This document shows, piece after piece, positions 1 to 33,629 of a stretch of 33,629 bases of DNA (its first letter is position 1; every line of letters begins with the position of its first letter). This DNA is from Bacteroidota bacterium (GTDB lineage: Bacteria; Bacteroidota; Ignavibacteria; UBA10030; UBA6906). The stretch spans positions 1 to 33,629 of the forward strand of contig JBKJJX010000109.1 in NCBI GenBank assembly GCA_046597825.1. The letters are read 5' to 3'. Made by a program: the position numbers and the translations under genes. The notes under the pieces were generated by a model that ran no database searches, was not told the origin of the DNA, and worked only from the letters and a program-made list of their open reading frames with translations.

Positions 1-3000
1 GCAACGTTATTGTAAAACTTGATGGAGTCGGAATGGCCTGCCGTCGGATTGGAGCCGGCAAAGTTGCCATCAAAAAGAAATCCTGTAAGGCCGCCGCCTT
101 CTCCCGCCGCCATATCAATGTTCCACGAGTTGTAGTACCAGTCGATGGTCGATCCGTTGCCGTTCGGGCTGTTGGTGCCGCCCGTGGGGTTATAGATCAA
201 TCCATCCACCGCACGACCGCCGCCACCCGTGCCAAGGTTGTGGATATCATAAATCATATTGTTCGCGAAGACTGCCCGTGTGCGCACTGCCGGTCCGGTT
301 GTAATAATATTACCAACCAGAATGCAGAGCGGACGGAAGGCACCGCTTAAGGTGACCAGATTGTGAATGCGGTTCCGTGTAACCGTAACAGCCGTGTTGG
401 CTCCGTTCACTCGGATACCTGCCGGGTTACCTGCTACTTTTATACCGTTCACATCGTTGCTGTCGACCAGCACGTTGTGGTTGCCTGTCATCGTAATACC
501 CGCTGCCGCGAGGTGGTCGAACACCGAAGCGCTCGATCCGCCGCCGATAAGGTTTTTGGTGAACGTGTGGTTCGAATCGCGTACTGCACCACTCGCCGCA
601 TTAATGAACAGGCCGTTGTTGCCGCGCATCAGCTGGCAGTTCGTGATCGTCATATCATTCTGCCCGCCTGAGGTTGCAAAGCCGGTGTTGTCGATAACAA
701 CAACGCTCGGGATACCGCCTGCAGAATGGCGGTTCCCTTTGATGATCAGGTTCTTCAGCGTAACGTTCTTGCTTCCCTTGCGGATGAAGAACGGTGTACG
801 CGCCGTGGTTGTGTTTGTATCTGATTCAATCGTCATACTGCGGTCTGAACCCCCGGAGTTGGAGCCGTCCCAGATAATGCCACGGACGCTATCCATCCGC
901 ACGCCGATGCCTGCATTGGTTGCCGAGCCGCCGGCGAGAACAATGCGCGGCGTTGTGCTTGCCGCAGGTTTGAATGTGACGGTGTTCGTCGTTCCCTGGC
1001 CTGCGTACGGCGTGATGATCTGCGCCGTATCACTATAGGCTGCATCGATGAACGAGAAGACAACCGGTGCTGAGACGCCTCGTGTCGTCAGTGCAGCGAT
1101 TGCTGCGGACAAGCTTGTAAAGTTCCCTGCCGCTCCTACTGTATATGTGCCTGCAAGGGGTGTCGGTCCGACAAACAATGAGAACTCATCAGCTCCCATA
1201 TCCGGAGTAGCGACATTGCGGGCCTGGCCGTCGTAGTCCGTTGTAAGACCTGCGATGGGCCGTGCACCGCCGTCAAGCGGGGTTGCGACTGTGGAGTCGA
1301 TATGCAGGTCCGGTGAACGGAAGTTCGCCGTGACACTCACACTCTGTGAATCCTGTCCCGTTGACTGCCAGTTCGCCAGCGTTGCATAGTTCGTTGTACT
1401 CACTGCGCCAACATAACTTAACGCTTGAGTAGGAACATACAGATCATTGTAATTCGAGATGATGGTCGAGGTGGTCGATAGCTTGTAGTATGCTATCGCA
1501 CGCCCTGTCCCGGTCTCTGTTCTTGTGTTGATGGCAATGTTGTTTTTCAACACCTGCCCCACATGCGTGGATGTGTAGAGTGCACCCGAAGTAATGTTTG
1601 CCGCACCGGTGCCCGAGAGGTAAATCGAGTTGTACGCTATGGTGTCAAGCCGACCTGTCGATGCGTAAAGGCCTCGTACCGTGCTTCCGGCAGTCGTGCC
1701 CAGGTTGTTCAGATCGTAAATCATATTGTTGAAGTAGTTACCACTGGTCGTATCGGTTGATGTTCCGAAGATGTACAAGCCGCTCGCAAATACTGCCGCT
1801 GAGGCTGTTGATCCAACTTTTACATCACGGATAACATTGTTGGATATCTGCGTATTGAGATGCTTTGTTGCAATCCAAATACCCGCAAGATTATAGGTCG
1901 CTGCAGCCTGACGTATGTTCTGGATATAGTTTCTGTCAATCACTGTATTGAATGCCTGCTGCACATAGATACCGGCCTCACCAATACTGTCGGTTGCTGA
2001 ACCGATCTGGTTGTTTGTAATCCAGTTATTAGTCGGGAAGCTTGTTGCGTTGCCCACAATGACAATACCATCTAACGCCCGCAGAACAGCATTGTTCTGA
2101 ATCTTATTGCCGTCAGGTGTAGCTGTTGCTGAATCGGCAACCAGGTACACGCCTTCAGCTGCTGACAGAGACGTACGAACGGTTGTATTCTGGAGAACGT
2201 TATTGTCTGAGTTGCCTTCAAACAGAACCCCGCCTGTTGTTGCACTCGGTGCGCTGATTGTAAGACGCGTTGGACCGGTCAATCCAACACCATCTATCGT
2301 CACATAGCTTGCATTCAGCATATTGATTCCCCAGATGCCTGTGCTCGTAATCGTTACAACTTTGTTTGTTGCAGGCTTGATCGTGATCCGGTTGGCTGCA
2401 CTGGCGCCAGGAATCGGGCCGCTCAATGTCAATGCACCCGTCATCAGGTTCGTCGGGCCATCCTGATTCTCTCGTTCATTACTCTTAAACGGTGTATCAA
2501 GAGGATCAACCTCGCCACCTCGGCGGCGGATTGCACTGATTTCATTACGGCCTATCGGACGTTCCGGCGCTGCATACGCTGTATCGGTAAGGCTCAGTGT
2601 AACGGCTCCGCTCACGCCTCGTGTCTTCAAAGCACTGAACGCTGAATCCAATGTCGGGAAGTCCGCTGCCGTTCCTACTGTGTATGTGCCTGAGAGAGGA
2701 ACGATGGCCGGAACCAACGGCCACACATTATCAACCCGAATCCCATCAACTGTACCTATGGGTGCATTAACCGCTGACCCTTGTCGGATAGCCACACCAT
2801 ACACCGTGTCAACATCAGCTCCGGTTCTATCTAGAGCCGATTCAAACACTGTTGGGGCTGGCTCAGTGCCGGTTGTAGGAGGATTTACCCAAAGCGCTAC
2901 AGTGTCATTGGTCGCACCGGCAACAACAGTGTACTTCACCACAATCAAGTTGGTAGAACCCGGAGCATAGATTGAATCTGAAAAATTAATGTTGGCTATC

Positions 3001-3464
3001 GTACTTGATCTTCCAATTCCAAAACGGATGTTTCCGTTCGCCGCCCTCTTTGCAAAGAGCCTGGCTGTAAATGTACTCGAGCTCTTAAGAAGATGGAAAA
3101 AATAATCGCCGGTCGCAGTGGCGCTGTCGATTTTCACCAACAGAGAGAAGTATGCAGATCCGGCGGCTGTTCCATTGGGGAAACTGGAGTAGGATTTATT
3201 TACGTCCTCGCCATTCGTGGTGAAAGGAACCGAGTTGCCGATTCCCGATTCTGTATATCCGGAGTATGTAAGACTACCGGCAGCGATTCTGGGCGAATTC
3301 GTACCCTGACCGCTGTGGGCAGACCACGAGCCGACATTATGCAGCGTGTCGCCGACGGTGTAACTAAAATTCTCGACGAGAAGCTGACTGTTTGCTCTCG
3401 TTCCCAGCGATAAAACAGCAATCGCAAGAATGGAACAAAGGAAGAAAATTTTAGAGATCTTCAC
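1..3464 (-). CDS. Large secreted protein (partial, >1150 aa, 3' end beyond window): N-terminal beta-sandwich domain plus two tandem right-handed beta-helix (pectin lyase-like) modules; probable T9SS cargo
   Basis: Not in the ORF track because it has no stop in the window. Manual translation from GTG at 3464 (preceded by AAGGAGGGG) gives the signal peptide MKISKIFFLCSILAIAVLSLGTRANS-QLLVENFSY and stays open to the edge (...SIKFYNNVA). It has Asn-rich 'I.NN.I' beta-helix rungs, a 'DYDGQARNVATPDMGADEF' motif and two 'PL[SA]GTYTVG' module starts (2699, 1160). Confidence 0.88.
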   Translation of the reverse strand, partial: MKISKIFFLCSILAIAVLSLGTRANSQLLVENFSYTVGDTLHNVGSWSAHSGQGTNSPRIAAGSLTYSGYTESGIGNSVPFTTNGEDVNKSYSSFPNGTAAGSAYFSLLVKIDSATATGDYFFHLLKSSSTFTARLFAKRAANGNIRFGIGRSSTIANINFSDSIYAPGSTNLIVVKYTVVAGATNDTVALWVNPPTTGTEPAPTVFESALDRTGADVDTVYGVAIRQGSAVNAPIGTVDGIRVDNVWPLVPAIVPLSGTYTVGTAADFPTLDSAFSALKTRGVSGAVTLSLTDTAYAAPERPIGRNEISAIRRRGGEVDPLDTPFKSNERENQDGPTNLMTGALTLSGPIPGASAANRITIKPATNKVVTITSTGIWGINMLNASYVTIDGVGLTGPTRLTISAPSATTGGVLFEGNSDNNVLQNTTVRTSLSAAEGVYLVADSATATPDGNKIQNNAVLRALDGIVIVGNATSFPTNNWITNNQIGSATDSIGEAGIYVQQAFNTVIDRNYIQNIRQAAATYNLAGIWIATKHLNTQISNNVIRDVKVGSTASAAVFASGLYIFGTSTDTTSGNYFNNMIYDLNNLGTTAGSTVRGLYASTGRLDTIAYNSIYLSGTGAANITSGALYTSTHVGQVLKNNIAINTRTETGTGRAIAYYKLSTTSTIISNYNDLYVPTQALSYVGAVSTTNYATLANWQSTGQDSQSVSVTANFRSPDLHIDSTVATPLDGGARPIAGLTTDYDGQARNVATPDMGADEFSLFVGPTPLAGTYTVGAAGNFTSLSAAIAALTTRGVSAPVVFSFIDAAYSDTAQIITPYAGQGTTNTVTFKPAASTTPRIVLAGGSATNAGIGVRMDSVRGIIWDGSNSGGSDRSMTIESDTNTTTARTPFFIRKGSKNVTLKNLIIKGNRHSAGGIPSVVVIDNTGFATSGGQNDMTITNCQLMRGNNGLFINAASGAVRDSNHTFTKNLIGGGSSASVFDHLAAAGITMTGNHNVLVDSNDVNGIKVAGNPAGIRVNGANTAVTVTRNRIHNLVTLSGAFRPLCILVGNIITTGPAVRTRAVFANNMIYDIHNLGTGGGGRAVDGLIYNPTGGTNSPNGNGSTIDWYYNSWNIDMAAGEGGGLTGFLFDGNFAGSNPTAGHSDSIKFYNNV

Positions 3465-3640
3465 GACCCCTCCTTATGGATTTGAATGGAATTGATTTAG
3501 TGTAGTGATAAACGGAGTGTTAGTAACGATGGTGACGGAAGAGAGAAAGAGAGGCCTAACCTTTAGAAAAGGATTCATACTCACAAAAAAAAGAAACCGG
3601 ATAGTATTCCTAGATGGACGCCAACTGCAGTAACTGCCTT

Positions 3641-3669
3641 AACCTATGAAAGGTATTAGTGAATGTCAA
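3641..3669 (-). promoter_or_regulatory. Putative sigma70-type promoter for the beta-helix gene
   Basis: Minus strand reads TTGACA-N17-TAGGTT, about 175 bp upstream of the GTG start; perfect -35, weak -10. Confidence 0.45.
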
Positions 3670-3743
3670 TGGTAACAGGAAATTGAATTTGAGTATCCCA
3701 TACATGATGAATATCTCGCCGGATGACTGCCGACAAACATTTC

Positions 3744-6700
3744 TTATTTGAGAAGCACCATTCTCTTCGTCTCTTTGAATGTTCCTGATTCAAGCCGGTA
3801 GTAGTATACCCCGCTCGAAAAATTCCCCGCTTTCAGCGTTGCTTCGTACTTTCCCGGATTGAGTTCTTTGTTCACCAGGGTCGCCACATCTCGCCCCAGC
3901 ATATCAAATACCTTCAAAACTGTGGTTCCTGTTGAGGCAATCTGAAACTTTATTTTGGTGCTCGGATTGAATGGATTGGGATAGTTCTGATCAAGAGAGA
4001 ATTGAGCCGGGATTTCAGGCTGTCCGTTTACACCGACTGGCTGTCCGGTTATGAATGCGCGGACGATGAGATCGGCATTTGGAAGCGGTTGCCAACCTTG
4101 CGCGTTGGTAAAGAATCTCGACCGTCCATCAACAGGCGGAGAGAAATCACCGCCGATACCAGGTGCGCCGGGACTTGACGGCAAATAACTGAGAACCACA
4201 TGAAAATCGCCGCTGGTAATCGAAGGTGGATCGCCGGCTGGAAGAGTCACAAGAAAACTATCGATGCCTGCCGTCTGATGTGACTCCCCGATATACGGTC
4301 CCGCTTTCATCTGTCCCGGAAATCCGAGACTATCACTGTGAATTGAAACCATGATCGGACTGCTACCGTTGTTCGTGAACGCTTTCACGCGATAAACACG
4401 CGCAGGATATTGCTGCGGCGTAAAACGTATTCCGAATTTATTCCCGTTATATGAAAAGTCAACGACATAAAATACTTCAGGAACACCATCGTCGTAACCC
4501 AACTCGGTCAGTTGTGGATCCGAAACAGCAAATGTGCCCGCTGTGCTGCTGTAGGGTCCGTAATATGTTTGAGAGGAAACAGTAATTGAACCACGCATTT
4601 TGTATTCGTACCAGCCTTGGGCAATAACATTCGAATCCGTAAAAGCTTGAACGCCGCTGCCAAATGTCCGATACAGTGTTCCATTTCTATAGAGCTGCAA
4701 TGACACTGGAACCGTGAGCGGATCGTTATTCAATCCCTGCGTTGGATCATTCCATGTGACACGGAGAAAATTTCCCTGCCTCACGACCGCAACACTCCCC
4801 GGAGCTTTGGGCGGGGCAAGCAAGCGGATTGGAATGCGAATATCGCCAAAGCCTGATGGCGTAAACACGCTTGCCATTGTTTGCGGCCACCAGCCATGAA
4901 AGATCGCGGCGCCACCTGAACGCCCGATCATAAATAATCCGGCGCCGACTTTTTTATCCGGACCGAAAACCTGTAAATGATTTTTGTTAAAGAAGCTGAT
5001 GGGGATACTAACTTCTCCGACCACATGTCCTGTGGAAGATGAGAAGGCGGTTTGTCCGTCCGTTACTGTATCTACCACTGCATTCACTCCACCGCCTGTG
5101 TAAATTTCCCGAAACCGGACTGTCGGCCCGGCGGAAAAATAATATGCCCAATAATTTCCTTCACGCAGAAGCGGGTCAGTACCGACCGGCTCGAACCGTC
5201 TATTATAGTTGTCGTCAAAGTAGAGACCGAACCCTTCGCTCTCCTGCAGTCCATCGGTATTCAGAAAATCTTCTCCGGCGATATACAGCTTTCCGGCAAC
5301 ACTATCATATTTGAAATACATGAACACACTGCCGCGTGGTAACGATACACCACCACCCAACCCAAAGACATCGGACACGTCGACCTTCAGGGCATCAGTC
5401 CACTCTCCCGCAGTGATCGTTCCATCAATCGTTGGCGTCGTAGTCTTATGCGGAGTCGTTATGCTGAATTGGAGGAATGAACTGTCAACTGTTCCGTACG
5501 ATTCGTTCGAATACACACTCTCCCCTTGCCCGTATAAAGCGGTGATTCGATAGTAATAATCCTTCAACGGAATCGCGGAGCTGTCTGCGTAAGAAGAACT
5601 GCCGCTGATTGTTTTCTTGGCTGTGTATGGCCCTCCCGTTCGAAGGCTGCGATAAATGCGAATGCTGTCGGGAGGAACTGGTTGTGAAGCAGGGGACTCG
5701 GGAAGTTTCATGAGCAGTGTAGCTCCGACCGGCCGTAATGGTATCGACGTTGAGACTTTGTAATCATCAACAGCAAGATTTCTTTCGCGGGGCGACATCA
5801 CGAGAGTCGGGTTTGTCCAGTTTAATTGGATGCGGGAATTCAAACCATGACTGGCAACTAAATTGGTGGGCGCCGCGCCGGTGAGCGCAAGTGTTGCATT
5901 CACATTTCTCGTCGTGTCGGTGCCCGACACCGTAACGTTGTTGATAGTCTGGGCAACATACCCGAGATGCGACACGCGAACGGAATAATTTCCCGCAGGG
6001 ACATTCCCCACCACGTACTGCCCGGTCGGCGATGTTGTTGCCATCCTTGTTGTTCCCAGCACCTGAACCGTCGTACCGCTGTGGTTCGGTGGAACACCCG
6101 ACAGCAATACTGTTCCGGCAATTGCACCTCCTCCAAGATCAACGGCAATATTGTACACGTTCCCGCCGCTCCCGAATTGGCGCGCATGAACTGCCTTGCC
6201 GCCTGCAACGACGCTTTTTCCATCGGCGGACATCGCAAGTGAGAACATCGAGCCCGGTGTATTCACACTGAAGACGGGCGTGTTCGAATTCCGCTCGAAA
6301 ATGTAAATGTCCGGTTTGTTATTATCCAAATCTCCCCATGTCGCAGCAGCCGCAATCGAACCATCGTCCGAAAGGGCAACCTGCGCAACTTCATCGCCAA
6401 CGCCGGGAACAATCCATTTGGGTGTTCCCTCTCCGAACGTGTCGAACAGATAGATCGATCCGTCATAGCCGGCACTCAGAAAAATCAGGGTGCCCGCCAT
6501 AATGGTCAGTCCATCAGCCGAAACATCGACAGCGCTGCCCCAGTTCGTGAACGCACCGGGCGGAATCCTGTATTGCCATAAGGAGATATATTTATTCTGC
6601 GATGAGTTCCATGCAAGCGCCCTGATAAAGCCGGTGAGTTCTGCAATGGCAATAACAGATGCATTGCCGCTCATCGCAATGCGGGATTCAGTGTTATTGA

Positions 6701-7487
6701 TTTCCATTTCCGTCCGCAACGACCCGTTGTTCGCGTTCAAGACCCACGCGTAAAATTTGCCGTTCACAATGACCGTGGATTTATCGACGCTGATGTTGAT
6801 GCCATACACTCCCGTGCTTTGATTGTCACTGAAGTCAAACGACCAGAGAGGCGTCGTGGACGGCGGAGCGAACGCATACACGCGATGCATTCCTCCCTGT
6901 AATGGAGAAGATGCAGCACAGACCAAAAAAGTCCCGTCACGCGACACCGCAGTCGGTCCGGCAATCCGTCCGGTTGGAATCGAAAAATTGAATGTAATGC
7001 CCCCCGTATTCTTATCAAACAGATAAATGTTGTGGTAGCTTCCGTTGGCGATAATTCCCGCGTTCGCCGAAAGCGCAACAAAATTTCTGTAGACCGCCGG
7101 ATCGGAATTGAACTCCCACACCGGAATGTTGCTCGCATCGTTATGAAACGAAACACGCGGAGAGTTGAGATTCCAGCCGATGAAGGGATTTCCACCATTG
7201 CTATTCACCGCAACATCCTGACCAATGGACGCCGCGTCATTACTGATCCACTTAACAATCGAATTTATCCCCTGCGCATTTGGAATGGACACGGCTCTCT
7301 CTCTTTCAATCTCGCTCAAAGAAACCGGCAAAGGATTTTTTTCAGATACCGTTTCGGAGCGCTGGGTGATTCTTCCGTTTTCAGTACGAACAGAAGTCAG
7401 GGTTCCAATATTGGTATTTTTTGATCCGGCGCTGAAAGAAACAAACGAAGTCGATACGGCGAGAACAAGTACTATCCAGGGTTTCAT
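3744..7487 (-). CDS. T9SS type A sorting domain protein: beta-propeller (WD40/PQQ-like), carboxypeptidase-regulatory-like domain, FN3 domains, CBM9/DOMON-like domain
   Basis: 1247 aa ORF with signal peptide and upstream GAGGAG. Repeated 'vA.S.DG..i' propeller blades; 'TTSPTGQYVVGNVPAGNYSVRVSHLGY'; 'APTNLVAS...IQLNWT'; 'TPTIDGTITAGEW'; C-terminal 'FSLDQNYPNPFNPST...SSGVYYYRL...KRMVLLK'. Confidence 0.88.
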   Translation of the reverse strand: MKPWIVLVLAVSTSFVSFSAGSKNTNIGTLTSVRTENGRITQRSETVSEKNPLPVSLSEIERERAVSIPNAQGINSIVKWISNDAASIGQDVAVNSNGGNPFIGWNLNSPRVSFHNDASNIPVWEFNSDPAVYRNFVALSANAGIIANGSYHNIYLFDKNTGGITFNFSIPTGRIAGPTAVSRDGTFLVCAASSPLQGGMHRVYAFAPPSTTPLWSFDFSDNQSTGVYGINISVDKSTVIVNGKFYAWVLNANNGSLRTEMEINNTESRIAMSGNASVIAIAELTGFIRALAWNSSQNKYISLWQYRIPPGAFTNWGSAVDVSADGLTIMAGTLIFLSAGYDGSIYLFDTFGEGTPKWIVPGVGDEVAQVALSDDGSIAAAATWGDLDNNKPDIYIFERNSNTPVFSVNTPGSMFSLAMSADGKSVVAGGKAVHARQFGSGGNVYNIAVDLGGGAIAGTVLLSGVPPNHSGTTVQVLGTTRMATTSPTGQYVVGNVPAGNYSVRVSHLGYVAQTINNVTVSGTDTTRNVNATLALTGAAPTNLVASHGLNSRIQLNWTNPTLVMSPRERNLAVDDYKVSTSIPLRPVGATLLMKLPESPASQPVPPDSIRIYRSLRTGGPYTAKKTISGSSSYADSSAIPLKDYYYRITALYGQGESVYSNESYGTVDSSFLQFSITTPHKTTTPTIDGTITAGEWTDALKVDVSDVFGLGGGVSLPRGSVFMYFKYDSVAGKLYIAGEDFLNTDGLQESEGFGLYFDDNYNRRFEPVGTDPLLREGNYWAYYFSAGPTVRFREIYTGGGVNAVVDTVTDGQTAFSSSTGHVVGEVSIPISFFNKNHLQVFGPDKKVGAGLFMIGRSGGAAIFHGWWPQTMASVFTPSGFGDIRIPIRLLAPPKAPGSVAVVRQGNFLRVTWNDPTQGLNNDPLTVPVSLQLYRNGTLYRTFGSGVQAFTDSNVIAQGWYEYKMRGSITVSSQTYYGPYSSTAGTFAVSDPQLTELGYDDGVPEVFYVVDFSYNGNKFGIRFTPQQYPARVYRVKAFTNNGSSPIMVSIHSDSLGFPGQMKAGPYIGESHQTAGIDSFLVTLPAGDPPSITSGDFHVVLSYLPSSPGAPGIGGDFSPPVDGRSRFFTNAQGWQPLPNADLIVRAFITGQPVGVNGQPEIPAQFSLDQNYPNPFNPSTKIKFQIASTGTTVLKVFDMLGRDVATLVNKELNPGKYEATLKAGNFSSGVYYYRLESGTFKETKRMVLLK

Positions 7488-7619
7488 GGGGGGAACTCCT
7501 CAAGATTAGGAACTTGATTGAAAGTAGTCGGTGAGACACTGCATCCACAATATATCAAGAGATAACAGACATATACAAGCATCCGCAGAATTAAGTAGTG
7601 TCTCAGTTTGGAAGCACAC

Positions 7620-7699
7620 GTCATTCCGAAATGTTCTTATTCGGAATCCGAACCAAGAACAACTTGAAAGGATGCTGAAAAAGAGCGCTTCAGCATGAC
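7620..7699. repeat. REP-like inverted doublet of hairpins
   Basis: GTCATTCCGAA-N9-TTCGGAATC ... GATGCTGAA-N9-TTCAGCATGAC; GTCAT/ATGAC ends. A related copy lies in opposite orientation at 16230-16308. Confidence 0.7.
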
Positions 7700-7834
7700 A
7701 TGGATTGCGAGGACTAAGCTTGATTTGAAACTGAGACATTACAACCCAGAATTATCCGCTGCAAGCTATCTTGCCAAACGAAACCCAATTACCTACCTTA
7801 AAGCGGCAACTCCTCTCACATCTCACCGAACGGA

Positions 7835-10504
7835 ATGAACTCCGAAAAACGTCGCCTTGAAGAGGCGCAAGCCCAGAAGTCACCGTGGAAAAAATGGGGT
7901 CCCTATGTCGCAGAACGCCAATGGGGAACCGTCCGCGAAGACTACAGTCCCGGCGGCGACGCATGGAATTACACAACGCACGACATGGCGCGCAGCAAAG
8001 CATTTCGGTGGGGAGAAGAAGGCATCGCGGGCGTGTGCGACGATGAGCAGTTGCTTTGTCTTTCGGTTGGATTGTGGAATGGACGCGATCCGATCCTGAA
8101 AGAGCGGCTGTTCGGGCTCGCAGGCCCCGAAGGGAACCACGGCGAAGATGTGAAGGAGATGTATTACTATCTCGACAGCACGCCGACACATTCGTACATG
8201 AAGATGCTCTATAAGTATCCGCACGCTGAATTTCCGTATCGAAAGCTGTATGAAGAGAACAGCCGGAGGAACAAACAGCAGCCGGAGTTCGAACTGATCG
8301 ACACAGGAATTTTTGATAAAGATGAATACTTCGATGTGTTCGTCGAATACGCGAAGGTTACGCCCGAGGATTTCTTTGCCCGCATCACCATCTACAATAG
8401 AGGGGCTGCAAAAGCAGCAGTACACATCCTCCCCCAGTTGTGGTTCCGGAATACCTGGTCATGGAATCCGGATGAACACAAGCCAAACATGCTGAAGCTT
8501 GAGGGAAATGCCATCCAGATAGAACATCACGGACTCGGCAGGCGGCGCTGGTTCTACTGGCAGGATAAAGCCGATGCACTCTTTTGTGAGAATGAGACGA
8601 ACGTAACACGTTTGTATGGCTCGAAAACGGAATCGAAGTATTTCAAAGATGGCATCAACGATTTTGTAGTAGACGGAAAGCGCGACGCCATTAACCCGAA
8701 GAATGAAGGAACGAAAGCGGCGGTCGATATCGCACTTGAAATCCCCGGCGGGGGTTCGAAAACAGTCAATGTTCGTCTCAGCAACGCGATGCTCAAGCAG
8801 CCTTTTGCAGATTGCGACAAGACATTCGACGCAAGATTGAAAGAGGCGAATGAGTTTTACGATGATCTTCAGGCGGAAATTCCGGGCGACGATGCGAAGC
8901 TCGTCCAGCGCCAGGCGCTCGCCGGAATGTTGTGGGCAAAACAATTCTACTACTACGATGTAACGCAGTGGCTTCAAGGCGATGCCGGCCAGCCGCCACC
9001 GCCCGAAGAACGAAAAGAAGGGCGCAACCACGCATGGGTGCATTTGAATAATGCTGAAATCATTTCAATGCCGGATACGTGGGAGTACCCGTGGTACGCG
9101 GCGTGGGATCTGGCATTTCATTGTATTCCGCTTGCGATGGTCGACCCGCATTTTGCAAAAGATCAGCTTGTATTGCTGACGCGTGAATGGTACATGCATC
9201 CGAACGGACAATTTCCCGCGTACGAGTGGGCATTCGGCGATGTGAACCCGCCCGTGCATGCATGGGCAACGTGGCGCGTCTACAAGATGGACCAAAAGAT
9301 GCACGGAGGAAAAGGCGACATCGATTTCCTCGAACGTGTTTTCCATAAACTTCTCCTGAATTTCACATGGTGGGTCAACCGCAAGGACGAGGATGGCAGC
9401 AACATTTTTGAAGGCGGATTTCTCGGCCTTGATAACATTGGCGTGTTCGATCGAAGTTCGGAACTGCCGACCGGCGGGCACATCGAGCAAGCGGACGGCA
9501 CAAGCTGGATGGCAATGTACTCGTTGAACCTGATGCGTATCGCGCTCGAACTTTCTCTTACCAAACCGGTCTACCAGGATATGGCGACCAAATTCCTCGA
9601 ACACTTCCTCTACATCGCCGCAGCGGCAGCAAACATCGGGAAGACGGGAATCAACCTGTGGGATGAAGAAGACGAATTCTTTTACGACGTTCTGCATCTT
9701 CCGCATGGCGAGCGCATCCCGCTGAAAGTCCGTTCGATGGTCGGGCTCATTCCCCTGTTCGCGGTGGAGACGCTCGAGCCTGAAATCCTGGATCAGTTGC
9801 CGGAATTCAAAAAACGGCTCGAGTGGTTCTTCAGCTACCGGCAGGATCTGGTCACGCTCGTCTCCCGTTGGCAGGAACCCGGCACGGGCCAGCGGCGCCT
9901 TCTCTCACTTCTACGCGGACATCGCATGAAATGTTTGCTGCGCAGAATGCTGGATGAAACGGAATTCCTGTCGGACTACGGCGTTCGTGCGTTGTCGAAA
10001 TATCACCGTGAACATCCATACACATTCTTCACCGGCGGTGAAACATTTGTCGTCAATTACGAGCCGGCAGAATCGGAGACGGGATTGTTCGGCGGCAATT
10101 CAAATTGGCGCGGACCGGTTTGGTTTCCTGTCAATTTTCTCATCATCGAATCGCTGCAGAAATTCCACCACTACTATGGTGATGATTTCAAAATCGAATA
10201 CCCGACGGGCTCCGGGAAATTTCTGACGATCGACGATGTCGCTCATGAGCTCTCAATGCGATTGACAAAATTATTCCTGCGAAATGAAAAAGGCGAACGT
10301 CCCGCTTTCGGGAAGAATTCAAAGTTGCAGAACGATCCCCACTTCCGGGATTACATTTTGTTCAATGAGTATTTCCATGCTGATACCGGGGCGGGACTCG
10401 GCGCCTCACATCAGACGGGCTGGACCGGATTGGTCGCAAAACTCCTGCAGCCCCGAACAGAACGGAATCATGCCGACGTATTACGGGAGGAATCATTGCT
10501 ATAG
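7835..10504 (+). CDS. Glucosidase, GH63-like / MGH1-like (alpha/alpha)6 glycoside hydrolase
   Basis: 889 aa. Family-typical motifs [59 protein letters not shown] and [18 protein letters not shown]. No signal peptide. Confidence 0.9.
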
Positions 10505-10627
10505 ACGCCATTTCCGCAATTCACGTCGCATACGGGGAACAGGGAAATTCATCCTTGTTATTGAACGTGAATTGAATGATATTATAACCAGCTAATTGTT
10601 CTTTAGAAGCATTGTTTTGGAGTATGT

Positions 10628-11650
10628 TTGTCGTCTGCAAATACAATTCCCGTAACATCTTCCCGCTTCGAAGTCGTTCGGAGTATGGAAGCCTTCGTCA
10701 AAGATAATCTTGGAAAACTCCTCGTTCCTGTCGAAGAAAGCTGGCAACCCCACGATCTCCTTCCAAAGTTGGCGGGAGAAAACTGGAATGAACAGCTGAT
10801 TGAATTCAGAGCGAGAGCCGAGGCCCTGCCCGATGATGTTCTTGTTGTTCTTGTGGGTGATATGGTGACCGAAGAAGCACTTCCGACCTACCAAACGTGG
10901 CTCAACCGTCTTGAAGGATTGACAGATCAAACGGGCGCAAGCGATAATCCGTGGGCCCGCTGGAGCCGCGGCTGGACTGCCGAGGAAAACCGTCACGGTG
11001 ATTTGCTGAACAAGTATTTATACCTCACCGGCAGAGTCGATATGCGTGCCGTGGAAACGACCGTGCATCATCTGATCAACAACGGCTTCGATCCCAAAAC
11101 GGAAAACGATCCCTACCTCGGATTTATCTACACTTCATTTCAGGAACGCGCAACGAAGATTTCACATCGCAACGTGGGCGTGCTGGCGAAGAAATACGGC
11201 GAAGACCGGCTGCACAAGATTTGCGGAATGATTGCAGGTGATGAGGCGCGGCACGAGAAGGCATACAAGCTGTTCATGTCCAAAGTGTTCGAGCTCGATC
11301 CCGCGCAGGCTGTTCTTTCGTTTGCGAAGATGATGAAAACAAAAGTGACCATGCCCGCCGTGCTGATGTATGACGGCAAGGATACAAACCTCTTTGAGAA
11401 GTATTCCATCGTTGCACAGAAGACGGGCGTGTATACCGTTACCGACTACTCCGAAATCATTGCCGACTTGGTTGACCACTGGAAGCTTGAAACAATCGAA
11501 GGCCTCTCCGACGTTTCGGCGAAGGCGCAGGATTATCTTTGCAACCTCTCCGAACGTTACGCAAAACTCTCTGACCGCGTAAGCTTCTCCGGCAAAGAAA
11601 AATTCAGTTGGATTTTTGACCGCGACATCGTGCTCGGATTCAGCTCGTAA
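10628..11650 (+). CDS. desA: Soluble acyl-[acyl-carrier-protein] desaturase (di-iron, plant stearoyl-ACP/mycobacterial DesA1-like)
   Basis: Motifs WQP.D.LP, GDMVTEEALPTY, WTAEENRHG, YTSFQERAT and DEARHE (two ExxH iron ligand sets). The start may be TTG 10628 (GGAG upstream) or ATG 10685. Confidence 0.93.
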   Translation: MSSANTIPVTSSRFEVVRSMEAFVKDNLGKLLVPVEESWQPHDLLPKLAGENWNEQLIEFRARAEALPDDVLVVLVGDMVTEEALPTYQTWLNRLEGLTDQTGASDNPWARWSRGWTAEENRHGDLLNKYLYLTGRVDMRAVETTVHHLINNGFDPKTENDPYLGFIYTSFQERATKISHRNVGVLAKKYGEDRLHKICGMIAGDEARHEKAYKLFMSKVFELDPAQAVLSFAKMMKTKVTMPAVLMYDGKDTNLFEKYSIVAQKTGVYTVTDYSEIIADLVDHWKLETIEGLSDVSAKAQDYLCNLSERYAKLSDRVSFSGKEKFSWIFDRDIVLGFSS

Positions 11651-11885
11651 GCTCGCTTCGTTCCTACCAAATTCCCATTCCTTACGCAGAATTTAAATGC
11701 AGCGTTACTGCTGCGCGTATTGCCTTTTGCGGATGGGTTCGGTATCATTCACCGCACCCTAAAGGAAAAATAAACGAACCTTGAGGTGCGTTATACCGAC
11801 CAATACGGCGGGATAGACGTACCTTTGGTTTCGTAGTTACGGTAGGTAATTGCCATTTGCACAGCGAGTTTTTCTTGAGAAGAGT

Positions 11886-12458
11886 ATGACAAACGAAATC
11901 ATTGAATTAAGGAAGAGCTGCTGGAACGAGGCAGTATATTGTTTTGGCACTTCTGGAATATTCGGAAAGAGGGCGACCCGATATCGTCGCCTATTGCGGT
12001 TGCTCAGTTTTTTGGGAGTTGCTGTACCGGCGATGCTTGGAGGAATTCTATTGGCCTTCGGAACCAACTTCGAGTACTTGAGCCTGACAATCTATGTTGC
12101 TTCGTTGCTAGGTCTTCTGCAACTCGTGCTTTCGCTATGGTCACTAGTCGCTAAGTGGGAAGATGCGTTCGCATATTCCTTAGAATCTCTTTCATCAAAT
12201 CGCAACCTCGCCTCTCTTTTTGAAGAACTTGGGAAGAATCTGCCGTCTGATGAACGAGAATTCAGAGTGAGATATGATTTGCTTCAATCGGAGAATCGAT
12301 TGCGAACCAAACAAGACGACCAACAAATGATAACAATTAAAGAAAACCGGTACGGTATGCGTTTAGCACTCCGCCAATATCAGCGCGCTTGTGCAGGCTG
12401 CAATCTAGTGCCGACATCAATCAAGCCCACAGACTGTGATGTTTGTGGTAACTTCTAA
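11886..12458 (+). CDS. Mobilome CxxCx(11)CxxC protein: two N-terminal TM helices (SLATT-like layout) plus C-terminal zinc ribbon
   Basis: 190 aa from ATG 11886 (the track starts at TTG 11850). Hydrophobic segments LLSFLGVAVPAMLGGILLAF and LTIYVASLLGLLQLVLSLWSLV. C-terminus CAGC-NLVPTSIKPTD(11)-CDVC-GNF matches the TIGR04402 description as I recall it. Confidence 0.8.
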   Translation: MTNEIIELRKSCWNEAVYCFGTSGIFGKRATRYRRLLRLLSFLGVAVPAMLGGILLAFGTNFEYLSLTIYVASLLGLLQLVLSLWSLVAKWEDAFAYSLESLSSNRNLASLFEELGKNLPSDEREFRVRYDLLQSENRLRTKQDDQQMITIKENRYGMRLALRQYQRACAGCNLVPTSIKPTDCDVCGNF

Positions 12459-12470
12459 AGGAGAAACAAC

Positions 12471-12668
12471 ATGACCACAAAAGGATTGCGCGTACTCAAG
12501 GGATATATGGAGCTTCCCTCTTCTGAGAGAGACGAAGTCAAGCAAGAAATCGAAAGATACGAGAGGTCTTTGCAGAAAAGTCTAATCACGGAAGAAGTCG
12601 AAAAACAATTAAGGAAGTCTGTGCTAGGACCTTTGGGAAGTGGGGTCTGTCCCTGCTGCGGCAGATAG
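12471..12668 (+). CDS. Small hypothetical protein (65 aa) with charged helix and C-terminal CPCCGR motif
   Basis: Strong SD (AAAGGAG) 7 nt before the ATG; starts 12 nt after the upstream stop. The sequence is a helical core followed by LGPLGSGVCPCCGR. Confidence 0.78.
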   Translation: MTTKGLRVLKGYMELPSSERDEVKQEIERYERSLQKSLITEEVEKQLRKSVLGPLGSGVCPCCGR

Positions 12669-12720
12669 TGAACAGGTTTTGAATGGCGGATAAACGTGGT
12701 AGCGCATGGCACAAACAGCA

Positions 12721-12857
12721 ACTAACAAATGCAAGCACGTCATTCGTTCTTTTGTTAAGGCTTTAGCTCATGCCGACGCTCGCTCAATCTAATGGAAGTC
12801 AATCAGCAACACGCACAAGTTATAGAAAAGCGTTGAGCGTGCCGTTGCATTAAGGGC
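12721..12857. other. Imperfect long hairpin resembling a degenerate integron attC site
   Basis: ACTAAC core, then AATGCAA-GCACG-TCA (12728-12742) pairs with TGA-g-CGTGC-cg-TTGCATT (12834-12851) with bulged bases. No intact GTTRRRY at the right end. Confidence 0.4.
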
Positions 12858-12914
12858 AACAACACTTTGAGTGTTGCTATCGCTCGGTTGGTCAATTCAG
12901 TAAATTGGGACCGG

Positions 12915-14498
12915 ATGAAGACAATTGATGACATAAAGGCGTTGAAGGATGAACTGCCTAGTGCCTTTGCCGACAGGCTCGGCGTCCACTATTCATCCCA
13001 AGCCTCTGAAATGCACAAGAAGGGGAAGGGTCAGTTCTTCACGCCAGTTGACATTGCACGATTTATGGCAAGCCTGAACAATTGCAGAAAAGCAAAGGTA
13101 AGAATCCTCGATCCTGGTTGCGGGACTTGTGTTCTTTCCTGTTCGTTGACTGAAGCACTCCTTAATAGTGACCCCAACCTTGCGGAGATAGAACTTGTTG
13201 CCTATGAAACGGATGAGAAACTGATTTCTCTGGCTCAAGAATCATTGTCCTACCTGAAGAGATGGCTTAGACATCGAGGTGTGAAGCTTGATTTCGTGCT
13301 TCTGGTTTCTGACTTTGTCCTCGACAATTCAGACACACTGGAAAACCAAGATCGGACAACTGTATACTTTGATCTTGTAATTTCTAACCCACCCTATTTC
13401 AAACTCCCAAAATCTGATGGGAGAGTGAAAGCTGCCAATTCTGTTGTGCATGGTCAGCCAAATATCTACTCTATCTTCCTTTACACGGCGGCCACCCTTC
13501 TTGAGCCGAATGGACAGTTGATCTCCATTACTCCTCGTAGCTTTGCATCCGGTTCCTATTTCAGGCTTTTCCGTGACAAGTTCTTCTCCCTAGTTGAGTT
13601 GGAGAATGTGCATCTCTTTGATTCACGAAAGGAAACATTTCAAAGAGATGATGTTCTACAAGAGAACGTCATCATTTCTGCACGACGAAAACAATCAAAC
13701 GGTGAACAGCCGAGAGTAACAGTGTCCTCGTCGCACGGACTCAAAGACTTGCAGCAAAGACAAACAAGGGAGTTCTACCTAAATGAGTTGCTTGATACCA
13801 AGTCTTACCAAAAGATTCTCCACTTACCAACCTCAGATGACGAGACTAGGGTCATCCGTCTCTTCAAGTCTTGGGAAGGGAGCCTGAACGCTTACAATAT
13901 TGAGATTTCTACCGGCCCAGTTGTTTCATTCAGAGCCAAGGGATTCATCCATTCTGATGATAGAGGTGGGCTTTCTCTCGCACCGCTTTACTGGCTGCAC
14001 AATACCTCCAAGATGAGACTCATTTGGCCGCTTAACAAAAGTGGCAAAGGAGAATACATTCAAGTATGTGATCAGTCTTTGTCATTGCTGATTCCCAACA
14101 AGAACTATGTCCTACTTCGCCGATTCAGTTCCAAGGATGATGCCAGCAGACTCATCGCCACGCCGTATTTTGCTGACACAGTTGACGCCGATGTGATTGG
14201 TGTCGAGAACCATTTGAACTATATCTACCGACCAAGTGGCCACCTTGATCGGAAGGAGATCTTGGGTCTTGCTGCTTTGCTTAATAGTACACTCTTCGAC
14301 ACCTATTTCCGAACATTCAACGGCAATATCAACGTTAGTGCGACTGAACTGCGAGAAATGCCCCTGCCTCCTCTTGATACGATCAACCAAATTGGTAGCA
14401 CAATCATCTTGAGAAACGATTTCTCTCAAACCGTTGTAGACGAAATTATCGAACAGTTCTTTGAACTAGAAAAGGATCTCACACCAGCATATGAGTAA
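12915..14498 (+). CDS. Type II N6-adenine DNA methyltransferase, BsuBI/PstI-like (gamma class, Eco57I-type domain)
   Basis: GQFFTP (motif X), ILDPGCGT (motif I), VISNPPY (motif IV), then ITPRSF.SG.YF..FR and C-terminal LLRRFSSK / ENHLNY / FRTFNGNINVSATELR as in M.PstI/M.BsuBI. Likely ATG 12915; the track starts at TTG 12867. Confidence 0.92.
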   Translation: MKTIDDIKALKDELPSAFADRLGVHYSSQASEMHKKGKGQFFTPVDIARFMASLNNCRKAKVRILDPGCGTCVLSCSLTEALLNSDPNLAEIELVAYETDEKLISLAQESLSYLKRWLRHRGVKLDFVLLVSDFVLDNSDTLENQDRTTVYFDLVISNPPYFKLPKSDGRVKAANSVVHGQPNIYSIFLYTAATLLEPNGQLISITPRSFASGSYFRLFRDKFFSLVELENVHLFDSRKETFQRDDVLQENVIISARRKQSNGEQPRVTVSSSHGLKDLQQRQTREFYLNELLDTKSYQKILHLPTSDDETRVIRLFKSWEGSLNAYNIEISTGPVVSFRAKGFIHSDDRGGLSLAPLYWLHNTSKMRLIWPLNKSGKGEYIQVCDQSLSLLIPNKNYVLLRRFSSKDDASRLIATPYFADTVDADVIGVENHLNYIYRPSGHLDRKEILGLAALLNSTLFDTYFRTFNGNINVSATELREMPLPPLDTINQIGSTIILRNDFSQTVVDEIIEQFFELEKDLTPAYE

Positions 14499-15426
14499 AC
14501 TCAAGGACGCTCAAACAATTCTTAAAGAGCTTGGTCTTCCTCAGGCTCAGCAAAATGTAATCTCCGCTCTTACACTTCTCGCCCTATGCGGAGTAAAGGA
14601 GACCGATTCTTGGAAGGATGCTCAACGGTCGAGCCTCAAAGTCACCAAAGGCATCATGGCCTTCATAGCAAAACAGTACAAACGCCCTTACGCACCCAAC
14701 ACGCGTGAGACTTTCAGGCGGCAGGTGTTGCACCAATTTGTGCAGGCAAGGCTTGCTGACTACAATCCCGACAATCCACATTTGCCAGTCAACAGCCCGA
14801 ACGCACACTATGCTATTTCCAAAGCTGCGCTTGAGGTTATCAAGATGTTCGGATCAAGCAAATGGGAATCAGCATTGGCAGGATTCAAAGCAGAGGTCGG
14901 TGAACTCAAGAAACGCTATGTAAAAGATCGAAACCTTACGCTCATTCCGCTGAAGCTTTCCAACGGGATAACCATTCGACTCTCAGCGGGCAAGCATAAT
15001 CAAGTTCAAGCTGCTGTTGTGAATCAGTTTGCATCTCGGTTCGCCAAAGGTTCGGTGCTTCTCTATCTTGGTGATACTGCCAATAAAGACCTGCACATGG
15101 ACTCCAAGATGTTGAAGAAGCTCGGCATTCCAATTAACCAACACAGCAAGTTGCCTGATGTTGTCATTTACGACCCTGAGAAGGGCTGGCTTTACCTCAT
15201 CGAAGCTGTAACATCCCACGGCCCCATTACTCCTAAACGTATTGTTGAACTCGAAGACCTCTTAAGGAATTGTATCGCAGGGAAAATTTACGTATCTGCA
15301 TTCCCTGATTTTGCCGAGTTCAAACGACATACTGCTGCCTTGGCTTGGGAAACCGAGGTCTGGATAATGGAACACCCAGACCATATGATCCACTTCAACG
15401 GCGACAAGTTCATCGGGCCGAGATAG
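14491..15426 (+). CDS. BsuBI/PstI family type II restriction endonuclease
   Basis: 311 aa. Motifs YAPNTRETFRRQVLHQF, LSAGKHN.VQ, YLGDT, HSKLPDVV...LIEAVTSHGP, AWETEVW..E.P.HMIHFNGDKF.GP. Overlaps the MTase by 8 nt (ATGAGTAA). Confidence 0.93.
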   Translation: MSKLKDAQTILKELGLPQAQQNVISALTLLALCGVKETDSWKDAQRSSLKVTKGIMAFIAKQYKRPYAPNTRETFRRQVLHQFVQARLADYNPDNPHLPVNSPNAHYAISKAALEVIKMFGSSKWESALAGFKAEVGELKKRYVKDRNLTLIPLKLSNGITIRLSAGKHNQVQAAVVNQFASRFAKGSVLLYLGDTANKDLHMDSKMLKKLGIPINQHSKLPDVVIYDPEKGWLYLIEAVTSHGPITPKRIVELEDLLRNCIAGKIYVSAFPDFAEFKRHTAALAWETEVWIMEHPDHMIHFNGDKFIGPR

Positions 15427-15494
15427 TCGCAGGCCCATGGTCAAAAAGTTACTGCGCTTAACAACCGCTTCAGCTTTCTCCCTTCAATCACCGT

Positions 15495-16157
15495 TCAATC
15501 ACCGTGTAGTACAGCACACCGAATTTTCGCTACCTCCACAACCCGTATCCCCTCCACAGGATTCTCAATCGCATTCACCATCGTCTTCAGCATCTGATCA
15601 ATCGTAACAAGTCCCAGCCGTTTCGCCTGCTCTCTTGTTGAGGGGATTCTCTCCAACAACCAATAGACCGGCACAAAGAAATACGGCCACCAATGTCCCG
15701 GGCCAAGCACGTACCACGGACGCAAGAACGTTGCGCTCATTCCGCTTTCACGAATCAAACTCTCCCCTTCAACCCTCACTGCCTGATACTCCACCATCAT
15801 GGATGAAGGCTGCGCGACACTCAGGTACACAAAGTGTTTAACGCCGGCTTGCTTCGCTGCAGGGACGGATTCCTGCACCGACACCAAATCTACTTTCTTG
15901 AACTGTTTTTTCTTCGCCGGACCCGGATGCGCGACGCCGACGAGTTGTACGAAAGTATCGGCGGGACTGATATGCGATGCGAATGTGGATGCATCGAGAG
16001 CATCACCCGGAATTGCCATGCAGCCTTTGGGGAGTTTAGATTCCAATCCCGGGCGGACGAGCGCCTGCACCGTGTGCCCGCGTTGCACCAGTTGTGGAAT
16101 CAAACAGCTGCCGATGTAGCCGGTGCCGCCGGTAATGAAAACGTTTCGTGATTGCAT
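15495..16157 (-). CDS. NAD(P)-binding SDR / NmrA / epimerase-family protein
   Basis: Rossmann motif VFITGGTGYIG right after ATG 16157; also GVKHFVYLSV and ATFLRPWYVLGPG. The track's extension to 16253 runs into a repeat element. Confidence 0.88.
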   Translation of the reverse strand: MQSRNVFITGGTGYIGSCLIPQLVQRGHTVQALVRPGLESKLPKGCMAIPGDALDASTFASHISPADTFVQLVGVAHPGPAKKKQFKKVDLVSVQESVPAAKQAGVKHFVYLSVAQPSSMMVEYQAVRVEGESLIRESGMSATFLRPWYVLGPGHWWPYFFVPVYWLLERIPSTREQAKRLGLVTIDQMLKTMVNAIENPVEGIRVVEVAKIRCAVLHGD

Positions 16158-16203
16158 TGGAGACTCATGAGGGGATGATGGACAAAGTAGGAGGCGACAA
16201 ACT

Positions 16204-16328
16204 ATAGAGCATGTGTGAAAATCCATCGTGTCATGCTGAACTTGTTTCAGCATCCATCGAATTGTGGTGGATTCGCCTCAATAGATTCCGAAACAAGTTT
16301 GGAATGACAATTTTCACACAGCCACTAT
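16204..16328. mobile_element. MITE-like element with a nested REP-like doublet
   Basis: Terminal inverted repeats ATAGAGCATGTGTGAAAAT / ATTTTCACACAGCCACTAT (16 of 19 complementary). They enclose GTCATGCTGAACTTGTTTCAGCATC ... GATTCCGAAACAAGTTTGGAATGAC (16230-16308). Confidence 0.62.
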
Positions 16329-16361
16329 TAGGTTGGGACACGGCAACGTTTCAAAACGAGG

Positions 16362-16486
16362 ATTAACACCTCGATTCATCGAGGTGCATGAAAACGGTAC
16401 ACACGTTCCCGGGCAGACTGTTTAAACAGTCTACACCAGGATTATTGAATTAGGGTTCTTCCACCCGACTCAAGTCGGGTGTTAAT
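16362..16486. repeat. Tripartite palindromic element (REP/PATE-like)
   Basis: ATTAA-CACCTCGAT-tc-ATCGAGGTG ... perfect 18-bp palindrome AGACTGTTTAAACAGTCT (16415-16432) ... CACCCGACT-ca-AGTCGGGTG-TTAAT. The ends ATTAACACC/GGTGTTAAT are inverted repeats. Confidence 0.75.
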
Positions 16487-16509
16487 ATGAGGCCCGTACC
16501 GCGAGCACA

Positions 16510-17958
16510 TCATGAAGTCTTGAGAGAAAAACTAAACGTCGTCCCTTTTCCCACTTCGCTCTGCACGTACACAGTGCTGTCGTGAGCTTCAATAATGTGC
16601 TTCACGATTGCAAGGCCCAACCCCGTTCCGCCAACATCACGCGAACGATTTTTATCCACACGATAAAAACGTTCAAAAATTCTTGGCAGATGTTCTGCCG
16701 CAATTCCAACGCCCGTATCTGCAACGACCACGTTGACGTTCTCGCCCGCGGTTGAATAGGAAATCTTTACTTCACCGCCGGATCGATTGTATTTGATTGA
16801 ATTCTCCAACAGATTCTCAAACACGACGCGCAGCCGCTCTTTATCTCCAAGCACTTCGATATTCCGCGAGAGACCATCCGCAAGGCTCAACTTGACGTTG
16901 CTCTTTTGCGCGGCCGGCATCATTTCTTCTGTTAATCCCAGAAGAAATTCAAACAAATTGAAATATCGGAAACTCATCTTCATCTCGCGTGATTCAATTT
17001 GGGAGATGGTGATGAGGTCGCCCAGCAACGTATTCAGGCGGACAGAGTGGCTATACGCTTTCTTCAGAAACTCCCTGTTCACCGCAGGATCGTCAATCGC
17101 ACCATCAATGAGTGTTTCCAAAAATCCCTGCATGGAGAAAATCGGCGTCCGCAGTTCATGCGAAACGTTCCCGAGAAATTCACTCCGCACCCGCTCGAGC
17201 TTTTTCAGTTGCACAATATCAGCTTTGAGCGTGTCGACCATTTCGTTGACGGCGCGGGCAACCTGTGCGACCTCATCATTGCCATGCACTGCGATGCGCG
17301 TGTCAAGATTCCCGGCGCGGATCTTTTCGACAGACGCACCGATTTCAGCCATTGGCCCTGATATCCTACGCGAAACAAAGAAGCTGACAACAATCACCAG
17401 CAACAATACTATTGCTCCCGCCCCAAGAATAGTATTCCACTGCTCGTTCGCCACCGCCTGAACATCTCCGAGATGAGCACTCAGGCGAATGAAGCGGATG
17501 AATCGGATCTGCGGGGCCGGGTCTTCCGTTGCCGGAACACTGCGGACAAGCTTCGCCACGTACAGAAAATCCTGTCCGACTGTTGCGCTACGGCGTGTCG
17601 CTGTTCCAACTCCTTCGTTCAGCGCTTGCTGGATTTCAGGGCGCAGCAAATGATTCTTAACTGTTGCAATCCTTTCCCTCTGAACATCTGAATCGAAAAG
17701 CACTTTCCCTGCAGAATCAATCAACGTAATGCGAAGACCCATTGCGTGCGCAAGTTCCTGTACGCGCATCCGCATCGCATCTACACCATGAGTGGATTGC
17801 AGCACCGACTCGACAGCATCAATCCGGCGGGAGAGTTCCAGAATCTTCTGACGGGTGAGCGACCGTTGAGTTGCAAGGCTTGCGAACAAAGCAAAGGCCG
17901 AAACGGCGAGAAGGATCAGTACTGCGTAGGTAAGAGTTATTTTAGTTTGAAGTTTCAA
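16510..17958 (-). CDS. phoR: PhoR-like sensor histidine kinase (2 TM, sensory domain, HAMP, HisKA, HATPase)
   Basis: H-box EFLGNVSHELRTPI, N-box NLLENSIKYN, G1 DTGVGI, F-box RIFERFYRVDK.RSR, G2 GGTGLGLAIVKHI. The periplasmic NH..RPEI..A...G...R.S.T motif is typical of PhoR. TTG start abuts the upstream stop. Confidence 0.85.
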   Translation of the reverse strand: MKLQTKITLTYAVLILLAVSAFALFASLATQRSLTRQKILELSRRIDAVESVLQSTHGVDAMRMRVQELAHAMGLRITLIDSAGKVLFDSDVQRERIATVKNHLLRPEIQQALNEGVGTATRRSATVGQDFLYVAKLVRSVPATEDPAPQIRFIRFIRLSAHLGDVQAVANEQWNTILGAGAIVLLLVIVVSFFVSRRISGPMAEIGASVEKIRAGNLDTRIAVHGNDEVAQVARAVNEMVDTLKADIVQLKKLERVRSEFLGNVSHELRTPIFSMQGFLETLIDGAIDDPAVNREFLKKAYSHSVRLNTLLGDLITISQIESREMKMSFRYFNLFEFLLGLTEEMMPAAQKSNVKLSLADGLSRNIEVLGDKERLRVVFENLLENSIKYNRSGGEVKISYSTAGENVNVVVADTGVGIAAEHLPRIFERFYRVDKNRSRDVGGTGLGLAIVKHIIEAHDSTVYVQSEVGKGTTFSFSLKTS

Positions 17959-18642
17959 CTATTCTTTCATCCGGTAGCCGACGCCCTTGACGGTCTCAAT
18001 ATAGTCGCCGTACACACCGAGTTTTTCGCGAATCTTGCTGATGTGCACATCAATCGTCCGGTCGATCACCCGCACATCGTCGCCCCACACAACAGCAAGA
18101 AGCCGGTCGCGCCTTACAACGCGACCGCGGTTTTGTGCGAGAAATACCAACGTCTCAAATTCCCGCTTCGTCAGCGTGAGTTCCTTGCTGCCAATTCTGG
18201 CTGTGTAATTGGGAACGTTTATTTCCAACTTGTTGATGCGAAGAATCTCTTCGGCCGGAGATGTCTGGCGGGCCTCGCTCCGCCGCAGTGAAGCCTTTAC
18301 CCGCGCAAGAAGAGTACGGACTGAAATTGGTTTCACGATATAATCATCGGCGCCCAGCTCGAGACCCAGCACCTCATCAAGCTCGGTTCCTTTTGCGGTA
18401 AGAAACAAAACCGGAATTGACGAAGTCCTGGGCATGCGTTTCAACTGCTTGCACACTTCCCATCCATCCATCTCCGGCATCATCACATCCAGCAAAACCA
18501 GATCGGGAAGCTGGGCAGCCTGTTCAAGCGCCTTCTTTCCATCCCGCGCAGTCAGGACTTTATGTCCCTCCTTCTGGAGATTGTACTTCAGCATGTCGAG
18601 AATATCTTTTTCGTCGTCGACGACAAGGATGGTTTTTTGCAT
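17959..18642 (-). CDS. phoB: PhoB/PhoP-like OmpR-family response regulator
   Basis: ILVVDDE, LLDVMMP (phospho-Asp), LTAK, GADDYIVKP, and winged helix RTIDVHISKIREKLG...IETVKGVGY. Likely ATG 18642; the track's longer start crosses a terminator. Confidence 0.85.
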   Translation of the reverse strand: MQKTILVVDDEKDILDMLKYNLQKEGHKVLTARDGKKALEQAAQLPDLVLLDVMMPEMDGWEVCKQLKRMPRTSSIPVLFLTAKGTELDEVLGLELGADDYIVKPISVRTLLARVKASLRRSEARQTSPAEEILRINKLEINVPNYTARIGSKELTLTKREFETLVFLAQNRGRVVRRDRLLAVVWGDDVRVIDRTIDVHISKIREKLGVYGDYIETVKGVGYRMKE

Positions 18643-18714
18643 TGGCTTTGAGATGTTGATGATTCGAATATAATGGTTCTGTACAACGGAAGGAAGCTGA
18701 TGTCGGGAGACATC

Positions 18715-18742
18715 AAAAAAAAGGCGGACAAATGTCCGCCTT
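18715..18742 (-). terminator. Rho-independent terminator of the GH9 gene
   Basis: Minus strand AAGGCGGAC-ATTT-GTCCGCC-TTTTTTTT, 27 nt after the stop at 18770. Confidence 0.88.
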
Positions 18743-18769
18743 CGAGTCATGAAAGATTCTGATCAATAA

Positions 18770-21700
18770 TCACTTTGTCAGAACCATTCTTTTCACTGCT
18801 GAAATATTTCCTGCATTAAGCCGATAGATGTACACACCGCTTGCAAGGTTGGAAGCGTCAAACGTGTACTGATGTCGTCCGGCAACTTGTTGTTCTCTAT
18901 CCACCAGCGTTGCGACTTCGCGTCCAAGTATATCATACACCTTGAGTGTTACAGGTGTTGCCTCGGGGAGATCGTAACTCAACGTTGTCGCCGGATTGAA
19001 CGGATTGGGATAATTCTGCGCGAGCTGGAATGCGACCGGGGGGATTTGTATGCTTCCTCCATCCCCGCCGTTCTTCGAGAGACTCGTGCCGGCAGTATCA
19101 ACCGTAAACCGCATGAAGTCTGCAGAACAAGTTCTCACATTTGATTCGTTGATGTAAACCCGCAGCCTGATCTGCCCGGAACCCGAAATGAAGTTCGCGG
19201 GTTGATTCTGGGTGGCCGTAACCAATACGTCACTTGTCCCGACGGAACGCGAATCAATCTGACTCCATGCTAAGGTACTCCAGTTGTACAAATAAAGTAG
19301 TTGAGTTGTGTTTTGCCGTGAGTATTTCGCATCAAACGAAATAACAAGTTTAGTAATAGATGCAGGGGGTTCTGCTATTGTTATACTCCCATACCAATCG
19401 GCAATACGCTGCCCGCCTGACCCTGCCACAGTGATGACGAAATAACTACCATCGTTGGCCGCAAGATTGGCAAACGTGCCTGATTGAATAACCCCCTGCG
19501 TTACGGTTATCCCTGTCGGAGAGTAAGACTTCGACAAACCCGTTGTAAACGATTTGGCTGGAGAAGAGAGAGCAGTATTGCCGGAGGCATCAGAAGATTT
19601 TACTCGGTAATAGTACATCTGGTTTTGAGTCAAGCCCGACAGAACAACAGTGTGGTTTGTAACCATGCCAGCTGCACTGGTACTGTTGCCAAAGCTTGTC
19701 GTAGTCCCATATTCTACCACGGACGACGATGCTTCATCTGTCGTCCATGTTATTGTGGCGCTTGAAGCAGAAACAGATGTTGATTGCACATTGGTGATTA
19801 CAGGCGCAACTATATCCGGAGGCCCAATAGGCCCACCACCTGTTGCAACCCAGTTCGCCGCATAAAGGTTGTACAACACCGCGCCTTGCCAGTTGATCGC
19901 AATTTCATTTGTCGACCAGCTATCGTTATCAGTGAAGCGGCCGTCAATCGGTGTTGTGCCGTCCCGCGGATAACGGGGATCGCCGAAGTAGCCAAAGGTT
20001 GGATACGGCGTCGAGGTCGGATACGATATATCGTTTGAAGATGGAGACTCATTGGGTCCGCCGGCAACTGCGCCCGGAAAGTGGAATGGTGTAGTGTGCA
20101 GGGCTTTCATCCAGTGATGGAAGCCTTCCTTGCGCCATTGCGTTGCCCCAAACACATCCGAACCCGACATGTACGAAATGTTCCTGTAGTTGCGACCGAA
20201 CATGTAATGGACGTTGTTCAACAACTGGTCGCGGTCTGCCGTCCGGGTCGTCGTATCTGCTTTGTAGGCAAACCAGGAAAATTCGCCGGTACGATGTGCT
20301 GCATTGCTGAGCGCGCCCCAATAATAATGCGTCGCCCAGTTGAACGGATGTGCATTGGCATCTGTACGAACGCCATCGGCGAGCCCAAGGAAACTTTGCT
20401 TGATGGTATTCTGCGTTGAGCTGTTTGCACCGGATGTGCAACGCAAATACATTCTGCCTGCAAACGCGTCCGATTTGTTGTAACTGCTAATCCATGAGAT
20501 CGCCGAATAATTTGATTGGAAGGCAGTCTCATATGTTGAATTTCTTGTCGCGAACAACATCGCAGCAGAGGCCCACATACGATTTGTTTTGAGAAGTGCC
20601 GCGTCTGATCCCTGGGCGTACGCATCGCATCCGGTACCGCCATCATTCGTCGCTGAAGGATTCGCCTGCATCCACGTCCAACCGTTTTGTGCGGCGGTTA
20701 AGCATGTAGCGGCAAACGTTGCATCGTAAGATTGAAACACGACAGACGCATAGGCAAGAACAGCTATTGCCTTTGCGGTGTTCTGTACTGTTGGCGCGTG
20801 GACTTTGCAATATTGAGATACTGTGTTCGGTGTTGTGTTGCCGTATCCCTGATCCGAATTATTGCAACCGACACATGCCGTTCCCCAGAACCCTCCGGTA
20901 TGTGCGGAGTTGTCATTCTGCATCGAGAGAACCCATTCAAGTCCCCATCTTGTTTCGTCTAGCAAGTCAGGTACGCCGTTACCGCTTTCAGGAATGTTTA
21001 CATTGTCCTCTGCGGGACGAAAATCGGTCCACGTTTCAAGCAGCCAGAAAATTGCTTGGGTCATCGTCGGCATATAGACTGTAAGATCGCCCGCATCGTG
21101 CCACCCCTTCACTACACCTGCCGGAGCTTTAGTAATATCGGTTGGATGAACCCACGGTCCTTCTGCATACGGCGATTCAATGGCCGTGAACGCACGTTGG
21201 TAATAAAAGAATCTCTGCGCAGCCCGCAACGGTGATTTGAATACATCGGTTGCGATAGTGAATGGCATCGACTCTTTTCCGTTCGCGACAATTTTGTACC
21301 TGCCTGCCGTGGTAAATGAACTGAAGTCTCCAACATGTACGGTCGTATTATTGAGCACGTTCGACGTAATAGTTTGTACAGGGCCGCCGCCGGTATGGAC
21401 TGTTGCATTATCACTCGTCCGCACGAGCGTGAAAGAACTGAACGTCGAGGGCGAGGTGAACAGCTTCTTCATCGACGGAGAATATCCGATTTGCGAGGCA
21501 GCGATGTTGGTAAAGTTAGCATCAGTCGGCGTTCCTCCTCCAGCATACATGCGAACGCTCGTCACCAGAAATTCGTCCATGTTGACTGTAACCGGCGAGA
21601 CTGAATTACCGAACGTTATTTCAAATCCCTTCAAGCCGATCCCCTGCATGTTTGCGGGAATGGGAATATCGACGAGCTGCCAGACGTTCTTCGCAGTAAT

Positions 21701-22111
21701 TGTCGCCGAACCAACAACTCCCAAAGAGATTTGATAGCCATACGCGTAAACGCCAATTCCGTTTCCCGAAATGCTTGATCTGATCCAGAACTTAAGCCTG
21801 CTTGTACTCTGCGCCCAGAACAGCGATGTGTCGGCGCCCCACCAGTCCGCCTGATTAGTATTCCCGGCCCAAAAAATCTGGAATCCCGCGTACGGTCCAG
21901 CAGTGGAAAATTTCAGGCTCTTCGATCCCGCGTAGTAAACCGTGTTATCGATTGTCATGCTACTTACCGTGTACGGATGAAAGCGCAATGTATCGTTGAA
22001 GGCCTCTTTAAAGAAAACAAGATCCCGGATGACTCCACCGGTTGGCTCGCCCGAAAAAGCATTTGCCCCGATCAGAGCACAAAGTATCACTAGGTAAGAT
22101 CTTAGTCTCAC
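18770..22111 (-). CDS. Modular glycoside hydrolase family 9 (cellulase-like): CBM-like, Ig-like, GH9 catalytic, FN3, uncharacterised beta domain, T9SS CTD
   Basis: SQIGY.P..KK (Ig-like start), FFYYQR, GWHDAGD (catalytic bases), NIPESGNGVPDLLDE, PGAVAGGPN, WSTNEIAINW (catalytic acid), ATITWTTDE (FN3), QNYPNPFNP CTD. GTG at 22111 follows AAGGAGGGG; the track starts at 22126. Confidence 0.92.
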   Translation of the reverse strand: MRLRSYLVILCALIGANAFSGEPTGGVIRDLVFFKEAFNDTLRFHPYTVSSMTIDNTVYYAGSKSLKFSTAGPYAGFQIFWAGNTNQADWWGADTSLFWAQSTSRLKFWIRSSISGNGIGVYAYGYQISLGVVGSATITAKNVWQLVDIPIPANMQGIGLKGFEITFGNSVSPVTVNMDEFLVTSVRMYAGGGTPTDANFTNIAASQIGYSPSMKKLFTSPSTFSSFTLVRTSDNATVHTGGGPVQTITSNVLNNTTVHVGDFSSFTTAGRYKIVANGKESMPFTIATDVFKSPLRAAQRFFYYQRAFTAIESPYAEGPWVHPTDITKAPAGVVKGWHDAGDLTVYMPTMTQAIFWLLETWTDFRPAEDNVNIPESGNGVPDLLDETRWGLEWVLSMQNDNSAHTGGFWGTACVGCNNSDQGYGNTTPNTVSQYCKVHAPTVQNTAKAIAVLAYASVVFQSYDATFAATCLTAAQNGWTWMQANPSATNDGGTGCDAYAQGSDAALLKTNRMWASAAMLFATRNSTYETAFQSNYSAISWISSYNKSDAFAGRMYLRCTSGANSSTQNTIKQSFLGLADGVRTDANAHPFNWATHYYWGALSNAAHRTGEFSWFAYKADTTTRTADRDQLLNNVHYMFGRNYRNISYMSGSDVFGATQWRKEGFHHWMKALHTTPFHFPGAVAGGPNESPSSNDISYPTSTPYPTFGYFGDPRYPRDGTTPIDGRFTDNDSWSTNEIAINWQGAVLYNLYAANWVATGGGPIGPPDIVAPVITNVQSTSVSASSATITWTTDEASSSVVEYGTTTSFGNSTSAAGMVTNHTVVLSGLTQNQMYYYRVKSSDASGNTALSSPAKSFTTGLSKSYSPTGITVTQGVIQSGTFANLAANDGSYFVITVAGSGGQRIADWYGSITIAEPPASITKLVISFDAKYSRQNTTQLLYLYNWSTLAWSQIDSRSVGTSDVLVTATQNQPANFISGSGQIRLRVYINESNVRTCSADFMRFTVDTAGTSLSKNGGDGGSIQIPPVAFQLAQNYPNPFNPATTLSYDLPEATPVTLKVYDILGREVATLVDREQQVAGRHQYTFDASNLASGVYIYRLNAGNISAVKRMVLTK

Positions 22112-22346
22112 ATTCCCCTCCTTCACGTTTTGGGATTGGATTTAAATCAGATGGCTGGAAAACAGCGTGGCGAAAACTACATGGTAACGGGGTTAGAAGC
22201 AATGGCTGTGAGTCACAGGAGCAAAATTTTATTTGGGGTGGCAAATTAAAAAATAGAAACCTTCCGCAGAAAATAGCTAGGGATTGTAGGGGCATTGGAT
22301 TGAATTGTGTCTTACGGTCTTCCTTCTACAATCTTATAACAGGATA

Positions 22347-22375
22347 AATATAGGTGAAGAAGAAAGGTATGTCAA
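22347..22375 (-). promoter_or_regulatory. Sigma70-type promoter for the GH9 gene
   Basis: Minus strand TTGACA-N17-TATATT; implies a leader of about 230 nt. Confidence 0.65.
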
Positions 22376-22477
22376 GGTGATGCGCGGCGGTACAATTCAA
22401 ACCAACGGCTCTGCCCGGCCTTGGATTACAATAGACCACTGCTCAACAATCATTTTGCGAGGACGCAATCATCCGTT

Positions 22478-23668
22478 TCAACGCTCGGACGAATCGCTTG
22501 GGGAAGTGGGAACACCGCTTGAGCTGTTCAGGTTGCCAAATACGACATTTGCATCGGCGGCAGTTACAATCCCGCTCAGATTTATATCATTGTTGCTGTA
22601 GCCGATTGCGTTGAGTTGACCGAATATTAGATTGACATCAACTCTCGATACGATGTCGCTTTGGTCGGCGTCACCAGCGAACAAAGCGAATTTTCCCGGC
22701 GCCACTTGCTTCATTGGCATATCGCCGAGAGCCTGTGATTGAGATATGGTGAAATCATATGGGACGGGCGGCGAATCAGTGAGTGTTTGTCCCGTTGCCG
22801 TGATCACGCCTAGATGGTTGCGATGACGCACCACGAGATAATAATTTCCGGCAACCGTGTCGAACGTAACGCAGGTTGCCGCCGTATCAACAAAATCGCG
22901 AATTGTTCCATCGTTCATCAGCCACGCGGGCCGGAACTTGCGTGTTGTTGCAGCCGAAGCCGATGCTGAATTGCGAAGCTCAATGTTGATCGAGTCCACT
23001 GCATTCGACGGAATTCCAATTGCGCCGAAGTGTTGCGCAAGAATTCCGCTTGCGCCCAAGGTGGTATTCATGAACGTGGTGGCAGAGTTGTACGGCCCTT
23101 CTAAAAGAACCTTCACTGATGCTTTGCTGCTTGTGTTTGGCGTACCAACGGTTTCTGTTGTGAACTGCAAAAAATCGGCTGAACAAGTCCGGTTAGGACT
23201 ACCTGTCCAAGTGCCTACAACGCGCACCCGTATCTCGCCTGTGGAAGAAATGTAGCTGCCCGGCGATGTCTGTATGCTTGTAACAAGAATTTGGGTTGTT
23301 CCTACCGCCCGTGAATCAATCTGCGTCCATGCAGATGAAGTCCAGTTATATAAATGGAGGGTTTGTGTTGTGCTATTCCCTGAATACATGCCAGCGTACG
23401 CAACCGTCAACCTTGCAACACTGGCGGGTGATCCTGCAATGGTGACACTGCCATACCAATCTATGGTGCGGGAACCAGAGCTTACTACATAGTAGCTTCC
23501 ATCATTGCCCGCAAGATTCGCGAAAGTTCCCGAGACCAATGTGCCTGCCAGAATTGTTGTGCTTGCCGGCGCATAGTTGGAAGCTATTCCGCCGTACTGA
23601 AGGAAGCACATGATAAGAATTGTAAAATAGCAGTAGGTAGGCTTCATACGCCTTTCTTTTGTGCACAT
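22478..23668 (-). CDS. Hypothetical extracellular protein: domain paralogous to the GH9 pre-CTD domain plus 'KVLLEGPY...HRNHL' domain and dockerin-like Ca-binding tail
   Basis: 396 aa. The N-terminal ~145 aa align by eye with the GH9 protein. Motifs KVLLEGPY, YYLVVRHRNHLGV, GDADQSDIVSRVD and DINLSGIVTAAD. Start uncertain (23668 or 23647). Confidence 0.75.
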   Translation of the reverse strand: MCTKERRMKPTYCYFTILIMCFLQYGGIASNYAPASTTILAGTLVSGTFANLAGNDGSYYVVSSGSRTIDWYGSVTIAGSPASVARLTVAYAGMYSGNSTTQTLHLYNWTSSAWTQIDSRAVGTTQILVTSIQTSPGSYISSTGEIRVRVVGTWTGSPNRTCSADFLQFTTETVGTPNTSSKASVKVLLEGPYNSATTFMNTTLGASGILAQHFGAIGIPSNAVDSINIELRNSASASAATTRKFRPAWLMNDGTIRDFVDTAATCVTFDTVAGNYYLVVRHRNHLGVITATGQTLTDSPPVPYDFTISQSQALGDMPMKQVAPGKFALFAGDADQSDIVSRVDVNLIFGQLNAIGYSNNDINLSGIVTAADANVVFGNLNSSSGVPTSPSDSSER

Positions 23669-23923
23669 GGCTCGCTGCCATGGGTGAAAAAATAAAACTT
23701 GCTACTGTCAAACAACTTTATCATAGGTCTCGTTTCATACAATCAAGCGGAAAAAAGCAAACAGATTATTTTTTCAACACTATTTTCTTCACAAAATAGA
23801 ATTCTTCTGCATTCAATTTATATAGATATACACCGCGTTCCCAAATTAATATTAAACAATAAAGCGAAAAAACATTGTCACCTATGCAACGCGAGGAATG
23901 AAATGAAATTCGGTGCTTGAAAC

Positions 23924-23956
23924 AAAAAAGGTGAGGATTCGTTAATCCTCACCTTT
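23924..23956 (-). terminator. Rho-independent terminator of the efflux operon
   Basis: Minus strand AAAGGTGAGGATT-AACG-AATCCTCACC-TTTTTT, 20 nt after the RND stop. Confidence 0.88.
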
Positions 23957-23976
23957 CCTGAAAAATGCTGATTTTT

Positions 23977-26900
23977 CTACTCCGGTTGAAACTGCGGATG
24001 CAAATCAGGCAATCGCTTCTTGAACGGCAGCTTGGTTGTCCATGCAACACGTTTGAAGAGAGCCGGGATTCTAGTTTTCAAACTCTCAACGTATGTATAT
24101 ACGACCGGCACTAACACGAGCGTTAGCAACAACGAACTTGTAAGTCCGCCGATGAGCGCCCATGCAAGGCCTGATTTCCACTCGGCGCCGGCTTCCGTGC
24201 TCAATGCTATCGGCATCATGCCGAATACCATGGCGACAGTCGTCATGAGAATCGGACGAAGACGGGTTTGTCCGGCTTCAAGCAACGCATCGTACGTGCT
24301 CATGTTTTGCTCGGAGCGCATTTGGTTTGTGCGGTCCACAAGAAGAATTGCATTCTTGGCCACGAGCCCGATGAGCATGATAATGCCGAGGATCGAAAAG
24401 ATGCTGAGCGATTTCATTGTCAACGCCAGCGCGAGCAGCGCTCCGATCATCGCAACCGGAATTGAAAACAGAACGACGAACGGATACACGTACGAATCGT
24501 ACAGCGCAACCATAATCATGTAGACGAACAGAATTGCAGCAAGCATCGCAAGGCCAAGGCTGCCGAATCCTTCCGCCTGGTTTTTCAAATCGCCCTGATA
24601 CGCAATGTTGACGCCTTGTGTCAATGTTGTTTTCGCAAGCGCCTTCTTGATATCATCGCCAATGCTGCCACTCGGGCGGCCAACCGCCTGCGAGTATACA
24701 ATCACTGACGAATTACGGTCGCTGCGCTGCAACTTCGTCGGCCCAACGGATTGATAGATGTTTGCAAACTGCTTCAATTCAACGAGCTGACCTTTGCGGT
24801 TCACAAACGTCACGTTGCCGATGTTTCCTGTCTTCGACCGGTCCTGCTGATCGTACAGAATGCGGATTGTGTATTCATTCTCGCCTTCACGGTATTTTGA
24901 TTCGTCATCTCCGTTGAACGCAACCCGCATTGTCTGTCCCACTTCCGCGACTGTTAATCCAAGCGCCGCCATTTTCTGCCGGTCAATCTCGACCCGCGTT
25001 TCGGGCTTTCCTTCTTCAGAAGAAAGACGAACGTCCGCAGTGCCGGGAATTTTCCGGACGAGATCAGCAACAATAGCTGAACCCTTGCGGGCATCATCGT
25101 AGGTTGTTCCGCTCACAACCAGCTGTATCGGTGTCTGGTTTGCAGTGCCGAAGATACCAATCGGGTTCGCACGGACTTTCGCCCCGGGGATCTGTCCGAT
25201 CTTTTCCTTGATTTCCTGTGCTATGTCATCCGTTGAACGCACACGTTCCTTTTTGGGAACGAGCGCAATGCTGAGCTCCGCGATGTTGTTAGAGGTTTGT
25301 GCAATGAAGCCGTCGCTCGACGCACCAACGTTCACGAACGCCTTCTTTACTTCGGGAATTTGAGAGATGATGCGTTCCGCCTGTTGCGTGACGAAGTTTG
25401 TATTTTGAAGGGTTGAGCCGGGCGCCATTTCAATCGTCACTGCAAATTCTCCACGGTCAGCCACCGCAATAAATTCCGACCCGATAAAACCGAAAGGAAT
25501 GAGTGCGAAAGAAGCTAACAGCAGCCCGACTGTAATGAGGGCAACCGAACCGCGATGCGACAATCCCCACCGAAGAACTTTGATGTAGCCGTCAGTGACT
25601 TGTTTGAATTTCTCTTCAAACCAAACGCCAAACTTGCCCAGCAAACTGTTCTTTGTCAGATGTTCAAGCTTTGCGAAGCGTGATGCAAGAAGCGGCGTGA
25701 CGGTGAATGACACGAACAAACTCATTAACGTAGAGAATACAACGACGAGCGCAAACTCTCTCATAATGTTTCCAACGAGCCCGGAGACTAACGCCAGAGG
25801 AATGAACACCACGACATCTACCAGCGTAATCGAAAGAGCGGCAAATCCAATTTCATTGCGGCCTTTCAGTGCGGCGGAGTATTTATCCTCTCCCTGTTCA
25901 AGATGGCGGTAAATATTTTCGAGAACGACAATCGAATCATCTACGAGAATACCGACAACGAGAGAAAGCCCCAGCAGCGTCATAATATTGAGAGACATAT
26001 TAAAGATATACATCGCAATGAAGGTCGAGACCATTGACGCCGGAATTGCGATCATGACGATCATTGAGTTGCGCGTACTGTGAAGGAATGCAAGCATGAC
26101 AAGTGCCACAAGTACAACTGCCAGCGCAAGATCTTTCTTCACAGCGTTCGCCGCATCCAACGTAAATGTCGAACCATCCTGGGCAATGTCAAATTTTAGT
26201 CCCGCGTTTGCATACTGCGCTTCGATTTTGGGAATCTCTGCGCGCACCAATTTGCTTACCTCCACCGAATTTGCATCGGATTGTTTTGAGACGAGGACGC
26301 CAATTGCAGTTTTCCCATCGATGCGGCTGATCTGGGAATCCTCTTTCTTTCCATCCTCGACTTCAGAAATATCGGCAAGAGTAATATCGCCGCCCTGCTT
26401 CGACTGGGCAATGACAAGGTTCCTCATCCCGTCGATTGATGTAAACTTTCCGGCAATGCGAACGACATACTGCTGTTCAGCTTCCTTAATTTTTCCTGTC
26501 GGGAAATCGAGATTGGATGCTTTGATCGCCTGCGTTACCTGCAGCAGTGATAGTCCGTGCGCACGCAACTTTTGCGCGTCGATGTTCACTCTGATCTCAC
26601 GTTCTTCTCCACCGACAAGAGAAATCTGTCCGACACCTGCAAGACGCGCAAGTTTGGGTTGCAGTTTGTCTTTCACGAGTTGGTAGAATTCCCGGGACGG
26701 CATATTCGCCGTAACGCCCATGCGTAACACAGGCATTTCATCCAGCGCAAACTTGGAAACAGTCGGTGTCTTTGTACCCTCAGGCAGTCTTGCTGCAACC
26801 TCATTCACTTTTCGCTGCACGTCCTGCAATGCCGTGTTGACGTTCGCGGACATTGTGAATTCAATTGAGACGAAGGATACTCCCTCGGCCGAAGTCGCAT

Positions 26901-27141
26901 TCACCGTGGATATTTTATCGATTCCCGATACCGCGTCTTCGATTACTTTCGTGACGGCGGTTTCTACTTCGTTGGGAGATGCACCCGGATACACGGTTGC
27001 CACCGTAACAAATGGCGGCGTAATTTTGGGAAGCAGCTCATAGTTAAGCTGGCTGAGCCCGAAGAGTCCCAGCACTGTCAATGCCGCGAAGAGCACGACG
27101 ATGAGCGACGGACGTTTGATGGATAATTCTGTTAATGTCAT
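23977..27141 (-). CDS. RND efflux permease (AcrB/AcrD/AcrF, HAE1 family)
   Basis: 1054 aa. MTLTELSIKRP start, TM4 GILVDDSIVVLENI, TM10 GLVAKNAILLVD, TM11 RLRPILMTT. Confidence 0.96.
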   Translation of the reverse strand: MTLTELSIKRPSLIVVLFAALTVLGLFGLSQLNYELLPKITPPFVTVATVYPGASPNEVETAVTKVIEDAVSGIDKISTVNATSAEGVSFVSIEFTMSANVNTALQDVQRKVNEVAARLPEGTKTPTVSKFALDEMPVLRMGVTANMPSREFYQLVKDKLQPKLARLAGVGQISLVGGEEREIRVNIDAQKLRAHGLSLLQVTQAIKASNLDFPTGKIKEAEQQYVVRIAGKFTSIDGMRNLVIAQSKQGGDITLADISEVEDGKKEDSQISRIDGKTAIGVLVSKQSDANSVEVSKLVRAEIPKIEAQYANAGLKFDIAQDGSTFTLDAANAVKKDLALAVVLVALVMLAFLHSTRNSMIVMIAIPASMVSTFIAMYIFNMSLNIMTLLGLSLVVGILVDDSIVVLENIYRHLEQGEDKYSAALKGRNEIGFAALSITLVDVVVFIPLALVSGLVGNIMREFALVVVFSTLMSLFVSFTVTPLLASRFAKLEHLTKNSLLGKFGVWFEEKFKQVTDGYIKVLRWGLSHRGSVALITVGLLLASFALIPFGFIGSEFIAVADRGEFAVTIEMAPGSTLQNTNFVTQQAERIISQIPEVKKAFVNVGASSDGFIAQTSNNIAELSIALVPKKERVRSTDDIAQEIKEKIGQIPGAKVRANPIGIFGTANQTPIQLVVSGTTYDDARKGSAIVADLVRKIPGTADVRLSSEEGKPETRVEIDRQKMAALGLTVAEVGQTMRVAFNGDDESKYREGENEYTIRILYDQQDRSKTGNIGNVTFVNRKGQLVELKQFANIYQSVGPTKLQRSDRNSSVIVYSQAVGRPSGSIGDDIKKALAKTTLTQGVNIAYQGDLKNQAEGFGSLGLAMLAAILFVYMIMVALYDSYVYPFVVLFSIPVAMIGALLALALTMKSLSIFSILGIIMLIGLVAKNAILLVDRTNQMRSEQNMSTYDALLEAGQTRLRPILMTTVAMVFGMMPIALSTEAGAEWKSGLAWALIGGLTSSLLLTLVLVPVVYTYVESLKTRIPALFKRVAWTTKLPFKKRLPDLHPQFQPE

Positions 27142-27186
27142 GGAGTCTTCCTTGCGATCCTTGTTATTGCGAACGTTTCGTGTTTG

Positions 27187-28236
27187 TTACCGAATAACTT
27201 CTACAGTTACACTGTCTTGCAAATTGTTTTGCCCATTTGTTACAATCGTCTCTCCTGCCTTCAATCCTTGCAGGACACTAATGCTGTTTCCGAATACTTC
27301 GCCGACAACCAGCGTGCGATGCCGGGCAACGTTGTTCTCCACAATAAACACCTGAGGATTTTTTACGCTACCGACTAACGCTTCGCGGGGGATAGAAAGC
27401 ACTTCGCCACCACTTACGGAAACAAAATTCACCCGTCCGAACATGCCCGCCTTCAGCGGATGAGTCTTGTTATTCGGAAGCGTAATCTCAACCGGATACG
27501 TGTGAGATTCGTCTCCCTTCGAACTGATGCTCGCAATTGTGCCGCCAAACTTCATACCCGGATACACGTCCGTTGTTACTTCAACAGGATCGCCCGCCTT
27601 CAACTTGAACGCATCGTTCTCTGCGACATTCAACCTCACTTTCAGTTTCGAAATGTCCACGACATTTGCCACCACCATTCCGGACTGCACCATCGTACCA
27701 ACATCAACAGGCCGGGCTGTCACGTAGCCGGCAATCGGAGTACTGATTTTGCTATCGCGGTATTCTTTGCGTGCTTTTATGTATTGGGCTTCGGCAACCT
27801 TGTATGCCTGCCACGCATTTTCTTTTTGCCAATCCGTTGCGGCATGTTCTTCCCGCAGCGACTTGAAGCGTTCGGCATCCTTCTTCGCCCGCTCGTAATT
27901 CACTTCTGCTTTTACGAACTCAGCCTTCTTCAATTCATCATCGACCTGCACGAGCGTTGAACCGGCGGACTTGAAGTCCCCGATGTTTGCATTGATTGCG
28001 ACCACACGTCCCTGGGTTTCGGAAACCACAGCCACATCCCTGTTCGCCGAAATTGTTCCGACGAGCGAGAGCGTTTCACTCAGTTTCTCTTTCGTCACTG
28101 TGGCAACGGAGACGGGATACGAAGTGATGAGGTTGGTTTTAGACTTCGCCTGCATCTGCATTTTGTTGTGCCAGAGAATTACTCCGATCACGATGAGGAC
28201 GATTGCGATTGATCCTATTATTTTTATCCGCTTCAT
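27187..28236 (-). CDS. RND periplasmic adaptor (membrane fusion protein)
   Basis: N-terminal anchor, lipoyl halves VVSETQGRV / ISTPIAGYV, coiled hairpin, LKAGMFGRV, GLKAGETIVTNG. Confidence 0.95.
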   Translation of the reverse strand: MKRIKIIGSIAIVLIVIGVILWHNKMQMQAKSKTNLITSYPVSVATVTKEKLSETLSLVGTISANRDVAVVSETQGRVVAINANIGDFKSAGSTLVQVDDELKKAEFVKAEVNYERAKKDAERFKSLREEHAATDWQKENAWQAYKVAEAQYIKARKEYRDSKISTPIAGYVTARPVDVGTMVQSGMVVANVVDISKLKVRLNVAENDAFKLKAGDPVEVTTDVYPGMKFGGTIASISSKGDESHTYPVEITLPNNKTHPLKAGMFGRVNFVSVSGGEVLSIPREALVGSVKNPQVFIVENNVARHRTLVVGEVFGNSISVLQGLKAGETIVTNGQNNLQDSVTVEVIR

Positions 28237-28266
28237 AACATTCCTTTAAATTAGACGAGAAATTTC

Positions 28267-29592
28267 TTATTCACCGATAGCTTTTTGCAATCTCGCCCCG
28301 GTAAGCTCGTAATCTACGAGAGCTTGCGTTGAGTTTGTCCGTGCCTGCAAGAGCGCAACTTCAGCGTCCAACAAATCGCTGTTTTGCGCAAGACCTTCTT
28401 TGAAGCGTTGGTTCGTCACCCTGTAGCTTTCTTCCGCTTGCTTCACGCCCTGACGGGCAACATCAATTCGTTCTTTTGCCTGGTTCAAATTGAGATACAC
28501 TTGTGTGAGTTCGAGCGTGATTGCATCTTTGGCCTGTGAAAGTCCATCCTTCGCTTCCTCATACTGCGCACTTGCCTGATCGGATTGATGAAGCGTCTTT
28601 CCCCAATTCCACACATCGAGGGAGACGCCTAGAGAAACATCCCACGTGTCTTTAAAAATATCCTGCATGGGTTGAATCCGTTGGTTCGGGCGATTGTAAT
28701 TGTAGTTCGCAGCTAAATATACTTGGGGCCACCAGCCGCTCTTCGCAGCAGTGATGCCGGCCTCCGCCGCTTTCACACGATACTCGGATGCCCTTAATTC
28801 CGGCCGACGTTCATTTGCTTTGGCAATCAGTGAAATCAAGTCAGAAGTGTTTATGTCGACAGATTGCTTGACATCGGTATCGATTGCGATTTTGGTTTGC
28901 AGCGGAATGCCAAGCGTGTAGTTTAATCCGATTGTTGCGAGTTGCACATTGTTGTTTGATTCGATTTGGCGAAGCTGCGCATCAGAAAATTGAACCTGAA
29001 CCTTCAAGAGGTCATTCGTTGTTGCCATTCCCTGATCCAGCATGCTTTGCACATCCTTCAAATGTGCTTTCATCTGCTCGACGTTCTCATCGTTGACTTT
29101 TTTGATTTCCATCGCCTTGAACAACATCCAATACGAAGCACGAACATTATAGACTAAATCCGATTTCACTCTCGCATGGTCCTGCTCTGTCGCCAGAGAG
29201 TTGTACTCTGCCGCATCGGACGCAGCGGATAACCGGAATCCGGTAAAGAGTGGCTGCTCCACTGTTGCCTTCAGTGCGTAGTTATTAACCAGCGATGGAG
29301 TGAGCGTGAACGAATTGCCACCCAATTGCGGAGGCAGCGTAACTGTAAATGGGGGCGTGTCGCTGAGCCGCGTGTAGCCCGCAGCAAACTTAACACTTGG
29401 AAGCCGGCTTGCATTTATTTCTGCCTCTTTCGCATCGGCATAGTTGACCCGCATCAGCGACGCATGAACAACTTTGCTGTTCTCCAATCCGATCTGAATC
29501 GCTTTATCCACTGTGAGCGAAAGCGCTTCCTGCGACAAGCTTTTTGTTGTAAACATTCCTGCAAGTAAAATAAAGAAGAACATCTTTCTCAT
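28267..29592 (-). CDS. TolC-family outer membrane efflux protein
   Basis: Signal peptide, two OEP repeats (ASRLPSV / SGWWPQV; QPLFTG; RFKEGL...DLLDAE), and operon context. Confidence 0.95.
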   Translation of the reverse strand: MRKMFFFILLAGMFTTKSLSQEALSLTVDKAIQIGLENSKVVHASLMRVNYADAKEAEINASRLPSVKFAAGYTRLSDTPPFTVTLPPQLGGNSFTLTPSLVNNYALKATVEQPLFTGFRLSAASDAAEYNSLATEQDHARVKSDLVYNVRASYWMLFKAMEIKKVNDENVEQMKAHLKDVQSMLDQGMATTNDLLKVQVQFSDAQLRQIESNNNVQLATIGLNYTLGIPLQTKIAIDTDVKQSVDINTSDLISLIAKANERRPELRASEYRVKAAEAGITAAKSGWWPQVYLAANYNYNRPNQRIQPMQDIFKDTWDVSLGVSLDVWNWGKTLHQSDQASAQYEEAKDGLSQAKDAITLELTQVYLNLNQAKERIDVARQGVKQAEESYRVTNQRFKEGLAQNSDLLDAEVALLQARTNSTQALVDYELTGARLQKAIGE

Positions 29593-29597
29593 CGAAC

Positions 29598-30278
29598 TTA
29601 CTCCTGTAACGACATTATTTGTTTGAATTGGGCTTTTCCTGCTTCCGTCATCATACCTTCAAGCACAAGTTGATACGCTTTCCTCATCGTAGCTTCGAGA
29701 TCGACTTTCAATTGTTCTTTCCAGTAGTTATCATCGCGGTCCATTTGGCGCATCATCGAATTGCCAATTGACCACAAAATGATTGCAGCCTGAGAAGGAT
29801 CAAGATCCGCATCCAGCAATCCTTCACTAATTCCCTGCTGAACCACCCCGACAACAATTCCCCAAATTTTTTGGTTATTCACCTGGCAGGAAGAAAGCAT
29901 CTCGGCAGAAACCTGTTTGTGGAATTGCGGGTTCTCGAAAAATTGATACATCCGGAAAAAATCTCTGTGCTGTTTGAAGAACCCATAATACGCGTCCCCT
30001 AAATCCGTAATTCGTTGAATGGTCGGCTTGTTCGAGGACGTCGCGTCCACGAACATCTGATACATAATTTCTGTCCCTCGCATAGCAACAGTGAGGTAGA
30101 GATCCTCCTTGCTTTTATAGTAGAGATACAACGTTCCCTTGCTTAGCTCCGCCGCTTCTGCAATTTCATCCATGGTTGCTGAAGGCAATCCTTTTTCGAA
30201 AAAAATCTTTTGGGCTGCAGTAATAATATCTTCCCTCCGGTGCTCTTTCTCCCGTTCTTTTCTCTCAATAATGCCCAT
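29598..30278 (-). CDS. TetR/AcrR family transcriptional regulator
   Basis: [13 protein letters not shown]...[26 protein letters not shown]; first gene of the efflux operon. Confidence 0.95.
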
Positions 30279-30302
30279 TATATTAAACTCCTTTGTATTT
30301 AC

Positions 30303-30315
30303 TGACTGGTAGTCA
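30303..30315. promoter_or_regulatory. Putative TetR operator 1
   Basis: Palindrome TGACT-GGT-AGTCA between the promoter -10 and the tetR RBS. Confidence 0.65.
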
Positions 30316-30328
30316 TTTTATTGTCCAC

Positions 30329-30357
30329 ATTCTAAGCACTAATAAGCAAACTGTCAA
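30329..30357 (-). promoter_or_regulatory. Sigma70-type promoter of tetR-tolC-MFP-RND
   Basis: Minus strand TTGACA-N17-TAGAAT. Confidence 0.78.
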
Positions 30358-30393
30358 TACTATCAAACATTAAATTTTCTTGAGACTATCAAA

Positions 30394-30406
30394 TAACTAA
30401 CAGTCA
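30394..30406. promoter_or_regulatory. Putative TetR operator 2
   Basis: TAACT-AAC-AGTCA, one mismatch from the TGACT-N3-AGTCA palindrome, upstream of the -35. Confidence 0.5.
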
Positions 30407-30492
30407 TTAAAACGGCAGCGGGCGAAATTTGTTACAGAGTTATAAAGATTTTTTTGATCGATGAGGGTGAAGCGGAGGGCACGGCAGAAAAA

Positions 30493-30894
30493 CTAGAGGG
30501 ATTGTTCCTTTTGTAGTTCTTTAATCCAGAACCAATAAGCCAGGATCATGACTCCTGCGACAAGATCGAACGCTGCAGCACCGATAGCAAGAGGGGAGAA
30601 AATCTTATCCTGAATAGCAAGACCAACAACTGCGGCAGTAAGCGTTTTTTGAATTCCCGTCCACAGTATTGCCGCGGGCTGGTAACCGGGACTCACCAGT
30701 GCGTTGACAAGCAGAGCGCCGAACGCAGCAGTAAAAACTCCGGTGATACTGAGAAAGTGGTTACTTGCGGCGCTCACATCCGGCGACAGTAGCTGCAACA
30801 ATATCGCCGGAGCGAAACATTGAAGAAGACCACTCGCGATTGTAATCCATCCAATCACGACGAGTGTCCACCAGAAGCGATCGTGCTCTAACAT
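30493..30894 (-). CDS. Hypothetical 4-TM membrane protein
   Basis: 133 aa with four hydrophobic segments; co-oriented, 22 nt downstream of the preceding gene. Confidence 0.72.
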   Translation of the reverse strand: MLEHDRFWWTLVVIGWITIASGLLQCFAPAILLQLLSPDVSAASNHFLSITGVFTAAFGALLVNALVSPGYQPAAILWTGIQKTLTAAVVGLAIQDKIFSPLAIGAAAFDLVAGVMILAYWFWIKELQKEQSL

Positions 30895-30916
30895 GCCTGA
30901 TCAGCCGATACTGTTT

Positions 30917-31663
30917 TCATTTGTCCCATCCTTCCCGATCCACCCATTGCTTCCATTGCTCACCTCTCGGAACACGCTTTCTTTGTTTTGGATAGAGGGA
31001 AAAACCTTCGCGGCCTTCGATATAAGAAAGTATCTCAACAAGATAATTTTGAATTTCGGCAAGGCGCTCCCGGTCGTTAAGGTCCGCGATCGTTGTGGCG
31101 TCACAGAGCGCCTTGTGTGCGCGGCTGCAAGAGGCCATTCCAAACGCGGGCGAGTTGAGTTGCTGCTTGAATTCATACAACGGCATCGTCTCAAACTCCG
31201 GCCCGAATTCTCCAGACATTCGCTTCATCACCATGTTCGCCATTGCTTTTTGTTCCGGACGAAAGAAACAAAACTCCCCGACATGTCTGTTCAGATCCTT
31301 TGCAAACGTAGCGCGCACCGCTTCAGTGAGTTTGATGAACTTTTGATTCTGCGTATACGGTCCGTAGCGCCGTGCACAGCGTTCCCATCCAAAATACTGG
31401 GCAATCATGTGAAGAATCTCTGTGGCATACTCGTGGTCAGCCGATCGTTGTCTCAGAGGTTCCAGTCCGCTATGTTCGAGAATGTTGTATAGCCTGCTTT
31501 GTAACTCCTCGCATGCCGAGAGAAACGGCAGCACATATAACGCCGCAAGTTTCTTTCTGTCTCTCTCGTTATCAGCTTCCCGCTGCTTCTTCCATTTCAT
31601 TATTGCCCAGGCTGCCGTGATTACGCCGGTTGCCAAAGCGAGAAGAAATTTTTCCCATTCCAT
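30917..31663 (-). CDS. Hypothetical protein with N-terminal TM anchor
   Basis: 248 aa. Hydrophobic helix FLLALATGVITAAWAIM followed by a charged helix and a helical domain (PFLSACEELQSRLYNIL, IAQYFGWE). Fits operon spacing. Confidence 0.75.
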   Translation of the reverse strand: MEWEKFLLALATGVITAAWAIMKWKKQREADNERDRKKLAALYVLPFLSACEELQSRLYNILEHSGLEPLRQRSADHEYATEILHMIAQYFGWERCARRYGPYTQNQKFIKLTEAVRATFAKDLNRHVGEFCFFRPEQKAMANMVMKRMSGEFGPEFETMPLYEFKQQLNSPAFGMASCSRAHKALCDATTIADLNDRERLAEIQNYLVEILSYIEGREGFSLYPKQRKRVPRGEQWKQWVDREGWDK

Positions 31664-31687
31664 GAATAGTCTTATTCGATTTGAGAA

Positions 31688-32092
31688 TTATTCAACTACT
31701 TCGACTGTATTTACAAAGTATTCCGTCTCGCCAAACATTTTTGTCGGGATGCCGATGTGTTGTTCGTACGACAATTTCACACGCCGGCCAAGCGAGCTGT
31801 TGATACGTGTAGCGACAGAGTCTTCACGAACAGTGAAAGCAAAAATCTCCGGCAATGTGCCGGGCATGGAAACCATGGCAAGTTCCCCCTCCCATGTTTT
31901 GGCGAGAAAGCCTTTCTTCGAAAGCTTTTGAACGTATCCGGCCCGTTCACCAGTGGAATAACTCCAGCTTAGGACAAACCAGGTATAAAGGATGAAGAAC
32001 AGCAGCGGGGTTAACAGAATCGTAAAAAGCCAGAACTTCCAGCGTGATCTTTTCTTCTTCACAGGTGCGGGTGGTGGATTTTGAGGTTCCAT
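31688..32092 (-). CDS. Conserved single-TM hypothetical protein (YS.GERAG.VQK.SKKG...KTWEGEL family; I recall this family often being mis-annotated as 6-phosphogluconate dehydrogenase)
   Basis: 134 aa from ATG 32092. The track's start at 32182 lies inside the IS end. Basic stretch, TM helix, then a beta-rich domain ending GETEYFV. Confidence 0.78.
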   Translation of the reverse strand: MEPQNPPPAPVKKKRSRWKFWLFTILLTPLLFFILYTWFVLSWSYSTGERAGYVQKLSKKGFLAKTWEGELAMVSMPGTLPEIFAFTVREDSVATRINSSLGRRVKLSYEQHIGIPTKMFGETEYFVNTVEVVE

Positions 32093-32170
32093 TGTTGAGA
32101 TGATTGATGTGGAAAGAATATTGGTTGGGCTAAATCTACTCAACGAAGAAACGGGAGTCAACAACTCGAA

Positions 32171-33627
32171 TTGCCTCATCAAAAATCGCGTTGAAAGTGC
32201 ATCGTTGCCTCACGTGAAAATCCATTCGAAATAGGGTCACAAAATCGGGTTCTTAGCTGCGCTGCACCAATCGTTCACAGCACAGGAGAACCCTCATGGG
32301 ATTAACCTTGAGTCAACGACGAGCCATCACCGAAGAACTTGCGCATCGCTACCAGCGTGCGCGCAAGAAGGAACGAGGACAAATGCTTGACCAGATTACC
32401 TCCGTTGCCAGCTACGACCGGTCCTACGCTGCCTTTCTGCTCCGCAACTGGGGCCGGAAGAAAATGTTCATGTTGGGTGGCAAACGCCTTGTGGTCATCT
32501 TCGGGCTACCGAAGAAGCGACATCCCCAACAACGTCCGCGTGTCTATGACGATCGTGTCGTGACAGCTCTCGAACGTCTGTGGAAGCTGTCCGATGGTCT
32601 CTGTGGCAAACGCTTAGCACCGTTTATCCGAGACACGGTGCCTATCTTGGAACACTTTGAGGAACTCACGCTCGACGCCGCAACACGGCAGAAACTTCTT
32701 GCCATTAGCCCTGCCACGATCGATCGCCTCTTAGCCAAGGTCAAGGTCTCTACTGCGCTCAAGGGTCGTTCAACGACCAAGCCAGGCACGCTGTTGAAGC
32801 ATCAGATTCCTATTCGCACCTTTGCCGATTGGAACGAGCAGACGCCCGGCTTTGTCGAAATCGATCTCGTGCAGCACGACGGTGGCCACACCGACGGCGA
32901 GTTCTGCCAAACGCTTGACGTTACCGACGTGTGCACGGGCTGGACGGAAACACGAGCCGTCAGGAATAAAGCCCAGCGCTGGGTCTTTGAGGCACTTCAG
33001 GACGTGATTGCACAGCTGCCGTTTGACCTCGCGGGATTGACTCCGATAACGGCGGAGAATTCATCAACGCACCACTGCAACGATTTTGTGAAGCTAACAA
33101 GATTACATTCACCCGCAGCCGTCCGTACCGCAAAAATGACAACTGCTTCGTCGAACAGAAAAACTATTCCGTCGTCCGCAAAGCGGTCAGCTATTACCGA
33201 TACGACGCTCCCCAAGAATTGGAACTCTTACGCCAACTCTACGTCTCGTTTCGGTTGTTCACCAACTTCTTCCAACCGGTGATGAAGCTGCAAGAGAAAA
33301 CTCGCGTCGGGAGCAAGGTCATCAAGAAATATGACGTCCCCAGAACACCCTATCACCGCGTCCTTGCCCACGCAGATGTCCCTGGAGGCAGGAAGCAGAA
33401 TCTTTGCACGATCCGTGACAAGCTCAATCCGGCAGATCTTAAACGCAAGATCACCAAGCTCCAAAATAAACTTTTCGCAATTGCTGAGAGGAAGTCTCAC
33501 CAGAGGCGATCTTCACAAAGAATAAAATCTGTGTATATTAACGCATGAATCATCAACACCTATTTCAATGCGATTTCTCATGAGGCAACGATACCTGGTT
33601 TCAACGCGATTTTCAAGTGAGGCAACA
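32171..33627 (+). mobile_element. Insertion sequence, ~1.46 kb, integrase-core DDE type (ISNCY/IS481-like)
   Basis: Each end has two copies of a TTGCCTCA...AAATCGC.TTGAAA-type unit in inverted orientation (left 32171-32196 and 32201-32235; right 33559-33592 and 33599-33627), flanking one transposase. Confidence 0.88.
32296..33548 (+). pseudogene. DDE transposase interrupted by a -1 frameshift near 33027-33038
   Basis: Frame 1 carries ...PGFVEIDLVQHDGG...TLDVTDVCTGWTE...LPFDL. The -1 frame continues GIDSDNGGEFIN...FTRSRPYRKNDNCFVEQKN...FFQPVMKL...TPYHRVL to the stop at 33548. The joined product is about 417 aa; SD AGGAG upstream. Confidence 0.85.
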
Positions 33628-33629
33628 CG

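Follow-up and report, generated by a model that had tools for sequence, protein, structure and literature searches.

Two adjacent genes of a Bacteroidota bacterium, here called gene 1 and gene 2, form a conserved and horizontally mobile pair, in which a named protein family of no assigned function makes up one half of a strictly conserved two-gene cassette. They were found in a window of 33,629 nt, by which we mean the whole stretch of DNA that was analysed. The reading that we propose, and to which we give about half of our confidence, is that the pair constitutes an autonomous, mobile cassette of the toxin/regulator type, which couples an effector in the membrane with a small partner in the cytosol and acts in conflicts between bacteria, phages and plasmids. 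The pair is a candidate, open to testing, for a conflict or defence module of a new kind. If phage defence or plasmid stabilisation proved true, it would represent a new effector-plus-partner design among bacterial conflict systems, and genes annotated only as "mobilome CxxCx(11)CxxC protein" or "hypothetical protein" would gain a function.

Layout and pairing of the two genes

Gene 1 (11886..12458, forward strand; ATG at 11886, TAA at 12456-12458) encodes 190 amino acids and gene 2 (12471..12668, same strand; ATG at 12471, stop codon at 12666-12668) encodes 65. The 12-nt spacer between them (12459..12470, same strand) contains the sequence AGGAG at 12459-12463, 7 nt 5' of the gene 2 ATG. The layout of the reading frames and this AGGAG agree with a preliminary description of the DNA, which had proposed a tight two-gene operon with a 12-nt gap and a strong Shine-Dalgarno sequence before gene 2. 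Both are genuine genes and not chance open reading frames, because gene 1 matches the family TIGR04402 and the homologues of gene 2 keep the same position elsewhere.

Among 46 related loci, 37 carry a complete partner open reading frame directly downstream of gene 1 on the same strand, the partner ending in GP-x(3-7)-CxxCG[KR]. The nine exceptions are cut, short or damaged by insertion sequences (IS): five break off at the end of their contig, where a piece of the partner can still be seen (L026, L033, L045, L035 and L044), one stops within gene 1 (L027), two are short and show a partner-like N-terminus without the tail (L013 and L016), and one has a truncated gene 1 beside IS630-type genes with no partner left (L042). 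None of the 46 had an intact gene 1 and at least 270 nt of downstream sequence without a partner, and the annotated plasmid loci, E. coli IncF plasmids included, all have it (6/6). The expectation that homologues of the two genes would occur together was thus borne out. Where IS elements have inserted, they deleted the 3' end of gene 1 along with gene 2 (L080 and L042). The distance from the gene 1 stop to the gene 2 start ranged from −4 to +45 nt, with a median of 12 (32 loci). Moreover, the two proteins diverge together: their pairwise identities were correlated in 29 loci (Mantel r 0.70, a value that none of 2000 permutations reached), with an r of 0.46 when the comparison was restricted to pairs below 60% identity. 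Small, adjacent, co-oriented, tightly spaced and co-inherited, the two genes have the arrangement expected of type II toxin-antitoxin (TA) pairs.

A type II restriction-modification (R-M) system lies directly downstream on the forward strand, as had been recognised earlier. Profile searches identified an N6-adenine DNA methyltransferase (12867..14498; Eco57I and N6_Mtase; PADLOC MTase_II PDLC03227, E 2.7e-111) and a restriction endonuclease of the BsuBI/PstI family (14491..15426; PF06616 E 1.8e-58, PF17728 E 4.7e-48; PADLOC REase_II E 3.1e-107), whose genes overlap by 8 nt and which are neighbours probably standing outside the module. The region had also been called compositionally foreign. 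This held in part, as a mild dip in G+C was found (0.45-0.47 over 11.5-15 kb, against 0.49-0.54 in the flanks), but comparable dips occur elsewhere in the window. Positions 11651-15520 were unmatched in 20 genomes of the same family, except for a short repeat, and the flanking genes were matched there. An empty-site comparison with relatives defined no clean insertion site, because the flanking genes are not kept together in them. The spacer between the pair and the R-M genes contains a repeat (12714-12848) with copies elsewhere in the genome and in related genera; it gave no Rfam match and no tRNA, and its folding was not beyond that of shuffles (z +0.65).

Predicted architecture of the two proteins

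Gene 1 was matched over its full length to the NCBIfam model TIGR04402, well above the curated cut-off (219.2 bits against 70, E 4.6e-65; residues 9-190 on model positions 1-180 of 180), so the family named in the preliminary description was the correct one. A six-frame genome search gave an identical result, and the protein also bears the precomputed Pfam label PF27874 (Mob_CxxC_CxxC). In the family record, which describes gene 1 alone, no function is given; the TIGRFAMs comment on it reportedly mentions transposase, R-M and cas neighbours. A literature search on the two family names found no mention of them; defence-discovery papers may carry the family under a different label.

Kyte-Doolittle 19-residue windows exceeded 1.6 at residues 36-61 and 64-90, and the AlphaFold2 model (pLDDT 91.2) has helices at 3-58, 65-89, 91-117, 123-145 and 151-164. 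Together they place two predicted transmembrane (TM) helices at about residues 37-59 and 66-89 (codons 11994..12152, forward strand), with a 6-residue loop between them. The C-terminal putative zinc ribbon (codons 12390..12455, forward strand) reads C169-x2-C172-x11-C184-x2-C187-G-N-F, and C169, C172, C184, C187, G188 and F190 are invariant in 19 aligned sequences. Hydropathy, model and motif therefore agree with the N-terminal helix, two TM helices, helical region and CxxC-x11-CxxC first described. The topology is predicted to be N-in/C-in, because the N-terminal segment has a net charge of +4 and the loop has no K or R; a cytoplasmic N-terminal helix would be followed by the TM hairpin, three cytoplasmic helices and the C-terminal C4 zinc ribbon. 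Foldseek returned no structural relative at E<=1e-3, the best VIA matches (Z 8.4) were generic helical proteins, and PDB profile searches returned nothing. No fused or longer forms of gene 1 were found, which is weak evidence, and Pfam, NCBIfam and PADLOC profiles recognised a catalytic or toxin domain in neither protein.

The preliminary description had likened gene 1 to SLATT-type proteins. The architecture of helix, TM hairpin and further helices was confirmed, but no match reached a curated cut-off: gene 1 scored 13.5 bits against NF033634 (cut-off 41, E 0.053), and neither the Pfam SLATT families nor the PADLOC SLATT models matched the window's protein at E<=1. Among 19 homologues of gene 1, DUF4231 was weakly touched by five (best E 0.009) and SLATT_4 by one. 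An hhalign comparison with seven DUF4231 proteins gave a probability of only 3.3% (E 0.013, 56 columns), in an alignment that spans the hairpin and includes the proline of TM1 and the tryptophan after TM2. SLATT homology is thus only hinted at by these profile comparisons, and the likeness in architecture alone does not imply it. SLATT proteins are described as predicted pore-forming effectors (PMC7159879), and one is reported as a required component of DRT10/UG17 (preprint 10.64898/2026.04.29.721553). They share with gene 1 the N-terminal helix, the 2-TM hairpin, the C-terminal helices and the conflict-system neighbourhoods, and the Atlas has a cluster of PF27874 proteins that bears the automatic name "SLATT domain-containing". 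In contrast to them, gene 1 bears a C-terminal zinc ribbon and has, in place of a constant nucleotide-signal partner (SMODS, SLOG or RT), a constant small cysteine-tailed one; no gene of a nucleotide-signal or RT module was found in the window, and the neighbours elsewhere are variable.

That partner, gene 2, belongs to an unnamed family of proteins of 60-77 residues, the half of the cassette for which we found no named family and no structural relative. The partner profile alone detected 800 cluster representatives (E<=1e-3, 50% clustering), and the cassette is widespread. The clusters of gene 2 in the Atlas are labelled "hypothetical" and have no Pfam family, its annotation elsewhere is only "hypothetical protein", and no Pfam or NCBIfam family rose above noise. 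At one stage gene 2 looked like an orphan, as a word-indexed search matched only the window's own protein; this reflected a sensitivity limit, and later searches found the homologues. The protein ends in ...LGPLGSGVCPCCGR, the tail (codons 12624..12665, forward strand) having the form L-G-P-x5-C-P-C-C-G-R. In 126 partner sequences G53, P54, C60 and C63 are invariant, and C62 and G64 are conserved in at least 90%. The model, with helices at 3-14, 17-32 and 36-50 and a tail of low confidence (pLDDT about 60), predicts a three-helix bundle with a flexible tail. Foldseek found no structural relative (best VIA Z 5.0), and comparison with PDB profiles gave only a weak likeness to a C2H2-finger knuckle (E 0.0014). 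With only two invariant cysteines in one CxxC knuckle, a role as a metal-binding regulator is plausible from the motif. Literature searches on the CPCCG motif and on the E. coli protein accessions returned nothing relevant. We also considered whether Cys12 of gene 1 is paired with the middle cysteine of the partner CPCC, and found no strict covariation (34 loci: 19 with both, eight with the partner cysteine only, three with that of gene 1 only, four with neither), so the idea was given up; it is only within the initial 19 sequences that Cys12 is invariant.

Mobility and genomic neighbourhood

TIGR04402 was found above its cut-off in only one of 401 genomes of the window's phylum. The family occurs in 173 plasmid records, 161 of them conjugative, and in 337 of 5426 complete E. 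coli genomes (about 6%), where 347 of 350 places are on plasmids; the function of the cassette is thereby open to ordinary laboratory tests. In 130 of these 337 the copy covers less than 80% of the query. In E. coli IncF plasmids the pair adjoins sopAB and sits between the partition genes and the leading region, a position that would also suit a role in plasmid maintenance or establishment; its neighbours are repABC in Shinella and, on a small plasmid of Flavobacterium, the integrase gene and the replication genes. Outside the enterobacteria, conjugative plasmids hold a minority of the copies, and chromosomal islands and contigs resembling prophages house many, with R-M, TIR, RosmerTA, IetS and similar genes as neighbours. 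Three viral contigs carry the family; tblastn gave no match in 50,697 GenBank phage records, and in PHROGs gene 1 had one weak match (E 1e-4, a family of unknown function) and gene 2 none. The pair is horizontally mobile.

The neighbourhoods were compared with those of a single anchor family, a desaturase, in related genomes. R-M, TIR, integrase, transposase or resolvase, TA, Abi/SLATT, M78-peptidase or similar genes were present in 21 of 29 loci, against 3 of 16 controls (Fisher p 0.0014, for a list of genes made post hoc). Mobile-element and defence-type genes thus stand in most loci, but the enrichment near defence genes that had been anticipated was upheld only in part, since the crude count of any PADLOC match at E<=1e-5 was not above the housekeeping control, either per locus (16/29 against 12/16) or per reading frame (26/148 against 18/150, p 0.19). 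Strong, near-full-length PADLOC matches were more frequent among neighbouring reading frames (12/148 against 2/150, p 0.006, by stricter criteria chosen afterwards), and the same strict count per locus did not differ significantly (9/29 against 2/16, p 0.28). TIR-domain genes were found near the pair in 5 of 29 loci within the sequence examined, never in a fixed arrangement, and no metal-transport or regulator genes stood beside it in these 29. The two proteins themselves matched no family of PADLOC v2.0.0 at E<=1, in line with the earlier impression that the pair is not a catalogued system.

Proposed function, alternatives and related systems

The scenario that we propose for the toxin/regulator-type cassette is as follows. 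Gene 1 would be the effector, a helical hairpin inserted in the inner membrane whose two ends and zinc ribbon face the cytoplasm; once released, it may disturb the membrane as the predicted SLATT-like 2-TM effectors would. Gene 2, presumably a small cytosolic three-helix protein, would be made in step with gene 1 from the closely spaced or overlapping frame, and would act as a sensor or antitoxin that binds the cytoplasmic part of gene 1 and holds or controls it. The CPxCG knuckle at the C-terminus of gene 2 may be half of a metal site, completed by a second copy or by gene 1. As a result, infection would be aborted or an invader excluded and, on plasmids, cells that lose the element would possibly be killed. 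The gene order, with the putative toxin first, is the rarer one in type II TA pairs, and we counted it against this reading.

The preliminary description had also suggested a coupling through zinc or thiol status, on which we can only speculate. In its most explicit form, which we judge unlikely, a site of zinc or of redox-sensitive thiolates, common to the partner knuckle and the cytoplasmic domain of gene 1, would act as a latch that keeps a membrane-permeabilising 2-TM protein closed. The protein would open when zinc is lost or thiols are oxidised as a phage takes over the cell, or when the small partner is no longer resupplied. Zinc sites made of CxxC motifs from two chains are found in the Rad50 zinc hook and the CD4-Lck zinc clasp, and a lone flexible CxxC needs ligands from another chain to bind zinc; for the partner, whose metal binding is putative, this is an analogy only. 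If true, such a latch would be a metal- or redox-gated switch for both abortive infection and addiction, of a kind not yet described, present on hundreds of E. coli IncF plasmids.

Several other readings of the pair have to be weighed. It may be an addiction module only, with a membrane toxin encoded by gene 1 and an unstable antitoxin by gene 2, which stabilises the element through post-segregational killing and has no anti-phage role. The 173 plasmid records, 161 of them conjugative, the position beside sopAB, repABC, or integrase and replication genes on plasmids, and the fact that an intact gene 1 was never seen without gene 2, IS truncations taking both, would all suit it. We nevertheless hold it to be rather unlikely, considering how many copies are chromosomal or prophage-associated, next to R-M, TIR, RosmerTA, IetS and similar genes on islands and prophage-like contigs, and the window's copy, which is carried by a 33.6-kb contig whose remaining genes look chromosomal; moreover, TA modules can combine addiction and defence. 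Another plasmid-borne role, in establishment or anti-defence, for which expression of the pair would start from the leading-region side soon after transfer, is suggested by the E. coli IncF plasmids, where the pair stands between sopB and genes whose annotations are antirestriction protein, DUF1380, DUF3560 and SAM methyltransferase. An IS110-family element, however, separates the pair from those genes, non-enterobacterial copies are mostly off conjugative plasmids, and a 2-TM membrane architecture is not usual for anti-defence proteins; we regard this role as very unlikely. A literature search on leading-region terms found nothing relevant.

Cargo with no part in conflicts, such as a metal or redox sensor bound to the membrane and a small partner acting like a chaperone, would account for the cysteine motifs in both proteins and would fit the fact that no catalytic or toxin domain was recognised and no structural relative found. 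It is quite unlikely in view of the sporadic (1 of 401 phylum genomes) and mobile distribution and of the frequent decay through IS insertion, and the pair is not beside metal-transport or regulator genes. Finally, the pair and the adjacent PstI-type R-M genes could form one four-gene system, the pair being a dedicated abortive-infection backup or a regulator of R-M. They are on the same strand, 199 nt apart in the window, and R-M genes occur near the pair in L011 (type ISP/IIG), L013 (type III), L028 (type IIG), L021 (Mrr-like) and a Rhodococcus plasmid (L076). Yet the type of R-M differs every time, no R-M gene was present in the examined sequence of 24 of the 29 other loci, and some adjacency is expected because R-M genes are the commonest defence genes. 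In addition, the repeat in the window's spacer recurs elsewhere in the genome and in related genera, which suggests separate histories of the pair and the R-M genes. The four-gene system is highly improbable, and the link to the adjacent R-M looks incidental. The role of "backup to R-M" given in the preliminary description was not supported, as the neighbours change between loci and R-M is only one kind among many.

Besides SLATT proteins, two systems resemble the toxin/regulator-type cassette that we favour. Type II PANGU, which protects E. coli from phages, consists of the nucleoid-associated protein Pag2A and the transmembrane effector Pag2B (preprint 10.64898/2026.04.06.716658), and like the pair it is described as a two-gene operon for a small soluble protein and a membrane effector. 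Pag2B, however, is described there as a DMK domain with a C-terminal TM region, whereas gene 1 has an N-terminal hairpin and a zinc ribbon, and gene 2 matches no known family, nucleoid-associated or other. RosmerTA, a defence module of the TA type made of RmrT and RmrA (HTH and M78 peptidase), is also similar in kind, but gene 1 fits none of the RmrT models and nothing like RmrA is encoded in the window. The two systems do meet in other genomes: directly upstream of the pair, and co-oriented with it, stand the RmrT and RmrA genes in L021 (and in the near-identical L020 and L022) and an RmrA gene in L033. Of the 29 loci examined, L021 and L033 were the only two with this adjacency.

The gene pair and its conservation

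On the forward strand, gene 1 runs from an ATG at 11886 to a stop at 12456-12458 (190 aa), and gene 2, co-oriented with it, from an ATG at 12471 to a stop at 12666-12668 (65 aa). The 12-nt spacer between them opens with AGGAG (12459-12463), 7 nt ahead of the gene 2 ATG. An N6-adenine methyltransferase gene (12867-14498) starts 199 nt downstream of gene 2 and is followed by a BsuBI/PstI-family endonuclease gene (14491-15426). By ORF reading and domain matches, the preliminary description of the two-gene layout, the motifs and the downstream restriction-modification (R-M) system was right in every checkable detail. It had also called this DNA compositionally foreign: the G+C content at 11.5-15 kb (0.45-0.47) is indeed lower than that of the flanks (0.49-0.54), but the dip around the pair is mild and comparable ones are present at other places in the window. 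The flanking genes were matched at 65-78% identity in 20 genomes of the same family, and 11651-15520 was unmatched except for a short repeat.

We then asked how often the two genes occur together, in 46 loci carrying gene 1 or its relatives (the window, one genome contig, three viral contigs and 41 metagenome contigs). In 37 of them an ORF of 59-76 aa immediately follows gene 1 in the same orientation, and these partners, 33 distinct sequences, end GP-x(3-7)-C-x-x-C-G/S-[KR]. Elsewhere the contig end falls inside the partner tail (loci L026, L033 and L045), after the partner's first residues (L035, L044) or inside gene 1 (L027), or less than 250 nt is available downstream and a partner-like N-terminus reaches the contig end without a tail (L013, L016); in L042, gene 1 is broken within the zinc ribbon and followed by IS630-type (HTH_32, DDE_3) genes, with no partner left. 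Among the 46 loci, the partner was present wherever gene 1 was intact and 270 nt or more of sequence followed it. The partner was also found in all six annotated plasmid loci examined, from E. coli (L074, L079), Flavobacterium (L075), Plesiomonas (L077), Shinella (L078) and Rhodococcus (L076), in the last of which it is unannotated yet readable. The distance from the gene 1 stop to the partner start ranged from -4 to +45 nt, with a median of 12 (32 loci). Moreover, pairwise identities of the two proteins were correlated across 29 loci (Mantel r 0.70, with none of 2000 permutations as high; r 0.46 once pairs above 60% identity were excluded), which speaks for inheritance of the two genes as one unit and not for physical contact. 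Homologues of both genes co-occur, as the proposal of a two-gene system implied, and gene 1 has in gene 2 an obligate, conserved partner.

A word-indexed search returned no relatives of gene 2, but it is not an orphan: the DNA beside gene 1 relatives holds its homologues. A profile built from 32 of these sequences matched 800 of 1.84 billion cluster representatives at E<=1e-3 and 440 at E<=1e-10; all 150 among the matches listed are 60-95 aa long. The ten representatives examined were unnamed or called 'hypothetical protein', and the Atlas clusters of the partner family are without a Pfam family.

Families, folds and resemblance to known systems

The family named for gene 1 in the preliminary description was correct: the protein matches the whole NCBIfam model TIGR04402, 'mobilome CxxCx(11)CxxC protein', at 219.2 bits (E 4.6e-65, cut-off 70). 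The precomputed Pfam label of its homologues is PF27874, named Mob_CxxC_CxxC in the Atlas (Pfam 38.1). The distribution is sporadic, with one of 401 sampled genomes of the window's phylum above the cut-off, the window's own. The extreme C-terminus reads C169-x2-C172-x11-C184-x2-C187-GNF. Two hydrophobic stretches, residues 36-61 and 64-90, exceed 1.6 in 19-residue Kyte-Doolittle windows; with a net charge of +4 N-terminal to them and neither K nor R in the 6-residue loop that joins them, both termini and the zinc ribbon are predicted to be cytoplasmic. The AlphaFold2 model, built with 19 homologues (pLDDT 91.2, pTM 0.82), has helices at 3-58, 65-89, 91-117, 123-145 and 151-164, followed by the zinc ribbon. 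No fused or longer forms of gene 1 were found, which counts as weak evidence.

Gene 2, modelled with 126 homologues, is predicted to form a three-helix bundle (3-14, 17-32, 36-50; pLDDT about 95), followed by a tail containing LGPLGSGVCPCCGR modelled at low confidence (pLDDT about 60). Across the 126 partners G53, P54, C60 and C63 are invariant, and conservation reaches 90% or more at V8, G11, L15, C62 and G64. The tail is a predicted single CPxCG zinc knuckle; in the PDB, the one sequence resemblance that it showed was to a C2H2-finger knuckle (E 0.0014). Among solved structures, none resembled either protein above noise.

Gene 1 is similar in architecture to SLATT proteins, and its possible membership is hinted at by weak profile matches: NF033634 reached E 0.053 over residues 28-93, DUF4231 was touched by five of 19 homologues and SLATT_4 by one of 19, an Atlas cluster made up of PF27874 proteins has received the automatic name 'SLATT domain-containing', and hhalign aligned the 2-TM hairpin with seven DUF4231 proteins at a probability of 3.3%. 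PADLOC SLATT models gave no match to gene 1 at E<=1. Across these profile comparisons the SLATT link may be called a consistent whisper. SLATT proteins are described as predicted pore-forming effectors (PMC7159879), and one is presented as a required component of DRT10 (preprint 10.64898/2026.04.29.721553). The nearest published design that we encountered is type II PANGU, which combines a nucleoid-associated protein with a TM effector; its component proteins, as outlined in the preprint (10.64898/2026.04.06.716658), differ from those of the pair. Neither protein matched any model of PADLOC v2.0.0, in agreement with the earlier remark that the pair was not recognised as a named system, and literature searches on the family's names, the motif of the partner tail and protein accessions from E. 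coli found nothing relevant. The pair is a real, widespread, undescribed two-gene module around a catalogued family without known function.

Neighbourhood, mobility and decay

For the environmental loci, 32 were entered (13 short or duplicate ones being left out) and three near-duplicates were dropped, giving 29; ORFs of at least 90 aa were called with a simple greedy caller, and after removal of 14 distal or short ones, 148 neighbours were scanned against Pfam and PADLOC. The neighbours vary between loci. They include R-M systems of type ISP/IIG (L011), type III (L013) and type IIG, the last together with PDC-S60 (L028); ThsB-like TIR genes (L012, L043), with a caspase in addition in L043, and TIR-domain genes (L040, L052); IetS (L047); HerA, UvrD/GajB-like, WYL and SNase genes (L019); a NucC-like nuclease (L031); a PIN-type TA (L050); integrases (L015, L036, L047) and transposases (L008, L017, L042). 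RosmerTA genes immediately precede the pair in the same orientation, namely RmrT (E 3.6e-46) and RmrA (E 6.8e-125) in L021 (3086-4926; also in L020 and L022) and RmrA in L033 (254-1465); in L021 the gene 1 reading frame begins at the RmrA stop. L048 has two resolvases and, 2.3 kb upstream of the pair, a CapP-like M78 peptidase. In some lineages, the pair may be under HTH-M78 regulation. L010 is a viral contig with phage terminase, portal and holin genes; at 1739-3267, 1.4 kb upstream of the pair, it carries an AbiC-like gene together with a SLATT_5 gene that matches PADLOC RTasSLATT at E 2.1e-20. One prophage cargo region therefore contains both a TIGR04402 protein and a bona fide SLATT protein.

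As a control we used 16 loci (L084-L099) from genomes of the same phylum, anchored on acyl-ACP desaturase (PF03405) with 5-kb flanks, which gave 150 ORFs with the same caller. PADLOC matches at E<=1e-5 occurred in 16 of 29 pair loci and 12 of 16 controls (Fisher p 0.22), and in 26/148 and 18/150 ORFs (p 0.19). This count is non-discriminating because the models also match housekeeping proteins (in the controls, OmpA/MotB as ZorB, DEAD-box RNA helicases as BrxH/DpdF, cold-shock proteins as CSD and small methylases as mad2), and with so many housekeeping neighbourhoods matched it is unusable as a defence-island score. With two measures chosen after the data had been seen, namely PADLOC at E<=1e-20 over at least about 70% of the profile and a Pfam hallmark list (R-M, TIR, integrase/transposase/resolvase, TA, Abi/SLATT, M78 peptidase, caspase and similar), the values were 12/148 against 2/150 ORFs (p 0.006) and 9/29 against 2/16 loci (p 0.28) for the former and 21/29 against 3/16 loci (p 0.0014) for the latter. 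The Fisher counts are non-independent, as ORFs share a locus and control genomes are kin, and the control has a single anchor family; pair loci have about half the ORFs per locus of controls, a bias against them and not for them. The expected defence neighbourhood shows in the post hoc strict per-ORF PADLOC count and Pfam list, but not in the crude or the strict per-locus PADLOC counts. Altogether, the mobile-element and defence-island habitat of the pair has good qualitative and moderate quantitative support, which is not proof of a defence role.

By tblastn, 173 plasmid records contain gene 1, of which 161 are typed conjugative; 148 are from Escherichia, 16 from Salmonella and the few others from actinobacteria, Flavobacterium, Plesiomonas and Shinella. 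Of 5426 complete genomes, 337 hold the E. coli copy at 99% identity or more, 347 of the 350 places being plasmid-borne; 80% or more of the query is covered by only 207 copies, and 130 of the 337 fall short of that. IncF plasmids have sopAB on one side of the pair and, on the other, beyond an IS110-family element, genes annotated antirestriction protein, DUF1380 and DUF3560. In the one partial copy examined (L080, 4001-5084; E. coli plasmid NZ_AP017618.1), IS1 took the 3' part of gene 1 and the whole of gene 2. At 1430-2519 of L042 an IS630-family element cuts gene 1, and gene 2 is gone. A second E. coli variant (L079) has a gene 1 of only 175 aa and an intact gene 2. In E. coli IncF plasmids a 120-aa hypothetical gene, co-oriented with gene 1, precedes it by 58 nt (L074, 5529-5891).

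Possible function of the pair

The best-supported reading is that the pair is an autonomous toxin/regulator-type cassette. It fits the strict pairing, the tight spacing with a Shine-Dalgarno sequence ahead of gene 2 in the window, the lack of any intact gene 1 seen without gene 2, the IS events that take the 3' end of gene 1 and gene 2 together, and a mobile habitat with many conflict genes. Gene 1 would be the membrane effector, and gene 2 a small cytosolic partner, co-produced with it, that would restrain or control it. A lone CxxC knuckle on a floppy partner tail needs ligands from another chain, which could be a second partner copy or gene 1. The Rad50 hook is a precedent for ligands from a second copy. 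A pairing of Cys12 of gene 1 with the partner's middle cysteine was considered and rejected, as there is no strict covariation. Opposite charges, on a basic helix of gene 1 (151-168, net +4) and on the first helices of the partner with their many Glu and Asp residues, make an electrostatic interface between the two proteins plausible. The outcome may be abortive infection, plasmid addiction or both. Judged from sequence, whether the cassette is a conflict module with a defence role is evenly balanced; that it is a pure addiction module seems rather improbable, and the remaining probability belongs to smaller rival readings. The pair is best classed among membrane-effector-plus-partner conflict systems, as a new variant. 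Its presence on E. coli plasmids makes the pair readily testable in ordinary experiments.

The preliminary interpretation went further and made the pair an abortive-infection backup to the adjacent PstI-type R-M system. Its pair, family and habitat stand, but this functional tie is not supported: the R-M type near the pair differs elsewhere, most pair loci have no R-M gene, and the 199-nt spacer separating the pair from the R-M genes in the window holds a repeat found elsewhere in the genome and in related genera, so that the adjacency looks incidental. This repeat (12714-12848) is a conserved sequence of about 50-135 nt that includes a 9-nt inverted repeat, TAACAAATG...CATTTGTTA. It recurs at 85% identity on another contig of the same genome (G000, contig C279, 998-1044), and at 65-80% in several other genera of the family; it had no match in Rfam, and its predicted fold was not better than those of shuffled sequences. 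A second short repeat, at 16228-16433 between an NAD-binding gene and a histidine-kinase gene, has 77-97% matches on contigs C186, C240 and C367 of the same genome and in some relatives.
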